Part shown: piece by piece, positions 1-64,000 of the stretch
Layout: the number at the start of each line of letters is the position of its first letter
How positions within the stretch are numbered: the first letter of the stretch is position 1
The notes under the pieces: model-generated
The model's input: only the letters and a program-made list of their open reading frames with translations
Told to the model about the DNA's origin: nothing
Database searches by the model: none
Source of the DNA: an uncultured Candidatus Micrarchaeota archaeon
Lineage (GTDB): Archaea; Micrarchaeota; Micrarchaeia; Burarchaeales; Fermentimicrarchaeaceae
NCBI GenBank assembly: GCA_963760615.1
Contig: CAVXDX010000004.1
Location: forward strand, 64,001-128,000
Direction: 5' to 3'
DNA: 64,000 nucleotides
Position numbers and translations under genes: made by a program

Positions 1-1237
1 ACTTCTTCATCTTCTCAAACTGGCTTAACAAATCTCTGACGTCCTCAGCCTTCGTGCCAGAGCCTTTCGCTATCCTCTCAATTCTGCTCTTGTTCTTTCT
101 AACAAGCTCAACATCCTTCCTCTCAGCCTTTGTCATGGAGCCTATTATAACTTCATACTTTTTCAGCTTCTCCTCACTCTGCTCCATGAGCTCCTTTGGC
201 AGGTCAACCATCCCCATCATCTGGAAGACACTTTTGAGTGGCCCCATCTTCTTCGTTGCCTTGAGCTGCTCGTAGAAGCTCTCTATGGTCAGCTCCTCTT
301 CAAGCAGCTTCTCTGCCCCAGTTTCTTCAATTCCTGCCTGCTTAACCTTCTCAAGCAGCGCTTCCAAGTCAGGAAAGCCCAGCAGCCTCCCAACGAACTT
401 CTTGGCATCGAAAACCTCAAAATCCTCAAGCTTCTCCCCTGTTCCTATAAAGGCAACCTTTGCTCCAGATGCTGCAACCGAGCTGAGTGCTCCTCCCCCT
501 TTACCGCTTCCATCCATCTTTGTGACAAGCACCCCGGTGATGCCAACTGCCTTGTTGAACTCCTCAGCTTGCTTCCTTGCAATCTGACCTATATCTGCAC
601 TAACCACAAGGAGCTTCTCATCAGGCTTCAATACATCATTTATCTCTTTAAGCTCCTTCTGCAGCTCCTCATCAAAAGCATCCCTGCCCGATGAATCAAC
701 AATCACAACATCCTTATCTCTGAAATGCTCAAGCCCCCCCCTCACTATTTTTTTAACGTCTCTTTCTCCCTTAATTCCATAGAAAGGAACGCTTGTTTTT
801 GCTGCAAGCTGCTCCACCTGCTCATATGCGGCTGGCCTGTATGTATCGCAGCAGACAAGCCCCACACTCAAACCTCTGTCCCTGTAGAACTTGGCAAGCT
901 TTGCGGTGCTTGTTGTTTTTCCGCTTCCGAAAAGTCCAAGCAGCAGCACCTTCTGCTTCCCCAGCTTCGGCTCGTGCTTCTCACCCATCAGTGCAACAAG
1001 CTCATCATAGACAACCTTCACAACATGCTCCCTTGCACCTATCCCTCCTGCAGGCTTCTCCTTCAAGGCTCTCTCCTGAATCTTTTTGGAGAGCTCAAAG
1101 ACAAGCTTCACGTTCACGTCATTGCTTATGAGCACCCTCTGCAATTCCTTCACTAGCTCGGCTACTGCTTTCTCATCCACTATTGCTGCGCCAGTTATCC
1201 TAGCAAGCGCCTTCCGTAACCCTGCTCCCAAATCCAT
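1..1237 (-). CDS. srp54: Signal recognition particle protein SRP54 (3' end outside window)
   Basis: Hand translation from ATG 1237: MDLGAGLRKALARITGAAIVDEKAV...GLFGSGKTT...DTYRPAAYEQ (SRP GTPase G1 and DTxRPAA motifs). Absent from the ORF track because it runs off the edge. Confidence 0.95.
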   Translation of the reverse strand, partial: MDLGAGLRKALARITGAAIVDEKAVAELVKELQRVLISNDVNVKLVFELSKKIQERALKEKPAGGIGAREHVVKVVYDELVALMGEKHEPKLGKQKVLLLGLFGSGKTTSTAKLAKFYRDRGLSVGLVCCDTYRPAAYEQVEQLAAKTSVPFYGIKGERDVKKIVRGGLEHFRDKDVVIVDSSGRDAFDEELQKELKEINDVLKPDEKLLVVSADIGQIARKQAEEFNKAVGITGVLVTKMDGSGKGGGALSSVAASGAKVAFIGTGEKLEDFEVFDAKKFVGRLLGFPDLEALLEKVKQAGIEETGAEKLLEEELTIESFYEQLKATKKMGPLKSVFQMMGMVDLPKELMEQSEEKLKKYEVIIGSMTKAERKDVELVRKNKSRIERIAKGSGTKAEDVRDLLSQFEKMKK

Positions 1238-1388
1238 AGAAATCTCAGAATATACTTTGTACGTAGCCTATTTAATTCGTTACTGGAAATTTTACAGAAT
1301 ATGCATCAGAACACGTTCCAGCTGAAACCGTATTTAGGAGTGGCAGCATCAATATTTTAAATGTTAATAGACGAAATATACCTACAAT

Positions 1389-1489
1389 GGGCCCGTAGCT
1401 CAGTTGGTCAGAGCGGCAGTCTTATACGACGCGCTCTTACACAAGTCTAGGAAAGCTGTAGGTCGAGAGTTCAAATCTCTCCGGGCCCA
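1389..1489 (+). tRNA. tRNA-Ile(UAU) with a 27-nt canonical intron at 37/38 (1427-1453)
   Basis: Acceptor stem GGGCCCG/CGGGCCC, D-stem GCTC/GAGC, T-arm GAGAG-TTCAAAT-CTCTC. Bulge-helix-bulge: CTTA pairs with TAGG, bulges TA|C and AA|A, outer helix GAC/GTC. Anticodon TAT at 1423-1425. Confidence 0.92.
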
Positions 1490-1502
1490 TACAGGTTTTT
1501 GG

Positions 1503-1826
1503 ATGAGAAGAGGAAACAAGCCAGGTTTTCTCCTGCAGGTTGTGAGGGAGAGAATAAACATACTTTTCCAGCTCGCAGAGAAGGAGCTCAAGACGCATCC
1601 TGAGAGAGCGAGGAGGTATGTCTCCCTTGCAAGAAAGCTCGGCATGAAGTATAATGTGAGGTTCTCTCCAAAGCTCAAGAGGAGGTTCTGCAAGCAATGC
1701 GGAATTCTCTGGGTTCCAGGCTATAACCTGAAGGTGAGAGTGAACTCAAGGAAAAAGATGATGGAATACCGATGCGAGTGCGGAGCAGTGAGGAATTTTT
1801 CGCTGCATTCGAAGGTAAGTGAGTAA
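1503..1826 (+). CDS. rnp4: RNase P protein subunit Rpp21
   Basis: ARRYVSLARK, FCKQC and CECG zinc-ribbon motifs. Start moved to ATG 1503, downstream of the tRNA. Confidence 0.9.
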   Translation: MRRGNKPGFLLQVVRERINILFQLAEKELKTHPERARRYVSLARKLGMKYNVRFSPKLKRRFCKQCGILWVPGYNLKVRVNSRKKMMEYRCECGAVRNFSLHSKVSE

Positions 1827-1873
1827 ATTAATATACTTTAGTTGATTAAACTTATACTCTCTGAGGTGAAGAG

Positions 1874-2293
1874 ATGAAAAGTGTTTACGATGTGCCGGCA
1901 GACAGGCTCCTAAAGAAAGCTGCAGAGAAGCTCAAGGATGTTTCAGAGGTGAAGGCACCTGACTGGATGGAGTTTGCAAAGTCAGGAGCTCACCGAGAGA
2001 GACCTCCAGAGCAGGAGGACTTCTGGTATACCCGCTGCGCTTCCATACTGAGGAAGCTCTACATGGAGTCACCCATGGGAGTGAGCAGGATGAGAAGGGA
2101 GTATGGAGGGAGGAAGCACAGAGGAGTTAAACCAGAGAGATTCAGGAAGGGGAGCGGCTCTGTGGCGCGAGAAGCTTTGCAGCAGCTTGAGAAGGCAGGC
2201 TTCGTAGGGCACACCAAGAAGGGAAGGCACATAACAGGAAAGGGTAAAGCATTTCTTGACTCCGCCGCAAAGGAGGCATCAAAGGTGAGCTAG
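1874..2293 (+). CDS. rps19e: 30S ribosomal protein S19e
   Basis: SVYDVPAD, WYTRCASILRK, YGGRKHRG motifs; conserved operon position. Confidence 0.97.
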   Translation: MKSVYDVPADRLLKKAAEKLKDVSEVKAPDWMEFAKSGAHRERPPEQEDFWYTRCASILRKLYMESPMGVSRMRREYGGRKHRGVKPERFRKGSGSVAREALQQLEKAGFVGHTKKGRHITGKGKAFLDSAAKEASKVS

Positions 2294-2294
2294 C

Positions 2295-2600
2295 TTGGGA
2301 GAGAATGAAGCAGAAGGGCAGAAGGAGCTGAGGGAAAGGCTCATGAAATACCAGCAGGCTAGGGAGCTTGAGATGCAGAAGAAGTTCGCATTGAAGTATA
2401 TTGTTGACGCCCAGGCGTATGAGAGGCTCATGAACGTGAGAATAGCAAACCCCGCGCTCTATGACCAGCTCGTCACAATGCTCGTATACTTATACCAAAA
2501 TAAACAGGTGAAGGGCAAGGTAACAGATGAGCAGCTCAAGACAATCCTTGCAAGGATAACAGCAAGAAAGGAGCCTGAGATAATATTCAAAAAGAAGTGA
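2295..2600 (+). CDS. PDCD5-family DNA-binding protein
   Basis: AYERLMNVRIANP...VTDEQLKTIL motif; usual position after rps19e; TTG start. Confidence 0.85.
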   Translation: MGENEAEGQKELRERLMKYQQARELEMQKKFALKYIVDAQAYERLMNVRIANPALYDQLVTMLVYLYQNKQVKGKVTDEQLKTILARITARKEPEIIFKKK

Positions 2601-2604
2601 TGCT

Positions 2605-2769
2605 ATGGGAAGTGTGAAAACAAGCAGGAAGAAAACTGCCCTTGGGGCAGCCATGAGAAGGAGTAAGAGAATACCCGTATTCGTTGTTGCGAAGACGAAC
2701 AGGAGAATCAGAACCAACCCGCATGCCAGGAACTGGAGGAGAAGGAAGCTTAAGCTTCATATGAAATAG
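2605..2769 (+). CDS. rpl39e: 50S ribosomal protein L39e (54 aa, not in ORF track)
   Basis: Hand translation MGSVKTSRKKTALGAAMRRSKRIPVFVVAKTNRRIRTNPHARNWRRRKLKLHMK. Confidence 0.93.
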   Translation: MGSVKTSRKKTALGAAMRRSKRIPVFVVAKTNRRIRTNPHARNWRRRKLKLHMK

Positions 2770-2777
2770 GTGAGCCG

Positions 2778-3104
2778 ATGGTTGAAGAGCTGGAGAGAGT
2801 ATACACAGTGTCGCTCGTGGGCGCATACAAAACAGTGAGAAGGAAAAGGACCTCAAGAGCAGTCAAGCTGCTGAAATCCTTCCTCGCGAGGCACATGAAA
2901 ACCCAGGAGGAGAGGGTGAAGGTTAGCGCTGAGGTGAACTCATTCCTTTGGCAGAGAGGGATGCAGAGGCCACCCAGAAGGGTCAAGGTGAAGGTGAAAA
3001 GGGACGCCAAGGGAGAGGTTTCTGTAAGCCTTGTGGAGGAGCCAAAAGCCGAGAAGCCATCTGAGAAACCTGCAGAGCCAAAGCAGGAGGAGAAGAAGGG
3101 GTAA
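2778..3104 (+). CDS. rpl31e: 50S ribosomal protein L31e
   Basis: ERVYTV, RAVKLLKSFLARHMK, VNSFLWQRG...PPRRVKV. Confidence 0.95.
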   Translation: MVEELERVYTVSLVGAYKTVRRKRTSRAVKLLKSFLARHMKTQEERVKVSAEVNSFLWQRGMQRPPRRVKVKVKRDAKGEVSVSLVEEPKAEKPSEKPAEPKQEEKKG

Positions 3105-3108
3105 GTTG

Positions 3109-3780
3109 ATGCATTTTGCAAAGGCAGCCATTGAGGGAAACTCATTCCTTGGAATCTTTGCAAAAACCAACGACTCCATCACGCTGCTCCCAAAGAACTC
3201 ATCAGAGAAGCTCAAAAAAGTCTGCTCAGAAGTCCTGAAAACGCAGGTTGTCACGGCAACAATCTCCAACTCAAACCTCATAGGCATATTCTCCGCGATG
3301 AATTCAAACGGCATGGTGCTTCCAGCTGCAGTTTATGATTATGAGCTGAATGAGCTCAGGGAGGCAGGTCTCAACGTGTCGGTGATTGATGACAGGAACT
3401 CGGCATTTGGCAACAATATACTGACGAATGACTCGGCATGCCTTATCAACCCCTCCATGAGCAACAGGAGCATGAGGAACATTGCGGACTGCCTTGGTGT
3501 GGAGGTTGTGAAAGGGAGAGTCGGTGGGTATAAAACAGCGGGAGTCTCTGCAGTTGTTACAAACAACGGGCTGCTTACAAAGACGAGTGTAACTGATGAG
3601 GAGCTCGCCTTCCTGGAGGGCCTCTTCAAGGTGAAGGGTGCTGTGGGCACTGCAAACATGGGGGTGCCTTTCATTGGGCTGTGCATGCTTGCAAACAGGA
3701 ATGGGTTTGTTGCAGGTGAATTGACAAGCGGGTTTGAGCTGAACAGAATTGATGAAGCGCTTGGCTTCATCGGCAGGTGA
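3109..3780 (+). CDS. eif6: Translation initiation factor aIF-6
   Basis: GNSFLGIF, GNNILTND, GTANMGVPFIG, TSGFELNRI. Start moved to ATG 3109. Confidence 0.95.
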   Translation: MHFAKAAIEGNSFLGIFAKTNDSITLLPKNSSEKLKKVCSEVLKTQVVTATISNSNLIGIFSAMNSNGMVLPAAVYDYELNELREAGLNVSVIDDRNSAFGNNILTNDSACLINPSMSNRSMRNIADCLGVEVVKGRVGGYKTAGVSAVVTNNGLLTKTSVTDEELAFLEGLFKVKGAVGTANMGVPFIGLCMLANRNGFVAGELTSGFELNRIDEALGFIGR

Positions 3781-3784
3781 TTGC

Positions 3785-4111
3785 GTGAGTATTGTGACTT
3801 TTGATGAGTTCAGGAATATGGATTTCCGCGTAGGGGAAGTTGAGAGCGCGGAGAAGGTTCCGAACACTGACAGACTCATAAAGATGATTATAAATATAGG
3901 GGCGGAGAAAAGACAAGTAATAGCGGGTATAGGCAACAGCTATGAACCTGACCAGCTTGTGAGTAGAAAGCTGGTGATTCTGGCTAACCTTGAGCACAAG
4001 AAATTCAAGGGTCTTGAATCCGAGGCGATGATACTCGCAGCTGACTGGGAGGGCGGCACGGTGGTCATTTTCGTTGGTGATGATGTTCCGGTTGGAACAA
4101 GAGTGGTGTGA
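3785..4111 (+). CDS. Stand-alone tRNA-binding OB-fold protein (Trbp111/CsaA/MetRS C-terminal-like)
   Basis: DFRVGEV, RQVIAGI, ILANLEHKKFKGLESEAMIL. Probable GTG start at 3785. Confidence 0.85.
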   Translation: MSIVTFDEFRNMDFRVGEVESAEKVPNTDRLIKMIINIGAEKRQVIAGIGNSYEPDQLVSRKLVILANLEHKKFKGLESEAMILAADWEGGTVVIFVGDDVPVGTRVV

Positions 4112-4113
4112 TT

Positions 4114-4290
4114 ATGAAGTACTCAATAGACGGTGAGATGCTCCTGAAGGGAGAGAAGAGGAAATTCCACAAGGAGGTGGAAGTAGACAACAAGAAAAGG
4201 GCAATTGAGAGGGTCTACATGTCTCTCGGGAGCAACCACGGGCTGAGCAGGAAGAATATAACCATAGCATCAGTGCAGGAGGTGAAATGA
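4114..4290 (+). CDS. rpl18a: 50S ribosomal protein LX (L18a/L20e family)
   Basis: FHKEV...AIERVYMSLGSNHGLSRKNITI; operon position. Confidence 0.88.
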   Translation: MKYSIDGEMLLKGEKRKFHKEVEVDNKKRAIERVYMSLGSNHGLSRKNITIASVQEVK

Positions 4291-4763
4291 TGGCAGGCAA
4301 AGATGATATGGCGAAGATTGCATACGAGATGCAGCTCTACAGGGAGGAGGCGCAGGTGATTCAGCAGCAGCTTGCAAACCTGCAGATAAACTACTCCTCA
4401 GCAGAGGCCGCAGTTCAGACTCTTGAGAACCTCAGCAAGCTCCAGAAGGATGAGGACATGCTGCTCCCGATAGGCTCCGGAGCATACATAAAGTCAAAGG
4501 TTGGGAGCAATGACGTTGCTCTTATAGATGTTGGAGCCGGGGTTATTGTTGAGAAGCCAGTCCCAGAGGCAGTGACATTCCTGAAGTCAAAGATGGGGGA
4601 GATGGATTCAATAAAGGACAAGCTGCAGAAGAACTTCGTGGAAATCTCCAATAAAATGAAATCTCTGGAGGAGTCCGCGAACAGACTCATGGAGAAGATG
4701 AGGGCGGACAAGGAAATAAAACCCTACAAGGACGAGGATGTGGAGCATCAGGAGTATAGGTAA
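4287..4763 (+). CDS. pfdA: Prefoldin alpha subunit
   Basis: Coiled coils flanking LLPIGSGAYIK...LIDVGAGVIVEK. Confidence 0.93.
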   Translation: MMAGKDDMAKIAYEMQLYREEAQVIQQQLANLQINYSSAEAAVQTLENLSKLQKDEDMLLPIGSGAYIKSKVGSNDVALIDVGAGVIVEKPVPEAVTFLKSKMGEMDSIKDKLQKNFVEISNKMKSLEESANRLMEKMRADKEIKPYKDEDVEHQEYR

Positions 4764-4780
4764 AAGTCGGGCGCATAGGG

Positions 4781-5842
4781 ATGTTCAACCTTCTGAAGAA
4801 CAAACTCTCCTCTTTTGTAAACTCTCTCTCTAGGAAGGTTGAGGAAAAACCTGAGGAGCCTGCCCCGAAGCAGAAGGAGAAAAAGCCCAGAGCAGAGGAG
4901 AAGCCTCAGAAGGTGCATGCTGAAAAGCCTAGTGAGGAGAAGAGAGAGCTGAAGCTCAGCCTTGAGACGAGGGTCAGAAGCATACTATCACCTGAAGTTG
5001 AGATAAGAGAGAAAGATGTTTCTGGACTGCTTGAAGAACTTGAGCTCTCATTGCTGGAGGCAGATGTAGCCTATGATGCTGCAAGGAGCATCACCTCTGA
5101 TATGAGGAACAAGCTTATTGGGATGCATGTAAACAAAAACGAGGTCGGCAGGGCCGCCCATGACGTTGTGAGGGCGACTCTCCTAGAGGTCATGGAGAAG
5201 GAGAAGCCCGATGTCGTTGAGCTGGCCCGTAAGAAGGTCTCCTCTGGCGGGGTGTTTGTGATACTTTTCCTTGGGCCCAACGGCTCTGGCAAGACGACAA
5301 CAATTGCAAAGATGGCGAATCTCTTCAAGAAGAACAGCCTCTCCTGTGTGATTGCAGCTGCAGATACATGGAGGGCAGCTTCCCAGGAGCAGGCCGAAGT
5401 GTGGGCTGGGAGGCTGGGCATAAAGGCGGTTGGGGGGCAGTACGGCTCAGACCCAACTTCCATAGCATGGAATGCGCTCGCCCATGCCAAGGCCAAAGGA
5501 ATAAACATCGTGCTCATAGACACTGCAGGAAGGCAGGAGACAAGTAAGAATCTGATGAAGGAGCTTGAGAAGATGAACCGAGTGCTGAAGCCGGATTTGA
5601 AAGTGTACATTGGGGAGGCTCTTACTGGCAACGCCATTGTGGAACAGGTGAAGGAGTTTGACAAGCTCATAGGTGTGGATGGAGTGATACTCACAAAGGC
5701 GGATGTGGATGAGAAGGGAGGAGCTGCTCTCTCAGTCTTTCACTCAACTGGCAAGCCCATCCTATACCTGGGCGTAGGACAAGAGCTGGATGATATTCAG
5801 GAGTTCTCTCCGAATTTTGTTATAAGAACTCTCCTTGCTTAG
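4781..5842 (+). CDS. ftsY: SRP receptor FtsY
   Basis: GPNGSGKTTT, DTWRAA, DTAGR, TKAD, GVGQELDD motifs. Confidence 0.96.
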   Translation: MFNLLKNKLSSFVNSLSRKVEEKPEEPAPKQKEKKPRAEEKPQKVHAEKPSEEKRELKLSLETRVRSILSPEVEIREKDVSGLLEELELSLLEADVAYDAARSITSDMRNKLIGMHVNKNEVGRAAHDVVRATLLEVMEKEKPDVVELARKKVSSGGVFVILFLGPNGSGKTTTIAKMANLFKKNSLSCVIAAADTWRAASQEQAEVWAGRLGIKAVGGQYGSDPTSIAWNALAHAKAKGINIVLIDTAGRQETSKNLMKELEKMNRVLKPDLKVYIGEALTGNAIVEQVKEFDKLIGVDGVILTKADVDEKGGAALSVFHSTGKPILYLGVGQELDDIQEFSPNFVIRTLLA

Positions 5843-5889
5843 CAGAAGCGACGAAAATTCACGCCCTTCAGGGGCTGGGACCATGTCAC
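5843..5889 (+). mobile_element. Probable IS200/IS605-family right-end remnant (no ORF)
   Basis: GAAGCGACGAAAATTCACGCCCTTCAGGGGCTGGGACCATGTCAC resembles the GAAG...CCCTTCAGGG...GGGA..ATGTCAC end of IS605/tnpB elements. Recognised from memory, not by search. Confidence 0.45.
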
Positions 5890-5890
5890 C

Positions 5891-6622
5891 TCATTTGCCT
5901 TTTGCCAAACCCGCAGCAATAATCAAACCGAAGTACAAAACGTAAAAAATAATTACCAGCGCTATGGCAACAAGGACTGGGATTAATACAACGGCTATTG
6001 CCTTGTTCCTTGTTAAGTTGTGGACATATTTGATAATCAGATATCTAATATAGAGGTTGTACACGGCAAAGGCCATCATTACCGGTTGGGTGAACAGGCC
6101 CAAGCACGGAATCATTGATACTGCCACGAAAGGTGTCATCATGACTAAAAGCGTAGCAGTCTGCAATGCTTCCAGATAGGCATTCGCGGTATATCTCCCG
6201 GTCCCCCCTAATAACCTAGCAAGCAAGAACTCAATGCCCGAGTATCCAAGCCAGCTAACTATGGAGAACAGGACCATAAATACAATTATCGCTATGACTA
6301 TGAGCACGGCTACAACAATAGTCCATACGCAGGCATTTATACCACCAGCGAGCGTCAAGGGTATGAGCGTTATTCCAAGGAAGAAGCCCATAAAGGTGCC
6401 GAGTAACAAAACCAATACTATCGAATAGAAGAAACTAGACACCGCAATATCCTTCGCACCTCTGGAAAGGGAGGCATTCTTCATCTCACTTTTAATTGTC
6501 TTGCTTGGCTCAAACAGCATATCCTTCCAGACGGGCAGCCTCTCATACGGGATTTTTTTAATTATATTTTCGACAAACCCGCTAAGCCCCTCAATACGGT
6601 TGTCTACGTTTTTCTCAGCCAA
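5891..6622 (-). CDS. Yip1-family membrane protein
   Basis: About five TM segments, LFEPSKTI near the N-terminus, ARLLGGTGRY, HNLTRNKAIAVVLIP. Confidence 0.75.
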   Translation of the reverse strand: MAEKNVDNRIEGLSGFVENIIKKIPYERLPVWKDMLFEPSKTIKSEMKNASLSRGAKDIAVSSFFYSIVLVLLLGTFMGFFLGITLIPLTLAGGINACVWTIVVAVLIVIAIIVFMVLFSIVSWLGYSGIEFLLARLLGGTGRYTANAYLEALQTATLLVMMTPFVAVSMIPCLGLFTQPVMMAFAVYNLYIRYLIIKYVHNLTRNKAIAVVLIPVLVAIALVIIFYVLYFGLIIAAGLAKGK

Positions 6623-6698
6623 TCAATCACCCATAAACTAAATATAAAATATGATATTTATAATCATTATCTGCTGCAGTTCATATCTCAAAAATCAA

Positions 6699-9383
6699 TC
6701 ACTGCCAGCCGTATCTTCTCATGAACCATCCCTTCAGAACCTGCACATGCACCAGGTAGACAAGAATTATTATGGCAATCAGCATGAGGTACTGAATTGT
6801 AGGATGTGCGAAACCCAGCACGCCCGCAACCGGCGACAGTGTAAGAATCAGCGCAGTGAGCACAATACCTGCAGTTGTTAAAACGAGCCACTTGCTGGGG
6901 CTGCTCTCTAGGAATGGCACTTTCGAAGTGCGTATGATATAAATTACAAATGTCTGAGTGCCAAGGGACTCCAGGAACCAGAATGTCTGGAAGAGAGCAA
7001 TTGATCCATTAATGTAGTAATAAAAATATAAACCTATGGCGTAGGTTATCAAATCATAGAGCGAGCTTATGGGTCCAAAACATATTATGAAATTCTTGAT
7101 GTAATTTATCCTCCAGGGAGTGGGCTTGAGCAAGTATTCTGCATCAATATTATCTGTGGGTATGGTCAGCTGCGACATGTCATAGAGGAAGTTGTTCACA
7201 AGTATCTGCAGCGATGTCATGGGCAGGAACGGCAGGAAGACACTACCAACGCTGACGCTTATCATATTCCCGACATTGGAACTTGCACCCATTTTTATGT
7301 ACTTGAGCACGTTTCCGTATACCTTTCTTCCTTCTATGACTCCGTCTTCCAGTACAAGAAGGCTCTTCTCAAGGAGTATTATGTCCGCAGTTTCCTTCGC
7401 AATATCCGCTGCATTGTCAACAGAGATTCCGACATCGGCAGTCTTTATCGAAGGAGCATCATTTATCCCATCGCCTAGGAAACCCACCGTATGCCCTGCT
7501 TTTTTCAGTATTCGTATAACCCTCTCCTTCTGAATAGGGTTCAGCCTGGCGAAAACAGATGTTTTATTCACAACCGCGAGCAGCTCCTCATCGCTTAGAT
7601 TGTCAATTCCGTCACCTGTTACAATGCTGCTGACATCGATTCCAACATCCCCGCATATTTTCTTTGAAACCAGCTCGTTGTCACCTGTCAAAATCTTGAG
7701 CTGTATACCCAATTTCCTGAGTGAATCAAGAATCTTTTTTGCATCGGGCTTTGGCGGGTCTAGGAATATTATAAATCCTTTCAGAACAAGCTCGCTCTCA
7801 TCATCCTTTGAATATGACTTTTTCTTGTGCTTGAATTTTCTGTAAGCCAGCGCGAGAACCCTAAAGCCCTGTCTTGCGTACTTGTCGGATTCACTCATAA
7901 GATGTTGGGGAATTTTTCCACTGATATTATAAACGTCCCCGTCAAGCTCATACATATTGCAACGTTTAAGCACTTCCTCCGGGGCTCCCTTTGTTATAAG
8001 AATGTGGCCTCCATCCTCCTCCATAACCACCGACATGAGCCTTCTGGTGAAATCAAAAGGTATCTCGTCGACTTTTTTTCTCCTGTGCATTAAAACCTGT
8101 TCATGCTTTATTATCGCCTTGTCAAGCAGGTTCTTAAGCCCTGTCTGGAAGTAGCTGTTCATGTATGCATATTTAAGCACCTCCTCACTCTCCCTTCTCT
8201 GCAAATCGAAATGCCTTTCCAGTACAACTTCTCCAAGGGTGATAGTTCCTGTCTTGTCGCTGCAGAGCACATCCATCGCCCCGAGGTTCTGGATTGAGCT
8301 GAGCCTCTTTACAATGACTTTCTTCTTTGACATCTTCATTGCCCCACTTGAAAGGTTCACTGTGATAAGCATGGGGAGCATCTCAGGAGTAATCCCCACA
8401 GTGACTGCAAGGGCGAAAAGCAACGCCCCCATGGCATCCCCCTTTAGTAGTGTGTTAATGATGAATATGGGGACGGTCAGAATGACTATGAACCAAATCA
8501 TAAGGCGCACGAAACTGTTCACACCAGTATCAAAGCTTGTAACCGTGTCCCTGCCCGCAATCATTGTTGCAAGTTCCCCGAACTGGGTTGAAGGCCCTGT
8601 CTTTACAACCAGTCCGACTCCAGTGCCGCTCATGACGTTTGAGCCCATAAAAGCGATGTTTGTCAGCTCAGTTATGGAACTCCCCTTCACGATGATTGAC
8701 TCCCCTGTTTTTTCAACAGGGAAAGACTCCCCGGTAAGTGTTGCTTGGTTTATGAAAAGATCCTTGGCGTCAATAATCCTCAAGTCCGCAGGAATTATAT
8801 TCCCTGCTGAGAGCAGAACAATATCACCTGGCACAAGCTGGCCCGTGTTCAATTCATGGTGCCTGCCCTCCCTCACAGCAGTCGCATTTACAGAAACCAT
8901 CTCTATGAGCTTCTGCGCCTCCCTCTTTGCCTTGTACTCCTGGTAGAAGGAGAGCGATACGCTGATAATCGTCATGAGGTACACCAGAACTGCGCTTACC
9001 AGCTGGTTCGTGAGAAGCGAGACGGTTGCAACTATGAGAAGAACTATGATGAGCGGATTTTTGAACCTCTCAAGAATCTGCAGCGGTAAAGGAACCTCCT
9101 TGGTTCTTGTAGGCTCATTAAAACCGTACTCGTCAAGCCTTCTCTTCGCCTCTCTTCCCGAGAGGCCCTTCATTGAGGTTTTAAAATTCTTAAGAAGAGT
9201 ATCCTTGGAAAGCTCAGCAAGCTCGGGTTCAAACTTCTTCTGAGTATCACTGGCAGCTTCTAACTTCCCATCACCACCAAACAATCTAAAAACAGGGGCT
9301 TCTATAGCAGTGATTATCTTATCAAGTAGGTTTTCTCTTTTCTCAGCTGTGGCTTTCGGCTCAGAATTCTGGGCTTCTTTCAT
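6699..9383 (-). CDS. mgtA: Mg2+-translocating P-type ATPase (MgtA-like, P3B)
   Basis: TGES, PEMLP, DKTGT, TGDN, GDGIND motifs; YMNSYFQTGLKNLLDKAI and NFLYD are typical of MgtA. Confidence 0.9.
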   Translation of the reverse strand: MKEAQNSEPKATAEKRENLLDKIITAIEAPVFRLFGGDGKLEAASDTQKKFEPELAELSKDTLLKNFKTSMKGLSGREAKRRLDEYGFNEPTRTKEVPLPLQILERFKNPLIIVLLIVATVSLLTNQLVSAVLVYLMTIISVSLSFYQEYKAKREAQKLIEMVSVNATAVREGRHHELNTGQLVPGDIVLLSAGNIIPADLRIIDAKDLFINQATLTGESFPVEKTGESIIVKGSSITELTNIAFMGSNVMSGTGVGLVVKTGPSTQFGELATMIAGRDTVTSFDTGVNSFVRLMIWFIVILTVPIFIINTLLKGDAMGALLFALAVTVGITPEMLPMLITVNLSSGAMKMSKKKVIVKRLSSIQNLGAMDVLCSDKTGTITLGEVVLERHFDLQRRESEEVLKYAYMNSYFQTGLKNLLDKAIIKHEQVLMHRRKKVDEIPFDFTRRLMSVVMEEDGGHILITKGAPEEVLKRCNMYELDGDVYNISGKIPQHLMSESDKYARQGFRVLALAYRKFKHKKKSYSKDDESELVLKGFIIFLDPPKPDAKKILDSLRKLGIQLKILTGDNELVSKKICGDVGIDVSSIVTGDGIDNLSDEELLAVVNKTSVFARLNPIQKERVIRILKKAGHTVGFLGDGINDAPSIKTADVGISVDNAADIAKETADIILLEKSLLVLEDGVIEGRKVYGNVLKYIKMGASSNVGNMISVSVGSVFLPFLPMTSLQILVNNFLYDMSQLTIPTDNIDAEYLLKPTPWRINYIKNFIICFGPISSLYDLITYAIGLYFYYYINGSIALFQTFWFLESLGTQTFVIYIIRTSKVPFLESSPSKWLVLTTAGIVLTALILTLSPVAGVLGFAHPTIQYLMLIAIIILVYLVHVQVLKGWFMRRYGWQ

Positions 9384-9482
9384 TAATTCTTCGCAACCTC
9401 CAGTGCTTTCTACAATGCTCTGCTTCTCCCGAGCATCTAAATTAGCTCATAGCATGCTTTAAAGCGTTTCTGTCGACGCATA

Positions 9483-10226
9483 TTAAAATCTCAGGAATGA
9501 GGCAATGCCGAGTGCTGCCACCACTCCCAGAATGAAGGAAAGAGCAACCTTCCATGATCTGCCTTTAAAAGCATCTGGAAGAAGTTCTGCAAGAACCACG
9601 TATGACATGGCTCCTGCGGCAAACCCCAGCGCAGGGGGAATTGCTGTCTTAACAATGCTGAGGAATAGGTAACCGAACACTGCAGCAACTCCCTCAATGA
9701 GGCCTGAAAGAACCCCGAACTCAAATGAATTTACGCAGTCTATTCCATAGCATGCAAGTGGAGTTGAGACAAGAGTGCCCTCTGGCACATCTTGGATGGC
9801 TATAGTCGAAGTTACCAACCACCCCAGAGGAGTTGAATGCGCGAATGAGGATGCAACAGCAAATCCTTCAGGCAAGTTATGTATTGTTATAGTTCCTGCA
9901 ATCATGGCTGATTTCTTCTTCGAATCGCTTATCCTCGTTTTCCTTACTAAGAAATGCAGATGAGGCAACGATCTTTCAATTGCGAGGAAGACCAGTACTC
10001 CTGCCAGAAGGGCAATGCTGGCGGTTACATCGCCGACATCTCCCCTAGATTGAATGAACATCTCCACTGCTGAGAATGCCATGACGCCTGCGGAGAATGA
10101 GATGATATTCGAATAGTCCATATGCTCAGATTTTCTGTTCCTAAAAAGAAGCACAACGGCCGAACCAAGAGAAGTGGCTAGGAATACAGTCAATGCACCT
10201 AGAAGTAAATCAACAAATGCCATCAT
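9483..10226 (-). CDS. ZIP-family (ZupT/GufA) divalent metal transporter
   Basis: HNLPEGFAV and IQDVPEG metal-binding motifs; multiple TM segments. Confidence 0.88.
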   Translation of the reverse strand: MMAFVDLLLGALTVFLATSLGSAVVLLFRNRKSEHMDYSNIISFSAGVMAFSAVEMFIQSRGDVGDVTASIALLAGVLVFLAIERSLPHLHFLVRKTRISDSKKKSAMIAGTITIHNLPEGFAVASSFAHSTPLGWLVTSTIAIQDVPEGTLVSTPLACYGIDCVNSFEFGVLSGLIEGVAAVFGYLFLSIVKTAIPPALGFAAGAMSYVVLAELLPDAFKGRSWKVALSFILGVVAALGIASFLRF

Positions 10227-10307
10227 ATCCGCCTTGGAATATTCATATTTTGATGGGAAATAATAAAAACATCAACATGCAATTCATATGATGAGAGGTG
10301 CAGTTTA

Positions 10308-11279
10308 ATGGAGGGCAAGGTAACTGAGTTCATAATGCGTAATTTCAAGCATTTCAACGCCGCAGCTTTGGTGGATGCGGCTGAGGCTTATAAACAGCTT
10401 ATAGACTCTGGAGGAAAGATGTTCTTGGTTATAGCAGGTGCCATGAGCACCGCCGAGCTTGGCATAAGCCTTGCGGAGATGATAAGAAAGGACAAGGTGC
10501 ATGCCATTTCATGCACAGGCGCCAACCTTGAGGAGGATATATTCAACCTGGTTGCAAACAAGCACTACAAGCGTGTTCCTTACTATAGGCAGCTCACTCC
10601 CAAGCAGGAAAAGGAGCTTGCTGATGCAGGGCTCAACAGAGTTACAGACACATGCATACCTGAAGATGAAGCGATGCGCCGGGTTGAGAAGCAACTGCTT
10701 ACCCTCTGGCAAAAGCATGAGAAGGAGGGTAAGCCTATGCTGCCCCATGAGTATATGTATGAGCTACTCCACTCAGGAGTACTTGAGAAGCATTATGAGA
10801 TTGACCCGAAAGACAGCTGGCTCATTGCAGCTTCTGAGAAAAACTTGCCGCTTTTTGTGCCTGGCTGGGAGGATTCCACTCTGGGTAACATGTTCGTCTC
10901 ACAGACGATGAAAGGAGGATTGAAAGACTTATCAATAATGAAAAGCGGCCTGCATTACATGGACGAACTCATCCGCTGGTATACGAAAGAGTCAGCAAAG
11001 CAGAAAATAGGCTTCTTCCAGATAGGGGGAGGAATCGCAGGGGACTTCCCAATTTGTGTTGTGCCACTCATCAACCAGGATTTGAGAAAGAATGTCCCGT
11101 TCTGGTCGTACTTCTGCCAGATATCAGACTCAACCACAAGCTACGGCTCCTATTCAGGTGCAGTGCCAAATGAGAAAATCACGTGGGGAAAGCTCGGCAT
11201 AGACACGCCAAAATTCATAATTGAATCAGATGCAGCAATAGTGGCTCCGCTCATTTTTGCATACGTGCTGGGCTGGTAG
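10308..11279 (+). CDS. Deoxyhypusine synthase-like protein (bacterial type; possibly homospermidine synthase)
   Basis: AGAMST, CTGANLEED, NRVTD, GGGIAGD, SYSGA..NEKITWGK with the active-site Lys. Confidence 0.85.
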   Translation: MEGKVTEFIMRNFKHFNAAALVDAAEAYKQLIDSGGKMFLVIAGAMSTAELGISLAEMIRKDKVHAISCTGANLEEDIFNLVANKHYKRVPYYRQLTPKQEKELADAGLNRVTDTCIPEDEAMRRVEKQLLTLWQKHEKEGKPMLPHEYMYELLHSGVLEKHYEIDPKDSWLIAASEKNLPLFVPGWEDSTLGNMFVSQTMKGGLKDLSIMKSGLHYMDELIRWYTKESAKQKIGFFQIGGGIAGDFPICVVPLINQDLRKNVPFWSYFCQISDSTTSYGSYSGAVPNEKITWGKLGIDTPKFIIESDAAIVAPLIFAYVLGW

Positions 11280-11282
11280 AGT

Positions 11283-12947
11283 TCAGAACCTGCTCCTCTT
11301 CACATAATGGGTGTGTAGCAGCTCCTCAGCCTTTTTGGAGAGTGGCTTTCCGAGCATCTCATCATAAATCTTCTTCACAATCGGATTTTCATGAGACCTG
11401 CGGAGCTTGGAGCTGCGGTCAGCAGAGTAAATTGCTTCAGTCCTCTTCCTTAGTATTTCAGGGTCGCGGTAGACCGGTTGCCCGCCCCCCCCGATGCATC
11501 CTCCAGGGCATGTCATTATCTCTATGAAGTGGTATTTGTCTTTCTGCGCGATGAGCTTGCGCGCGTTTGCGCCTCCATGCGCACAAGCAAACTTGATTTT
11601 CTTTCCTTTCAGTGTTATGCTGCCCTCCTTTATCCCCTTCATTCCTCGTATCTCTGAAAACTCAAGGTTCTCCAGCTCCTTGCCTGTTGCAAATTTATAC
11701 GCAGTTCTGAGAGCTGCTTCCATGACCCCTCCTGTCGCGCCGAAAATCACGCCAGCACCTGTTGAAATACCCAAAGTAGGGTCAAACTCCTCGTCATGCA
11801 GGGAAGCAAAATCAATATCCTTCATCTTTATGAGCTTGCCAAGCTCTCTGGTGGTGAGCACATAATCAACACCGCTTTTCATCTCCGGTCTGGTGGACTC
11901 AAACTTCTTCGCAGTGCACGGCATAATAGAGACAACAACTATCTTCTTGGGGTCTATGCCTGCTTTTTTTGCATAATAAGTCTTGATGAGCATTCCAAGC
12001 ATCTCATGGGGAGACTTGCAGGTGGACATGTTCTTCAGCAAGTCATGGTAGAAGAACTCCATCATGAGTATCCAACCCGGGCAGCATGTTGTTATCATTG
12101 GAAGCTTGCCGCCCTTCTCAACCCTCCTCAGCAGTTCAGATGCTTCCTCCATTATCGTCATATCCGCTCCCAAATCAACATCAAACACCTTTTCGAACCC
12201 GCACCTGCGGAGTGCAGCAACAGTTTTTCCCGTGACGAGCGTGCCAGCCGGCATTCCGAAAAGCTCGCCTAGTGCAGCGCGGATGGATGGCGCAACCTGT
12301 GCAACCACATACTTTTTACTGTCGTTGAGCGCAGCCATCACACCCTCCAGATGAGAGTACTCCGAAATGGCTCCCACAGGGCAGTTGAGTATGCACTGGC
12401 CGCAGCGTATGCAGGCAACATCTGCAAGAGGATGCTCCCAGTAGGGGGTGATATGCTCGTTGTGCGCCCTGCTTGCAAAGTCTATGGCAAAAACTCCCTG
12501 CACATCTGCGCACACGCGCACGCATCTCCCACAGTTTATGCACTTGTTATCATCTCTTACAACTGCAGCTCCCAAGTCAGGTTTGTATCCCTTTATCTGT
12601 GGGAATCTGGCTTTCCTCATTCCCACTTCATTGTAGATTTCGCACACTTCCAAATCATCCACAAGTCCACAGGAAGGCTCGGGCATCATGAGCTCCATGT
12701 TCAGCTTCCTTGCCTTCACAATTCGCTCGGAATTTGTGACAATGGAAGCGCCCTCCCTTGGCCTTGTAGAGCATGCAGTTACCAGCTTGCCATCCATCTC
12801 CACGAGGCATACACGGCAGCGCGCCTCTGGGAAGAGGCTGGCATGGTAGCAAAGAGTAGGAATAGTGATGCCGTTCTCTCGGCAGATGTCAAGAAGCGAC
12901 TTGCTTCCGTCCACCTCAATTCCCTTTCCATTGAGCTTTATCTTCAT
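11283..12947 (-). CDS. hydA: Group A [FeFe]-hydrogenase catalytic subunit (HydA/HndD-like)
   Basis: H-cluster motifs TTCCPGW, MPCTAKKFE, EIMTCPGGCIGGGGQP. N-terminal [2Fe-2S] Cys set and two CxxCxxCxxxC [4Fe-4S] motifs. Start moved to ATG 12947 (GAGGGT upstream). Confidence 0.95.
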   Translation of the reverse strand: MKIKLNGKGIEVDGSKSLLDICRENGITIPTLCYHASLFPEARCRVCLVEMDGKLVTACSTRPREGASIVTNSERIVKARKLNMELMMPEPSCGLVDDLEVCEIYNEVGMRKARFPQIKGYKPDLGAAVVRDDNKCINCGRCVRVCADVQGVFAIDFASRAHNEHITPYWEHPLADVACIRCGQCILNCPVGAISEYSHLEGVMAALNDSKKYVVAQVAPSIRAALGELFGMPAGTLVTGKTVAALRRCGFEKVFDVDLGADMTIMEEASELLRRVEKGGKLPMITTCCPGWILMMEFFYHDLLKNMSTCKSPHEMLGMLIKTYYAKKAGIDPKKIVVVSIMPCTAKKFESTRPEMKSGVDYVLTTRELGKLIKMKDIDFASLHDEEFDPTLGISTGAGVIFGATGGVMEAALRTAYKFATGKELENLEFSEIRGMKGIKEGSITLKGKKIKFACAHGGANARKLIAQKDKYHFIEIMTCPGGCIGGGGQPVYRDPEILRKRTEAIYSADRSSKLRRSHENPIVKKIYDEMLGKPLSKKAEELLHTHYVKRSRF

Positions 12948-12951
12948 ACCC

Positions 12952-14121
12952 TCACTTCTTTTTCCCAAGGTACGCCTCATAGTCTTCGGGGAAATGCTCT
13001 AGGCTTGTGAGTATGTGTGTGCCGCACGTCTCCCCAAGTCCGCAAAGCGAGGTATCCTGGATATGCGTGGCCAGCTCGCGCAGAATCTGCAAATCCTTCT
13101 TCTCGCCTTCACCACTCCTTATTTTCTTCAGCAGGTTGAGCATGCGGATGGTGCCCTCTCTGCATGGCGTGCACTTGCCGCACGATTCATACGTGTAGAA
13201 TTTCGCAATTGAATACACAATATCCACAATGTTGTGAGTCTCATCTATGAAAATTATGCTGTAGTTCCCATGCTGGCAATCTTCCTTGCATATTGCTTCT
13301 GGAGTGATGCTCATGTTCTTGTCAACAGGCATTATTCCCCCAGCGCAGCCAAAAGACATTGCCTTGAGCTTTTTCTCTGGGCGGGCAACATCTATGACAG
13401 AAGACATCTTCACGCCCAATGGAAACTCGTATACCCCCGGATTCTTGATGTTGCCTGAGAGGGAGAACAGCCTCAGGTTGGCATCCCAGTAGTCAAACAG
13501 CACAGCCTGTGCAGCGCAGGTGAGCGTCTCCACATTGTTTATTAGCGTCGGCTTGCCCCACAGCCCCTGCCTTGTCGGGTTTGGCGGCTTATACATCGCA
13601 GTCCCTCTGAAACCCATGATAGACTGGACAAGGGCTGTGGACTCGCCGCATACGTATGCGCCCGCTCCGCGAACAATTTCTATGCTCACGCCTTTCATAT
13701 CCGCGCGTGCAAGAATGTCCTCAATCTGTCCCTGCAGCTGGGGGTGGAGGTAATCATACTCGCCTCGCAGGTATACGAAGCACCTCTTCGCACCAATTGT
13801 ATAGGAGGCAATCAGAATTCCCTCAATAAGCGTCTGTGGGTTGCATCTGATGATAAGTTTGTCCTTGAAGCTGCCCGGCTCCCCCTCGTCGGCATTGCAC
13901 ACAACGAACCGTTCGTCTGCAGGTGTATCTCTGCAGGTTCGCCACTTCTGGGCGGTTGAGAAAGCCGCGCCTCCCCTTCCCACAAGCCCCTTCTTCTCCA
14001 AAATGGAGAGTACTCCCTCTGAGCCGAGCATACGCGCCTTCTCAAGCGCCTCCAAATTTGTCTGGTGGAATATCTGCATGAGCTCACTTCTTTTTAATCT
14101 TCTTTCTTCTTGAATTGGCAC
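12952..14121 (-). CDS. hydB: NuoF-like FMN/NADH-binding hydrogenase subunit (short HydB)
   Basis: GRGGAAF, CNADEGEPGSFKD, GAGAYVCGE, ESCGKCTPCREG, CGLG. Confidence 0.92.
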   Translation of the reverse strand: MPIQEERRLKRSELMQIFHQTNLEALEKARMLGSEGVLSILEKKGLVGRGGAAFSTAQKWRTCRDTPADERFVVCNADEGEPGSFKDKLIIRCNPQTLIEGILIASYTIGAKRCFVYLRGEYDYLHPQLQGQIEDILARADMKGVSIEIVRGAGAYVCGESTALVQSIMGFRGTAMYKPPNPTRQGLWGKPTLINNVETLTCAAQAVLFDYWDANLRLFSLSGNIKNPGVYEFPLGVKMSSVIDVARPEKKLKAMSFGCAGGIMPVDKNMSITPEAICKEDCQHGNYSIIFIDETHNIVDIVYSIAKFYTYESCGKCTPCREGTIRMLNLLKKIRSGEGEKKDLQILRELATHIQDTSLCGLGETCGTHILTSLEHFPEDYEAYLGKKK

Positions 14122-14536
14122 GCAGCTTCTTCAGGAGCAGCTGCACTCTCTCCACTGTCATCTTGGTGTGCGGCTCTCCATTTATGAGCATCGCAGGAGC
14201 CTCGTCGCAGCACCCGATGCAGGAAGTTTTGTAGAGGGAAAACATACAGTCCTTGGAGGTTTCCCCTATCCTCACGCCTATCTCTTTCTCAAGGAACTTC
14301 TCGAGCTTCATTCCGTTATTCAGAATGCAGGACGGCGAGCCGCAGATCTCAATAACATGCCTGCCCTGGGGCTCGGTGTGGAACATTGTGTAGAATTTGA
14401 CCACTCCGAAAAGCCTGGAGATGGGTATATTCTGCTCTACAGAAATCTTCTTGAGCATCTGCTCAGAAATATAGCCGTGCTTGTCCTGCGCCTCGTGCAG
14501 GATGTTCATAAGCAAAGGAGCGTTTTTACCTTTCAT
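14084..14536 (-). CDS. hydC: NuoE-like [2Fe-2S] subunit (HydC)
   Basis: CGSPSC and CIGCC..APAM motifs; VVKFYTMF. Confidence 0.92.
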   Translation of the reverse strand: MKGKNAPLLMNILHEAQDKHGYISEQMLKKISVEQNIPISRLFGVVKFYTMFHTEPQGRHVIEICGSPSCILNNGMKLEKFLEKEIGVRIGETSKDCMFSLYKTSCIGCCDEAPAMLINGEPHTKMTVERVQLLLKKLRANSRRKKIKKK

Positions 14537-14599
14537 CAGTTCATAATTCTCTAAAAATCCTTATATATTTAACCTATCTATAATTAGTGAGGCGTTTAT

Positions 14600-15163
14600 A
14601 TGGAGATGAAATACTTCTATACTTCGGGTTCATTTTTCAAGCAGGAGTACACACTTTCTCTGGCGCAGGAATATGCTGAGATGATTTTGTATGCGCTTGT
14701 GGCGTTCTCCCTTCCCTTCATTCTGGGGCACGAGCAGCTTCTTGTGGGCTCAGTGGTGAACTGCGCCCTAGTGCTCGCCGCGCTTAACCTGCGTGGGGCT
14801 CGCCTCTTGCCAGTCATACTTCTCCCCAGCATAGGTGCGCTGCTGGCCGGCATGATATTTGGCCCGCTGTCAGCATACCTTGTCTATATGCTGCCATTCA
14901 TCTGGCTGGGCAACTCAATCCTTATATTTGCAGTGAAGGAGCTGGTACTGTCTAGGGGAAAGAACCGCTTGGCAGCGCTTGTAGCAGGTGCATCTGCAAA
15001 GACTGCGCTTCTCTCTGCTTCAGCGTTCGCGCTCTTCTTGTTTGGGTTGGTACCTGTGCAGTTCATAGCAGCATTCGGCATACTGCAGCTTGCAACTGCC
15101 CTCTGCGGAGGAACTGCAGCTATTGGTGTGCAGGAAGCAAAGAGACGGCTTGTAGTGGTTTGA
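14600..15163 (+). CDS. Membrane protein, ECF transporter S-component-like
   Basis: About six TM helices in 187 aa; QLLVGSVVNCAL...LP..GN pattern like S-components. Divergent from hydC across 63 bp. Confidence 0.55.
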   Translation: MEMKYFYTSGSFFKQEYTLSLAQEYAEMILYALVAFSLPFILGHEQLLVGSVVNCALVLAALNLRGARLLPVILLPSIGALLAGMIFGPLSAYLVYMLPFIWLGNSILIFAVKELVLSRGKNRLAALVAGASAKTALLSASAFALFLFGLVPVQFIAAFGILQLATALCGGTAAIGVQEAKRRLVVV

Positions 15164-15295
15164 AATTAAATGTGAATGTACTACTGAGTTGCTGCAACAT
15201 GACGCTTGGGACTACCAGAAGCTTAGTTCGGTACCAACCTAACAAAAACTTAACAATTTTAAATGCATGAATTCTAAGTAATTCAAGGTGATCAA

Positions 15296-16177
15296 ATGGC
15301 TGAAAAAACTGAAAACTCAATACTTATTGTAGGGATAATGATACTGGTGCTTATCACTGCGGGTCTAACCTACTATATAACAAAGACCAGCACTTCTGGC
15401 ATCTCCGTATCCAACCAGACAAACCTGACCGGGCAAACGCCCACAATCACAGTAAGCGGTGAGGCCATGAGAACAGTAACCCCGGATGTGCTTTCAATCG
15501 GGCTTACCATACAAACTTCTGGCTCAACCGCATCTGATTCGGAGACATTGAATGCCGCAGAAACTGCAAAAGTCAAAGCAGCGCTGGTGGCAGCCGGCTT
15601 GAACGAATCTGAAATTCAGACTGAGTCATACTCCACATATCCTACTTATAACCAGTCATGCTATGACTGCTACGGTTATTCAGGTGTAGTTGTCCCCCAA
15701 GTTGCGGATGGAGCTGCTCAAGGCTCTGCTTCCGCACCTGCCATGCCTCCATATCCTTGTAGTTATAGCAAAAACTGCACAATAGTAGGTTACCAGACGA
15801 CACACTCCATACTGATAAAGAGTGGCAACACCGCTGGAGGAGGGAAATACATAGATGCTGCTCTCAATTCTTCCAACCTCACAACTGTAGGCTATGTCTA
15901 CTTCTCGCTGAAAGACCAGACAAGAATTAACATCGAGTCTGAGCTGCAGGTCGAAGCCGCAGCAAGCGCCAAAAGCAAGGCAGGCGACATAGCAAGAGGG
16001 CTCGGGCTGACGCTTGGGAAGGTTGTTTCAGTGAATCCAAACTATTACCCAGTCTATCCTGTCTACGCTTACCAAAACAGCGGAATCGGAACGAAAACAG
16101 CCCCGCCTACAGAAATCTTCCCGACAACCACGACAATGAGCAACTCCGTTACCGTAGTTTATGAGCTTGTGCAGTAA
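15296..16177 (+). CDS. SIMPL (DUF541) domain protein
   Basis: N-terminal anchor, TITVSGEA..VTPD, IQTESYS, ASAKSKA..IARGLGLTLGKVVSV. Confidence 0.85.
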   Translation: MAEKTENSILIVGIMILVLITAGLTYYITKTSTSGISVSNQTNLTGQTPTITVSGEAMRTVTPDVLSIGLTIQTSGSTASDSETLNAAETAKVKAALVAAGLNESEIQTESYSTYPTYNQSCYDCYGYSGVVVPQVADGAAQGSASAPAMPPYPCSYSKNCTIVGYQTTHSILIKSGNTAGGGKYIDAALNSSNLTTVGYVYFSLKDQTRINIESELQVEAAASAKSKAGDIARGLGLTLGKVVSVNPNYYPVYPVYAYQNSGIGTKTAPPTEIFPTTTTMSNSVTVVYELVQ

Positions 16178-16208
16178 ATTGCATATAGCGATGCGCTCAG
16201 GATAAAGT

Positions 16209-16219
16209 TGGTGCAGGGG
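16209..16219 (-). repeat. Copy of the tRNA-Leu 3' end (CCCCTGCA + CCA); att-like repeat
   Basis: GTGCAGGGG at 16211-16219 is identical to 17404-17412; the minus strand reads CCCCTGCACCA. Confidence 0.45.
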
Positions 16220-16341
16220 ATCTTGCCAGAATATGGGAGTATCTGGCATTGGACACGCATGTGAACAGGCAACGACTAAAGGACGGGTGGTGTGCTTAAC
16301 CGAGGACTAATGTTTTATATCGAACCCACGTTATAATAGGT

Positions 16342-17313
16342 ATGTCAAAACAATCTATAGACGCATCAGCGCACATGGAAGGAGCTCCTCAATCAGAACG
16401 GTTATTTCCTGTTGAAAGGGAATACGCCCGTTGCGTTACCGCTTTAAACCACACTGGCATTCTCACACTTCTTCCGAAATCAGAAAGCATTGGAGTGATT
16501 GGAATAGATGGAAAAGAGTATCCAATACCAACCCAAGAACAGGTTGTAGAACTATTTGATCATAATAGAGAGCTTGTAGGTAGAAAAGTTCCACAAGGGT
16601 TTGATCGTTTAGAGCTAACACCTATGGCAATGCCAACACCCCTTCTTATTGACCGAATGAAAGCAGCTATTCTTAAACACGCAGCAGAAGGAAAAATTTA
16701 TCAAACCAGACGTTCTCCTTCTGATTCTTTAATACCTGTTCGTGTCAATACCGAAAAACATGTCTGGATATGGGATACCTTAAGACAGGCACTAGATACA
16801 GACGAGCTTGTATATTTTCCTCAAGAATATTCAAGCAACCATCGGGGACAGACCAAATTAGAAGTAGTCAATAATGGACGTATTTGTGCCGTTCCAGGCT
16901 GGTCTCTGGGATTAGTTGAAAGTTTACCCATTATGCCTCAACAAGGCCGAGGAAAGACATTAGGAGGCAGAAGACAATTAGAAACAGGCTCTTCTCCTCG
17001 TGATTACTTACGAACATTACAGACGCAAGCTTATCAAGGAGAAACAGGAAAAACACTTGAAGATTTTATTACAAAATTTCTTACCCACCTCGAAACAACC
17101 AATGAAGTAAGTAACGACAGGTATGATAACAATGCCTTATGGTTTCTTGGTCAATATGTAAAATATGTAAAACATGTAAAAAGTGACCTTGTGCCGACTG
17201 GGTGGTGGCATCGAGACTTTGGGCGGGCTCGCTTGGATGCGCACCGTCCAGGCAATAGGCTTTGCACTAAGAGTTGGGGTGGGTCCTCCACGGTGAGACT
17301 GCTTAGGCCTTAA
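16342..17313 (+). CDS. Hypothetical protein with AT-rich codon usage
   Basis: 323-aa ORF. Hand count 22/60 GC at 16501-16560, lower than flanking genes. TTTATA about 25 bp upstream of the ATG. Confidence 0.8.
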   Translation: MSKQSIDASAHMEGAPQSERLFPVEREYARCVTALNHTGILTLLPKSESIGVIGIDGKEYPIPTQEQVVELFDHNRELVGRKVPQGFDRLELTPMAMPTPLLIDRMKAAILKHAAEGKIYQTRRSPSDSLIPVRVNTEKHVWIWDTLRQALDTDELVYFPQEYSSNHRGQTKLEVVNNGRICAVPGWSLGLVESLPIMPQQGRGKTLGGRRQLETGSSPRDYLRTLQTQAYQGETGKTLEDFITKFLTHLETTNEVSNDRYDNNALWFLGQYVKYVKHVKSDLVPTGWWHRDFGRARLDAHRPGNRLCTKSWGGSSTVRLLRP

Positions 17314-17404
17314 CCTTTATCTTTCTTTATGGCGAGGCCGGTGGATGCAATGATGTCAGGTTTGAGTTCAAACGGGCAGGGAGTGCACTGAGTCCTGAAC
17401 TGAG

Positions 17405-17489
17405 TGCAGGGGGAGAGATTTGAACTCTCGCAGGCCTAAGCCAACAGATCTTGAGTCTGTCGCGTTTGACCAGGCTCCGCCACCCCTGC
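17405..17489 (-). tRNA. tRNA-Leu(CAA)
   Basis: GCAGGGG/CCCCTGC acceptor stem, ACAGA-CTCAAGA-TCTGT anticodon arm, long variable arm, GAGAG-TTCAAAT-CTCTC. Confidence 0.95.
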
Positions 17490-17530
17490 GCGGGTATAAA
17501 TTACACAACAACTGCTTATAAGTTTTCCAC

Positions 17531-18097
17531 TCAGCGCTTGCACATCTTCACAAAATTCGCGTATATCTCTTCCCCGTGTTCCGTGTGCTCAACTTCGGGG
17601 TGGAATATGCAGCCATATATGGGTCTTTTCTCATGCTTCATTGCCTCATTGGAGCAGTCCTTTGAATGGGCGAGAATCTTGAAGTGTGGGACACCAATAA
17701 CCTCGTCATTGTGGGAAGCCCACACATTGAATTTTCTGGGAAGCCCCTTGAATAAATCATCCTCCTCGTCAACAAGCAGTTCAACCCTTCCATACTCCGG
17801 CTTTTTTGCAGGCTGTACCTTCCCCCCGAAATGCATCCCTATGAACTGGTGCCCGGCGCATATCCCAATTATCGGCTTGCCAAACTTTTCAATATAACGG
17901 GAAAGTTCCTTCAGCTCTTTCACTTCACCCAAGCCAAGCCGTATGGCGCCTCCAGAAAGGACAAGCCCATCGGCGTCTATTTTGCTCAAAGGAGTCTTGC
18001 AGGAAATTATCTCAGTATCCACCTTAAGATAACTCAGAGTCCTCCAGATTCTGTGAGTCCACTGTGAGCCCAAATCTACAACAAGTATTCTCATCAT
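17531..18097 (-). CDS. guaAA: GMP synthase glutamine amidotransferase subunit
   Basis: VVDLGSQW, GICAGHQ, HPEVEH; ATGA overlap with the upstream gene. Confidence 0.93.
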   Translation of the reverse strand: MMRILVVDLGSQWTHRIWRTLSYLKVDTEIISCKTPLSKIDADGLVLSGGAIRLGLGEVKELKELSRYIEKFGKPIIGICAGHQFIGMHFGGKVQPAKKPEYGRVELLVDEEDDLFKGLPRKFNVWASHNDEVIGVPHFKILAHSKDCSNEAMKHEKRPIYGCIFHPEVEHTEHGEEIYANFVKMCKR

Positions 18098-19053
18098 TCC
18101 CACTCTATGCAGGCAGGCGGCTTGCTGGTTATGTCATAAACAACCCTGTTGACGTGCTCCTTCAGCTCCCTCGTAATCCTGTTGGAGATGCTCTCAAGTA
18201 TACTGTCAGGAATTCTTGCATACTGTGCAGTCATTCCATCCACACTGTAAACAGCCCTCACTGCCATAGTGTAACCATAGGCTCTCTCATCCCCAAGCAC
18301 TCCCACGCTTCTTGAGGGAAGCAGCACTGCAAAGTACTGCCAGGGAAGCTCCATCTCCCCTCTTGCAGCTGCCTGCTCCAGCTCCTCTTCTACAATGGCG
18401 CAGGCCTCCCTCACCACTTCAACCTTCTCAGGAGTTGCCTCACCAACAATCCTTATGGCAAGCCCAGGTCCTGGGAAAGGCTGCCTGTTGCATATTTTCT
18501 CAGGCAGACCAAGCTCCCTCCCAACCTTCCTCACCTCATCCTTATACAATTCCCTCACAGGCTCAACAAGCTTCAGTTTCATGCCGCTTGGAAGCCCCCC
18601 TACATTGTGGTGGGATTTGATGGTGGCCCTCATGCCAGTTCCAGACTCAATCCAGTCAGGTGCAAGCGTGCCCTGCCCTAGGAATTTTGCCTTCTCCTCC
18701 TTCGCTACTTTCTCAAAAATCTTTATGAAAAGCTCTCCTATGATCTTCCTCTTCCTCTCGGGCTCCTTCACCCCTTTCAGGGCAGAGTAGAATTTTTTCT
18801 TAGCATCAACGAAGCGCAGGTTCATGTTTATCCTTCCTGCCAGCTCCCTTATGCTTTCGGGCTCCCCTTTCCTCATGAAGCCAGTGTCAACAAAAACGGC
18901 AACGCACCTCTTCCCGAGAGCCTCATTCACCAGTACTGCAGTAACTGTGCTGTCAACCCCCCCGGAGACGGCTATGATGGCTTTGCCGTTTACAACAGTC
19001 CTCTTTATCTGTGCAACTGCATCCTCTATGAATTGTTTTGGTTCGAATGGCAT
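18094..19053 (-). CDS. guaAB: GMP synthase ATP-pyrophosphatase subunit
   Basis: SGGVDS, IKSHHNVGG, RQPFPGPGL, DITSKPPACIEWE. Confidence 0.95.
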   Translation of the reverse strand: MPFEPKQFIEDAVAQIKRTVVNGKAIIAVSGGVDSTVTAVLVNEALGKRCVAVFVDTGFMRKGEPESIRELAGRINMNLRFVDAKKKFYSALKGVKEPERKRKIIGELFIKIFEKVAKEEKAKFLGQGTLAPDWIESGTGMRATIKSHHNVGGLPSGMKLKLVEPVRELYKDEVRKVGRELGLPEKICNRQPFPGPGLAIRIVGEATPEKVEVVREACAIVEEELEQAAARGEMELPWQYFAVLLPSRSVGVLGDERAYGYTMAVRAVYSVDGMTAQYARIPDSILESISNRITRELKEHVNRVVYDITSKPPACIEWE

Positions 19054-19131
19054 GATGATTATACGAAAGGGAGATTAAAAAACTAACCTACTGCCAGCTG
19101 GTTTAAATAAAGCAAAAGGCATAATTTAACC

Positions 19132-19611
19132 ATGGCTTACAAGACAATTGAGGGAAAGATATTCTACAATTCCGAGAAGTATTATATAACGGAAGCCAAC
19201 GCTAGCGAGATAGCCGAATTGCACGAAATGTTCAATAAATTCGTAGCCAAGGGATGGAGTCCCTCCCCAGGTGAGAACCTGACCATGGTGGTGATTAACA
19301 AGGAAACGAACAAAATTATTGGCGGGATGGAGAGGAACATTGACGCTGAAAACAGAAAGGCAAGAGGAAGGGGCTTAGTTATTCTGCCGGAGTTTCAATG
19401 GAAAGGAATTGGTACAATCCTTATCAAAACAATGGACAATAAGCTTAAAGAGGATGGAATATTATACGTTGAAACTTTGCCAACCAAAGATTCATACAAG
19501 CTTTTTATGGAGAATGGGTATGATTGGAGCCCAGCTGTGAGAGAGTGGATTAAGGAAGTCGGCTTTAGTAAAGATAAATTCCTTAAGAATATAATGGAGA
19601 AATACCTTTAA
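19132..19611 (+). CDS. GNAT-family acetyltransferase
   Basis: LVILPEFQWKGIGTILI acetyl-CoA motif A; AT-rich. Confidence 0.8.
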   Translation: MAYKTIEGKIFYNSEKYYITEANASEIAELHEMFNKFVAKGWSPSPGENLTMVVINKETNKIIGGMERNIDAENRKARGRGLVILPEFQWKGIGTILIKTMDNKLKEDGILYVETLPTKDSYKLFMENGYDWSPAVREWIKEVGFSKDKFLKNIMEKYL

Positions 19612-19745
19612 CCTGGAAATTGAGTTCCCAAGGTGAAACCGCATGTTCATACCGCACCAAACGTTTTTACATTTTTCACCCGATGCGTGACCTCCCCTCT
19701 CATCGTATCACCATCTAATTATTCAATAAAAACATTTTGATATAT

Positions 19746-19830
19746 CTTCACATAACAGCACTGGCGAAGTTGTCATCTACTTGACAACAACCTTTATGTG
19801 CAAAGCCATTGACAAGCAAAACATTAAAAA
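19746..19830 (+). repeat. Structured intergenic element, copy 1
   Basis: Nested stems CACATAA/TTATGTG and GTTGTCA/TGACAAC. TTTATGTGCAAAGCC (19793-19807) recurs inverted at 25836-25850. Confidence 0.55.
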
Positions 19831-19852
19831 TCTCACCTCGTAAATACTATTA

Positions 19853-20983
19853 ATGGAGACGTCGGATATAAAGAAACTGGCTAATTCTTACAGAAATTTC
19901 AGCATTGCTACCCTTGGCTCCCACTCTGCCTTGGATATATGCGAAGGTGCCAAGAGGGAAGGAGTGAAAACTCTCGTGGTATGCCAAAGAGGAAGGGAGA
20001 AGACATACGAGAAATACTACTCCGTGAGAAAGAGGTTTGGCAAGAAGATAGGGTGCATTGATGAGATAATGCTGCTCAACAAGTTCTCGGAAGTGGCAAC
20101 TCCCAATATTGTGAGGCAGCTTCAGAAGAGAAATGTTATCTTCGTGCCCCACAGGTCATTCTCTGTTTATGTTGGCTATGATGCAATTGAAAAGCATTTC
20201 GAAGTTCCGATTTTCGGCAACAGATTCCTGCTTCGGGCGGAAGAAAGGACTGCTGAAAGAAACCAGCTATACCTGCTCAGGAAGGCAGGCATACGGGTGC
20301 CGAAGAGCTTCAGCAAGCCTTCCAGTATAGACAGGCTCGTTCTGGTGAAAGCGAGCGAGGCAAAGAGGAGTTATGAGAGGGCATTCTTCTTCGCCAGCTC
20401 AGAGGAAGAATACAAGCAGAGGAGCAGCGAGATGCTGAGGAAAGGAGTAATCACAGAACGGGGGTTGAAATCCGCTCCAATTGAGGAATTTGTTTTGGGG
20501 GCTCAGTACAACTTCAACTTCTTCTACTCTCCCTTGAATGAGGAGCTGGAACTCATAGGGACAGATACCCGAAGGCAGACCAACCTTGATGGGCTGCTGA
20601 AGCTGCCTGCTGCAGAGCAGCTTGAAGTCCTGAAGCATGTCAGGATGAGCAATATAGAAATAGGGCATGTGGCATGCACACTCCGCGAAAGCATGCTCGA
20701 GAAAGTGTTTGAAATCGGGGAGAGGTTTGTTGAGACATGCAGGAAGGAATACCCGCCGGGTTTGATAGGGCCGTTCGCGCTGCAGGGTGCAATCATTCCG
20801 GAGGAGAAAGGCGAGGAGATAGTCATATTTGATGTGAGCTTCAGGCTGCCAGGCTCGCCAGGAGTGAGGTTCACCCCATACACCGAATATTTATACGGAG
20901 AGAGCCTCAGCATGGGGAGAAGAACTGCCATTGAGCTGAAGAATGCTTTCAGGAGCAAGAAACTTTCAGAGGTAGTAACATGA
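19853..20983 (+). CDS. purP: PurP-family ATP-grasp protein (formate-dependent FAICAR synthetase-like), paralogue 1
   Basis: IATLGSHSAL, FVPHRSF, FGNR, GPFALQG, RLPGSPG. Confidence 0.88.
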   Translation: METSDIKKLANSYRNFSIATLGSHSALDICEGAKREGVKTLVVCQRGREKTYEKYYSVRKRFGKKIGCIDEIMLLNKFSEVATPNIVRQLQKRNVIFVPHRSFSVYVGYDAIEKHFEVPIFGNRFLLRAEERTAERNQLYLLRKAGIRVPKSFSKPSSIDRLVLVKASEAKRSYERAFFFASSEEEYKQRSSEMLRKGVITERGLKSAPIEEFVLGAQYNFNFFYSPLNEELELIGTDTRRQTNLDGLLKLPAAEQLEVLKHVRMSNIEIGHVACTLRESMLEKVFEIGERFVETCRKEYPPGLIGPFALQGAIIPEEKGEEIVIFDVSFRLPGSPGVRFTPYTEYLYGESLSMGRRTAIELKNAFRSKKLSEVVT

Positions 20984-22026
20984 TTTCCAAGGAGAAAATC
21001 CACTCAATACTCAAAGGCTATGACAAGAGGAAGATACGGATAGCAACAATATGCTCTCACACTTCGCTGCAGCTCTTCCACGGAGCAAGGCAGGAGGGCA
21101 TGAAGACGATTGGCATATGCCTGGAGAAGTACAAGAAAACCTATGATTCATTCCCTTATGGCAAGCCGGATGAGTACATCATTGTGGACAACTACAGGGA
21201 TATACCTGCTAGGGAGCTTGTTGAGAAGAATGCAATAGTGGTGCCCCACGGCTCCTTCGTTGAATACACTGGGGAGAACCTTAAGGAGCTCTCAGTTCCA
21301 ATGTTCGGGAACAGACTGAGTCTCATGTGGGAGGGTGACAGGGACAGACTCTTTAAGTGGATGAGAGACTCAGGCCTGCAGATACCGCGGCTTTTCACAC
21401 CAGAGACAATTGACAGGCCATGCATAGTGAAGCTGCCCGGTGCGAAGGGAGGCAAAGGATATACAATTGTCAGTTCACCGTCAGAGTTCAAAAGAAAGGT
21501 GAGGGATGAGAAGTTTATCATCCAGGAATACATATCTGGTGTGAGGGTATACCCGCATTACTTCTACTCGCCGATTTCAAAAGGAGGCTATGGGGTCAGG
21601 GGAGGCTCGCTTGAGCTGATGAGCATAGACAGAAGGCTGGAGAGCAACATTGATGAGAGCTACAGAGCGAACCTGGCCGGGGTGAAGGTGGAGCCCAGCT
21701 TCACAGTCATAGGCAATGAGCCAGTTATACTGAGGGAGTCTCTCGTCAGGGAGATTATGGAGATGGGCGCGAATGTTGTGGAGTCATCCTACAGGCTTTT
21801 CAATGGCCTCCCAGGCCCTTTCTGCATTGAGATGATATGCACCGAGAATATGAAGTTCTATTCGTTTGAGATTTCTGCAAGAATAGTTGCTGGGACGAAC
21901 CTATACCCCCTTGGTTCGCCTTACACCTGCTATTCTTACAAGGAGCCCATGAGCACGGGCAGAAGAATAGCACGCGAGATAAAGAGGGCCGCCAAGTTGA
22001 ACAGGCTGGATAAGGTAATATACTAG
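20980..22026 (+). CDS. purP: PurP-family ATP-grasp protein, paralogue 2
   Basis: IATICSHTSLQ, VPHGSF, GAKGGKG, EISARIVAGTN, STGRRIAREI. Confidence 0.88.
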   Translation: MISKEKIHSILKGYDKRKIRIATICSHTSLQLFHGARQEGMKTIGICLEKYKKTYDSFPYGKPDEYIIVDNYRDIPARELVEKNAIVVPHGSFVEYTGENLKELSVPMFGNRLSLMWEGDRDRLFKWMRDSGLQIPRLFTPETIDRPCIVKLPGAKGGKGYTIVSSPSEFKRKVRDEKFIIQEYISGVRVYPHYFYSPISKGGYGVRGGSLELMSIDRRLESNIDESYRANLAGVKVEPSFTVIGNEPVILRESLVREIMEMGANVVESSYRLFNGLPGPFCIEMICTENMKFYSFEISARIVAGTNLYPLGSPYTCYSYKEPMSTGRRIAREIKRAAKLNRLDKVIY

Positions 22027-22039
22027 CACCCGGGGGTGG

Positions 22040-23551
22040 GTGGTGTTGAGAAATACCAGCTTGAACTTTCTCCTTGTCCTATTCCTGATACTCTCGCGTC
22101 AAGCTTGCGCATGCTTGGAAAACATAAACCCTGCACTTGGGGCAAACCCTTCTTTCTTCAACATGAGCGACCCAGTCAACCAGGAAATATACAACATGAA
22201 TGTTTCTGCGGATGAAAAGTTCTACCTGTTTGCTTACAACACGTTTCCTGAAATACCTCTTCTCTCAAACATAAGAAATTACAACCTCCTTCTGTCATTC
22301 TCGTGTCCCCCGAATGGGACGCAAGTCATGGAAGGAAGATACATACATAACATCTGGGTGCGTGCCATAACAGTGATGCCTTCAGTGATGGATGAGGAGG
22401 GCAACTACTGGGCGCTCCCAAGAGGCGAGTTGCTTGTGGCGCACAACTACTCCATACGGCTGCCGAGAAGCGCAACGAACCTCTACCCAGACTGCGGCAT
22501 AACTTACACTCTTCTCAACTCAAGCGCGCAGCTTTCTGTATACGCAGATGGCAGTTACACTGGAGACTCCGACCTCACCAGCTACATGGTAAACTCCACG
22601 AACCTTGAGGTTAGTGCAAAACTGTCTGTTTCGGCAAGCGTGAGAAGAGATTACTACGAGCCATACTGCTACTGTTGCAAGTCAGGCAAGGAAGGGTGTG
22701 AGGAAACATGCTGCTACTGCAAGTTCTCCCATAGCGATGTGGATGGTGAGAAGGCAAACCCCAGCAGCTCCCTTGAGAGGAGAGTATACCACCTTGAGGT
22801 GCTGCCCAACCTGACAATGCTACAGTGCCCGGCTGGAGGTTTTGGGGCGGCGGAAGGCAACTTCTCACTCAACACAAGCGTTCCCATTCAATCCTTCCTC
22901 CTTTCATTTGGCAGCTCAAATGTCTCAGTGCAGATGAATAAGCTTGATATAATGCCCATCCTAAAGCCACATAATGTGCTCGAAGCGCGTTCGGCAGAAT
23001 ATGGCTATCAATTCTCCTATGGGATGTTCGTGAGCGGATTTAGCATATCAAAGAGTTTCGTGCAGCTTAATTTCACTGGTGTTCCCCAACAAGAGGCGAG
23101 AGCCAAGTCTGCCAACCTTGTGCTGACAGACCTGTTTGGGATAACTCACAATCTCAGCAATTATACACCAATTGTCTGCCCTCTGAATCCACAGATGGAG
23201 CTCGCCATGCCTCACTGGGCTGAGAAAGGGTCCGATTTTCAGGTTGTTGTAAAGCTCTACGAAAGCGAACATGGCATTGCAGGCAAGAATGTCGTACTGC
23301 ATTACTCCGGAAGAGAATATGCTGGCACTACGGACTCTGAGGGAAAGGCACTGTTCTCTCTAAAAGCCAATGAAAGCCTTGTTATTGCAAAATCTCCCTA
23401 TGACGGCAAATATGCGGAGGTAGACTCCATGAGGAATCTCATGGTTTACGAACCCTCCACACTCTCTTTCTTAATATCCTTTTCGGCATTGTTTTTTATT
23501 CTGGTTTTGAGTTATACTGCTCTGAAGTTTATAGGGGGGTGGAATCTATGA
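22040..23551 (+). CDS. Secreted, C-terminally anchored protein of unknown function
   Basis: Signal peptide, Cys cluster YCYCC...CEETCCYC, many NxS/T sequons, C-terminal TM. Confidence 0.75.
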   Translation: MVLRNTSLNFLLVLFLILSRQACACLENINPALGANPSFFNMSDPVNQEIYNMNVSADEKFYLFAYNTFPEIPLLSNIRNYNLLLSFSCPPNGTQVMEGRYIHNIWVRAITVMPSVMDEEGNYWALPRGELLVAHNYSIRLPRSATNLYPDCGITYTLLNSSAQLSVYADGSYTGDSDLTSYMVNSTNLEVSAKLSVSASVRRDYYEPYCYCCKSGKEGCEETCCYCKFSHSDVDGEKANPSSSLERRVYHLEVLPNLTMLQCPAGGFGAAEGNFSLNTSVPIQSFLLSFGSSNVSVQMNKLDIMPILKPHNVLEARSAEYGYQFSYGMFVSGFSISKSFVQLNFTGVPQQEARAKSANLVLTDLFGITHNLSNYTPIVCPLNPQMELAMPHWAEKGSDFQVVVKLYESEHGIAGKNVVLHYSGREYAGTTDSEGKALFSLKANESLVIAKSPYDGKYAEVDSMRNLMVYEPSTLSFLISFSALFFILVLSYTALKFIGGWNL

Positions 23552-24414
23552 GATGGTGCGCATTCATACTATCAGTTTTACTCATATCAGCCTTCTGCCA
23601 TTCTTTCTTGATAGACCCCAGCGTGATAGCAGATGGAATCTCCCAGCTGGTTGTAAAGATGGTCAACGCCACTCTCTCATTCATGATAGATACAATAAAC
23701 TTCTTCCTATCCTATAACCCCCAGGTAGGCGACGAGTTTGTGCCGCTTCACACCCAAGTCCTCAAGCTGCTCGTCCCCTTCTACCTCCTCATAGTCAGCT
23801 GGAATGGCATACAGATAATGACAAGCGATGTTCTATCCAATCAGGCGAATGCACGCCTAACACTGCAGAATACCCTCTTGAGCATGATGCTTGTAGCCTT
23901 CTCACTCCCAATATACAAAATTATTGTAAACCTCGCGCAGTTTGCCACCTCATTCTTTACCACTATACCTCTTAAAGAGCCTACCTTGGCAGCTGGTGCG
24001 GCAACCATAATGCTCTTCCTTTTCATGACACTGGAGCTTTGGATTTTCCTGCTTTTCCTACTGGTGCGCTTTATGTTCGTATCTGTCGGTGTCGTCCTCT
24101 TCCCACTAGGCCTTTTCCTGTATTTCTTTGGCTATACCCAGAAATACGGCAAGATGATAATATCGCTGACGGTATTCTTCCTGTTTGTGCAGGTAATCAT
24201 CTCACTGGTGTTCTCAGTGTTCGGCATCATGCTGACAACTCCGGTAGAGTCATCTGGCCTAGGCGCAATTAACGAGAGCCTGTACAGAGTTCTCATACTG
24301 ATTGGTGCTGTGCTTATATCACTCATGACCGCCCTCTTGATTCTCCTGAGAATAGTCTTTGATATAATACCGCCCAAGGCAATAGCTACTGGCTTAATCT
24401 TGGCGTCAGCCTGA
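23539..24414 (+). CDS. Polytopic membrane protein, TrbL/VirB6-like
   Basis: TM layout and the LLVRFMFVSVGVVLFPLGLFLYFFGYTQKYGK...FFLFVQ segment resemble VirB6/TrbL/CedA-type proteins (pattern recognition only). Confidence 0.5.
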   Translation: MESMRWCAFILSVLLISAFCHSFLIDPSVIADGISQLVVKMVNATLSFMIDTINFFLSYNPQVGDEFVPLHTQVLKLLVPFYLLIVSWNGIQIMTSDVLSNQANARLTLQNTLLSMMLVAFSLPIYKIIVNLAQFATSFFTTIPLKEPTLAAGAATIMLFLFMTLELWIFLLFLLVRFMFVSVGVVLFPLGLFLYFFGYTQKYGKMIISLTVFFLFVQVIISLVFSVFGIMLTTPVESSGLGAINESLYRVLILIGAVLISLMTALLILLRIVFDIIPPKAIATGLILASA

Positions 24415-24460
24415 AAAACGCTGTAAGCGTTAAAAAGAGTTAGCAATAAATGTTGTATAT

Positions 24461-25819
24461 ATGGCAAAATACTTCGGGACGTATGGGATACGGGGAAAGC
24501 TTGATACGCTTACACCTGAGTTTGCCCTGAGGATGAGCTCTGCATTCGGCAGCCATATAAAAGGAGGCAAGGTGCTCGTGGGAAGGGATGCGCGCCTCAG
24601 CGGCGAGATGCTGGAGCATGCAGTCGTTGCCGGTCTCATCAGCTCAGGATGCAAGGTTCTCAATCTTGGTATTGTGCCACTCCCAACTCTGGAGTTTGAG
24701 ATAAGGAAGCTCCCGGCAGCTGGAGGTGTGATGATAACTGCATCCCACAACCCGCCGGAATGGAACGGGCTTAAATTTGCCGATGGTGACGGCATAGGTA
24801 TTTCAAAGGAGGAGGGAGAAGAGATTGAGAGAGTTTTTGAAAGAGGGGGATTCAAGAAAGCGGAGTGGAACCAGCTGAACAGGGCGGAGGATTACTCGCT
24901 TGCACTGGGGGAGCATGCTGATGCTCTTAGGAAAATAATCGAGAGGAGGCACATCCTTAAGGAATCGCCAAGGGTTGTGCTGGACTGCGGGAATGGAACT
25001 GCGAGTCTCATTGCGCCTAAGATTTTCAAGGAGCTGGGCTGCAGAGTCACAACGCTCAACTCGCAGATTGACGGCTCCTTCCCAGGCAGGAACTCCGAGC
25101 CCACGCAGCAGAACCTCCAGGAACTCATGAAAGCCGTTGTCGCGCTGAAAGCCGATGTGGGAATCGCGTGGGATGGGGATGCAGACAGGGTCATATTCAT
25201 AGATGAGAAGGGCGGTTACATCTACGGTGACAAGAGCTTTGCCCTGTGCGTGGATATTGCCCTGCGGCAGAGGAAAGGCGCTGTTGTCACAACCGTCGCG
25301 ACAAGCAATGCAATTGCGGATATTGCAAATGAAAGGGGAGGTTCAATAGAGTATGTAAAGGTTGGTGGCCCCTACCTCTCGAGAAGGGCAAAGGAGCTCA
25401 ACGCGGTCATAGCAGGGGAGGAAGCTGGAGGAGTCATCTGGCCAGAGGTGCATCTTGGGAAGGATGGGTTTGTAACTGCATTGAAGATTCTTGAGAGGAT
25501 GTGCAAGGATGGCAGGCCACTCTCATCACTCATAGCGGACATGCCCAGCTACTACAACTCTAAAACAAAGCTGGAATGCCCTGCAAACAGGAAGCAGGCA
25601 GTGCTGAAGAAGTTCAAGGAGAAAGTAAGGAAAGATGGCAAAATTAACGACATGGATGGGATGAGAATTGACTTTGGTGATTCGTGGGTCATCCTTCGTG
25701 CATCGGGCACGGAGGACCTCATGAGAATCTTTGCAGAAGCCAGGAGCCAGAAGAAGGCTGATGAGATACTGCGAAAGTATAAAAGAATAGTTGAGAAAGT
25801 GGTATCCTCACGCAATTAA
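24461..25819 (+). CDS. glmM: Phosphoglucosamine mutase / phosphomannomutase
   Basis: FGTYGIRG, TASHNP, WDGDADR, GEEAGG, RASGTE. Confidence 0.9.
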   Translation: MAKYFGTYGIRGKLDTLTPEFALRMSSAFGSHIKGGKVLVGRDARLSGEMLEHAVVAGLISSGCKVLNLGIVPLPTLEFEIRKLPAAGGVMITASHNPPEWNGLKFADGDGIGISKEEGEEIERVFERGGFKKAEWNQLNRAEDYSLALGEHADALRKIIERRHILKESPRVVLDCGNGTASLIAPKIFKELGCRVTTLNSQIDGSFPGRNSEPTQQNLQELMKAVVALKADVGIAWDGDADRVIFIDEKGGYIYGDKSFALCVDIALRQRKGAVVTTVATSNAIADIANERGGSIEYVKVGGPYLSRRAKELNAVIAGEEAGGVIWPEVHLGKDGFVTALKILERMCKDGRPLSSLIADMPSYYNSKTKLECPANRKQAVLKKFKEKVRKDGKINDMDGMRIDFGDSWVILRASGTEDLMRIFAEARSQKKADEILRKYKRIVEKVVSSRN

Positions 25820-25890
25820 ACGTTGTGTTTTCAGCGGCTTTGCACATAAATTAGGGTCTGCACCTAATCTAACCACCGCACATAAATTGA
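25818..25890 (-). repeat. Structured intergenic element, copy 2
   Basis: GGCTTTGCACATAAA (25836-25850) is the reverse complement of 19793-19807. ATTAGG/CCTAAT hairpin; GCACATAAATT occurs twice (25842 and 25878). Confidence 0.55.
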
Positions 25891-25959
25891 TCAACAATCA
25901 CTCGCAAGTCGGAGAGAACCCAGTTTGGTTCCTTCTGCCTTCCTGCTTTGGCTTGAGAA

Positions 25960-27192
25960 TTATTTCACCGTTAGTGTCTTCTTTCCAATAGATCCTTCAA
26001 TAGATTCTTTGATTCTTTCTTCTGCTGGCTTTACTGGAACTCCTAGCCTGCGGTCTATCTCCTTCAGTGCTTTATGTGCATCCTCCAGGTCCCATCTTAG
26101 CTCATCTGAAGTTGCCCCTTTGTTTTTTTCTATGAATGCCTCAATCTCCTTTTTGGAATCCTTCCCGCCAATCTTGCCCAGGGCTTCGAATGAGAAGCCC
26201 TTTCTGTCAGTCGTTATATGCATCAGCCGGATTGCGGCAGCCTCGTATTCCTTGTTGTCTGGGTTCCCGCAGTTGCCCAGAACTTCGAGAACGTTCCTCT
26301 CGTTTAGTGCGAAACCCAGGGATTTCTTGAACTCGGCAGCTGCGTAGTTGAACTTGGCTTTTTCAATAGACTCCGCAGCATCGTCAATGGCTTTCAGATA
26401 TTCCAGGATTTTTTTGGCAGCAGGCTCCCATTTCAGGTACGCAAATGTATCCATTGCATTCTCCACTTCCCTCTCTTTCAGGCTGTTTTCCATCACGGAA
26501 AGGTAGTGCTCCCCCACCTTCTTTTTTGCTTCTGCATCCCCTGTCCTTTCAATCGCTTGGGCAGCTGGCCGTCTAATCTCATAGTTATCGCTGAAGGCTG
26601 CTTGAAGCGCCTTGTCAGCCACTGCCTTCTTCACTTCCTTCGGCATATCGGAGTAATCAACACTCGCAAAAAGCTCAAGTATGTACTTTTTAGTACCTTC
26701 CAACACTCTTGTGTCATAAACAGACAGCGCCTCTTTCACTGCCTTATCCTTTCGCTTCGGGTCGACTGCATTTATCATATTTTCGTGTGATAGAATGTCG
26801 AGGCATCCTACAGGAATGCTGAAATAAGTATAATTACCAAACCAGTCAAACGGACTATGGAGACCGTCTAGGATTCTCTTGTCCTCCTTGCTTTCATTCT
26901 CGCTAATGCCGGCAATTAATGCATCAAAAATAGCTTCCTTTGATTTTTTTGAGAGTGACCCCGGAACCTTGGCATCTTGTTCTACCATCGCATAAAAAAT
27001 TCTAATAATCTTGTACCTATCCTCCTGCTCACTCTTAAAAAAGTCCGAGAATGGTTTAGTTATCTTATCCGCATCCTGAACTAGTTTTTCAGCATCTTCA
27101 CTATGAAAAAAGGATTCAACCGTATTATAATACAAATGAACATCAGTATGAACATCATAGGGAGCCATAGTATCACCAACTAAATTGCTCAT
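25960..27192 (-). CDS. HEAT/PBS-lyase-repeat-like hypothetical protein
   Basis: Helical repeats such as IRRPAAQAIERTGD, VLEVLGNCG, FEALGKIGGK. Confidence 0.65.
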   Translation of the reverse strand: MSNLVGDTMAPYDVHTDVHLYYNTVESFFHSEDAEKLVQDADKITKPFSDFFKSEQEDRYKIIRIFYAMVEQDAKVPGSLSKKSKEAIFDALIAGISENESKEDKRILDGLHSPFDWFGNYTYFSIPVGCLDILSHENMINAVDPKRKDKAVKEALSVYDTRVLEGTKKYILELFASVDYSDMPKEVKKAVADKALQAAFSDNYEIRRPAAQAIERTGDAEAKKKVGEHYLSVMENSLKEREVENAMDTFAYLKWEPAAKKILEYLKAIDDAAESIEKAKFNYAAAEFKKSLGFALNERNVLEVLGNCGNPDNKEYEAAAIRLMHITTDRKGFSFEALGKIGGKDSKKEIEAFIEKNKGATSDELRWDLEDAHKALKEIDRRLGVPVKPAEERIKESIEGSIGKKTLTVK

Positions 27193-27397
27193 TTTCGGTA
27201 TTTAAACATAAGCCAAAGAAATGCGTTGTAGCACAACTCTCTCAGAGAGGGTGGCTTTCCAGTGAATATAACCCAACAGTTGTTAGTAACTTATTGTGAA
27301 ATATTTTTACATCCCGCAGATTCTGGATGACTGCATCCTTCAGAGCAGAGCAGGCAAATATTTATACCTATCCAACCATATCATCCTTTGTGATGAC

Positions 27398-28105
27398 ATG
27401 AAGACAATTGTATTGTGCGGCGGCAGGGGAACACGGCTGAGGCCGTATACGTACTCCATACCGAAGCCAATGCTGCCCCTGGGCACAAAGCCCATACTGG
27501 AGTTCGTGATAACCAACCTCAGGAGTCATGGTTTCAGGGATATTTACCTCACAGTTGGCTATCTCAAACACCAGATAATGCAGTATTTCGGGGATGGGAG
27601 CAAGTTCGGTGTTAACATAAAATACTTCATAGAGGATGATACAGAGCGCAACACAGCAGGCTCAATACTGCCCTGCATGGAATGCCTGGATAGCACCTTC
27701 CTGGTTGTGATGGGAGACCACCTCACCTCCCTAGACCCGCAGAAGCTTGCCAGTTTCCATAAGAAAAAAAGAGCTATGGCAACTATAGCGTTGAAGAAGA
27801 CAGGAGTTCCTCTGGAGTATGGCGTAGCGCATATTGATGAGGACAGCAAGATAGAGAAATTTGAGGAGAAGCCGATAGTGCAGAACCTCATAAATGCAGG
27901 CATGTACTGCTTCGAGCCAGAGGTGTTCCACTACATAAAGGATGGCTATGACTTTGCTCGGGATGTCTTCCCAAAACTGCTTAAGGATAGGAAGAAGGTT
28001 TACGGCTACATATTCGACGAATACTGGATAGACATAGGGAGAGTTCCGGACTACGAGCAGCTCAACCGGATAATAAGCATAGTGGATTTGGTAACTCGCA
28101 AGTAG
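27398..28105 (+). CDS. Sugar-1-phosphate nucleotidyltransferase (NDP-sugar synthase)
   Basis: IVLCGGRGTRLRPYT..PKPML, FEEKP, WIDIG. Start moved to ATG 27398. Confidence 0.9.
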   Translation: MKTIVLCGGRGTRLRPYTYSIPKPMLPLGTKPILEFVITNLRSHGFRDIYLTVGYLKHQIMQYFGDGSKFGVNIKYFIEDDTERNTAGSILPCMECLDSTFLVVMGDHLTSLDPQKLASFHKKKRAMATIALKKTGVPLEYGVAHIDEDSKIEKFEEKPIVQNLINAGMYCFEPEVFHYIKDGYDFARDVFPKLLKDRKKVYGYIFDEYWIDIGRVPDYEQLNRIISIVDLVTRK

Positions 28106-28106
28106 T

Positions 28107-29129
28107 CTACCAGTATACGCTCCACACAGCCAGGGCACCGAATAATGCTTGGAAAGCCAAAAGTATAACAACAAGCTGCTTCTCTGTCGGGTGAATCGTC
28201 TTCATGAGCACGTGGGTGAGGGAGTATACCTTTCCGTTGTAATGCAGCCTGCCGTTTTTGCCAACTCTCCCAAAGTTCTCAGCCGAGAAGCCGGAGCTCC
28301 TCGCCTTTAGGAGGAACTCAATTATCTGCGGAGTCAGGCTTATCACCCCAATCCTCTCCATATTCCCGGTCACGACCGCAGCAACTACAGTTGCGCCTAT
28401 CATGTAAGTCGCAATATTCCCAGGGAATACCCTTGCAGGATACCAGTTGAAGAACAGGAATGCAAGGCATGCACCAAACAGTGCAATCATGAGGAAGCTC
28501 GCCTCTGCAGTGTGCAGCCCCATGCTTCCAAGCAGAATGCTTGCTGTGAATATGGAGAAGGAGATGATGGCGCCAGCACCGGCCTCTAGCCCGTTGAATC
28601 CCGCAAGCAGGTTCACGAGGTTCGAGCATGCTATGACTCCAATGGGTATAAGCAAGAGGGAGTACAGGCTTATATCCATAGGCCCTAGCAATGGAAAATA
28701 GTAAACACCGAGGTTGAAGTTCACTGTGAAGAAGATGAAGTTCATGGTTGACATACCTGCTTTGGTAACCATGAGGGGAATTGCCGCGAAGAGGGGAAGC
28801 AGAACCCTGTACCTGTCGGGCACATCAAGTATGTCGTCAAGAAGACCCATCACAGCTATTAGCGTTATCGAGCATATGGCGGCAAGCATGTATTCATGGT
28901 TGATGCCCTTAGAGTAGAGCTGCAGGGAGAGGAGGACAGCTATAGAGAAGCCCAGCAGAATGGCAACCCCACCGATCTTAGGTATTTGGGGTCTGTCCGC
29001 CTTGTTCGCATCCGCCCCAGTTATCCCCTGCTCCTTACTCCTCCTTGCAACCTTTGGCGTTATGAAATACACAACAATAAAGCTCACAAGGAAGACAATT
29101 GCGCATGCAGGAATGAGTTCTATGTTCAT
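28107..29129 (-). CDS. aglH: UDP-GlcNAc:dolichol-phosphate GlcNAc-1-P transferase (GT4/MraY family)
   Basis: IPKIGG, GLLDD, NLVNLLAGFNGLEAG, FNWYPARVFPGN. Confidence 0.85.
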   Translation of the reverse strand: MNIELIPACAIVFLVSFIVVYFITPKVARRSKEQGITGADANKADRPQIPKIGGVAILLGFSIAVLLSLQLYSKGINHEYMLAAICSITLIAVMGLLDDILDVPDRYRVLLPLFAAIPLMVTKAGMSTMNFIFFTVNFNLGVYYFPLLGPMDISLYSLLLIPIGVIACSNLVNLLAGFNGLEAGAGAIISFSIFTASILLGSMGLHTAEASFLMIALFGACLAFLFFNWYPARVFPGNIATYMIGATVVAAVVTGNMERIGVISLTPQIIEFLLKARSSGFSAENFGRVGKNGRLHYNGKVYSLTHVLMKTIHPTEKQLVVILLAFQALFGALAVWSVYW

Positions 29130-30907
29130 TTGACTGCCTCGTATACCTTTATCTCACCGCTGTCTGAATTATAAACCAGCTTCAGCCCGTCTACCTGTTC
29201 GAAGAACAGCTTGAAAAGGTTCACCTTGTAGTTGTCCTGAGGGTATACGAGCCTACCGCTCCCAAGCATCAGGAAATTCTTAAGCGAAACCAGCCTGGCG
29301 CTCCCATCCCTTGTCACAACTCTCACGTTCCCCTGAACTGGGTTACCGCTGAGGGGGTCAATCTGCATGTAGGCAACTGCGCCATCCCCTGCCACGAATA
29401 TGGCGTACAGATTCCCATTATTATCCTTGGCAGATCCGTAGAATCTGAAGGACTCAATCCTAACCCTTGTGTTGTTTGCCGCTGCCTTGAGAACCTCAAT
29501 ATTGTCAAACAGCGAACTGTCAACCACCAGGTGGGTAACATTCCTCTCCTTCAAAAATTCTGTGGATTCATTAGAGAGAATGAAACGCGCGAATTCGGTG
29601 TCATTTGAATAGCTCCTCCTACCTGTTGTGAACTCAAGCATGGGTGAAACCCCGAATGCCCACAGGGTTGCATTCTCCGGCAGGTTGTCCGCAGTCCAGT
29701 TCATCAGCTCGTCAGCCCCCGTTCCAGTAATATCCTGCCGCTGTGACACGCTTATCATGGCTGCGCTTACAGAAGAGAAGAGGAAGAGCGCCATGACCGA
29801 GAATGCAATGTACGCGACAACTCTCCTTTCGCGGTACAGCGAAGCTATGAAAACAGAAGTCAGTGCAACTCCTGCGGAAGCAATCAGCGACTGGGTCGTT
29901 TCAAGAAAGTTCACGGAGAACAGAAATGAAACGAAGAAGAGAGTGCCTGCGAATAGGGCTAGCGCAAGATACTCATTCTTCAGCTCAAGCAACTCATTTA
30001 TGGCGAATGCTGAGAACAGTGCAATGCCAAATGCTGCTGGGAAGTAATTGAAGGGCACCACCGGCAGGGAGAGGATGAAGATGAATGCAGCGAATACTCC
30101 AAACTCGCTCCTTCTCCTATGCTTCCCGGCAATCCATGAAAGAAATGCAAATGCACCTACAAGGGCAAGGGGCGCGCCAAGGAAGTATGCCACGAAGTTT
30201 GTTGTTTTCATACTGCCAAAAACATTCTCTTGGGGGACGGTGAAATAGACAAGAAGGAAAGTCGTGAGTGTTGCCACAACTCCGTGGGCAAGAGCCTCAT
30301 CGAACTTCCTCCTCCAGCTGTAAAGCAGCTGGGCAAGGAGTGAGAGCAGGAAGACTCCAATCATGATAAACCCAACCTGCCAGCTCATCCCGGATATGAG
30401 GAAAAGCACTGCCGAAGCAAGCAGGAAAAGGTAGTTCCTCCTGCTGTAGAACATAAAGAAGGCGGAGCATGCCAGCGTGAAGAGGCACATCCCCAGAGCG
30501 TCTGCATAATACGTACCGGAGCCCATAATGAAGATGAAGGGTTGGGAAGATGCCAGAAGAATGGCACCTCCTGCAGCTGCTATATCCGAGAACATGCTCT
30601 TCAGCATGAAGTAGAATGATGCAATAGAGAGAAGCGAGAAAATTATGGGAAGAGCTTTTGCTATGCTGAGCATGAGGTTCGCGTTGAATTCCGTGCTTCC
30701 CGAGCTTAGAATTTGGTATATGAATGCAGTGAGCTGGTACAGCACAGGAGTAGGGCTTGAGAGCTTACCTTCCACTGCATCTTTTGCAAGCAGCAGCTGT
30801 GAATAGGATTCCATATCGAGCAGGTGCGGGTTCATCATACTGTATGCTAACACTGAGAAAGAGAGCACGAGGATGAAGGCTAGTGTAAGTTTCTCATCAT
30901 TTTCCAT
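29126..30907 (-). CDS. STT3/AglB-like membrane protein lacking the WWDYG motif
   Basis: Multi-TM N-terminal domain plus soluble C-terminal domain. MNWTADNLPENATLWAFG...TGRRSY occupies the position of W..ENT...WWDYG...R. Confidence 0.55.
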   Translation of the reverse strand: MENDEKLTLAFILVLSFSVLAYSMMNPHLLDMESYSQLLLAKDAVEGKLSSPTPVLYQLTAFIYQILSSGSTEFNANLMLSIAKALPIIFSLLSIASFYFMLKSMFSDIAAAGGAILLASSQPFIFIMGSGTYYADALGMCLFTLACSAFFMFYSRRNYLFLLASAVLFLISGMSWQVGFIMIGVFLLSLLAQLLYSWRRKFDEALAHGVVATLTTFLLVYFTVPQENVFGSMKTTNFVAYFLGAPLALVGAFAFLSWIAGKHRRRSEFGVFAAFIFILSLPVVPFNYFPAAFGIALFSAFAINELLELKNEYLALALFAGTLFFVSFLFSVNFLETTQSLIASAGVALTSVFIASLYRERRVVAYIAFSVMALFLFSSVSAAMISVSQRQDITGTGADELMNWTADNLPENATLWAFGVSPMLEFTTGRRSYSNDTEFARFILSNESTEFLKERNVTHLVVDSSLFDNIEVLKAAANNTRVRIESFRFYGSAKDNNGNLYAIFVAGDGAVAYMQIDPLSGNPVQGNVRVVTRDGSARLVSLKNFLMLGSGRLVYPQDNYKVNLFKLFFEQVDGLKLVYNSDSGEIKVYEAVK

Positions 30908-30914
30908 GCGAACT

Positions 30915-32132
30915 CTACCCCTTGCCCCTCCCTAGTCTGTCGTGGGCTTTTGCAAGATGTCCTGCAGCCAATGCAGATATTAGGCTAACCTCGCCAGCAA
31001 GAGCTGTTCCGCATGCTATCTCTGCAAACTTCCTGGCGTTGCTTCCAGGTGGTTTCCCAGGGCCGTAGCACCCCATTATCTGCAGCGCCTCCTTCTGCGT
31101 CGGGAGGTTCATCCCCCCTCCCAAAGCACCGCTCTCAATGCTTGGCATAAATATTGAGAAGTAGGCATCATCGCCCTCGTTTTCAACAGATGTTATCGCC
31201 ATGGCGCTGTTCATTATCTGGGCAGGGTCCTGTCCACATGCTATGTACAAAGCAGCAATGGGATTCGCAACATGAGCGTTGAACCCCCCGAGCACGCCAG
31301 CCCTTGCGGAGCCGATGAAATTCTTGCCATAGTTCACTTCCACCATACTTCTGGGAGTTGTTTTTAGCACTTCTTTTGCAACTTTTTTCGAAATAACGAC
31401 ATCCGCGGTGACGCTCCTGCCCCTGCCGAGTATGAAATTGACTGCAGACGGCTTCTTGTCAGTGCACATGTTGCCGCTCAGGGCTATGCACCTTGTATCT
31501 CTATTCTCCTTCTCAATGAACTCGACAACCTTCTCAAGCCCTATGGTTATCATGTTCATTCCCATGGCATCAGAGGTGTCGCACACAAACCTGAGGAATA
31601 CATGCCTGCCTGTTATGAAAGGCTGCACTTCCTTGAGCTTCAGGAACTTGTCCTGCTCCATGAGTTCCTTCAACTTGTAGAAGTTAGTGTTTGCCCAGTC
31701 CCTGAATTTCACTGCGTCAGAGACGTTCCTCACCTTGAAGAGAGGAGCCCTTGTCATGCCCTCGTGCAGCACCCTCACATCACAGCCTCCACTCAGTGTT
31801 ATTGCCCTCATACCTCTGTTGACTGATGCAACCAATGCGCCCTCAGTCGTTGCAAGTGGAACGTAGAATTCTCCCTTTGCGTTTTCTCCATTCACCTTCA
31901 AAGGACCGGCAACTCCGACTGGAACCTGCGTAACCCCTATGGGGTTGTCAATATTCCTGTTCGTTGCAAAGTCCATGTCTATAGAGTACTTGCCCATGTG
32001 CTCCAACTTGCTGTTTGTAAGCTGCTCCAGTGCCTTTCTTCTCACCTCAACAGCCTTCCCTGCATTGGTGAACTTCTGAACATCGTGGAAGCCAACCTCT
32101 CCTTTAACAACCTTTTTTACAAGCTCATCCAT
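30915..32132 (-). CDS. hmgA: HMG-CoA reductase, class I (NADPH)
   Basis: ATTEGALVAS, DAMGMNM, GNMCTDKK, GQDPAQ, catalytic His in KAHDRL. Confidence 0.95.
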   Translation of the reverse strand: MDELVKKVVKGEVGFHDVQKFTNAGKAVEVRRKALEQLTNSKLEHMGKYSIDMDFATNRNIDNPIGVTQVPVGVAGPLKVNGENAKGEFYVPLATTEGALVASVNRGMRAITLSGGCDVRVLHEGMTRAPLFKVRNVSDAVKFRDWANTNFYKLKELMEQDKFLKLKEVQPFITGRHVFLRFVCDTSDAMGMNMITIGLEKVVEFIEKENRDTRCIALSGNMCTDKKPSAVNFILGRGRSVTADVVISKKVAKEVLKTTPRSMVEVNYGKNFIGSARAGVLGGFNAHVANPIAALYIACGQDPAQIMNSAMAITSVENEGDDAYFSIFMPSIESGALGGGMNLPTQKEALQIMGCYGPGKPPGSNARKFAEIACGTALAGEVSLISALAAGHLAKAHDRLGRGKG

Positions 32133-32266
32133 CCAAACACCAGTATAGATTTGTCACTATATTTTTATTAATGTGCTTCTGCAGCTGCCCAACCTCCCTC
32201 ATGCATCTTCTAAACATTGCTCCCATTTTATGTTACACGTAATTATTAAAAGGGCGATATAGATAT

Positions 32267-32983
32267 ATGGCTGAGAAAAACAAGAAACCTGTTGTAGTCG
32301 AGCTTGAGCTTACACACAACTGCTTCTGCACGGATGTCCCTGAGAAGATGAAGGACGGCAAAATAAAGTATATTGCATACACGGGGAGCGGCCCGCACAG
32401 CGTTTACCACCTCTTCGAGGTAAAGGCTCCTGACCTGAACAGGGTCCTTGACAAAATTAGGAGGCATCCCACCGTGAGGCAGGTGCAGATTCTCAGAAAG
32501 TCGGATAACATAGCAGAAATACACGTAGAGAGCGACAAAGACCCCTCTACGGCAAAGGCGCTTCTGGAAAGCAGGTCAATATTCATGGAGCCTGCCGTAT
32601 ATGAGGGGGGCGTTGAGAGAATCGTGGTCATGGCCCCTTCGGATGACAGCTTCAGGCAGTTCGTCGACTCTCTTGACAAGAGCTTCAACGTCAAACTCAA
32701 GTCAAAGCACTACATACGAAAAAACGAGAAGATCTCCTTGGACTTCTTCAGGAACAGCGGTTTCCTCAAGCTGCGCGCTGCAGCGGATTTGATAACAGAC
32801 AAGCAGTTGGAGGCATTCCAGCTTGCATGCAGGTACGGCTATTACGAAGAGCCAAAAAAGACTAGTTTAAAGGAGCTTGCAGAGCTGAGCGGCATAAGCG
32901 AGGCAGCGTTCAGCGAGCTTCTCAGAAAGGCGGAGAGAAAGCTGCTTCCAATTCTGGCAGATGTAATCAAAGTAGTTAAGTAA
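32267..32983 (+). CDS. HTH_10 (bacterio-opsin activator-type) transcription regulator
   Basis: ITDKQLEAFQLACRYGYYEEPKKTSLKELAELSGISEAAFSELLRKAE. Confidence 0.88.
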   Translation: MAEKNKKPVVVELELTHNCFCTDVPEKMKDGKIKYIAYTGSGPHSVYHLFEVKAPDLNRVLDKIRRHPTVRQVQILRKSDNIAEIHVESDKDPSTAKALLESRSIFMEPAVYEGGVERIVVMAPSDDSFRQFVDSLDKSFNVKLKSKHYIRKNEKISLDFFRNSGFLKLRAAADLITDKQLEAFQLACRYGYYEEPKKTSLKELAELSGISEAAFSELLRKAERKLLPILADVIKVVK

Positions 32984-33055
32984 TTCTTATTCTGAACATA
33001 CCAGTGTAGACAAGTATTAACCGTAAATCCAACCTTCACCATAAATATACCCAAG

Positions 33056-34234
33056 GTGAAGGACATGAAGCACATAAAATATCCTCTAGTGGAACCCATG
33101 TTCAAGGGAAGGATGCCCGAGGGATTTGTGAATGACGTCCGCGGGTGGAGCTGCACGAAGAGGGAGGTAGCTGATGCTGCCAAGGAGGGAAAGCTTCTTA
33201 CAATGGACGTAGACATGGATGGTCACGGCAGGTGCAGCCTCAACTGCGGGCACTGTTTCAGGAGGAATAAGAACTTCCACAAGGAGAAAAGGATGGGTAG
33301 GGAGGAGCTTTTCAGACATCTTGCCGAGGCCAAGAAGCTCGGTTTAAGAACTGTTAAGCTCATAGGGCCTGGAGAGCCTCTTGAGGAGCCTGGCCTGATA
33401 AGTTTTCTGGAGAGACTCAATGAGATAGGCATAACCGCGCTGATATTCACAAAAGGCAGGGTTATAGGTGATGATGCAGCCTGTATGGAGATACACAAGA
33501 AGGAAGACGGAAGCGCAATGGATGGGACGGAGCTTGCGACAAAGCTTAAGGAACTCGGAGTGAGCATATTGTTAGGAGCAAGCTCTTTCGACCCAGAGAC
33601 TGAGGACAGAACCGTCGGGAAGACTGGATACCATGCAATGAGGGATGAGGCGATACTGAGGCTCGTGGAGGCCGGGTTCAATGAGTTCATTCCAAACCAG
33701 GCCACAAGACTTGCCTTCATATGCACTCCAGTGACGCCTGCCAACATAGATGAGGTTTTTGGGCTTTACAGATGGGTCAGGGCTAGGCATATACAGCCCA
33801 TCATAGCGCCTACAATGATAGCAGGAAGGGCGCTCGATAACCTTAAACAGCTAGTGCCTTCTAGAGACAAACTGCTTTCAGCTTACACAAAAATAAACGT
33901 CTGGGCGATAGAGCATGGAGTATTCACGCTGGAAGATTTCAAGGAGGATGGCGTTACTCCATACGCAGGAGGTGCACATTGCAACCAGCTTGCCGTGGGT
34001 GTTTTCCTGAGGGGGGATGGGAAGGTTCTGAGGTGCCCTGGCGATGATGTGACGGTACTCGGCAATCTTAATGAGAAAAGTTTCACAGAGATATGGAAGA
34101 ATAGCTATAACCTCAGGAAATACAGAGGGATGTACAATAACGGTTGTCCGCCAAAAGAGGGCAAATCCTTCCCGGATGAATTTTTCAAAGATGTGATGAA
34201 GAACGTAGAGGAGCATTTCTCAAAAACAGTTTAG
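33056..34234 (+). CDS. Radical SAM enzyme with a SPASM/twitch-like C-terminus
   Basis: CSLNCGHC, GPGEPL, CNQ..GVFLRGDGKVLRCPG...GNL..KSFTEIW. Confidence 0.9.
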   Translation: MKDMKHIKYPLVEPMFKGRMPEGFVNDVRGWSCTKREVADAAKEGKLLTMDVDMDGHGRCSLNCGHCFRRNKNFHKEKRMGREELFRHLAEAKKLGLRTVKLIGPGEPLEEPGLISFLERLNEIGITALIFTKGRVIGDDAACMEIHKKEDGSAMDGTELATKLKELGVSILLGASSFDPETEDRTVGKTGYHAMRDEAILRLVEAGFNEFIPNQATRLAFICTPVTPANIDEVFGLYRWVRARHIQPIIAPTMIAGRALDNLKQLVPSRDKLLSAYTKINVWAIEHGVFTLEDFKEDGVTPYAGGAHCNQLAVGVFLRGDGKVLRCPGDDVTVLGNLNEKSFTEIWKNSYNLRKYRGMYNNGCPPKEGKSFPDEFFKDVMKNVEEHFSKTV

Positions 34235-34246
34235 GGAGGGTGGTCT

Positions 34247-35143
34247 GTGATGTTAAAAGAAAAATCTCAGGAAAAAGAATTGGAATGGAAGAGGATACCC
34301 CTTGAGTTAAAAGACGTGGGTAAGGGGAACAAGGAACTTTATGCTAAAACTGGTGGAGGCGATAGCACTATTAGACTAGTGCCTGTGAAAACCGGGATTG
34401 ACGTTATTGAAAATTCTCGCGCCATACATATCGAGAGAGGTTTCAGAAGTCAGCATAAGAGAGAAATTGAACTAGGTTTTCTTACAACGACTACGCATTG
34501 CGACTTTGACGGCAAGATAAGATCGGTCAACTTTGTTTTCTTAAGGGATGAGAATGACAAGACCCCACTAAAAGCCAGTGTGGACTTTGAGAAGGAGAGA
34601 AACAGCAAGTTCTCAAAATTACCAGATGCTATGAAACAACTTCTAAAAGAATACGGTATTCTAGGAGAATATGGTGGTAGCGTAGAAATGGGGTGGAAAA
34701 GTAACACTCTCTTATCTGATGCAGACAAGCGCATAGATTACTTCGAGGAACCTGCCGGGAACTTCTCGGGGTTAGCCCACTCTCAAACTCTGAGTTTCGA
34801 ATTAAGGATGTTTTCAGAACCACAATTGGTTGTCACTGAAACAGTTGTAGCGGGCGGAAAAGATGATTCCTACGGTAATATAATGAGTGCCAGCTTGGTT
34901 AAATCCTATGCAGCCAAAGAGGGTTTCATCGGAACCCATATTGACATAATGTTCCAAAACTCAGTAGGTCAGCCAGAGAAGGTTTTTACTTTCCTTGGAG
35001 AATATGTGTACGCTGATGAAGGAGAAAAAATAAGGCAAATAATCAACAACCCAAAGGCAGCGGAATTCAAGGAAATAGTGGAGAGGAACAGAGAGCTTAT
35101 GAAGATTAAGCCAGACGGCATTCAGTCATCAGGAAGTAGTTGA
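34247..35143 (+). CDS. Hypothetical protein
   Basis: 298-aa ORF 12 bp after the radical SAM gene, GGAGGGTGG upstream; no recognised motif. Confidence 0.7.
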   Translation: MMLKEKSQEKELEWKRIPLELKDVGKGNKELYAKTGGGDSTIRLVPVKTGIDVIENSRAIHIERGFRSQHKREIELGFLTTTTHCDFDGKIRSVNFVFLRDENDKTPLKASVDFEKERNSKFSKLPDAMKQLLKEYGILGEYGGSVEMGWKSNTLLSDADKRIDYFEEPAGNFSGLAHSQTLSFELRMFSEPQLVVTETVVAGGKDDSYGNIMSASLVKSYAAKEGFIGTHIDIMFQNSVGQPEKVFTFLGEYVYADEGEKIRQIINNPKAAEFKEIVERNRELMKIKPDGIQSSGSS

Positions 35144-35315
35144 GATTATGGCAGGAAATAAGTAAACTACAAGAAAACCAGCGCAGGCGCATCGGCACAG
35201 GATGCAATGGATATAAGCTTAAGGGAGGTTGAGAGAACGTTGCAAGAGGCTCTTACAGATATAAGGCTGAAACGCGCCCTTAAAGCTACACCTCCAGATT
35301 CTTGAATAGTATCTT

Positions 35316-36257
35316 TCAGGAGGACTGCTTCGCAACGCCGACAATTCTCAGCCCCTTTGCATTCAGGTCGCACAGAAGCAGTTTCTCCTCCTTTAGGAAT
35401 GCAACCGGTTTTTCGGTTTTTATCGTCCCCATTCCCTTTTCGCCAGGCTTTATCTCATTCCGAATCTCAAGCCTGCATGGCTCGAACTGCAAGCCCGCAC
35501 TTATATGAAGCGCCTCGTCATTCCGAAGCGGCTCTTTGGAGAACTTCAGGGCAGCCAGCTCGCAGGCGAACCTCTCCTCCACACAGATTTTCTCCTTTGA
35601 AAGAACAGTTCCCCGCATTATATCGCCAGGCTTCACATTCTTGAGCGCAAGCCCCACCCTGTCCCAGCAGACTGCAGAAGTGACATCCTCGTCATTCTTC
35701 TGGATGCTCTTCACCTCAATCTCCTTCCCGGATGGGTAGGCGGTTATCCTGTCATGCACTGCTATACCGCCCCGCTTGACAATGCCCAAAGCCACAGTCC
35801 CAACTCCCTTCACCTCAAAGCAGTGGTCTATGTGCACAAGAGTTTCTCCCTCAACGTTTGGGCTCTCCTGCGCAAACAGGAATTCCCGCGCCTCCTTAAT
35901 TTCTGAGAAAATTCTACTGTTTTTCAAAGAAGTCTCTGCAAGCAGAGGCTTCAGGTCAGATGAGCTCAGGAAAACAGCCTTCATGCCAAGCGTGTCAAGG
36001 ACAACAATCATCTCACCAAGCACGGATGAGGGCTTGTCCGCAACCACAAGCGCCATGTCTGAGAGGCACAGCGTCTGGAGTAGAACTGGAAACTTTGCAG
36101 GATACGCGAGAGGGTCTATTGCAGTTATTATCTTTCCCTGGAATACTGTGTGGTAGAATGAGATGTCATCCTCAGTCCCCTTCTTGCCAAGAGCCTGCGC
36201 TGCCGTTGCGCGTCTTTCCGCATCCTCTCCCAACACTGCAATGTTAAGACTCTGCAT
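35316..36257 (-). CDS. SelB/EF-Tu/aIF2-gamma-like protein with a degenerate G domain (MM1309-like)
   Basis: ALGKKGTEDDISFY, IDHCFEVKGVGTVALG, EVKSIQ...DRVGLALKN; no GxxxxGKT. Start moved to ATG 36257. Confidence 0.8.
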   Translation of the reverse strand: MQSLNIAVLGEDAERRATAAQALGKKGTEDDISFYHTVFQGKIITAIDPLAYPAKFPVLLQTLCLSDMALVVADKPSSVLGEMIVVLDTLGMKAVFLSSSDLKPLLAETSLKNSRIFSEIKEAREFLFAQESPNVEGETLVHIDHCFEVKGVGTVALGIVKRGGIAVHDRITAYPSGKEIEVKSIQKNDEDVTSAVCWDRVGLALKNVKPGDIMRGTVLSKEKICVEERFACELAALKFSKEPLRNDEALHISAGLQFEPCRLEIRNEIKPGEKGMGTIKTEKPVAFLKEEKLLLCDLNAKGLRIVGVAKQSS

Positions 36258-36386
36258 GAAATCAACTGAAAGGCATAAATTGAAGAGTTCAAAGTTTAAA
36301 ATCCTGCCGTATCCAGGCAATGTATTATTATATTAGTATTGAGTAATAGCATCACAAATAGCTGATGCTAATTGTGGAGTATTTAA

Positions 36387-37598
36387 ATGAACATTAAATT
36401 TAGTGAGCCTATTTCAAAGGCACTTGCAGAACTAGGCTTCAAAGAACTGACTGAAGTGCAGAAGCAGGCAATACCCTACATATTGCAGGGGGAGGATTTG
36501 ATAGCGCAGGCAAGGACAGGCACCGGCAAGACTGCAGCATTTGCAATTCCTCTTCTTGAGATAATACCTGATAAGCCCTACGTTCAGGCAATTGTGCTAG
36601 CCCCTACAAGAGAACTGGCAATACAGGTTGGGAACGACTTCAAGAAGATAGGCAAGTACTCAAAGGCGCGCGTGCTCGTAGCCTACGGAGGGGTGGGTCT
36701 AGAGCCGCAGATTGAGAAGCTGAGGGCAGGAGTGCAAATTGTCGTCGGCACACCTGGCAGAATTCTTGATTTGATATCCCGTAGGGCGCTGAATCTTTCA
36801 AGAATAGAGTTCTTCGTCATTGATGAGGCAGATGTGATGCTCGCAATGGGTTTCATAAGGGATGTTGAGAGGATACTTATGGAAGTTCCGCAGAAAAGGC
36901 AGATGCTGCTCTTTTGCGTTGACTTCCCTGAGGAGATACTGACGCTTGCCAAGAAGCACATGCGCTACCCTCAGCATGTGAAGCTCATCTCATCAGAGAA
37001 GAGCGCTCAGGGAGTCAAGCAGGTATTCTACATGGTCGAGTCAGGTAGGAAGTTGGGCGCCCTGCTGTTCCTGCTGAGGCAGATAAAGCCGCAGAGGACG
37101 CTCATATTTTGCAGAACGAAGAGAAAGGTTGATGAGCTCACCCGCATACTGAATTACAATGGAATAAAAGCAATGGGCATACAGGGTGACTTGAGTCAGC
37201 CCCAGAGAACTAGGACGATGGATGCATTCAAGGAGGGCTCGATAAGCCTGCTTGTTGCCACCGATGTTGCTTCGAGGGGCATTCAGGTTGAGAAGATTTC
37301 CCATGTGTTCAACTACGAGCTTCCCTATGACATAAACTATTATTTGCACCGCATAGGCAGGACTGGAAGGATGAGTGATGTTGGAGAGGCAATTACGCTC
37401 TGTTATTCCGATGAAATGGGCACTCTTGGGCAAATTGAGAGGCTCATCGGCACAACGCTGGAGGAGAAATTCTTACCCAACAATACGCCTGCCCCTAGGA
37501 TGCCTCCCTATCAAAGCTACCAAGGGCGAGACAGAAACCGTCCCTACGGTCAGAGTAGCTTCGGAGACAGGCGCAGGCCACCGCGTTTCCGCAGGTAA
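36387..37598 (+). CDS. DEAD-box RNA helicase
   Basis: Q motif, AxTGTGKT, PTRELA, TPGR, DEAD, HRIGRTGR; the SAT motif reads CVD. Confidence 0.95.
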   Translation: MNIKFSEPISKALAELGFKELTEVQKQAIPYILQGEDLIAQARTGTGKTAAFAIPLLEIIPDKPYVQAIVLAPTRELAIQVGNDFKKIGKYSKARVLVAYGGVGLEPQIEKLRAGVQIVVGTPGRILDLISRRALNLSRIEFFVIDEADVMLAMGFIRDVERILMEVPQKRQMLLFCVDFPEEILTLAKKHMRYPQHVKLISSEKSAQGVKQVFYMVESGRKLGALLFLLRQIKPQRTLIFCRTKRKVDELTRILNYNGIKAMGIQGDLSQPQRTRTMDAFKEGSISLLVATDVASRGIQVEKISHVFNYELPYDINYYLHRIGRTGRMSDVGEAITLCYSDEMGTLGQIERLIGTTLEEKFLPNNTPAPRMPPYQSYQGRDRNRPYGQSSFGDRRRPPRFRR

Positions 37599-37605
37599 TT
37601 AAATT

Positions 37606-37629
37606 CGAGGAATGACATTCTCGCTTTTT
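37606..37629 (+). terminator. Hairpin plus T-tract after the helicase gene
   Basis: CGAG(G)AAT/ATTCTCG stem followed by TTTTT. Confidence 0.35.
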
Positions 37630-37647
37630 GGAATGCATTATAAAAAA

Positions 37648-37875
37648 TTAAGATTTCTTTGATTTTTTGTATTCTTTAGTAGGCTCTACGGCCTTCAGGA
37701 CAAACCAAGTCCCCAAGGTTACCCCAAGAAACTTCCATGTTTGATTTAGATTTTCAATAAATTTCCAACCGGAGTAATAAGAAATTACCAATGCCAGTGC
37801 AACTGCGGTAATCTCTTTCCAGTAGTTTTTCACTCTAAAATATTCTATCGCAACAGTCATGTATAAACTATCCAT
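37648..37875 (-). CDS. Small two-TM hypothetical protein
   Basis: 75 aa, two hydrophobic segments, Lys-rich tail. Confidence 0.5.
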   Translation of the reverse strand: MDSLYMTVAIEYFRVKNYWKEITAVALALVISYYSGWKFIENLNQTWKFLGVTLGTWFVLKAVEPTKEYKKSKKS

Positions 37876-37920
37876 TACTTGGTATATTAAACTTGCCAGA
37901 ATTAATCAAAATAAATTGAG

Positions 37921-38036
37921 TGGTCAGCAACAATGGGCGTTCCCGCTGCAAAGCAGTACAGGCACCATCGTGAGCGAGCTTAACTTCCGAGTTCGGAATG
38001 GGTTCGGGTGTCTCCCCGCTCCTATGGCCGCTGACC
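37921..38036 (-). rRNA. rrf: 5S rRNA (unlinked)
   Basis: Minus strand GGTCAGCGGCCATAG...CACCCGAACCCATTCCGAACTCGGAAGTTAAGC...GCTGACC with complementary ends. Confidence 0.95.
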
Positions 38037-38088
38037 GACTATAATTATGCCAAATGGTATTTAAAAAGCTTGCTTTTTCTCCATTTGA

Positions 38089-38484
38089 TTACTCCTTTAT
38101 CTCAAAAATGCTGCGCAAATTCTCCTGTAGGTGTTTGATATTAGGCGGATATGTTAGGCTTGAAAGAGTGTCATCCGCAGTTTTCTTGATATCCTCAGGC
38201 AAATTCAGAGCTAGGGGGTTAAGCGCTATAAATGTTGAAAGCCTAATGGCACCCAGATGAACCAGTGACTCCTGTACTCTCTCTTCCTTGGTTGTTGCTC
38301 CAACAGCCTTGCCCATTTTCCTTATTGCGTCTTTCATCCCATGTTCAGACGACTTAAGTTCTATAAGCTCTTTCTCAACTTCCTCCATCAGAAATTTAGA
38401 TTGCGTATGAAGTGTTACGTCGTCTTGTTTACCCAAGTCGTTTATTGCGTTTATTCTATCGCTTTTTGTAGTGATTAAAGACAT
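38089..38484 (-). CDS. Hypothetical protein
   Basis: 131-aa helical ORF; no recognised motif. Confidence 0.6.
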   Translation of the reverse strand: MSLITTKSDRINAINDLGKQDDVTLHTQSKFLMEEVEKELIELKSSEHGMKDAIRKMGKAVGATTKEERVQESLVHLGAIRLSTFIALNPLALNLPEDIKKTADDTLSSLTYPPNIKHLQENLRSIFEIKE

Positions 38485-38558
38485 GGTAAAATTATGGCCT
38501 TTACCCTATTTAAAGATTGCTCATGCTGAAAAAAGCTGAAGAAATAGAATGGAATAAC

Positions 38559-38861
38559 TTACTTCTTCACTGGGAGCGGCTTTGCATGCGACGCCAGCAG
38601 CTTTATTGCCTGCTCTATGGCATTCCTCACTTCCCTCTCGCTCTTTGAGCCGGTGCATATTATCTTGCCGTTCTTGAAGAGCAGCAACGAGGCTCTGGGT
38701 TCTTTGAGCTTCAGGATGGCTCCTGGGAACTGCTCTGGCTCATACTCCACATTTCGGACTTTCTGCGCAATTGTGTAAAGGTCAAGCTCCACTCCCAGAT
38801 TTGCAGATGCAACGATGTTCTCTATCTTGAACTTTGGCTCAATTTTGAGTTTTTTAGCCAC
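38559..38861 (-). CDS. Single-repeat TATA-binding-protein domain (half TBP)
   Basis: KIENIVASANL...VEYEPEQFPG.....EPRASLLLFKNGKIICTGSKS is one TBP repeat; 100 aa; GTG start with GGTGG upstream. Confidence 0.88.
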   Translation of the reverse strand: MAKKLKIEPKFKIENIVASANLGVELDLYTIAQKVRNVEYEPEQFPGAILKLKEPRASLLLFKNGKIICTGSKSEREVRNAIEQAIKLLASHAKPLPVKK

Positions 38862-38878
38862 GGATGACCACCACTTTA

Positions 38879-38900
38879 TTTATAAACGTAGGTATTTAAA
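38879..38900. promoter_or_regulatory. Back-to-back TATA-like boxes of a divergent promoter region
   Basis: Palindromic TTTATAAA at 38879-38886 and TTTAAA at 38895-38900. Confidence 0.5.
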
Positions 38901-39018
38901 AACCGAACGACGAGCCAGCACTCTGCGGAATATGTTTGGTGAAAGCCAACAGCATTTATATATCTATTTGGGTATATACTACTACTCTACAGTCGTTAAG
39001 TTGGCTCGGAGGGAGCCC

Positions 39019-39297
39019 ATGAGAAGGTCGTTGGGAAAGTTCTCAAAGAGGACTAGGTGCCTTAGGAAAAGGGCGGGGCAGAAAAGCGTCCCCATGAGGA
39101 GGCTTTTGGGCAGCTTCAGCATTGGAGACAAGGTTTGCATAAACCTGGCTCCTTCCCAGCAGGGTTTGCCTCACCCGCGCTACAGGGGAAGGCACGGAGT
39201 AATTGTTGCGATGAGAGGCAAGTCATATGTTGTCGATGTCAAGAGTGGCAACTCGTACAAGAGGATAATACTGCCGGGGATGCATCTGAAGAAGTGA
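39019..39297 (+). CDS. rpl21e: 50S ribosomal protein L21e
   Basis: RTR..LRK, FSIGDKVCI, GLPHPRYRGRHGVI, PGMHL. Start moved to ATG 39019. Confidence 0.95.
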   Translation: MRRSLGKFSKRTRCLRKRAGQKSVPMRRLLGSFSIGDKVCINLAPSQQGLPHPRYRGRHGVIVAMRGKSYVVDVKSGNSYKRIILPGMHLKK

Positions 39298-39301
39298 TGT
39301 T

Positions 39302-39640
39302 ATGATTGAGAAGGACGTTGTATCGAACAGGCCTGCAACGCTTGCCGAGGTAAAGGAAGTGCTTGAGGAGAGGAAGAAAGAAGGTGAATTGGGCTTCGAG
39401 CAGCAGACAACACTTGCCTATGCAACTAAATATGCGAAGCTGAGCAAGAAGAAAGCAGCCGAGCTGATTGAGGAGCTCCAGAAAATCAACAAGGTGAAGC
39501 CCACAGTTGCTGCCAAGATAGCAGACATACTCCCGAAGAACTCGGACCAGATTAGGCTGATATTCGCAAACGAGAGGTATTCGCTGAGTGCGGAAGAGAT
39601 TAAGGAAGTGCTTAAAATTGTCGAGAAATACTCCAAATAG
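39302..39640 (+). CDS. rpo4: RNA polymerase subunit F (Rpo4)
   Basis: TLAEVKEVL, EQQTTLAYA..YAKL, KIADILP...QIRLIF. Confidence 0.92.
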   Translation: MIEKDVVSNRPATLAEVKEVLEERKKEGELGFEQQTTLAYATKYAKLSKKKAAELIEELQKINKVKPTVAAKIADILPKNSDQIRLIFANERYSLSAEEIKEVLKIVEKYSK

Positions 39641-39651
39641 AGGTCAGGAAG

Positions 39652-40218
39652 ATGAGGATAGGAATGGAGGAATATGCAGTAGTATTAGATTCGCTCCCTT
39701 ACGGGAAATCGACAGATGTGAGAAGGGAGCCGATAGCCCAAGTGGTAGGGGAAGATTACTTCACGCTATTGGAAATCACTCCGAAGTCGAGTGTGACTGT
39801 TTCTGTTGGTGAGAGGATATACATAGGAAAGGGGCCGCGGGATAAGGTGGACCACATAAAGAGCAGGATAAACTACCTAGATTTGACCTTTTCAGCAAGG
39901 GCAGAGCTTGAGAGGGCTTTGAGGAGGATAATACAGGAGAAGGAGCAATACTTTGTCGGCTTCTTCAACAAATGCGGCCCGATAAACATACGCCTGCACC
40001 AGCTGGAGCTACTGCCAGGTGTTGGAAAGAAGCACATGAGAGACATACTGGATGAGAGGGAGAGGAAGCCTTTCGAGAGCCTGGAGGACATAAACAAGCG
40101 GGTGGCTTTGCTTCCGGATGCCTCAAAGATAATAGTAGATAGGATACTAGAGGAGCTGCTAGGCAAGTCCAAGTACTACATACTCACAAGGCCGCCTTTC
40201 CAGAAAGAAGAGGTCTAG
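39652..40218 (+). CDS. DUF655 family putative RNA-binding protein
   Basis: EEYAVVLD, GEDYFTLLE, RLHQLELLPGVGKK, PFESLEDI. Confidence 0.9.
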   Translation: MRIGMEEYAVVLDSLPYGKSTDVRREPIAQVVGEDYFTLLEITPKSSVTVSVGERIYIGKGPRDKVDHIKSRINYLDLTFSARAELERALRRIIQEKEQYFVGFFNKCGPINIRLHQLELLPGVGKKHMRDILDERERKPFESLEDINKRVALLPDASKIIVDRILEELLGKSKYYILTRPPFQKEEV

Positions 40219-40220
40219 CT

Positions 40221-41066
40221 GTGCTGAGGGAAGAACTGCTGTCACTTTTTGAAAGGTATGCCCTCAAGCCAAGAAAGAAATTGAGCCAGAGCTTCCTTGT
40301 TGATGAGAGAGTCATAGAAAAAGAGGTTGAGTATGCTGATGTTGAAGGCAAGGAAGTCTTGGAGATAGGAGCAGGAGTAGGCTTCCTCACAAGAGCATTG
40401 GCAGAGAAGGCAAAAAGAGTTGTTGCAGTTGAGAAGGATGAGAGACTTGTGAAAATACTCAGGAATTCACTTCCAAAGTCAGTTGAAGTTGTTGAGGCTG
40501 ATTTCCTTAAGTATGATGCAGGAAAAACACAGGTGGTTGTTTCAAATGTTCCTTACTCAATTTCATCACCATTAACATTCAAAATAGCCGAGATGGAGTT
40601 TGAGCATGCAGTCCTCTGCTATCAGGAGGAGTTTGCGAGGAGGATGCTTGCGAAGCCGAATACAAGTGAGTATTCCCGCCTCTCTGTGATGAGCCAGCTG
40701 AGCTTTGAGATGAAGTTCCTGCAGAGGGTGCCGAGAAACTGCTTCCTCCCGGTGCCGAAAGTGAATTCTGCGTTGATTGCTTTAACCCCAAGAAAGGAGA
40801 GAGTTGATGAAATTTCAAAGGAATTGATTAACCTGCTTTTCCAGCACAGGAATAAGACTCTGAGAAGTTCCTTGCTGAGCTCATCCCGAAATCTTGGGGT
40901 AAGCAGAAAAGAGCTCATGCAAATCGCTGAGAGAATACCATTCAAGGAGAGGAGAGTAGTCTCCCTAAATCAGAAAGAAATTCTCGAAGTTGTGGGAAGT
41001 GAAGAGCTGAGGAATTGTATAAAAAAGGAGTCTAGAACTCCTCATCTGCACGCTCCATCTCCATGA
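40221..41066 (+). CDS. rsmA: 16S rRNA m62A dimethyltransferase (KsgA/Dim1)
   Basis: LSQSFL, LEIGAGVG, SNVPYSIS, YSRLSV, PVPKVNSA. Confidence 0.93.
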   Translation: MLREELLSLFERYALKPRKKLSQSFLVDERVIEKEVEYADVEGKEVLEIGAGVGFLTRALAEKAKRVVAVEKDERLVKILRNSLPKSVEVVEADFLKYDAGKTQVVVSNVPYSISSPLTFKIAEMEFEHAVLCYQEEFARRMLAKPNTSEYSRLSVMSQLSFEMKFLQRVPRNCFLPVPKVNSALIALTPRKERVDEISKELINLLFQHRNKTLRSSLLSSSRNLGVSRKELMQIAERIPFKERRVVSLNQKEILEVVGSEELRNCIKKESRTPHLHAPSP

Positions 41067-41415
41067 TGACCTCTTCAAGCTCAGCCCTTTGTTTCATGAG
41101 AAGTTGTTTTATCCTCGCAAACCGCTTTGCCTGCAAGTCGACATACCTGTACTTCTTGGATGCCTTGTTGAAATGCTCTATGGAAAGGGTGTAGAACTCT
41201 TCATTATCCATAGCTTTTGCAATATCCTCCAGAATCTTGCCCATGAGCTCATTCGCAGCTATTTTCACATCCCTTCTTATCTGGTGCTCCTTCTGGAAAT
41301 TCTTCTTGAGAATCCTCACGACTCTGGCATTTGGGAACGGAAGCGCTAGCTGCTCAAGCTCTTCCTCATCCTTCTCTTCATCAACAGTGCCGGCAACTGG
41401 TTCTCCCTCTCCCAC
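41032..41415 (-). CDS. Histone-fold protein with an acidic N-tail and C-terminal coiled coil
   Basis: LPFPNARVVRILKK...IRRDVKIAANELMGKILEDIAKAM....TLSIEHF, followed by a heptad-like helix. Confidence 0.7.
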   Translation of the reverse strand: MGEGEPVAGTVDEEKDEEELEQLALPFPNARVVRILKKNFQKEHQIRRDVKIAANELMGKILEDIAKAMDNEEFYTLSIEHFNKASKKYRYVDLQAKRFARIKQLLMKQRAELEEVIMEMERADEEF

Positions 41416-41486
41416 ACTATCACCCCATTTCTATTTGTTCATTCATTTTTAAATAGCTAACTATTCAACAATATACCGGTGTTGCC

Positions 41487-42698
41487 ATGGGTTATATAGA
41501 TTTGAAATATAAACCGGATGCAAATGACATGGTATGCTCTTTCTACCTTGAACCTTCTGGAGTCACCCTCGAGAAGGCTGCTGAGGACATAGCAGCTGAG
41601 AGCTCCATAGGGACGTGGACTGATGTAGCAACAATGTCCAACAGGATAAAAAAAATGGGGGCAAAAGTTTTCAGCATCAGGAAAAGTATTGTGAAAGTTG
41701 CATATCCACAGGAGCTCTTTGAGGGGGGCAACATACCGCAAATTCTCAGTTCTGTCGCCGGCAACATATTCGGGATGAAAGCTGTAAAGAATTTGAGGCT
41801 GCTTGACATAGAGTTCAATGCGGGTATGGCGAAATCGTTCAAGGGCCCTGAGGTTGGTCTGGAAGACATCAGAAAGATAACCGGAATATACAACAGACCT
41901 CTGCTTGGAACAATATTCAAGCCCAAGCTCGGCTTGACCCCAAAGGAGATGGAGAAGCAGGCGCATATCATATACTCCAACGGCATTGACTGGTCTAAGG
42001 ATGACGAGAACCTGGCATCAATGAAGTTCAACAAATTCGAGGAGAGAGTGGAAAGGATGCTCGGAGTTGTCGACAGGATATACTCAGAAGAGGGCAGAAG
42101 AGTCATCTACGCGCCGAATACAACCGGGCCAGTGGACATGATGATAGAGCGGGCTGAACTTGTAAAATCCCTTGGTGGTAGGTGCGTGATGGTTGATATC
42201 CTCACTGTGGGCTGGTCCGCCCTGCAGTACCTCAGGGAGCAGAACTTAGGGAGGATAGTCCATGGCCACAGGGCCATGCACGCTGCGCTTACAAGAAACA
42301 AGAAGCACGGTATATCCATGATGGTTCTGGCTAAGTGCTCAAGGCTTGCTGGGGTCAGTGCCCTGCACACTGGGACAATTTTCGGGAAGATGGAAGGCGG
42401 AAGGGAGGATGTTGTCGCACTGAACAACTTTCTGAAATCCAGCTTCTTCGGAATGAAGAGGGTTATGCCCATAGCATCTGGAGGCCTGCATCCCGCTCTC
42501 ATACCGAAGCTGGTTAATGCTCTGGGTGATGACCTGATAATAAACTGCGGCGGTGGTTTGTGGGGCCACCCGCAGGGCTCTGCAGCCGGTGCCCGGGCCA
42601 TAAGGCAGTCCCTTGATGCAGCTTTGAAGGGCATACCGCTACAGGAATACGCAAAATCTCATGAAGAGCTCAGAATGGCCCTGAGGAAATGGGCCTAG
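41487..42698 (+). CDS. rbcL: Form III RuBisCO large subunit
   Basis: AAESSIGTW, KPKLG, SKDDEN, HRAMH, GKMEG, SGG, GGG catalytic motifs all intact. Confidence 0.95.
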   Translation: MGYIDLKYKPDANDMVCSFYLEPSGVTLEKAAEDIAAESSIGTWTDVATMSNRIKKMGAKVFSIRKSIVKVAYPQELFEGGNIPQILSSVAGNIFGMKAVKNLRLLDIEFNAGMAKSFKGPEVGLEDIRKITGIYNRPLLGTIFKPKLGLTPKEMEKQAHIIYSNGIDWSKDDENLASMKFNKFEERVERMLGVVDRIYSEEGRRVIYAPNTTGPVDMMIERAELVKSLGGRCVMVDILTVGWSALQYLREQNLGRIVHGHRAMHAALTRNKKHGISMMVLAKCSRLAGVSALHTGTIFGKMEGGREDVVALNNFLKSSFFGMKRVMPIASGGLHPALIPKLVNALGDDLIINCGGGLWGHPQGSAAGARAIRQSLDAALKGIPLQEYAKSHEELRMALRKWA

Positions 42699-42752
42699 CT
42701 ATGTCACGAGCAACTTACGGAGTATTATACTACCTCAAACACAAATCTAATC

Positions 42753-43415
42753 ATGGAGAGATGCTCAATCTGCCAGAGGGAGTTTGAAGTATCCGAGGGA
42801 GTTTTCTTTGAGAATAGGTGGTTCTGCAGAGACTGCTCCATAGGATATGGGCAGTTTGAGACATGCTCACGGTGCAGGAGGAGCGTCGCCCGCTGGGATT
42901 ACACCACTCACAAGGCAGTGATTCTCTGCAATCAATGCTATGACACGGTTCTTGAGCAGGAGAGGCTTGCGAGGATGTGCGCCATATGCAAGAAAGAGAT
43001 AACGGGCCCTTCTGTTATAGATCCCCGGGGCAGGAAGGTTTGTCTGGAGTGCTACAGAAAAAACAATCTCAGGCCCCTTGGAGTGAAAGTCGTCTCATGC
43101 GTCTCCTGCGAGAAGGAGATTCCGCAAACGGAAGCAGTATTCGTGAAGGAGAAGCCTGTCTGCAAGAAGTGCATTGAGAAATTCATGAGGGAAAGAGCAT
43201 TCCTAGTATGTTCGCGCTGCGGCTCAAAGATATATGCGAAGCCGATGCAAGTAGGGGATGAAACCCTATGCCCCACATGCTACAGCCAAATTCCTCCAGG
43301 TGAGGAGAGGTGCGTAGTCTGTGGAAAGGCAATAAGGGCGATAAAATTCATTAGACGAGATGGAGCTGTACTGTGCATGAACTGCTCAAAGAAGGAATCA
43401 GAGCTTTCTCGCTAG
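42753..43415 (+). CDS. Tandem C4 zinc-finger protein (six CxxC...CxxC units)
   Basis: Twelve CxxC motifs in 220 aa; no CxxCH. Confidence 0.8.
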   Translation: MERCSICQREFEVSEGVFFENRWFCRDCSIGYGQFETCSRCRRSVARWDYTTHKAVILCNQCYDTVLEQERLARMCAICKKEITGPSVIDPRGRKVCLECYRKNNLRPLGVKVVSCVSCEKEIPQTEAVFVKEKPVCKKCIEKFMRERAFLVCSRCGSKIYAKPMQVGDETLCPTCYSQIPPGEERCVVCGKAIRAIKFIRRDGAVLCMNCSKKESELSR

Positions 43416-43706
43416 TTGAGAGAGATAGGCTTTGGCCTTCCTCAGCTCTTCACTTCCTTTTTTGGTGACTGTGTAGTACTTCCTCCTCCCCTCAAACTCG
43501 GAGGATATCAACCCCTCGTTCTCAAGCTTGTAGAGCACCAAATAACTGGTTATAAGTCCATGGCTCCAGCCGAAGTCCTTCTCTATGTCGCTCCTGAGCC
43601 CGTAGGCATACACTTTGCCCCTCTTTAGCTTTGAAAGGATGTACAGCCACAAGTTGCCTTTTGTGAGGCTCCTTCTCAACCTCCGCATTGCCTTGCTGTC
43701 TACCAT
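43398..43706 (-). CDS. PadR-family transcriptional regulator
   Basis: YAYGL, SYLVLYKLENEGLI, RRKYYTVTKKG. Confidence 0.88.
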   Translation of the reverse strand: MVDSKAMRRLRRSLTKGNLWLYILSKLKRGKVYAYGLRSDIEKDFGWSHGLITSYLVLYKLENEGLISSEFEGRRKYYTVTKKGSEELRKAKAYLSQLARKL

Positions 43707-43768
43707 AAGTTATATATGCAAGCTTTAAATATATATTTATTTATAAAATATTTATAAAAAATTAAAAT

Positions 43769-44860
43769 ATGGTGGTAAATGTGGGAAAAATAAAAGTTGC
43801 TCTGGTTGGCATTGGCAACTGCTCTTCCTTCTTGGTTCAGGCCATTGAGTACTACAGGGGGAGGGAGGAGAAGGACATACCTGGAATAATGCACGTGGTG
43901 CTGGGCGGCTATAAGGTAGAGGACATAGATTTTGTTGCTGCATTCGACGTTGATAAGAGGAAGGTGGGGAAGGATCTGAGCAAGGCAATATTCCAAGAGC
44001 CCAACAACGCTATTAAACTGACTGAAGTTCCCAAGGCAGGCGTGAGAGTGGAAAAAGGGCCGGTGCTTGATGGAATTGGAGATTACCTTAAGAAAGTGGT
44101 CTTCATAGACCCCAACCAGAAGCCGGTTGATGTCGCAGATGTGATAAAGGGTTCAAAGGCCCAGGTCGTCATAAACTACCTCCCAGTGGGCTCGTATGAT
44201 GCAACACGTTTCTATGCGCAGGCAGCTCTCGATGCGGGATGCGGCTTCATAAACGCAATTCCCGAGTTCCTCGCATCCGGCGAGTTTGCCAGCAAGTTTG
44301 AGAAGAAAAAGCTTCCAATTCTCGGGGATGACATAAAAGGGCAGCTTGGCGCATCAGTTCTCTCAAGGACACTTGCGAGGCTTTTCAAGGACAGGGGCAC
44401 TGCCTTGGACAGGATGTACCAGCTGAATTTTGGGGGAAATTCTGACTTCCTAAACTTGCTTGAGGAAAGCAGGCTGAAGTACAAGAGGATAAGCAAGACC
44501 GAGACTGTTCAGTCTGTCCTGGAGGAAAAGAGGCTCGATGAGTACAACATAAAGATAGGACCGAGCGATTACGTTCCATGGCTCGGGACAAGGAAGATAG
44601 CAAGCATGAGGTTCGAGGGGAGGAGCTTTGGTGACGCATCTGTTTACCTGGATGTGAAGCTGGATGTGGATGACAAGTCAGTTTCGGCAGGCATAATGGT
44701 GGATGCCATAAGGTGTTGCAGACTGGCCATGGAGAGGAAAATAGGAGGGGCGCTGGTGTCGCCCTCAGCATACTTCTTCAAGGTTCCACCAGTCCAATAC
44801 CCTGATTATGTCGCAAAGGAGATGCTGGAAGAGTTCATAGAAGGGAAGAGGGAGCGCTGA
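43769..44860 (+). CDS. ino1: Myo-inositol-1-phosphate synthase
   Basis: GIGNCSS, INYLPVGS, GDDIKGQLGAS, QLNFGGNSDFLN, KRISKT. Confidence 0.93.
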   Translation: MVVNVGKIKVALVGIGNCSSFLVQAIEYYRGREEKDIPGIMHVVLGGYKVEDIDFVAAFDVDKRKVGKDLSKAIFQEPNNAIKLTEVPKAGVRVEKGPVLDGIGDYLKKVVFIDPNQKPVDVADVIKGSKAQVVINYLPVGSYDATRFYAQAALDAGCGFINAIPEFLASGEFASKFEKKKLPILGDDIKGQLGASVLSRTLARLFKDRGTALDRMYQLNFGGNSDFLNLLEESRLKYKRISKTETVQSVLEEKRLDEYNIKIGPSDYVPWLGTRKIASMRFEGRSFGDASVYLDVKLDVDDKSVSAGIMVDAIRCCRLAMERKIGGALVSPSAYFFKVPPVQYPDYVAKEMLEEFIEGKRER

Positions 44861-44921
44861 GCTCTTCCGGAAAGCATCAGGTATAAATATCTAGTTGAGC
44901 CATCTATACTTTGGTGTTAGA

Positions 44922-45602
44922 ATGAAGTTTGGGATTCCGAATCTGGTGGATGCCATAGGTGAGCTTCCTGAAAGGAGCAATTTCCTATTCATAACCCCGC
45001 CAAGGCCTGAGAAGAACATATTTGCAGCTCACTACATAAATGAGGGCCTCAGCTCCCAGCAGCCAGCTATATATGTGACAACGGACATAGCGCCGAGCGA
45101 GATAGAGGCACGTGCAAGCTCGTTCGGCTGGAATTTCTCAGAACACACTAACAAGAAGCTCTGGTTCGTCGACTGTTATTCTTGGGCTTTGGAAAAAAAG
45201 CCTGTGGAGCGGAGGGATATACGCGTTTCAGGTCCCTCTTCCCTTGATGATTTATCCCTCAGCATAAACCAGGCAACCTATGAGGCCAATAAGCTGTCCC
45301 CTATCGGGAGGGTTGTCTTCCAGAGCCTTTCAACTCTGCTCATATACAACAGTCCGAGCATAGTATACAAATTCTGCCAGGTGCTTGGAGCGCGTCTCAA
45401 ATCCACAGGAATGACCTCGCTTTTCATGGTTGAGGAGGGGATGCACCAACCCGATGTGCTGGCAACGCTTGAGCACATGATGGATGGTATAATAGAGGTG
45501 AAGTTTGAGGATGGGAAATGGTTCATAAGCTCATCCCAGATCAGGTCAAGCGGGAAGGTTGAACTCAAGATAACGGATAAGGGAGTTGAAGCTGTAAGGT
45601 AA
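44922..45602 (+). CDS. KaiC/RAD55-like protein with a degenerate Walker A
   Basis: RecA fold (FGWNF, FVDCYS, RVVFQSLSTL, DGIIE); P-loop reads TPPRPEKN. Confidence 0.75.
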   Translation: MKFGIPNLVDAIGELPERSNFLFITPPRPEKNIFAAHYINEGLSSQQPAIYVTTDIAPSEIEARASSFGWNFSEHTNKKLWFVDCYSWALEKKPVERRDIRVSGPSSLDDLSLSINQATYEANKLSPIGRVVFQSLSTLLIYNSPSIVYKFCQVLGARLKSTGMTSLFMVEEGMHQPDVLATLEHMMDGIIEVKFEDGKWFISSSQIRSSGKVELKITDKGVEAVR

Positions 45603-45607
45603 TTTCC

Positions 45608-46387
45608 ATGGGAGAGGAAGAGGGAGACATAGACGCAGTAGATTACTCCGCCCCGTCATTTGCAAAAGCACCTGAGCCTGCCAGGGAGGAGAAGGTGAAG
45701 ACGGATATACCCGGGCTGGATTCCATGGTAGGCGGAGGATTTGAGAGGAAGAGCGTTATCATAGTGAGCGGAGCAGCAGGCTCCGGCAAGACGATACTCT
45801 CGCTGCAGTTCCTCTACAATGGGGCGACCAAGTACAATGAGCCTGGTTTGTATGTAACTTTTGAGGAGCAGAAGGAGAGCGTATTCAAGCACATGCTCGG
45901 CTTCGGCTGGGATTTTGCAGAGCTGGAGAGGGAGAGGAAGCTGGTTTTCCTTGAGTACCCCCCCCACGAGGTTGACAGGTTCATCAGTGAGGGCGCCGTT
46001 ATAGAGGATATGGTGAGGGATTACGGCATACGGCGCGTTGTGATGGACTCCATAACGTCGTTCATGCTTCTATACAATGATGAGTACAGGAGGAGGCAGG
46101 TTTTCCTCAAAACGATGGAGATACTGCGTAAATGGGGCTGCACAACTCTCCTCACTTCTGAAGGGATGGGCACAGAGGATGGGGAGGTTAAAACTCGGTT
46201 TGGAGTGGAGTTTCTGGCGGACGGCCTCATCTCCATACACACAATAAAGAAGGGTGGCGTAAAAGAGTTTGCGCTGGAAGTCGTCAAACTTAGGGGAGCT
46301 GCCCACGAGATGAGGATGAACCTCATGAAGATAACTCCCAAGGGTATAGAGGTCTACCCCTCACAGCCGGTGTTTGGCGGAGAATAG
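45608..46387 (+). CDS. KaiC/RAD55-family ATPase
   Basis: TDIPGLD, GAAGSGKT, YVTFEE, VVMDS, EVVKLRG. Confidence 0.9.
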   Translation: MGEEEGDIDAVDYSAPSFAKAPEPAREEKVKTDIPGLDSMVGGGFERKSVIIVSGAAGSGKTILSLQFLYNGATKYNEPGLYVTFEEQKESVFKHMLGFGWDFAELERERKLVFLEYPPHEVDRFISEGAVIEDMVRDYGIRRVVMDSITSFMLLYNDEYRRRQVFLKTMEILRKWGCTTLLTSEGMGTEDGEVKTRFGVEFLADGLISIHTIKKGGVKEFALEVVKLRGAAHEMRMNLMKITPKGIEVYPSQPVFGGE

Positions 46388-46426
46388 ACTGAAAGCTTTT
46401 AATTGCGTAAACACAATATCAACTGC

Positions 46427-48454
46427 ATGAGGAAAGCCCAAAGCGCTATTGAGCTTCTTGTAATAATCTCGCTCGTCATGGTAGTGCTGCTCATAATCTT
46501 CGAGTTTGCCATGACTAAGATAAACGAGAGCATATCGATGTCGCAGACTTCTGAAGCCAGGAACACGGTTGACAGACTCGCAAGGGCGGTTGTTGAAGTC
46601 AGCAACGAGGGAGTTGGAGCGAGGAGAAAGATATACATAACAATACCAGACAGGGTGAACCCAAACAGAATAATCATAGCAAACACCACCATCACCATCG
46701 GAATCTATGTCCAGAATGGCACAAGCGACATAAGCGCTCCAACTAGCTTCCCGGTTGTGGGAGGGTCATACTTCCCTGCAACACCTGGCAGCTACTGGGT
46801 ATGGGTGGTGAGCAGGCAGGGCTATGTGCAGGTTGGAACCGCCCTTGAAGTATCCCCTCTGAGTGAGTATTTTGAGCTATTCCCCAGCAATTCCACCAGC
46901 GCAAACATCAGCATAACAAATAACGGCGTATCGCCTCTGAATGTGACCCTGAATCTAGCCTGGACGGATTCTGAAATCAGTGCAACAGTAAACGGCACAA
47001 GCAGTTTGAGTTTCAACCTCCCTGCAACCAGCTCCAGTGCCCAAGCTGTGGATCTCACTGTGGGAGCAAACCTCAATGCTTCACAGGGCTTGCACAGCGG
47101 CTATCTGAGCGTGACGACAAACATCTCAGAGAGCGAAATCATACCAATTGTCGTAAATGTGGTGAGCCCGCCTTACACTTCCACAGGGGTTTTATACCTG
47201 TCAATCGGCACATACAACGACAGCACATACGCAAATCCATCCACAAGTTTCATGGCGGCTGGGCCCACCAACGTAACCTATTACAAAGCCAGATCGTACA
47301 ACTCAACTGACGGGTTGGTCAACTCGAATGTTACAGTGAGAGTTTACAACACTACATCAGCTATTGTGAGCGAGCAAACATACCCTGCAAATAACGGGAC
47401 AGGTGTCTACATAGGAAATTACACTCTCCCCTCAACTGCGCCAACTGGCTCATGGAAAATAACAGCTTATGACATTGGAGGGGCTAGCGCAGCAATGTAC
47501 TTCACCGTCTTGCCATATTGGCTTACCGGTTGGCAGTACAGGAAAGCGCACAACATCACTGGCTCAACAGCGGGTGCTCAGACAGATTACCAGGTGCAGA
47601 TTATCGTCCAGAATGCTAGTGGGGCAGATAGCGGGAATATTGTCAATATCAACAATAAAATGAGAAGCGACTTTGGGGACATTAGGTTCACGAATAGCAG
47701 TGGCACTTTGTTGAACTACTGGATGGAAAACTACACCTCGGGAACGAATGCTACCTTCTGGGTTAAGGTCGATAGCATCCCAGCCTCATCAAATAATGCA
47801 ACAATTTACATTTACTATGGTAATAGTGGTGCAACAAACATAAGTAATGGAGATAATACATTTCTATTTTTTGACCATTTTGATAATCCAAACAATGCTC
47901 TGAATACAACTAAATGGACTACTTATAATTCTCCTACAGTTAGTGTTGCAAATAGTTGGGTAACTATTACTACTACAACAACAGGATGGAAAGCCATTCT
48001 CGGCACGACATCAATGCTTTATGGTAGATGGCGAAGTGTGGGGCAGATGCCAGAAAATACAAAATATGAAGAATTGGGTTTGGCAAAAGACTCTACAAGC
48101 TGGTCAGTTGGAACCAACACTTCAAGTTTTTATTGGACAACTGAACCGGGTACTCCCAGTTATAAGATTTATGTGGCAGACGCTACTACTTACAGTTATC
48201 CATCAATTACGTCTACAACTGATGTTCACATATTTGAACAATTATGGAAATCAGGAACCATAGCTTACTACATTGATGGAACTTTAAAATATACTGAGAC
48301 AACACATGTCCCGGCATCTACTCAAACTGCTCATGGTGCTGTTCATAGTGCTTCTGGAACTTCTACAAGTAAAATGGATTGGGTATTTCTCAGTAAATAC
48401 GTTGATCCAGAACCTTCTCATGGAGCATGGGGAAGCGAAGAGTCCTCGAGCTAG
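46427..48454 (+). CDS. Class III-signal pilin-like protein with a C-terminal DUF2341 domain
   Basis: MRKA|QSAIELL; WQYRK..ITG, DFGDIRF, LLNYWME, FWVKV, IYIYYGN, FLFFDHF. Confidence 0.85.
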   Translation: MRKAQSAIELLVIISLVMVVLLIIFEFAMTKINESISMSQTSEARNTVDRLARAVVEVSNEGVGARRKIYITIPDRVNPNRIIIANTTITIGIYVQNGTSDISAPTSFPVVGGSYFPATPGSYWVWVVSRQGYVQVGTALEVSPLSEYFELFPSNSTSANISITNNGVSPLNVTLNLAWTDSEISATVNGTSSLSFNLPATSSSAQAVDLTVGANLNASQGLHSGYLSVTTNISESEIIPIVVNVVSPPYTSTGVLYLSIGTYNDSTYANPSTSFMAAGPTNVTYYKARSYNSTDGLVNSNVTVRVYNTTSAIVSEQTYPANNGTGVYIGNYTLPSTAPTGSWKITAYDIGGASAAMYFTVLPYWLTGWQYRKAHNITGSTAGAQTDYQVQIIVQNASGADSGNIVNINNKMRSDFGDIRFTNSSGTLLNYWMENYTSGTNATFWVKVDSIPASSNNATIYIYYGNSGATNISNGDNTFLFFDHFDNPNNALNTTKWTTYNSPTVSVANSWVTITTTTTGWKAILGTTSMLYGRWRSVGQMPENTKYEELGLAKDSTSWSVGTNTSSFYWTTEPGTPSYKIYVADATTYSYPSITSTTDVHIFEQLWKSGTIAYYIDGTLKYTETTHVPASTQTAHGAVHSASGTSTSKMDWVFLSKYVDPEPSHGAWGSEESSS

Positions 48455-48513
48455 CGCATCTCACAGTATTGCATCTTTCTCTTTAGCGGTGCATAAGTAA
48501 TTTAAATAACAAA

Positions 48514-49596
48514 ATGCAATCCCAACCCATGTTCCGTAAAGGCCAGGAAGCGACTGAGCTGATTGTTCTGCTTGCAATGATTACCGTCGCGGGTCTGGTG
48601 ATATATTCAACAAGCCAGACAAACCTCGCCCAATCCCAGAGGACTCTCATCATCTCCCAGGCTAAAGCCGCAATCAGCGATCTCTCAAGTGCTGCATCTG
48701 AGGTTTATTCCGAGGGTGCTGGGGCGAGGAGAAAGGTTTACATCACCATACCCGAAGGGGTGGACTCCAGCGGGGTCTATGTGAACAACACAATGATAAA
48801 CATCAGGGTTACATCAAGCTCAGGCTCAACTGACATAAACACCCAAACTTCAATGAGAGTTGTTCAGGGCGCTGATTTCCCCACAACACCTGGCAGCTAC
48901 TGGGTGTACGTAACTGCAAAACAGGGCTATGTCCTTATAGGCAGCTCATACATTAGCATAAACCCATCATCCCTCTCCATCTCGATGCCGCAATCCAATT
49001 CAACGAGCGGCGTAATTTCATTCACCAATATAGGAACGTTCCCAGTAGCCGTGACTCTATCATCTCAATGGTCCTATGGCGGAACTGTTAACGTCACCCT
49101 CAACACAACATATTTCGTTCTGTTCCCCTCAGGCACAGAGAATACGGTCAATTTGCTCGTCACAGCTCAGACATATTCCAACACGTCCCTCCAATCCTAC
49201 TCCGGTAGCATCCTAGCCACAACAAACACAACTGAAACAGACACAATCAACTTGAATGTGAACGTTATCGGAACTCAGGTGCCGACAGGTGTGTCCTATA
49301 TTGTCGTAGACACCTTCAGGAACAGCAGCTACTCTACACCTTCAACCAATTTCACCCTGCCGGCAATAGTGAACATAACCGGCTCCGGCTGGAGTTCTGG
49401 TGCGGTAACTCTGAATATAACAAATCCATCAGGAAGTTCAGTGAGCGGCTACCCAACTACTGTTACAGCAAACAGTTCCGGTGGCTTTAACTCCACCTGG
49501 AACCCTGCTGGGAATACGCCTGGCAATTATACGCTGGGTGCCAACCAGTCAGGCGCAACTGCCAGCACGTCATTCAATATTACAGGATGTCCATAA
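48514..49596 (+). CDS. Class III-signal pilin-like protein, paralogue of the preceding gene
   Basis: RKG|QEATELI; shared SEGAGARRKVYITIP and FPTTPGSYWV; 22-bp identical DNA CAACACCTGGCAGCTACTGGGT. Confidence 0.85.
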   Translation: MQSQPMFRKGQEATELIVLLAMITVAGLVIYSTSQTNLAQSQRTLIISQAKAAISDLSSAASEVYSEGAGARRKVYITIPEGVDSSGVYVNNTMINIRVTSSSGSTDINTQTSMRVVQGADFPTTPGSYWVYVTAKQGYVLIGSSYISINPSSLSISMPQSNSTSGVISFTNIGTFPVAVTLSSQWSYGGTVNVTLNTTYFVLFPSGTENTVNLLVTAQTYSNTSLQSYSGSILATTNTTETDTINLNVNVIGTQVPTGVSYIVVDTFRNSSYSTPSTNFTLPAIVNITGSGWSSGAVTLNITNPSGSSVSGYPTTVTANSSGGFNSTWNPAGNTPGNYTLGANQSGATASTSFNITGCP

Positions 49597-49678
49597 TGGT
49601 TTCATAAAAGAGAGAGAATATGAAAGATAGTTGCCCCAGGACATTGATATTACCTAATGTGATGAAATAGGGATTCAA

Positions 49679-49948
49679 ATGAGAGGAAAAACGATACTAT
49701 CAAAAGGCATTCTGATTTTGCTATTTTTAATCAGTGAGGCTTATGCTTCAACATACAAGGAATGCTCCGCATACTACTGCGGTTATTATTCCGGCACAGG
49801 TAGTACATGCCCTTCAATTACAACCTATTGCAATGCTAGTAAATATTGCAGTGGTAGTCAGGCATGTGCGACTCCTGGTTCGGCTACCCTGACTGGCAGG
49901 GATGTCAAGGCATTAACATTCAAAATAAACAACGGGGCGAAGGCATGA
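49679..49948 (+). CDS. Small secreted Cys-rich protein
   Basis: Signal peptide plus CGYYSGT..TC..TTYC..KYCSG..C unit. Confidence 0.6.
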   Translation: MRGKTILSKGILILLFLISEAYASTYKECSAYYCGYYSGTGSTCPSITTYCNASKYCSGSQACATPGSATLTGRDVKALTFKINNGAKA

Positions 49949-52545
49949 AGCTCAACTGGGGCATCATCGGTCTGCTTTTCCTGTTCCTAATCTGCATCAT
50001 GGCTCAAGCACCTCAGGCGACCAACTATTATCTATGTTACAACTACTGCACCCTTAAAAGAGGAACGACAACTGCCTGTTCATCAACCACGACATACTGC
50101 ACTTCAAGCCAGTACTGTTCTGGTGGCGACACCTGCTGGACTGGGGTGGCTTCATGCACAGTTGGTGCTTGTGCTTATTGTGGTGCTTGCAATGGTGCAG
50201 GCACTTGTATTGCCGCCACCTGCGGTAACCAGGCAAGTGGGGGACAGGGAGGGTGTAGTGGAACCAATTACTGTGATGGAACTGGGACAACCTCAAGTGC
50301 ATGCAAGGCAAAGGGAGGGACAGGTGCAACTTGCTGTGCGAATGGTGCGTGCCTTTCAAACATATGTTCAGGTGGGTATTGTTTAGCCGCATACCAATCT
50401 GGAACGAATAAGTGCGGTTATTACACAGGCACTTCCTCATCCTGCGGTTCGGCAAACACATGGTGTGGAGCAGGGAAGTATCTCTCAACTACCCAATCCT
50501 GCGGAAGTGGTGTGCTTTCCTGCACTTCTGAAACATCTGCGAATTCCTGCAATGTGTGCGGGGACTGTGCAGTGAGTGCGGACACCTGCAATGCAGTATC
50601 CTGTGGAACAACAAATTCTTATGGTTGTGGTTCAGGGAATTATTGCAGTGGTGGTATAGGAACTGGTAGCTGTAATGCCCCCTTTGCTCTCGGTCAAGCC
50701 TGCAACTGCACCCTGCAATGTGCGTCACCAAATACCTGTGTCAGTAATTTATGCGCTTCAGCATCAACACCAGCAGTTATCACGATAACCTTGAACTATC
50801 CAAACGACAACGTATGGAACACGACAACAAAGACGATAACCCACTATTATACTCCGTCAATAACTGGAACAAACGCAGGTTATCTCAACTGCACTTTATA
50901 CACAAACTACACTGGGAGTTGGGCGATGACTGCAGGAAATTCAACACCGATAACAAACAATGCTCTAAACTCAATCCAATATACCTATGCTGCCGACAAA
51001 GCAAATATACAATGGAACATCTACTGCTGGAACGCATCAGGAAGTCCCTCTAATTACTCCGCAACCAACAGAACAATAAAAATAGACACCGCTTTGCCTA
51101 CAACAACGGCATCAGCAGTGAAGAACGACAGCGCTTCTTATACTTTCGGGCAATGGACTAATTCATCTTATGTCAATGTGACTCTTTCATGCTCTGATGC
51201 AACGGCACAATGTTTGATAACGAAGTATTGCACAGATGCTACCAACACCTGCGACCCGAAAACTGGGACTACCTATACTGCGCCAGTTCAAATCTCTACC
51301 CCAGGAACTTCGTATATTAGATACAACTCCACTGATAATGCTGGAAATATTGAAACGGTAAACAGCAAAACCATAATGATAGACACCACTGCGCCTACAA
51401 CAACTGCATCTGCAGTGAAGAACGACAGTGCAGCATATACCTGGGGCAGTTGGACAAATTCAACTTATGTTAATGTCACCCTGTCGTGTGCGGATACTGG
51501 GGGAAGCGGATGCAGTGTCACAAACTACTGCAATGCATCTACTAACGACTGCACACCATCCACGCCCTACTCCTCTGCAGTTCAGATAAATGTGCAGGGA
51601 ACTTCATACTTCAGGTATAACAGCACGGATACGATATCTAATAATGAGGCGGTAAACAGCAAAACCATAATGGTAGATTCGGTTCCGCCCTCTCAAGTGA
51701 TGAACCTCATAAATTCCTCTACAGGGACCACGTGGGTGAATATAAGCTGGACTGCATCTACTGACACAGGGGGTTCTGGAATCAACACATACCTAATCTG
51801 GAGGAATGAGACAAACGTAGCAAATACCACAAATGTGTACTACAATGACAGCGGCCTATCCGCTGGAGCAACATACAACTATACTGTGGGAGCGATAGAT
51901 AACGCAGGCAACTATGGCCAAAACAGCTCGAACCTTATAGTCACTCTGTTTAACATTTCAACAAGCCTCACACAGAGCGCAGCTCCGTCAAGCCCTCAGT
52001 TGCCTAGCACGAATGTAACCTTCAACTGCAACTACTCCAATGCTGCTGACAATTCAGCAATAACTGGTGCAACTGTCTATCTGAACTTAAACGCAGTAAA
52101 CTACTCAGCAACTTACAACTCATCCAGTACAAATTATACATACTGGAATAATAGCATGCCCAATGGGGGCAACACATGGTATTGCATAGCCAACAAAACA
52201 AACTACCAGTCGCAGACAGGTGCTTCGCAGGGCTACACAATAACCCTCGGGACTACGCTAAGTACAGATGCTTCAACCTACTCAGGCTGTGGGGCTGTCT
52301 TCTACAGGGTGAGCTTATACGATCAAAACTCCCGGCTGACCAACTCCTATATCACAACCACCTTCGTCTACCCCGACTCTTCAACTGCCTTCACCCAGTC
52401 CTCACTATATCCGAACAATGGGACTGGCGTGTATACCGGAGTCTATCAACTGAACTCAACCTCCCCAGTCGGCACATGGCTGCTGAAAATAGTTGAAAAT
52501 TTTGGAGTGATTGCTGGGAAGAACTTCTTTGTGAGCTCAACCTGA
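49945..52545 (+). CDS. Large secreted surface protein with a Cys-rich N-terminus and tandem Ig/FN3-like repeats
   Basis: MKLNWGIIG signal; about 270 aa Cys/Gly/Thr-rich; two ~100-aa DTxxPTTTASAVKNDS repeats; FN3-like DSVPPSQVMNL...YNYTVGAID. Confidence 0.85.
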   Translation: MKLNWGIIGLLFLFLICIMAQAPQATNYYLCYNYCTLKRGTTTACSSTTTYCTSSQYCSGGDTCWTGVASCTVGACAYCGACNGAGTCIAATCGNQASGGQGGCSGTNYCDGTGTTSSACKAKGGTGATCCANGACLSNICSGGYCLAAYQSGTNKCGYYTGTSSSCGSANTWCGAGKYLSTTQSCGSGVLSCTSETSANSCNVCGDCAVSADTCNAVSCGTTNSYGCGSGNYCSGGIGTGSCNAPFALGQACNCTLQCASPNTCVSNLCASASTPAVITITLNYPNDNVWNTTTKTITHYYTPSITGTNAGYLNCTLYTNYTGSWAMTAGNSTPITNNALNSIQYTYAADKANIQWNIYCWNASGSPSNYSATNRTIKIDTALPTTTASAVKNDSASYTFGQWTNSSYVNVTLSCSDATAQCLITKYCTDATNTCDPKTGTTYTAPVQISTPGTSYIRYNSTDNAGNIETVNSKTIMIDTTAPTTTASAVKNDSAAYTWGSWTNSTYVNVTLSCADTGGSGCSVTNYCNASTNDCTPSTPYSSAVQINVQGTSYFRYNSTDTISNNEAVNSKTIMVDSVPPSQVMNLINSSTGTTWVNISWTASTDTGGSGINTYLIWRNETNVANTTNVYYNDSGLSAGATYNYTVGAIDNAGNYGQNSSNLIVTLFNISTSLTQSAAPSSPQLPSTNVTFNCNYSNAADNSAITGATVYLNLNAVNYSATYNSSSTNYTYWNNSMPNGGNTWYCIANKTNYQSQTGASQGYTITLGTTLSTDASTYSGCGAVFYRVSLYDQNSRLTNSYITTTFVYPDSSTAFTQSSLYPNNGTGVYTGVYQLNSTSPVGTWLLKIVENFGVIAGKNFFVSST

Positions 52546-52603
52546 AGCATATGAATGGTGCAACACAACTACATTTTAATATCTGAACCAATAAACTATC
52601 CTT

Positions 52604-53050
52604 ATGCAGAGGGGGCAGATAAGTTTTGATTTCCTCGTAATACTCGTATTCACTTTCCTAATATTCGCGCAACTGTTTGAAGTGTTCGCGCTGGAGAGCG
52701 CATCGGATAGGATACTCGAGGACAAGATAAGTGCGGTGAGAGTAGGCAGTATGGTCTCAAGAGTTATAAATGAAGTTTCAATGGTAAATGGGACGAGCTA
52801 TCTTGTAGCCATACCAGGAAGCTTGGACACAGGAGATGCCTATTATCTTAATGTAACGCCATCTGGGAGAAGGGTGGACGTGTTCTGGTCCCTTTCAGTG
52901 CCCATTTCAGTGCAGAACAGAAGCATAGGTGTCGCGATTCTAACGGGCAATGTAACCGCATTCAACATATCCAAGTCCGCAGGCTCGGGCCAGTCCATAC
53001 TTAACATAACAAATATTAATGGATTAATAAATATCTCGAATATTTCCTAG
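52604..53050 (+). CDS. Class III-signal pilin-like protein
   Basis: MQRG|QISFDFLVILV. Confidence 0.8.
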   Translation: MQRGQISFDFLVILVFTFLIFAQLFEVFALESASDRILEDKISAVRVGSMVSRVINEVSMVNGTSYLVAIPGSLDTGDAYYLNVTPSGRRVDVFWSLSVPISVQNRSIGVAILTGNVTAFNISKSAGSGQSILNITNINGLINISNIS

Positions 53051-53061
53051 TGAGTTGGAAC

Positions 53062-54267
53062 ATGAGAAAGGCACAGTTGTTCAGCGAGGATATAATCTTT
53101 GCAATAGTTCTAGTGATATTCATATTCTCCTTATGGCTTTCAATGCGCGACAGGGTCCAAAGCATGATTTCAACTAGTGAAGACAAGAGGGAGATAGACG
53201 AAGCTGCCTCGAGTGCCATGAGCCAGTTGGTGGAAAGCGATGGAGTGCCCCCCAACTGGAATATGCTAACCCCCATAAATGAAACGACTGTTGGGAGCAT
53301 AGGGCTGGCTAACGGCAGGAATGTGCTCGACTCAGGAAAGGTTGCTAAGTTCGTGAGGCTGCTGGGAGGGCATGCTAATGCGTCAACCCTGGCCGCCCTC
53401 TGGCATCTTGATGAGGGAACAGGCACAGCAGTCTACGACAGCTCTGGGAATGGGAATAACGGCAGTTTTTGGAATAGTCCAAGTTGGGTTACTGGGAAAT
53501 TTGGGTATGGAGTTCAATTCACGCAAACAAGCTTGCAGTATATAAATGCTGGCAATTCCAGCAGTCTAAGCATAACTGGCAACTTCACTATAGAGCTCTG
53601 GTTCAGCCAGCCAGTAGCATCAGCAAGTTCTTTTGGTGCATGGTTGCTGAATAAAGGAGGTAACAACTACTACGACAGCAACTACCAGCTTTGGCTGGTA
53701 TGGGTAGGTTCAGACGTTAAAATAAGAGGGAGCATAGCGAATGGGACAGATTCCTGGAACACTACTGGCGTAACATCGGTTCAGTCCAACACATGGTATC
53801 ATGTCGCCTTCACTGGAGATGGATCAAACCTGAGAATATACGTAAATGGTGCGCTGGAGAACACCACACCATACAGCATAACTCCCGCCGCCAACACTGC
53901 GAATTTGTATATCGGCTCAAGAAGCACTTCCGTTCTATTTGTTTTCAGCGGCACAATTGATGAAGTTGCAATCTACTCAAGGGTGAAGTCAGCAGATGAG
54001 ATAGCAGCGGATTATAATGACGAGATAGCATCAGACGCCGACTACACAGCTATGGCGAAATTTTTGGGGCTGAACAGGCAGAGCTATGGGTTCAACTTCA
54101 CTGTAACCTCCTTGAGCGGAAATACCTTATACAGTGCGAATTATACCCCCCCAATCACCTCATATAATGCAAGCTATGCGGCTGTCAACAACACCGCATT
54201 CATAGAGAGGTTCGCACTGTTAAATAACTCGCTGGTAAAACTTACTCTGGGTGTCTGGGTTGGGTAA
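53062..54267 (+). CDS. Pilin-like protein with an inserted LamG domain
   Basis: MRKA|QLFSED; LWHLDEGTG..YDSSG, FTIELWF, NTWYHVAF, YVNG, FSGTIDEVAIY. Confidence 0.85.
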   Translation: MRKAQLFSEDIIFAIVLVIFIFSLWLSMRDRVQSMISTSEDKREIDEAASSAMSQLVESDGVPPNWNMLTPINETTVGSIGLANGRNVLDSGKVAKFVRLLGGHANASTLAALWHLDEGTGTAVYDSSGNGNNGSFWNSPSWVTGKFGYGVQFTQTSLQYINAGNSSSLSITGNFTIELWFSQPVASASSFGAWLLNKGGNNYYDSNYQLWLVWVGSDVKIRGSIANGTDSWNTTGVTSVQSNTWYHVAFTGDGSNLRIYVNGALENTTPYSITPAANTANLYIGSRSTSVLFVFSGTIDEVAIYSRVKSADEIAADYNDEIASDADYTAMAKFLGLNRQSYGFNFTVTSLSGNTLYSANYTPPITSYNASYAAVNNTAFIERFALLNNSLVKLTLGVWVG

Positions 54268-54676
54268 AGCATTCATATTCACACTGGATGCAATTCTCGC
54301 AATAATAGTATGTTCCATTCTATTCGTTTTGACCTACTATATCCTCACAAAGTTCCAGTATTCCGTGGTGAGGAACACAGAACTTGATGATGTATCCTCC
54401 GATGTTCTCGCCTCTCTAGAGAAAAACCACACCTTGCAGAATTCAATCTACTACTCGCGCACATCAGATATACGCCAAGTCCTGAATAACCTATCCTCAA
54501 CAGTATGCTCCAGCATGGTAATCTACTCCTCCCAGAATGCCCCCCTGCTGATGGCACAGCGGACAGACTGCAACTGCACAGGGAGCCGCTCGCTTATTGT
54601 GAGGAGTTTTGTCATACCAAATAGCAACGGAACCCTTTCGGAATACATGGCAAAAATGGAGGCGTGCTACCGATGA
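54251..54676 (+). CDS. Class III-signal pilin-like protein
   Basis: GKA|FIFTLDAILA. Confidence 0.75.
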   Translation: MSGLGKAFIFTLDAILAIIVCSILFVLTYYILTKFQYSVVRNTELDDVSSDVLASLEKNHTLQNSIYYSRTSDIRQVLNNLSSTVCSSMVIYSSQNAPLLMAQRTDCNCTGSRSLIVRSFVIPNSNGTLSEYMAKMEACYR

Positions 54677-56352
54677 AAAAAGCATTCCTGTTCTCAGTGA
54701 TCTTCGTACTGCTTTTCACAGTTTTGCTAATCTTTTCAGTTTTCTACATAAACATGTTGCAGATGAACGAGCTGAATCTCGCTCAGGCAAGGAATATAAC
54801 GAAGGTGGCGTACGCAATGGATGATGTAAGAAGCGACATGCTTGATTACCTGCAGCTTTCAGTGAATATAAGCAGCAACTCTACTAATACAATCCTGAGC
54901 ATATCGGATGTTCTTCCCTCACCCTATGGCAACCCCGCCAACGAGCTCAGCAACTACAGAAGCTTCATAAATGGAACATACGCAAACCAGACAAATCTCA
55001 TCAACTCCTCAAATATCTCCGTTATCTCCCTGAACACCACGGCTTTCGAGAGCGCTCCTTCAATTCAGTTCATCAATTCAAACTCTTCTCTGAATTTGAA
55101 CTATTCGTACACCAACCTGAGCAAGAATGAGCTTATAGTCAACGGCTCTACCCTACTGACAAATTATTCCATAAGCATAACTCTGAATTCAAGCTGCTTG
55201 AACAGCAACTGTTCAAATGCAACGTGGGCTGGAGGACCGCCGAATGTTGACAGCTCCACGCTAGGGCTCTGGCATTTCGACGAGGGAAGCGGGAGCTATG
55301 CTTACGACAGCTCCGGGAATGGAAACACGTGTACTTTCGCAGCGAATACATGGACTACCGGGAGGTTCGGGGGAGGCGCGTCACCGGTTTTTGGTCAGTC
55401 TTTTTATGTAAGTGATTCTAGTAGCTTGGACAGAGTTGGAAGCCACACAATAGAACTCTGGTTTAAAATAACTACGTTCGGTATCACTTATTATCTCGTG
55501 AGCAAAGATACGATCGGCGGCGTTACTACCACTGACTATTCAATAAGTATAGATTCAAGTACAAACAAAATTCGCGGCACCGTAGCAAATGGCACAAGCT
55601 CTGCATTCGTACTAAGCACCAATCCAGTCCAGGCTAATACCTGGTATCATGTAGCTTTCGTTGTGAATGGGACAAACTTGACGCTTTACACAAATGGAGT
55701 GCTGGACAACATAACCAGTGAGACAGTTACTCCTCTTCCCAACTCAAACAAATTATACCTCGGTTCTCCATACGGTGGTGGCTTGCCGTTCCCTGGAACA
55801 ATTGATGAACTTGCAATCTACTCAAGGGCAAAGTCAGCAGATGAGATAGCTGCAGATGCCAACCTCTTCCACTGGGACTGGAGCCCTATCGCAATGACGA
55901 ATAATTTGTCTGCGGCATGGCATTTCGACGAGGGAAGCGGTAACCTCACCTACGACTCGTCTGCAAATAATAATACTGGAGGGTTTACTGGAACTCAAAT
56001 TGCAGTGCTGCTTCCCAGCAGCGTGAATAAGGCGTATGGAATAAACTCCACATCAACTGACAATCCATTCATTGCAACGACAGAACTGAACTATTCAAAT
56101 GTCAATGCAAGCGATGGCATATCCGAAACTGTAAACGCTTCGTATACTAACACATGGGGAAGTAGCTGCCAGGCTTCTGGAAGTTGCAGCTGCGCTGGTG
56201 ATTCCGGCGACTGCTTTGCTCCAGGAGTCTGCGAGAATATAGCTGGCTGCATCGCCAGCTGTTCCTCAGCTGTGAATGCCTCTGTGAGCAACACATGCGC
56301 AGCAGCTGGATCTGACTGTGCGCTATCATGCCCAGAAGGATGCCAAGGCTGA
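54673..56352 (+). CDS. Pilin-like protein with one LamG domain, the first strands of a second LamG, and a Cys-rich tail
   Basis: MKKA|FLFSV; LWHFDEG...TIDELAIY; second AAWHFDEGSG...NNTGGFTG is cut short. Confidence 0.8.
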   Translation: MKKAFLFSVIFVLLFTVLLIFSVFYINMLQMNELNLAQARNITKVAYAMDDVRSDMLDYLQLSVNISSNSTNTILSISDVLPSPYGNPANELSNYRSFINGTYANQTNLINSSNISVISLNTTAFESAPSIQFINSNSSLNLNYSYTNLSKNELIVNGSTLLTNYSISITLNSSCLNSNCSNATWAGGPPNVDSSTLGLWHFDEGSGSYAYDSSGNGNTCTFAANTWTTGRFGGGASPVFGQSFYVSDSSSLDRVGSHTIELWFKITTFGITYYLVSKDTIGGVTTTDYSISIDSSTNKIRGTVANGTSSAFVLSTNPVQANTWYHVAFVVNGTNLTLYTNGVLDNITSETVTPLPNSNKLYLGSPYGGGLPFPGTIDELAIYSRAKSADEIAADANLFHWDWSPIAMTNNLSAAWHFDEGSGNLTYDSSANNNTGGFTGTQIAVLLPSSVNKAYGINSTSTDNPFIATTELNYSNVNASDGISETVNASYTNTWGSSCQASGSCSCAGDSGDCFAPGVCENIAGCIASCSSAVNASVSNTCAAAGSDCALSCPEGCQG

Positions 56353-56376
56353 TGACTGAATTTTAAGAGTGAAAAA

Positions 56377-57744
56377 ATGAAACTGGAACTGATGTTTGCT
56401 TTGCTTGCCGTGTTTTCGTTAATTTTGCCCCTGCATGCCTACACTCCACCTTCACAAACGTGCTGCAATCCTAGTGGAACTTTATGTACATGCGGTATAC
56501 AATCAGGAAGTTGCACCTACACCTGCAACGGGGGGTGGTACCAATGCTATTCCGCCAATGACTGTGATTCCACCATTCCCTGCAATCACTTTGCATTCCA
56601 GAGGTTCACCTTTGACCTATCCAGCTACACCCTCGGCAACATAAAAAGCATCACCTACTGCTTCAAGGGTGACTACTCCTCAACTGGCTCTGGAACTGCA
56701 TATTTGGAGTACTACAACGTAACTAGTTCATCATGGGTATACGACCAGCCCATAAGTACTGGAGTCACCACAATGTGCCGTACACTCACAAGCATAACCG
56801 ATGTTGTGAATGCAACATCGAGCATAACTCAATTTGCTGCGAGGGGTTACACCGGAGACTCTGGCAACATTACAATCGATGCAGACTTTGTGAACCTCAC
56901 TATAAACTTCGGCGCAGGCTCCCCAGTAGTCTGGACTTCCGGAAAATTTAGCAATGCGGTAGGCCTCAACGGCTCGCAGCAGATTACAGTCAATGATTCC
57001 TCCAGCCTTGAAATAAGTGGGAATATCACAGTTGAAGGGTGGATTAACCCAAGCACGGTGACTCCAGCATACCAAACAATACTTACTAAGGGAGACTCTT
57101 CAAATGAGAACTACGGGCTCTATCTAAAAGGTGCAGAACTCTATTTTGAGTGGATTAACAGTGGAGTCAAATTCGCAAATACGACATCAGCAAGTCTCCA
57201 GGCAAATACTTGGTATCATGTCGCAGCAGTTTTCAACTCTGGCAACTACGTCAAACTGTATGTCAACGGTACTGAGATGGCAAGCTCCACACCTGCAAAC
57301 GGATTGGTGACAACCACTGCAAATCTAACCATCGGAGCGAACAACTCCAACAACTATTTCAACGGCACAATTGATGAAGTTGCAATCTACTCAAGGGTGA
57401 AGTCCGCAAGCGAGATATACGCGGATGCCAACCCCATGTTCGTCTCACTTAACATAAAAGACTCCCTCAATAGCTCGGTGAGCGCAAGAGGCGCCACAAG
57501 CGGCTACATAAACCCCGGTGCGAACAATACGCTTTACCTTACTACAAACAACAATGGAAACCTCAACATGACTGTGGGGGGCTATGCGGGAACTTACTCT
57601 CTCAGGCTCTACCTAAATAACACCAAGGCGAACCTCTTTCTCACAGCAGTCCAGAAGGGTGTTTCAAGCATCCAGGCAATTCTGCCTGTCCAGCTGCAGA
57701 TATACAACCAGATTTTCAATAGCCTGATAATCTCCCAGAAATAG
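56377..57744 (+). CDS. Secreted protein with a Cys-rich head, a beta-sandwich module and an N-terminally truncated LamG
   Basis: Signal peptide MKLELMFALLAVF; GSPVVWTSGKF...ITVEGWI...NTWYHVA...FNGTIDEVAIY. Confidence 0.8.
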   Translation: MKLELMFALLAVFSLILPLHAYTPPSQTCCNPSGTLCTCGIQSGSCTYTCNGGWYQCYSANDCDSTIPCNHFAFQRFTFDLSSYTLGNIKSITYCFKGDYSSTGSGTAYLEYYNVTSSSWVYDQPISTGVTTMCRTLTSITDVVNATSSITQFAARGYTGDSGNITIDADFVNLTINFGAGSPVVWTSGKFSNAVGLNGSQQITVNDSSSLEISGNITVEGWINPSTVTPAYQTILTKGDSSNENYGLYLKGAELYFEWINSGVKFANTTSASLQANTWYHVAAVFNSGNYVKLYVNGTEMASSTPANGLVTTTANLTIGANNSNNYFNGTIDEVAIYSRVKSASEIYADANPMFVSLNIKDSLNSSVSARGATSGYINPGANNTLYLTTNNNGNLNMTVGGYAGTYSLRLYLNNTKANLFLTAVQKGVSSIQAILPVQLQIYNQIFNSLIISQK

Positions 57745-58752
57745 CTACTTGAACGATGCGAGGAGCATTTTCAGCACGTAGTTATGCATCAACAGGAATG
57801 CAATAAGCGACGCTATGAGCATGTACAGCGTGTACTTCAGGCCGTTCAGCTCCTTCCCGTCATGGATGACTCCGATGAGCATGCTCACGGTAACCGAAGT
57901 ACCCACTATGGTGGCAATGGATGCATACAGAAGGAAATCCGCCGATACGGGAGCGCTCATGGCGAGCCCCACCTGACCTGAGAGCGAGGTGCTGACTCCC
58001 GTCTGCTGCAGGGAGTTTATCACGTTAACAAACTCGATTGATATGGAGAGCAGGGCAGGCATCCCAATAAGAACTGCGAAGAGTATGAAAACGATGTACA
58101 TATTCGTTCCGGCTATGAGCTCTCTTCTCAGCTCCTGCCCCTCAAGTATGTCATCGGCAGCATTCTCAAGCAGCACCGCAAGGCTCCCTCCCGACCTCAT
58201 GCTCACTATGAACAGCGCAACAGTCCTCTCAAGAACCTCGGATTTTATCCTCTTTGACATTTCCATCAAAGCATCTGTGAAGGATTCAATTCCAAGGGAT
58301 TTTGCCGTAACGCACCTTATCTCCTCCTCAAGGGGGCCGAACTCAGGCCTGGCAGCCGTCCTGAGGGCGGCGAGAGGGGTAAGGCCTGCCCTTATGTTGG
58401 CCGCAATTATCTGGAGCGCATCAGGCAGAACATTCTCAATTCTCCTCCTCCTATCCTCAACCCTAAAGTGGAGCACTAGGTAGAGCGTGAAAAACGTGAA
58501 AAGAAAAACCAAAACAGCTATAAGAAATAGAATGCCGGCTTCAGTTACCCCAAGAATGACCCAGCTGAAAAGTAGCGAGACAATCCCGAATAACAGCGAG
58601 AGAATCAGCACGGAGCCGAACCATACCCTAGAGTCCATCTCGACGCCTGCGTAATCCAGCATTTCCTTTAGGTGTTTGTTGATTCCCCTGGGCGTGAGCT
58701 TCCCAAAAACATAATACACGTTTCTCAGGTCTCTTATATCCATAAAAATCAC
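57745..58752 (-). CDS. Type II secretion F-family membrane platform protein (TadC/ArlJ-like)
   Basis: IENVLPDALQIIAANIRAG, FGPLEEE, SMRSGG.LA.LLE. Confidence 0.9.
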   Translation of the reverse strand: MIFMDIRDLRNVYYVFGKLTPRGINKHLKEMLDYAGVEMDSRVWFGSVLILSLLFGIVSLLFSWVILGVTEAGILFLIAVLVFLFTFFTLYLVLHFRVEDRRRRIENVLPDALQIIAANIRAGLTPLAALRTAARPEFGPLEEEIRCVTAKSLGIESFTDALMEMSKRIKSEVLERTVALFIVSMRSGGSLAVLLENAADDILEGQELRRELIAGTNMYIVFILFAVLIGMPALLSISIEFVNVINSLQQTGVSTSLSGQVGLAMSAPVSADFLLYASIATIVGTSVTVSMLIGVIHDGKELNGLKYTLYMLIASLIAFLLMHNYVLKMLLASFK

Positions 58753-59639
58753 ATATGCGTCACGGGCCTCCTTGACTTTATGAACTCTATGAGCGCAACC
58801 TCGCAGAAAAAGCTAAAGGCGATTAGACCGGTAATGACCCCCTCATTCGCGCTGATGCCGCCAAAGGTTGATAAAATAACCAACAGGGTTATCCCAAGGC
58901 TCGGCACCGCAACCGATATTATTATGAAAAGCAGCACCCACAGGTTGAGTTCATAGGTATATGATTTAACCTGCGAATACTGGTACTGCTGCAGGTTCCT
59001 TATGACGCTCTTCAAAGCTGCTTGCAGGCTTGCCCCAGACCTAAAGGCAGTGAGCATCTGGCGTATCGTCCTCCTCAGGAATTCCGACTCCGTCCTGAGG
59101 GCCATCTTCTCCAGCGCAGTCTCCTGCATCTCTCCAGCATTTATATCCTGGACAGTCCTGCGGAACTCTTTTGAAATCGTGCCGTAGCCGGATTTTGATA
59201 TATTCACCATTGCATCAAACAGCGGGACTCCTGAGCTTATCTGAAGCAGCAAATCCTTCAGCGCATACACCAAATCCCTATCCACATCCTCAACGATTTT
59301 CCTAGCAAGAACCCTTGGGTAGTAGAGAAAGAACGATGCAAACACCACGAACACAGCAAGCCCCGCAAGAATTATCCATCTCATATCCGCCAAAAGGGTG
59401 CGCAGCCCATCAAAACTGGAAAATGCATCCTCAATCTCCTTCGAGGTTATGCTGCCTCTGGCATACATTAGGATGAAGACTAAAATGAACAGGCACAATG
59501 CCCAGACAAACGCATTCAGGAGCGAGATGATGATGTACTCTCCCTCTTCAATATCGCTCCCTATCATCCTCAAATCGTACTCAAGCCCTGGGAAAACGTA
59601 GCCTATCTTGTTGCCCACTCCAGTAAATGCTCTGCCCAC
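58749..59639 (-). CDS. Second T2SS F-family (TadC-like) protein; start may lie further upstream
   Basis: YALKDLLLQISSGVPLFDAM, GYGTISKEF, GASLQAALK. Confidence 0.88.
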   Translation of the reverse strand: MGRAFTGVGNKIGYVFPGLEYDLRMIGSDIEEGEYIIISLLNAFVWALCLFILVFILMYARGSITSKEIEDAFSSFDGLRTLLADMRWIILAGLAVFVVFASFFLYYPRVLARKIVEDVDRDLVYALKDLLLQISSGVPLFDAMVNISKSGYGTISKEFRRTVQDINAGEMQETALEKMALRTESEFLRRTIRQMLTAFRSGASLQAALKSVIRNLQQYQYSQVKSYTYELNLWVLLFIIISVAVPSLGITLLVILSTFGGISANEGVITGLIAFSFFCEVALIEFIKSRRPVTHM

Positions 59640-59693
59640 CCCTCTCGCAACCCTCTCGGGAACTACAAAGAAGAGAACTCTTATGCAAACACC

Positions 59694-61457
59694 CTACAGC
59701 ACCTTGCTCAGAGGAAGGTTGCTCTCGGCAGCCTTAATCACAACATCTGGGTTCTTGTAGTACAACCCAATAACCGCACCTACATCATCAACAGACCTTA
59801 TCCCATTCTTCTTCATCCAGTCCAGCAACTTCATTTTTTCCTCAATGTCCTTCTTTATTTCACCAGAGCTCATTCCTGTATGGAGGTTCAAGTCCTCAAG
59901 GACTCTTGAGCTCTCATTCACCTTTTCGAAGGAATCTGTCCTGGGCTTCCATTTGAAGAGAGTGTTCAGCGTGACAGCCTCGACAGATGATACAACCAGC
60001 TCGCTTATCTCATACACCCTCCTTATCTCTTTCCTTCTGTCCCTGTACTGAACCACTATGAGCTGCAGCGACTCCAGCTCCGTCATGGGCAGCTCTATTG
60101 GAGGGTGAGTGAGCCTCCTGAGCACCTGCGAAGCAGTATCCGCGTGCATTGTCGAATACACAGCATGGCCAGTGTGCATTGCCTCAAACAGAACTTCGGC
60201 CTCCCTCCGTCTCCTTATCTCCCCAACAACTATCCTGTCGGGCCTCATCCTCAGCGAAGTCATCATGAGGTCAAGCATCCTAACCTGCCCCTTTCCTTCA
60301 GGGTTGGGGTTCCTTGTGGTGAGCGGCACCCAGTTCCACTTGAGGTATGCTGGCAGCGCCAGCTCCCGTGTGTCCTCTATGGTAACCGTCCTGTTGCTGG
60401 GCGGTATGAGCGCGCACAGGGTGTTCAAGGTACTTGTCTTTCCTGAAGCAGTGCCTCCAGCAACAAGTATGTTTATCTCGTATTGCATGCACAGCCAAAG
60501 AAAAGCAGCCATCTCCTCAGACAGTGTATTCATCTTCTCGCCGATGAAGTCAACAAGCGTCCAGGGGTTTCTTGAGAACCTTCTTATAGTTATGGTATTA
60601 CCGGAACTTGAGATTGGAAAAAGCGTCGCGTTAGCCCTGTCGCCTGTCGGAAGGTGGGCGTCAAGTATCGGTGCGAGCAGTGTTATCTCCCTCCCTGCCT
60701 TTCTCCCAATCTGCGAGGCGTAGTTGTATATATCCTCCTCGGATTCCAGATGCAGGTTGGTTTTCATCCACCCCAGCTTCCTGTGGTATACTGAAATGGG
60801 CTCCGAGGAGCCGTTCACTGCAACTTCCTCAAGCCAGTCATCAGACATGAGTATTTCTATGTCGCCAAGCCCGTACATCCTGTTGAGCAGAATCCCCGCA
60901 AGCAGCTTCCTCTTCTCCTCATCTGCTTCAGGCAACTCCTCGGTGAGCCTGCTCATGGCTGCGTTATAGAATTTATCCCTAACCTCCCCGAACTTCCTCA
61001 CATCGCTTATCTCCTCACTCTGAACTGTTATAATTCTCGCAAGCTCATCCCTCAGATAATCCATGAAAAGTTTGGTGTAAGGACCCAGTACAGGAAGCGT
61101 TAGCACATATACGGGTCTGCTCTCTCCCCTGACGTCCATAATTGTGATAAGGGATTTGATGTTGTTTGTCTCTATATTGTAGGTTTCTATCACCTTTCCC
61201 TCCTGCAGCAGGCTCTGCTCCGCCTCCAGTTTCTTCTTAAGCTTAAGATGGGGCCTCTGCATGATGTTAAGGGGGTATATAACTTCGATAATCCCCTTCT
61301 CCTGCAGTATCTTGCCTACCTTCTCAACCTTGGTCTGCTCAACGCCAACCTTGTTGGCCAGGAAGGGGATCTCTGCCATCTGGTCCTTCTCGGAAGCCAG
61401 CGCATCGCATATCTCATCGACTTTTGTTGAAATTACAGTGGAATTTGCCTCTGTCAT
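59694..61457 (-). CDS. Type IV pilus assembly ATPase (ArlI/CpaF/VirB11 family)
   Basis: GGTASGKTS, TIEDTREL, LRMRPDRIVVGEIR, GHAVYSTMHA. Confidence 0.95.
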   Translation of the reverse strand: MTEANSTVISTKVDEICDALASEKDQMAEIPFLANKVGVEQTKVEKVGKILQEKGIIEVIYPLNIMQRPHLKLKKKLEAEQSLLQEGKVIETYNIETNNIKSLITIMDVRGESRPVYVLTLPVLGPYTKLFMDYLRDELARIITVQSEEISDVRKFGEVRDKFYNAAMSRLTEELPEADEEKRKLLAGILLNRMYGLGDIEILMSDDWLEEVAVNGSSEPISVYHRKLGWMKTNLHLESEEDIYNYASQIGRKAGREITLLAPILDAHLPTGDRANATLFPISSSGNTITIRRFSRNPWTLVDFIGEKMNTLSEEMAAFLWLCMQYEINILVAGGTASGKTSTLNTLCALIPPSNRTVTIEDTRELALPAYLKWNWVPLTTRNPNPEGKGQVRMLDLMMTSLRMRPDRIVVGEIRRRREAEVLFEAMHTGHAVYSTMHADTASQVLRRLTHPPIELPMTELESLQLIVVQYRDRRKEIRRVYEISELVVSSVEAVTLNTLFKWKPRTDSFEKVNESSRVLEDLNLHTGMSSGEIKKDIEEKMKLLDWMKKNGIRSVDDVGAVIGLYYKNPDVVIKAAESNLPLSKVL

Positions 61458-61634
61458 AAGTAAGAATTTTCCTTACTCAATATAAAAAGGTATTGCCTAA
61501 CTCCTGCTTTCGGTTAGGAATAACAAAAAGTGGCCTAATACCGCAAGTTTTAAAAACAAAACTAGCTCAAAATAGACGTAGCGACCAGGAATACATTGAA
61601 ATAGTCCATGTAGCTGGTCCCATAAGGGATAGAG

Positions 61635-64000
61635 ATGGCCAGCTTTAGAGGGAAAAAGGGATTCATACATTTATTGTTAGAGTACTCTTTTGGAATCCTC
61701 CTTATTCTATCAGCTGCATACATGGCCGAATCGCTGCTTTCCAACCCCAATAAGCCGTTAGAACGCATTCTGCTGCTGGACTCTGCAAATGGTGTAAGCG
61801 ATAACTCCACACCTCCTGAAAACTCATCTCAGACTAATATGACAGACAACAGCACCAATGCCACAGTTGCAAATGGCAACTTTACAGAAAACCCATCCGA
61901 AAACAATACCAATGCAACCGCTCCGGAGATCCCCGCTAATGTAACTAATCAAACAGAACTGCCCCCCGAACAGAACGCCACGGAAAACATAACAGAGAAC
62001 AACACCAATCCTCTAATTCCGCTCTCTGCCATCAATAAGACCACTTCAGAAAATACGGGCAATGTGGAAAACATAACCTACACGCGACCTTCAAACTTAA
62101 TTAAGGGAGAAATTGTAAAGTATACCCCTACTTCAGAAACGCATTGTATCAAGGGTACCTGTGTGGCTACACTATATCCTACGCGAAATTTCATTCAGGA
62201 TAGGCTTGGAAAATGGAAACGCTTAGGAGAAATTACGAATATAACCTACTCCAATAACCTACTCAACATCTCTTGGAATACGAGGAGCATCCTCCTTCAG
62301 CCGTATATCCGATATAATGGAAGCTATACAGAACAATTACCCTCAGAGTATAACTTCTCAATTTCGTATACTAATTTTATAGATTATATAGAATTCAAGC
62401 CAAGAATCAAATTTGTTGATGGATTGACGGAGTTTGGCTTCAAGAAAGTAAGCTGGTCCAATGATGAAGTTGTAATTAATTTTGACGATTTGGCTGCGAA
62501 TAATTTTGAAGTAACCCAGAACGAAACTCACATTTCTATACGAAATCTGGAGGGGAGAGTAAGCTCTAATGAGATGCTTGAATTGGATCCCACAATCACT
62601 CTCAATGAGTCAAACAGCGGGAATGTGGGCGACTCATTCACAAACAGCTCGGATACAGGAGTTAATTACGGAACTCTCTTGAACCTGAGCGTAAGGAGTT
62701 ACACCTCAGGTGATGTCCGCAGGGTTTTCTTGCTCTTCAATCTTAGTGTTATACCTTCAAGCGCAACAATAACGGATGCAAATCTATCGTTGTACATGTT
62801 TGTTGCTCCAAGTAACAGCAGAACCTATAGTGCTTATAACACATCAAACAGCTGGACTGAAACCGGGATAACGCAGAGCAACCAACCCGCAGCAGATACG
62901 CTGCAGCAAGGAGTGACCGTTACCACCCCTGCCAGTGTTTGGAAGAGTTGGAATGTTACTAATGCGGCAGTTTCAAGCTACGCGCAGACAAACAAAAATA
63001 TGAGCATAATGATAAGGGATAATACTGAAACTGCCACTACTGCGAGATTTGCTCTGTTTGTTTCAAAGGAAAACACAACAGATACATCCAAGAGACCGCA
63101 ACTTATCATTACATATGTGACACCACCAACGTATTCCGACAATTCCACCAGTTCAACTTTGGCAAATACTAATGTGGAGCACAGGCTCAAATGGCAGAGC
63201 GAAACAGGATTAAGCGGTTATATCTTCAGTTTCTGCAATGGAACCTACCAAAAAGCTACCATAACTCTGAATCCGACAACAACCTACACATTCCTGGACA
63301 ACACGAGCAACAACGCATACTGGGCGTCACCTGTAAATCCTATCACCTCGCCAGCAGGAGGAACAGAGGCGACTGCGGTTCAATATACAAATATGAGTTT
63401 AAACGACTCCTCATTCGCAAGGGTGTTAGGTGATGCGACAAACAACGATGACCCATACTGGAGCATGAACTTCACGATAAACGAAACTACAGCAAGCATA
63501 AACTGGATTAATGTCAGTCTTGGAGGTTTCAAAGTCCTTACTGGTGGTTCTGAAGCGGCAACCTGCTATGTGTTCAACTGGACTTCTGTGACTTGGCTTT
63601 CAATTTCAACTTTGGGGACTACCCCCACAATAATTTCAAGCAACTACACCGCAGGAATTGGCGATATAGTAAATGCAAGCACTAAGGTATTGAATGTTTA
63701 TTGCACAGGAGCACAGTTTGATTTGAATGAAGGTATCTATCTTGACTTCGTAAGTGTGGTGGTGAACAGCAGCAACACAACCTATTCGACTGCCAATTGC
63801 AGTGATGCCAATGCGGTGCTTACAAATGACTCGTGGGTCGCTATGACCGGAACCTTGGACTGGTCGAATGTCACCAAACTGATTACCTCAACCGAAGAGG
63901 CAACAGTCAAATGGTGTGTGTATGCAAACAATACCGGTGGTGCTTGGAATTCCACGTCCTGCTCCAATCCGTTTGTTTACCTAACGACAGCACAGGTGGT
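61635..64000 (+). CDS. Large surface protein with a DNRLRE/CBM96-like domain (runs past the window end)
   Basis: Hand translation is open from ATG 61635 to the end: MASFRGKKG|FIHLLLE; RRVFLLFNLSVIPSSATITDANLSLY...WTETGIT...WNVT...FVSKE...RPQLIITY. Confidence 0.8.
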   Translation, partial: MASFRGKKGFIHLLLEYSFGILLILSAAYMAESLLSNPNKPLERILLLDSANGVSDNSTPPENSSQTNMTDNSTNATVANGNFTENPSENNTNATAPEIPANVTNQTELPPEQNATENITENNTNPLIPLSAINKTTSENTGNVENITYTRPSNLIKGEIVKYTPTSETHCIKGTCVATLYPTRNFIQDRLGKWKRLGEITNITYSNNLLNISWNTRSILLQPYIRYNGSYTEQLPSEYNFSISYTNFIDYIEFKPRIKFVDGLTEFGFKKVSWSNDEVVINFDDLAANNFEVTQNETHISIRNLEGRVSSNEMLELDPTITLNESNSGNVGDSFTNSSDTGVNYGTLLNLSVRSYTSGDVRRVFLLFNLSVIPSSATITDANLSLYMFVAPSNSRTYSAYNTSNSWTETGITQSNQPAADTLQQGVTVTTPASVWKSWNVTNAAVSSYAQTNKNMSIMIRDNTETATTARFALFVSKENTTDTSKRPQLIITYVTPPTYSDNSTSSTLANTNVEHRLKWQSETGLSGYIFSFCNGTYQKATITLNPTTTYTFLDNTSNNAYWASPVNPITSPAGGTEATAVQYTNMSLNDSSFARVLGDATNNDDPYWSMNFTINETTASINWINVSLGGFKVLTGGSEAATCYVFNWTSVTWLSISTLGTTPTIISSNYTAGIGDIVNASTKVLNVYCTGAQFDLNEGIYLDFVSVVVNSSNTTYSTANCSDANAVLTNDSWVAMTGTLDWSNVTKLITSTEEATVKWCVYANNTGGAWNSTSCSNPFVYLTTAQV

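Follow-up and report, generated by a model that had tools for sequence, protein, structure and literature searches.

A compact [FeFe]-hydrogenase from a Micrarchaeota archaeon with the features of a non-bifurcating, NAD(H)-linked enzyme

The hydCBA operon found in a 64,000-nucleotide stretch of DNA from a tiny, symbiotic and uncultured Micrarchaeota archaeon (the window) probably encodes a soluble, heterotrimeric, NAD(H)-linked and non-bifurcating [FeFe]-hydrogenase, a reading to which we assign a probability of about 0.65. Judged from its sequence, this enzyme would most likely exchange electrons between NADH and H2 only, since all parts known to be needed for ferredoxin-coupled bifurcation are missing. 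The bifurcation criteria, the Syntrophomonas wolfei precedent and the family itself (Greening et al. 2024, PMC11216029) are already published, and we found no description of the DPANN enzymes as non-bifurcating in the literature.

Operon, subunits and locus

The three protein-coding genes form a tight operon on the minus strand, running from 14536 to 11283 in the order hydC-hydB-hydA, with gaps of 4 nt between the genes, as from the hydC stop to the hydB ATG. The trimer that the first-pass annotation had placed at 11283-14536 is real, with adjusted starts. An ORF from GTG 14121 does exist for the 389-aa HydB described there, but the catalogued start is ATG 14079, giving 375 aa; the HydA ORF extends to 12980 (565 aa), but relatives start at ATG 12947, giving 554 aa. 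The features are as follows:

11283-12947, minus strand: hydA, group A [FeFe]-hydrogenase, 554 aa (TIGR02512, 501.8 bits, cut-off 405.95; PF02906, 2e-94)
11475-11522, minus strand: H-cluster motif L3, EIMTCPGGCIGGGGQP, intact
11898-11927, minus strand: H-cluster motif L2, IMPCTAKKFE, intact
12072-12095, minus strand: H-cluster motif L1, ITTCCPGW, intact
12642-12686, minus strand: remnant of a degenerate His-ligated [4Fe-4S] site (FS4C/A4), MPEPSCGLVDDLEVC, from alignment to Thermoanaerobacter kivui HydA1
12952-14079, minus strand: hydB, NuoF-core diaphorase with FMN and NADH sites, 375 aa (Pfam, alignment, AF2 model)
13642-13668, minus strand: HydB FMN-site motif GAGAYVCGE, with Y where bifurcating enzymes carry F
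13861-13896, minus strand: HydB NADH-site motif NADEGEPGSFKD, with S and K where bifurcating enzymes carry A and M (criterion of PMC7311640)
14084-14536, minus strand: hydC, NuoE-like thioredoxin-fold [2Fe-2S] subunit, 150 aa (Pfam PF01257, 9.8e-42)
14537-14599, no strand: A+T-rich divergent intergenic region of 63 bp between hydC and the hyd6TM gene (sequence read)
14600-15163, plus strand: hyd6TM of Greening 2024, divergent membrane protein, 187 aa (no Pfam match)

HydA comprises an N-terminal [2Fe-2S] domain (12771-12851), a 2x[4Fe-4S] domain (12381-12542), the H-domain and an SSU-like tail. All three H-cluster motifs are intact, as initially read. The loss of the His-ligated cluster, whose role is described in PMC9499530, was likewise borne out: MPEPSCGLVDDLEVC aligns with the HxxxCxxCx5C motif of T. 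kivui HydA1 with the His and one Cys missing, and the M3-type accessory cluster set with a (Cys)3His [4Fe-4S] is thus incomplete. Against NCBIfam NF040763 ('NADH-dependent [FeFe] hydrogenase, group A6'), HydA scores 744.3 bits, under the cut-off of 765.

Complex1_51K, NADH_4Fe-4S and a weakly matching SLBB are the only Pfam domains of HydB, which carries a single N3-type [4Fe-4S] site (Cys300/303/306/346, 13042-13182). In the Pfam search the chain shows no Fer4 domain and ends at the NuoF [4Fe-4S] domain; a C-terminal Fer4 domain is present in the bifurcating representative used as a control (P0292). In BfuB, the ferredoxin-type 4Fe-4S domain (IPR017896, clusters B3/B4) is usually C-terminal (criteria in PMC7311640, PMC9304861 and PMC9499530). 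The N-terminal [2Fe-2S] domain is absent as well, the 40 residues ahead of the FMN domain holding zero Cys. The description of HydB as an FMN/NADH core with one [4Fe-4S], devoid of both terminal Fe-S domains, therefore stands. Its pocket residues are S70, K72 and Y142; the bifurcating pocket, in T. maritima numbering, is A(E)232, M234 and F367, corresponding to A202, M204 and F182 of A. mobile. The GGPSG motif is absent, the SLBB stretch reading FGCAGGIMP, and so are the Zn-site ligands, the C/C/H columns of bifurcating enzymes being occupied by I249/N283/Y370. The AF2 model (pLDDT 89) spans NuoF chains in full (TMt 0.76-0.81), whereas its coverage of chains from bifurcating enzymes is limited to 0.53-0.76. 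None of the features by which published criteria recognize a bifurcating beta-subunit (Losey 2020, PMC7311640; Schut 2022, PMC9304861; Furlan 2022, PMC9499530) was found in HydB, which has instead those given for non-bifurcating enzymes, a NuoF core only with T/S, K/S/A and Y, the discriminating residues of Losey et al. being empirical and drawn from 17 enzymes. In HydC, Cys65/70/106/110 form a Cx4Cx35Cx3C pattern (14207-14344).

A TATA-like AAATATATAA lies upstream of hydC in the 63-bp intergenic region, which is likely a promoter region. The divergent pairing of hyd6TM with the operon is kept in 11 compact-type loci; hyd6TM is syntenic with the operon but outside the enzyme core. An archaeal origin of the locus is supported by the nearest loci, which are Micrarchaeota MAGs, by neighboring genes (among them deoxyhypusine synthase and PurP-type genes), and by a 101-nt tRNA detected by Rfam and missed by ARAGORN.

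Conservation, selection and HydB phylogeny

The 120 close relatives of HydB all carry T/S, K and Y and are non-bifurcating by all four Losey criteria, as is the protein in the window, in agreement with the initial reading of NADEGEPGSFKD and AYVCGE. Across 121 close relatives of HydA, the H-cluster Cys ligands and the FS2, FS4A and FS4B sites are invariant, and the His-ligated site is degenerate in every case, without a conserved His; the two leftover Cys of this remnant are kept in just 72 of them. In these alignments, the feature states of HydB and HydA are not due to chance, because they are common to all 120 and 121 relatives, respectively. Relatives with a named source come from Micrarchaeota, Nanoarchaeota, Woesearchaeota and Pacearchaeota. 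The operon is under purifying selection, with dN/dS values of 0.03-0.07 (HydA, 0.030; HydC, 0.074 versus locus L006).

HydB was further compared with 150 representatives at 50% identity (151 rows with the query). The A/M/F state together with GGPSG occurs in 29 rows, with M and F in all and A in 97% of them, and 22 of the 29 bear the C-terminal 2x[4Fe-4S] extension. By contrast, the extension is found in none of the 114 rows with a clean non-bifurcating state (Y with K/S/A/T). In the HydB tree, the bifurcating-signature proteins form one clade (support 96-100), and the query falls outside it, among 10-15 rows that make up a clade of their own (support 97-99) and all have the non-bifurcating state. 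Maximum-likelihood HydB trees place the DPANN clade apart from the Syntrophomonadaceae type, which adjoins the bifurcating clade; a joint clade of the DPANN and S. wolfei-type HydBs is 22.9 lnL worse and is not rejected (p-AU 0.096). One member of the DPANN-type clade, P0246 (528 aa), is a HydC-HydB fusion, the two being unfused in the window.

Electron path, genome context and alternative readings

In the proposed enzyme, the FMN of HydB would take a hydride from NADH, and single electrons would then pass from the N3-type [4Fe-4S] of HydB to the N-terminal [2Fe-2S] of HydA, which should point toward HydB once assembled, and through the two HydA [4Fe-4S] clusters to the H-cluster, where protons would be converted to H2, the whole path being reversible. 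The [2Fe-2S] of HydC would sit beside FMN, off the main path, like N1a of complex I. No recognized docking or wiring site for ferredoxin would be left in HydABC, because the bifurcating-type HydB Fe-S domains and the HydA His-ligated cluster are both absent. In a fermenting Micrarchaeota cell, the enzyme would reoxidize GAPDH-derived NADH and release H2. The genome encodes GAPDH, and neither GAPOR nor Ldh/Mdh was found in it, suggesting that NADH needs a sink. Evolving H2 with NADH as the sole donor is strongly endergonic except at pascal-level H2 (PMC7311640), which would make the cell reliant on neighbors that consume H2. The possibility that hydB and hydC encode the NADH module (NuoEF) of a respiratory complex I was rejected: no complex I/Ech NuoD (PF00346) was found in the genome (91% complete), and both genes share an operon with hydA.

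An electron-bifurcating or -confurcating group A3 enzyme, which would co-oxidize NADH and reduced ferredoxin with free ferredoxin or an unrecognized site substituting for the missing HydB domains, is unlikely. Confurcation would fit the physiology: beside GAPDH, the genome encodes a PFOR of four subunits and small 2x[4Fe-4S] ferredoxins, at least three in number, and no alternative ferredoxin sink, either an Nfn/GltD-type enzyme or an [NiFe]/Ech hydrogenase, was found in it. HydC is retained, and Greening 2024 (PMC11216029) assigns the archaeal HydABC to this group, linking it to PFOR and glycolysis. However, the Bfu-defining features (B-cluster domains, A/M/F, GGPSG, Zn ligands) are all missing, including the C-terminal domain that is present in all characterized bifurcating [FeFe] hydrogenases (PMC9499530). 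A gene elsewhere that supplies the missing Fe-S domains, which the first-pass annotation had named as evidence against its own reading, was not found: NuoF and HydA each occur once in the genome, with no second hydrogenase of any type detected at 91% completeness, and BF-domain queries matched generic ferredoxins only, on other contigs. Moreover, PFOR is also kept by relatives without the hydrogenase, suggesting that ferredoxin reoxidation is independent of HydABC.

An uncoupled dual-donor or ferredoxin-dependent enzyme, in which ferredoxin would pass electrons directly to HydA or HydC through a cluster at the surface, in the manner of clostridial CpI, with HydBC serving as an independent NADH entry, appears improbable to the same degree. 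HydA matches CpI at 481 bits and both ferredoxins and PFOR are available in the genome, but the remaining [2Fe-2S] is the one expected toward HydB, and ferredoxin is not used at all by S. wolfei Hyd1ABC (PMC5626996). Each part of the first-pass reading that can be checked on sequence was borne out, and the sequence thus supports a non-bifurcating, probably ferredoxin-independent HydABC.

Slightly less probable again is a hydrogenase that does not work in vivo, whose H-domain would hold the [4Fe-4S] only and which would act as an NADH:acceptor diaphorase or a redox sensor, or persist as a relic. HydE, HydF and HydG were not found in the genome (91% complete), and the distribution of the operon is patchy across the genus and family. 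Nevertheless, the H-cluster ligands and L1-L3 are invariant in the 121 relatives and the dN/dS of HydA is 0.03; in addition, HydA from maturase-free archaea binds a synthetic cofactor and makes H2, and the cultured "Ca. P. syntrophicum", an inferred H2 producer, is also devoid of maturases (PMC11216029). The NADH-linked hydrogenase that we favor would assemble its [2Fe] subcluster without HydEFG. Least likely is the same architecture working in reverse, as an H2-uptake, NAD+-reducing enzyme deriving NADH from environmental or host H2: the S. wolfei and Syntrophus aciditrophicus enzymes are reversible and the reduction of NAD+ by H2 is the exergonic direction, but the genome looks fermentative (GAPDH and PFOR, without Ldh or a respiratory complex) and calls for a sink of NADH, not a source.

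Relation to known hydrogenases

The closest precedent is S. wolfei Hyd1ABC (~16 kDa / 407 aa / 63 kDa), which produces H2 from NADH without ferredoxin (Losey 2017, PMC5626996) and is represented here by the operon of a Syntrophomonadaceae MAG (L011, 3107-6615). The two systems share the hydC-hydB-hydA order, subunit sizes mirroring those of Hyd1ABC, a HydB reduced to the NuoF core with T/S-K-Y, a NuoE-like HydC, and a HydA with an N-terminal [2Fe-2S], 2x[4Fe-4S] and the H-domain; HydB is 40% and HydA 47% identical to the respective L011 protein. They differ in HydB length (407 aa in S. wolfei, 375 aa here) and in clade in the maximum-likelihood tree. In addition, the His-ligated site persists in the Syntrophomonadaceae HydA, which scores above the NF040763 cut-off (884 bits; 744 for the HydA in the window), and HydEFG, absent from this genome, are present in S. 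wolfei. S. aciditrophicus HydAB (PMC7311640) is also NADH-dependent and non-bifurcating with the same beta-subunit signature, but its HydC is fused to HydB, the two being separate genes in the window. In Caecomyces churrovis, a hydrogenase combined with plain NuoE and NuoF makes H2 from NADH without ferredoxin; that system is eukaryotic, its NuoE/NuoF were assigned to complex I, and each of the three proteins has its own gene and is targeted to the hydrogenosome (PMC13556243). Aquifex aeolicus NuoEF (PDB 6hl2) provides both the best sequence match of HydB (275 bits) and its best whole-chain structural match, but belongs to a respiratory complex I, whereas the genome described here has no NuoD-type subunit.

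The bifurcating HydABC of T. kivui, Acetobacterium woodii and Thermotoga maritima (PDB 8a6t, 7q4v, 7p5h) share the HydB core fold (TMq 0.83-0.89), and the best solved matches of HydA are found among them (T. kivui HydA1, 577 bits). Unlike these enzymes, the one in the window has no N- or C-terminal HydB Fe-S domains, Zn site or His-ligated A4, and carries S/K/Y instead of A/M/F. In these searches, HydA similarity cannot separate the bifurcating and non-bifurcating types, because the S. wolfei-type HydA also matches T. kivui best (626 bits).

Greening et al. 2024 (PMC11216029) list the family as "group A3, electron-bifurcating". Their archaeal 'group A3' HydABC are the family to which the enzyme described here belongs, with the DPANN HydA and its HydB/HydC partners, the hyd6TM neighbor and maturases lacking in most cases. 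A3 is treated there as bifurcating, whereas the DPANN clade analyzed here is devoid of any Bfu feature. On sequence signatures, the A3 label spans two different enzymes in archaea, because two Micrarchaeota, G206 and G178, carry the bifurcating signature (a long HydB of 595-614 aa with DPGAFMN/GAGAF/GGPSGGC and an adjacent HydA with HxxxCxxCx5C) and the compact clade does not. A classifier built on HydA phylogeny and the presence of HydB/HydC would merge these functionally different enzymes; a few residues and domain checks would suffice to distinguish them.

We propose more tentatively, at somewhat less than even odds, that compact DPANN HydABC constitutes a separate, strictly NAD(H)-linked lineage, assembled independently of the Syntrophomonas type, in which both known routes for ferredoxin, through the Fe-S domains of HydB and through the His-ligated cluster of HydA, are shut. 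The compact HydABC dominates in DPANN archaea; if this proposal is true, most DPANN genomes are mislabeled as 'bifurcating A3', and H2 release by DPANN archaea would depend thermodynamically on hosts or neighbors that scavenge H2, providing a concrete energetic basis for partner dependence. A bifurcating hydrogenase can unload NADH from glycolysis together with ferredoxin from PFOR, even at appreciable H2, whereas an NADH-only hydrogenase operates only with H2 at the pascal level; the type of enzyme would therefore decide whether genome-reduced archaea ferment alone or beside H2 consumers. With a predicted 22 Fe and ~1,080 residues, the trimer would be among the smallest NADH-to-H2 machines and may interest enzyme engineers.

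Composition of the hydrogenase operon

The trimeric [FeFe]-hydrogenase is encoded by three genes arranged head to tail on the minus strand (14536-11283), and a membrane-protein gene, named hyd6TM by Greening 2024 (PMC11216029), is divergent from hydC.

Genes of the hydrogenase locus, in window coordinates
hydC, 14536-14084, minus strand: 150 aa, thioredoxin-like [2Fe-2S] protein (PF01257, 9.8e-42)
hydB, from the ATG at 14079 to 12952, minus strand: 375 aa, Pfam domains Complex1_51K, a weak SLBB and NADH_4Fe-4S, and no other
hydA, from the ATG at 12947 to 11283, minus strand: 554 aa, Fer2_4, a 2x[4Fe-4S] domain, Fe_hyd_lg_C and Fe_hyd_SSU
hyd6TM, 14600-15163, plus strand: membrane protein of 187 aa, without a Pfam match

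HydA scores 501.8 bits against the NCBIfam model TIGR02512 (cut-off 405.95). All the motifs listed in the first-pass annotation are present and their coordinates were verified, but its lengths of 389 aa for HydB and 565 aa for HydA did not hold, as they correspond to upstream in-frame starts; the shorter starts, which leave a 4-nt gap at each junction, are those used by public gene calls and by every relative. The neighbourhood, which includes genes for deoxyhypusine synthase and for PurP-type ATP-grasp enzymes, is compatible with an archaeon. Among species-representative genomes, the closest loci belong to Micrarchaeota MAGs, where HydB is 77-91% identical and the neighbouring genes are the same, and hyd6TM is syntenic with hydC in 11 loci of the compact type. 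Relative to the nearest MAG, dN/dS is 0.074 for HydC, 0.049 for HydB and 0.030 for HydA.

Discriminators of bifurcation in HydB and HydA

Bifurcating enzymes are distinguished by additional Fe-S domains on the beta subunit, by GGPSG in the SLBB domain, and by the residues A/E232, M234 and F367 (T. maritima numbering), as opposed to T/S, K/S/A and Y (Losey 2020, PMC7311640); the equivalents of Schut 2022 (PMC9304861) are F182/A202/M204, together with clusters B2-B5. Every characterised bifurcating [FeFe] hydrogenase has the HydB C-terminal domain, which carries clusters B3/B4, and the non-bifurcating ones lack it (Furlan 2022, PMC9499530). The window's HydB displays S70, K72 and Y142, has FGCAGGIMP where GGPSG is expected, and has neither an N-terminal nor a C-terminal extension. 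Its 120 closest relatives in the database, 369-410 aa long and 59-100% identical, all have the same states; those with a named source come from Micrarchaeota, Nanoarchaeota and Woesearchaeota MAGs. In its own sequence, the window's HydB carries A246 at a position where F is nearly invariant (119/120 relatives).

These discriminators were examined on 151 rows chosen without bias: besides the query, they comprise the top 150 representatives of clusters built at 50% identity from 1.8 billion proteins. M and F occur together in 29 rows; A fills position '232' in 97% of these, and 22 of them bear a C-terminal extension in which the CxxCxxCxxxC motif occurs twice. A further 114 of the 151 rows show the clean non-bifurcating state (Y, with K/S/A/T), and all of them lack that extension. 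Three columns conserved among bifurcating sequences (Cys, Cys, His) are I249, N283 and Y370 in the query; the conserved residues of these columns are compatible with the Zn site in HydB of T. maritima. The AlphaFold2 model of HydB (pLDDT 89, pTM 0.89) superposes on entire NuoF chains (TMt 0.79-0.81 for Aquifex, 0.76-0.78 for Thermus and Mycobacterium) and covers just 0.53-0.76 of the chains from bifurcating enzymes; it is this target coverage, and not PDB bit scores or Foldseek E-values, that splits bifurcating from non-bifurcating relatives.

In HydA, the Cys ligands of the N-terminal [2Fe-2S] cluster, of the two ferredoxin-like [4Fe-4S] clusters and of the H-cluster motifs (TTCCPGW, MPCTAKKFE and an ExMxCPGGCxGGGGQP-type L3) are invariant in 121 relatives. 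The third accessory site, a (Cys)3His [4Fe-4S] cluster, is gone: HxxxCxxCx5C of T. kivui HydA1 aligns with a shortened segment from which the His and one Cys are missing. This degenerate segment varies among the relatives, 72/121 of which keep two residual Cys. The His-site is retained in the HydA of L011, a Syntrophomonadaceae MAG operon of the S. wolfei type, and in those of two Micrarchaeota genomes, G206 and G178; its loss is specific to the clade of the window's HydA. This cluster, known as A4 in T. maritima HydABC, joins the two protomers there (Furlan 2022, PMC9499530), and its loss takes away the only other recognised entry for ferredoxin. In the AF2 model of HydA the H-domain is predicted with confidence; residues 95-207 fall below pLDDT 50-60 and are uninformative on the degenerate site. 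Neither HydA similarity nor the NCBIfam 'A6' label is diagnostic of function: the best solved relative is the bifurcating T. kivui HydA1 both for the window's HydA (577 bits) and for the S. wolfei-type HydA (626 bits). Two residues of the window's HydA depart from its 121 relatives, T490 within L3 (11475-11522), where 119 have A, and Y208, where 113 have R.

The first-pass annotation had described a compact trimeric [FeFe]-hydrogenase with non-bifurcating signatures and proposed a ferredoxin-independent NADH-H2 enzyme. The analysis confirms this observation and, at the sequence level, supports the interpretation; we put the probability that the window's hydrogenase would work with NAD(H) only at roughly 0.65. 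A separate gene supplying the missing Fe-S domains, which the same annotation had named as evidence against its proposal, was sought by tblastn of the N- and C-terminal domains of bifurcating-type HydB against the genome; the matches were all to generic ferredoxin ORFs, which lie on other contigs and not near the operon.

Relationships among compact and bifurcating types

A tree of 72 HydB/NuoF cores (IQ-TREE, LG+C20+F+G4) groups the bifurcating-signature sequences in one clade (SH-aLRT 96), which the Syntrophomonadaceae type adjoins, and places the query in a separate clade of compact sequences (support 98-99). This compact clade also holds a cluster including a protein from a Thermoplasmata archaeon MAG, as well as the cluster representative P0246. 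The latter (528 aa) is a natural HydC-HydB fusion (PF01257 + PF01512 + PF10589) that resembles the HydAB of Syntrophus aciditrophicus, whose beta subunit is also fused, yet falls in the DPANN-type clade. A reanalysis of 34 rows under LG+G4 gave the same picture, with support of 97 for the DPANN clade and 100 for the bifurcating clade; forcing the DPANN and Syntrophomonas types together was 22.9 lnL worse, with a p-AU of 0.096 that leaves this grouping unrejected. A separate origin of the DPANN compact type from the Syntrophomonas type is suggested.

Micrarchaeota also carry a second type of HydB, of 595-614 aa.

Second-type HydB genes
L103:1465-3252 (locus in genome G206), minus strand
L104:1438-3282 (locus in genome G178), minus strand

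Both bear the bifurcating-signature motifs DPGAFMN, GAGAFVCGE and GGPSGGC and an N-terminal part of ~210 aa that is rich in Cys and matches no Pfam family, have no C-terminal Fer4 domain, and are adjacent to a HydA that retains the His-ligated cluster motif. This type differs from the compact type of the window, and therefore two different trimeric hydrogenases coexist in the phylum under one published label. Greening 2024 (PMC11216029), who listed trimeric HydABC from six or more DPANN phyla, described them as electron-bifurcating on the basis of modelling an Altarchaeota representative.

The S. wolfei (PMC5626996) and S. aciditrophicus enzymes, which are biochemically proven to be non-bifurcating, equal the window's operon, known here from its genes, in architecture and signature. 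L011 encodes a HydC of 160 aa, a HydB of 407 aa and a HydA of 574 aa (NF040763, 884 bits); it was the one informative locus from an alignment-based scan of genome contigs that otherwise yielded mostly complex I NuoF. By its predicted clusters, three [4Fe-4S], two [2Fe-2S] and the H-cluster, the window's trimer would hold about 22 Fe, with 1 FMN; for S. wolfei Hyd1ABC, Losey et al. reported 30 Fe. The fungal Hyd-NuoEF complex (PMC13556243) is conceptually the same as the window's enzyme. The enzyme family and the mechanistic class are already known. A full-text literature search found no paper joining DPANN with 'non-bifurcating' hydrogenase, or Woesearchaeota with NADH-dependent hydrogenase, and for Micrarchaeota, FeFe hydrogenase and NADH only one paper, on DPANN halophily, in which bifurcation is undiscussed. 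What appears to be unrecorded is that a large archaeal clade would belong to the non-bifurcating class and would have lost the His-ligated cluster too.

Redox partners and genomic setting

The window's assembly (1.14 Mb, 16 contigs, 91% complete) encodes one HydA and one NuoF homologue. GAPDH is present, GAPOR and Ldh/Mdh were not found in the genome, and no alternative sink for NADH is obvious. What speaks most strongly against a ferredoxin-blind hydrogenase is that the genome encodes a complete 2-oxoacid:ferredoxin oxidoreductase, whose four subunit genes (gamma, delta, alpha, beta) form an operon at contig C13:76429-79284, and several small di-cluster ferredoxins, with no other sink found: a whole-genome search recovered neither a [NiFe] hydrogenase nor a NuoD/Ech-type subunit, and no Nfn/GltD-type enzyme was found that could take up PFOR-reduced ferredoxin. 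This counterpoint is weakened by three near-complete Micrarchaeota relatives (G103, G006 and G078; 96-100% complete), one from the genus of the window's archaeon and two from its family: HydA is missing from all three, as is any HydB in the survey of the phylum, and they still carry PFOR. Reading the operon as a complex I fragment was rejected, since no NuoD-type subunit was found in the genome, which is 91% complete.

HydE and HydG were not found in this 91% complete genome, and the HydF search returned generic GTPase matches only. This absence agrees with the scarcity of maturases reported by Greening 2024 (PMC11216029), who found them in just 8/130 hydrogenase-bearing archaeal genomes and obtained active enzymes via semisynthetic maturation.

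A recently acquired island was set aside, as the GC gap between operon (0.51) and genome (0.47) is small and another Micrarchaeota MAG has the same DHS-hydABC-hyd6TM-ZIP synteny, although the patchy distribution of the operon across Micrarchaeota is a caveat. A NuoF homologue of any kind occurs in only 16/301 sampled Micrarchaeota genomes.

Elsewhere in the genome, one of the two GAPDH loci (contig C7:102437-102920) matched as two pieces in different open frames with a ~20-nt overlap, which may reflect a frameshift or an assembly error. In the window, a 101-nt tRNA at 1389-1489 on the plus strand (Rfam, 63 bits), missed by ARAGORN, is probably an intron-containing archaeal tRNA.

Follow-up and report, generated by a model that had tools for sequence, protein, structure and literature searches.

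The DNA window analysed here, a stretch of 64,000 nucleotides from an uncultured archaeon of the Candidatus Micrarchaeota, carries a gene for a TATA-binding protein (TBP) that encodes a single repeat. We consider it likely that this single-lobe protein is the general TBP of the organism and that it acts as a symmetric homodimer. The gene is strongly conserved and stands where relatives keep a two-lobed tbp, and thus the core promoter-recognition factor of this archaeon is probably a pair of half-size subunits. Dimerisation is what structure prediction suggests; that the protein binds DNA and TFB and acts in transcription initiation is likewise something that we infer. In addition, it possibly forms a heterodimer with a paralogue encoded elsewhere in the same genome.

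A single TBP repeat at the tbp locus

The gene is intact and encodes one TBP repeat only (Table 1). The Pfam family PF00352 matches the 100-aa protein once, over residues 10-91 (profile positions 1-84 of 85; 5.8e-31, 106.6 bits, with a gathering cut-off of 22.9), and beyond this repeat the Pfam scan of the protein returned nothing else of note. Both phenylalanine motifs are present, as E43-Q44-F45 and L60-L61-F62. The GTG start is backed by the orthologue L010, which has ATG at the equivalent codon, and by the Shine-Dalgarno-like GGTGG, whose position matches the peak zone of such words in this genome. These results bear out most of a preliminary description made from the sequence alone, which had seen exactly one TBP repeat with both Phe positions retained, start signals of its own and a clean stop. 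That description had assigned the span 38559-38900 to the gene; the coordinate 38559 is right, while the open reading frame, which is on the minus strand, reaches up to 38861 and the remainder is upstream promoter region.

Table 1. Features in and around the single-repeat TBP gene (positions in the window; distances from the GTG start codon)
Feature	Position	Strand	Remarks
DEAD-box helicase	36387-37598		on the other side of the TBP gene from rpl21e
75-aa ORF	37648-37875	minus	downstream of the TBP gene; no family match
131-aa ORF	38089-38484	minus	next minus-strand ORF downstream of the TBP gene; no family match
Single-repeat TBP gene	38559-38861	minus	100 aa; GTG start; TAA stop at 38559-38561; ORF and translation
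GGTGG, Shine-Dalgarno-like	38868-38872	minus	-11 to -7; kept in 7 genus and family orthologues
Palindromic TTTATAAA	38879-38886	strand-symmetric	-25 to -18, 17 nt before the start codon
Second TATA-like box TTTAAATA	38893-38900	minus	-39 to -32; 14 nt upstream of TTTATAAA; conserved in orthologues; candidate promoter TATA
rpl21e (ribosomal protein L21e)	39019-39297	plus	divergent neighbour; marker of the conserved tbp locus
rpoF (RNA polymerase subunit Rpo4/F)	39302-39640	plus	downstream of rpl21e

No second half follows the gene, as the preliminary description had also stated: the next ORF, of 131 aa, has no similarity to TBP, and an unfiltered search with a profile hidden Markov model (HMM) found none. 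We considered this ORF and the 75-aa ORF beyond it as a hidden second half and rejected both, as neither resembles TBP and the longer one is restricted to close relatives, with matches in the closest of them only (L004, 1e-9).

On its other flank, the gene lies divergent to rpl21e and rpoF, beyond which follow a DUF655-like gene and ksgA. At most of the loci that we fetched across the class, the TBP gene is likewise divergent to an rpl21e homologue with rpoF behind it, and this is true of one-repeat and two-repeat genes. This common position makes the window gene the positional orthologue of canonical tbp. Those close homologues of the protein that carry an organism name belong to Candidatus Micrarchaeota, in the DPANN group.

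Could the gene be a truncated pseudogene or an artefact of assembly? It has half the normal length, and matches to the ten NCBIfam TBP models (PRK00394) span only half of the model length and stay below every curated cut-off, the best reaching 100.8 bits where 270 are needed; these low scores also fit the name "hypothetical protein" found among its homologues. However, the length, start and stop of the gene are identical in six other genomes, five of the same genus and one of the same family, which excludes mis-assembly, and homologues of 93-131 aa number in the hundreds. The dN/dS values are 0.014-0.05 against the five genus orthologues and the family orthologue (dS 0.29-2.05) and 0.08-0.13 against the paralogue described below, low values that rule out a decaying truncation. 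We therefore regard a pseudogene or an artefact as refuted, its probability being practically nil. The assembly break or lineage-unique truncation that the preliminary description had named as a possible refutation is thereby set aside, and the survey of homologues and dN/dS that it had proposed revealed conserved single-repeat genes and no relaxed selection.

The residues that matter to a TBP are conserved as well. A TBP lobe contacts DNA through Asn and Val of strand S1, through two Phe that intercalate or kink, and through a Leu, an Ile or Val and a Thr of its concave face. Among 83 aligned single-repeat homologues (93-131 aa), the residues N15, V17, F45, L60, F62, I68 and T70, which from TBP-TATA crystal structures we take to be the DNA-contact positions, are invariant or present in 81-82 of the 83. 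The stirrup Y-E-P-E-Q-F-P-G is similarly invariant or found in 82/83 proteins, with E41 in 83/83 and E43 in 82/83. Our choice of DNA-contacting lobe positions was drawn partly from Ravarani et al. 2020 (PMC7221094), where the two stirrup glutamates (L3.2, L3.4) are signature positions that touch an Arg and a Thr of TFB/TFIIB.

The predicted dimer and its promoter

The AlphaFold2 model of the monomer has a pLDDT of 87.5, and in it the protein adopts the predicted TBP-lobe fold (S1-H1-S2-S3-S4-S5-H2). When this model was searched against the PDB, the top 44 matches were all TBPs, each covered over half of its length. Normalised by the query, TM-scores were 0.72-0.81; normalisation by the target gave about 0.42, so the model covers one lobe. 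The best matches had an rmsd of 0.7-0.9 Å over 74-79 columns. The protein shares 42-45% identity with either lobe of solved archaeal TBPs, and it scores almost alike against the two, with 77.2 and 71.4 bits for the two lobes of the Methanocaldococcus jannaschii protein (2Z8U) and 73.6 and 70.7 bits for those of the Sulfolobus acidocaldarius protein.

A lobe of this kind does not have to work as part of a saddle. The single TBP-like lobe of RNase HIII binds duplex nucleic acid on its own (PMC7221094), and the window protein has a weak match to that N-terminal domain (PF11858, DUF3378; E 0.19), so one could imagine a monomeric nucleic-acid-binding protein that acts outside initiation, in a lineage that initiates without TBP. 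We judge this very improbable. The match reaches 12.4 bits where the cut-off is 27, and the window protein has no further domain. Moreover, the TFB-contact glutamates and all the TATA-contact positions are kept as in true TBPs, the identity to solved archaeal TBP lobes is as high as given above, and the genome encodes a canonical TFB, which needs a TBP as its partner.

The homodimer, which the preliminary description had put forward as a symmetric TBP, is the best-supported mode of action. Its predicted ipSAE was 0.62, with 0.01 for the best of three controls; among proteins whose solved structure is a pair of one chain, 20/30 reach the mark for a homodimer, and among those solved as single chains 1/23 does. 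Separate runs agreed in at least 87% of the contacts, with a pLDDT of at least 84 for the partner. In the predicted interface, residues 9-24 run antiparallel to themselves (16 with 16, 18 with 12), joined by residues 68-69 and by helix residues 75-95. This interface is the contact that joins both lobes of canonical TBP at its pseudo-dyad. Since it is the intrachain lobe-lobe contact of solved TBPs, the model rebuilds the saddle, and for the same reason its pass may reflect the memory that the prediction model has of solved TBPs. The prediction is thus support for dimerisation and not proof of it.

In the mechanism that we propose, an ordinary tbp gene would have been reduced to one lobe. Two copies of its 100-aa product would pair through S1 against S1 and through their C-terminal helices, and this pairing would rebuild the ten-stranded saddle that canonical TBP forms from two repeats in one chain. 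On the TATA box, which such a dimer would bind and bend, both chains would use the same seven contact residues (Asn15, Val17, Phe45, Leu60, Phe62, Ile68 and Thr70), and each would present the same stirrup (Glu41, Glu43); either stirrup could take TFB. The direction of the promoter would be set by TFB and not by TBP. In archaea it is TFB, reading the BRE, that gives promoters their direction, and archaeal TBPs are already nearly symmetric; a homodimer would thus be mechanistically unproblematic in these organisms. The paralogue could form a homodimer of its own or a mixed dimer, so that several dimer species are conceivable. With two paralogues present, either type of dimer may be the working one in this organism, and a partner that has a TBP-like fold without detectable sequence similarity is possible too.

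The promoter of the gene itself has an uncommon layout. The palindrome TTTATAAA, to which the preliminary description had drawn attention as a candidate autoregulatory site, is indeed there: it is kept at equal distance in the genus and family orthologues, and it is rare in the window, with three copies where 0.75 are expected. The second TATA-like box, TTTAAATA, lies farther from the gene. Across the genome, many ATG starts are preceded by a TATA-like 8-mer with a sharp onset at -30, a sign of leaderless mRNAs, and before other genes Shine-Dalgarno-like words peak at -12 to -9, so both types of start appear to coexist. Under this 30-nt rule, TTTAAATA predicts a transcription start near -9, while TTTATAAA predicts one inside the coding region. 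Two TATA-like boxes spaced 10-20 nt apart occur upstream of only 2/865 other genes, which makes the arrangement unusual. Either box may be the promoter TATA, and TTTATAAA may be a promoter-proximal element, a second, possibly repressive TBP site that would allow autoregulation, or simply an AT-rich leader.

Lobe number in the genome and across the class

The genome from which the window comes (G000) was assembled to 1.14 Mb in 16 contigs and is 91% complete. PF00352 matches two of its genes, even with E values up to 10: the window gene and a paralogue of 104 aa on contig C8. An unfiltered search of all 13,324 open frames of at least 40 aa with an HMM of the lobes of this clade found the same two genes only, the next match having an E value of 1.8. 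No two-repeat TBP was found in this 91% complete assembly, and because of that figure its absence rests partly on the relatives. The preliminary description had advised looking for a canonical tbp in the genome; the search brought up no two-repeat gene, but it did bring up the C8 gene, which is of the same half-size kind and is not the missing half. The two proteins differ at 18/96 compared positions (about 80% identity). The genome carries one canonical TFB gene.

Single-repeat genes prevail in the relatives. Within the order of the window, a match was found in 27/28 relatives; the frames that contain it measure 100-145 aa throughout (one is cut by the end of its contig), and among the searched relatives of this order there were neither adjacent repeats nor a two-repeat TBP. 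We extended the survey to 301 genomes of the class that are at least 85% complete, ten of them examined more closely and a second order sampled. About 83 genomes in this survey have exactly one repeat match (hand count), and 40/41 genomes of the second order (at least 90% complete) have single-repeat genes only. The tallies for the class and the second order include two unpublished genomes (G087 and G252), and leaving out both shifts the counts by at most two. By family, three states can be told apart. One or more single-repeat genes are found in f1-f10, f12, f14, f15, f17, f18, f21, f23 and f25-f29, and a normal two-repeat gene of 188-220 aa in f11, f16, f19, f20, f22, f24 and f30-f32. The third state is that of f13. 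Its genomes have two single-repeat genes, neither more nor fewer, which are diverged and lie far apart; this was so in 20/20 of those sampled, G060 and G090 with their single contigs among them.

The f13 pairs deserve a closer description. They are L019/L025 in G060, L053/L052 in G032 and L016/L021 in G090, with loci hundreds of kb apart; for G060 and for G032, the rpl21e locus is home to one gene of the pair. The tree joins both copies to the single-repeat genes of f17 (SH-aLRT 98), which gives them the look of a duplicated half-gene, and the f13 half-genes possibly work as an obligate heterodimer.

A comparable proposal for the genome of the window would make its gene and the C8 paralogue the two halves of a split TBP, neither of them working alone. 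There are indeed two paralogues, f13 shows that two-gene systems exist in the class, and in the predicted interface the two proteins differ at 4/29 positions (K/S, R/K, I/L and A/T), all conservatively, which makes mixed dimers plausible. Nevertheless, an obligate heterodimer is unlikely. Many relatives have a single gene, including the family members G006 (98% complete, 6 contigs) and G008 (100% complete) and the single-contig assemblies G102 and G111 of the second order, with exactly one single-repeat gene each, and within the genus the copy number ranges from 1 to 3. Moreover, the C8 copy sits away from the rpl21e-rpoF tbp locus, and the lobe tree places it within the genus clade and not with the N or the C lobe. 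The homodimer therefore remains our preferred reading, with mixed dimers as a possible addition.

The survey also returned several unusual forms. One f17 genome, assembled in 110 contigs and with four matches in all, has a 191-aa two-repeat frame (G081:C77:2653-3174) beside its single-repeat genes; a mixed state may explain this, or contamination. Some relatives have additional low-scoring PF00352 matches of 19-42 bits, in frames about 100-114 aa long (G011:C12:19300-19539, G010:C12:16301-16498, G018:C28:8329-8526 and G035:C9:21028-21222), which may be diverged TBP-domain proteins; the unfiltered clade HMM found no counterpart of them in G000. Some single-repeat TBPs (P0065, P0085, P0110 and P0236) are extended at the N terminus by 40-70 residues with much Lys, Ala and Pro, an extension that recalls basic DNA-binding tails. 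Three chains of the representative library (P0121, 376 aa; P0122, 272 aa; P0126, 702 aa) each contain three or four TBP repeats, which may have come about by tandem fusion or by the merging of separate gene calls.

How did lobe number come to vary in this way? A tree of lobes, built on only 86 columns and with most of its forks unresolved, has a well-supported branch (SH-aLRT 95) that sets other archaea, with their N and C lobes, apart from all lobes of the Micrarchaeia, be they single, N or C, and from those of the nearest two-repeat TBPs of DPANN. Within one protein, the median identity of N to C lobe is 60% for this clade, compared with 41% elsewhere, and the lobe from the window is equally distant from N and C lobes (median identity 42% and 41%). 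The two lobes of a gene differ at synonymous sites by 0.32 (f11, L054), 0.40 (f20, L028), 0.47 (f22, L017) and 0.48 (f16, L055), whereas the same lobe differs between families by 0.60-0.86, above every within-gene value, a gap to which the codon usage shared within one genome may contribute. Such closeness within genes of f11, f16, f20 and f22 implies that their lobes have exchanged sequence or arose from one another recently. Enforcing N/C orthology with other archaea made the tree 32.4 log-likelihood units worse and was not rejected by the AU test (p = 0.11), and for this reason we make no claim of re-duplication from the tree alone.

The idea of an ancestral homodimeric TBP, with one lobe before duplication and fusion, has been discussed before (PMC3597702, PMC7221094, PMC12917281). 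The preliminary description had likened the window protein to this ancestor, and the likeness holds for the architecture, with one lobe per chain and a predicted symmetric dimer. It does not extend to the history of the protein: the lineage is nested among two-repeat archaea, so that the single-lobe state is probably secondary, and the window protein already has the TFB-binding stirrup.

It is tempting to speculate, although we hold this only tentatively, that lobe number is in flux in the Micrarchaeia. A homodimeric one-lobe TBP would then serve whole orders as their general factor, f13 would have re-created asymmetry by means of two separate half-genes, and the two-lobe TBPs of sister families would be recent re-duplications of one lobe or would owe the likeness of their lobes to gene conversion. 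The within-gene differences of the two lobes, when set against those between families, argue for this flux. With lobes so alike in their DNA, the loss of a repeat and its re-duplication would both be easy, and this could explain the patchy distribution.

Known TBPs and the meaning of a one-lobe factor

To our knowledge, every characterised TBP that serves as a general transcription factor, in archaea or in eukaryotes, has two lobes in one chain, and the origin of TBP from a one-lobe homodimer is a textbook idea for which no working example has been seen. The canonical archaeal TBP has about 180 aa and two PF00352 repeats, as in the solved proteins of M. jannaschii (2Z8U), S. acidocaldarius (1MP9) and Pyrococcus woesei (1PCZ/1AIS/1D3U). 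The window protein shares with it the fold of the lobe and the residues that contact DNA and TFB, and its gene has the same chromosomal position as the canonical tbp of related families. In contrast to the two lobes per chain of canonical TBP, it has one, close to neither the N nor the C lobe in particular. With one lobe per polypeptide, a saddle needs two chains, and its symmetry would be exact and not approximate.

Stand-alone single TBP domains have been described in other archaea. Halobacterial TbpA and other monopartite TBP-domain proteins share this layout (Brindefalk et al. 2013, PMC3597702), and TbpA falls among true TBP lobes, as the window protein does. These proteins coexist with full-length TBPs; TbpA was reported to be non-essential, and the monopartite group of the Thermococcales is strongly diverged from TBP (PMC3597702). 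Monopartite archaeal TBP-domain proteins are also mentioned by Ravarani et al. 2020 (PMC7221094), and both papers, the ones that we found on single-lobe archaeal versions, treat them as accessory. In the literature on single-lobe, homodimeric or monopartite TBPs, including those of DPANN and Micrarchaeota, we found no paper in which a single lobe is the sole TBP.

Similarly, the window gene might encode an accessory half-TBP which, like TbpA, caps or poisons a two-repeat TBP hidden in the unassembled 9% of the genome. The incompleteness of the assembly and the known single-lobe proteins beside full TBPs in Halobacteria and Thermococcales (PMC3597702) speak for such a competitor, which the preliminary description had also considered. 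We find it extremely unlikely, and our results go against that suggestion. No two-repeat TBP was found in G000 or in the searched genomes of its order, nor in nearly all of those of the second order, single-contig assemblies included. In addition, the window gene occupies the tbp locus itself, and purifying selection on it is as strong as for a core factor. Its product also lacks the strong divergence of the Thermococcales group, as its PF00352 score and its identity to TBP lobes attest.

Genes of this kind score below the NCBI cut-offs for TBP and often go by the name of hypothetical protein, so that a survey of genomes may record TBP as absent when it is there. If the Micrarchaeota do include a lineage in which a single lobe is the only TBP, the homodimer origin of TBP would become directly testable. 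Several questions could then be put to it: does a perfectly symmetric TBP bind and bend a TATA box, does it take one TFB or two, how is direction set, and what does asymmetry provide? Finally, if lobe number is in flux in this class as we speculate, the Micrarchaeia would offer a natural replay of the primordial duplication of TBP.
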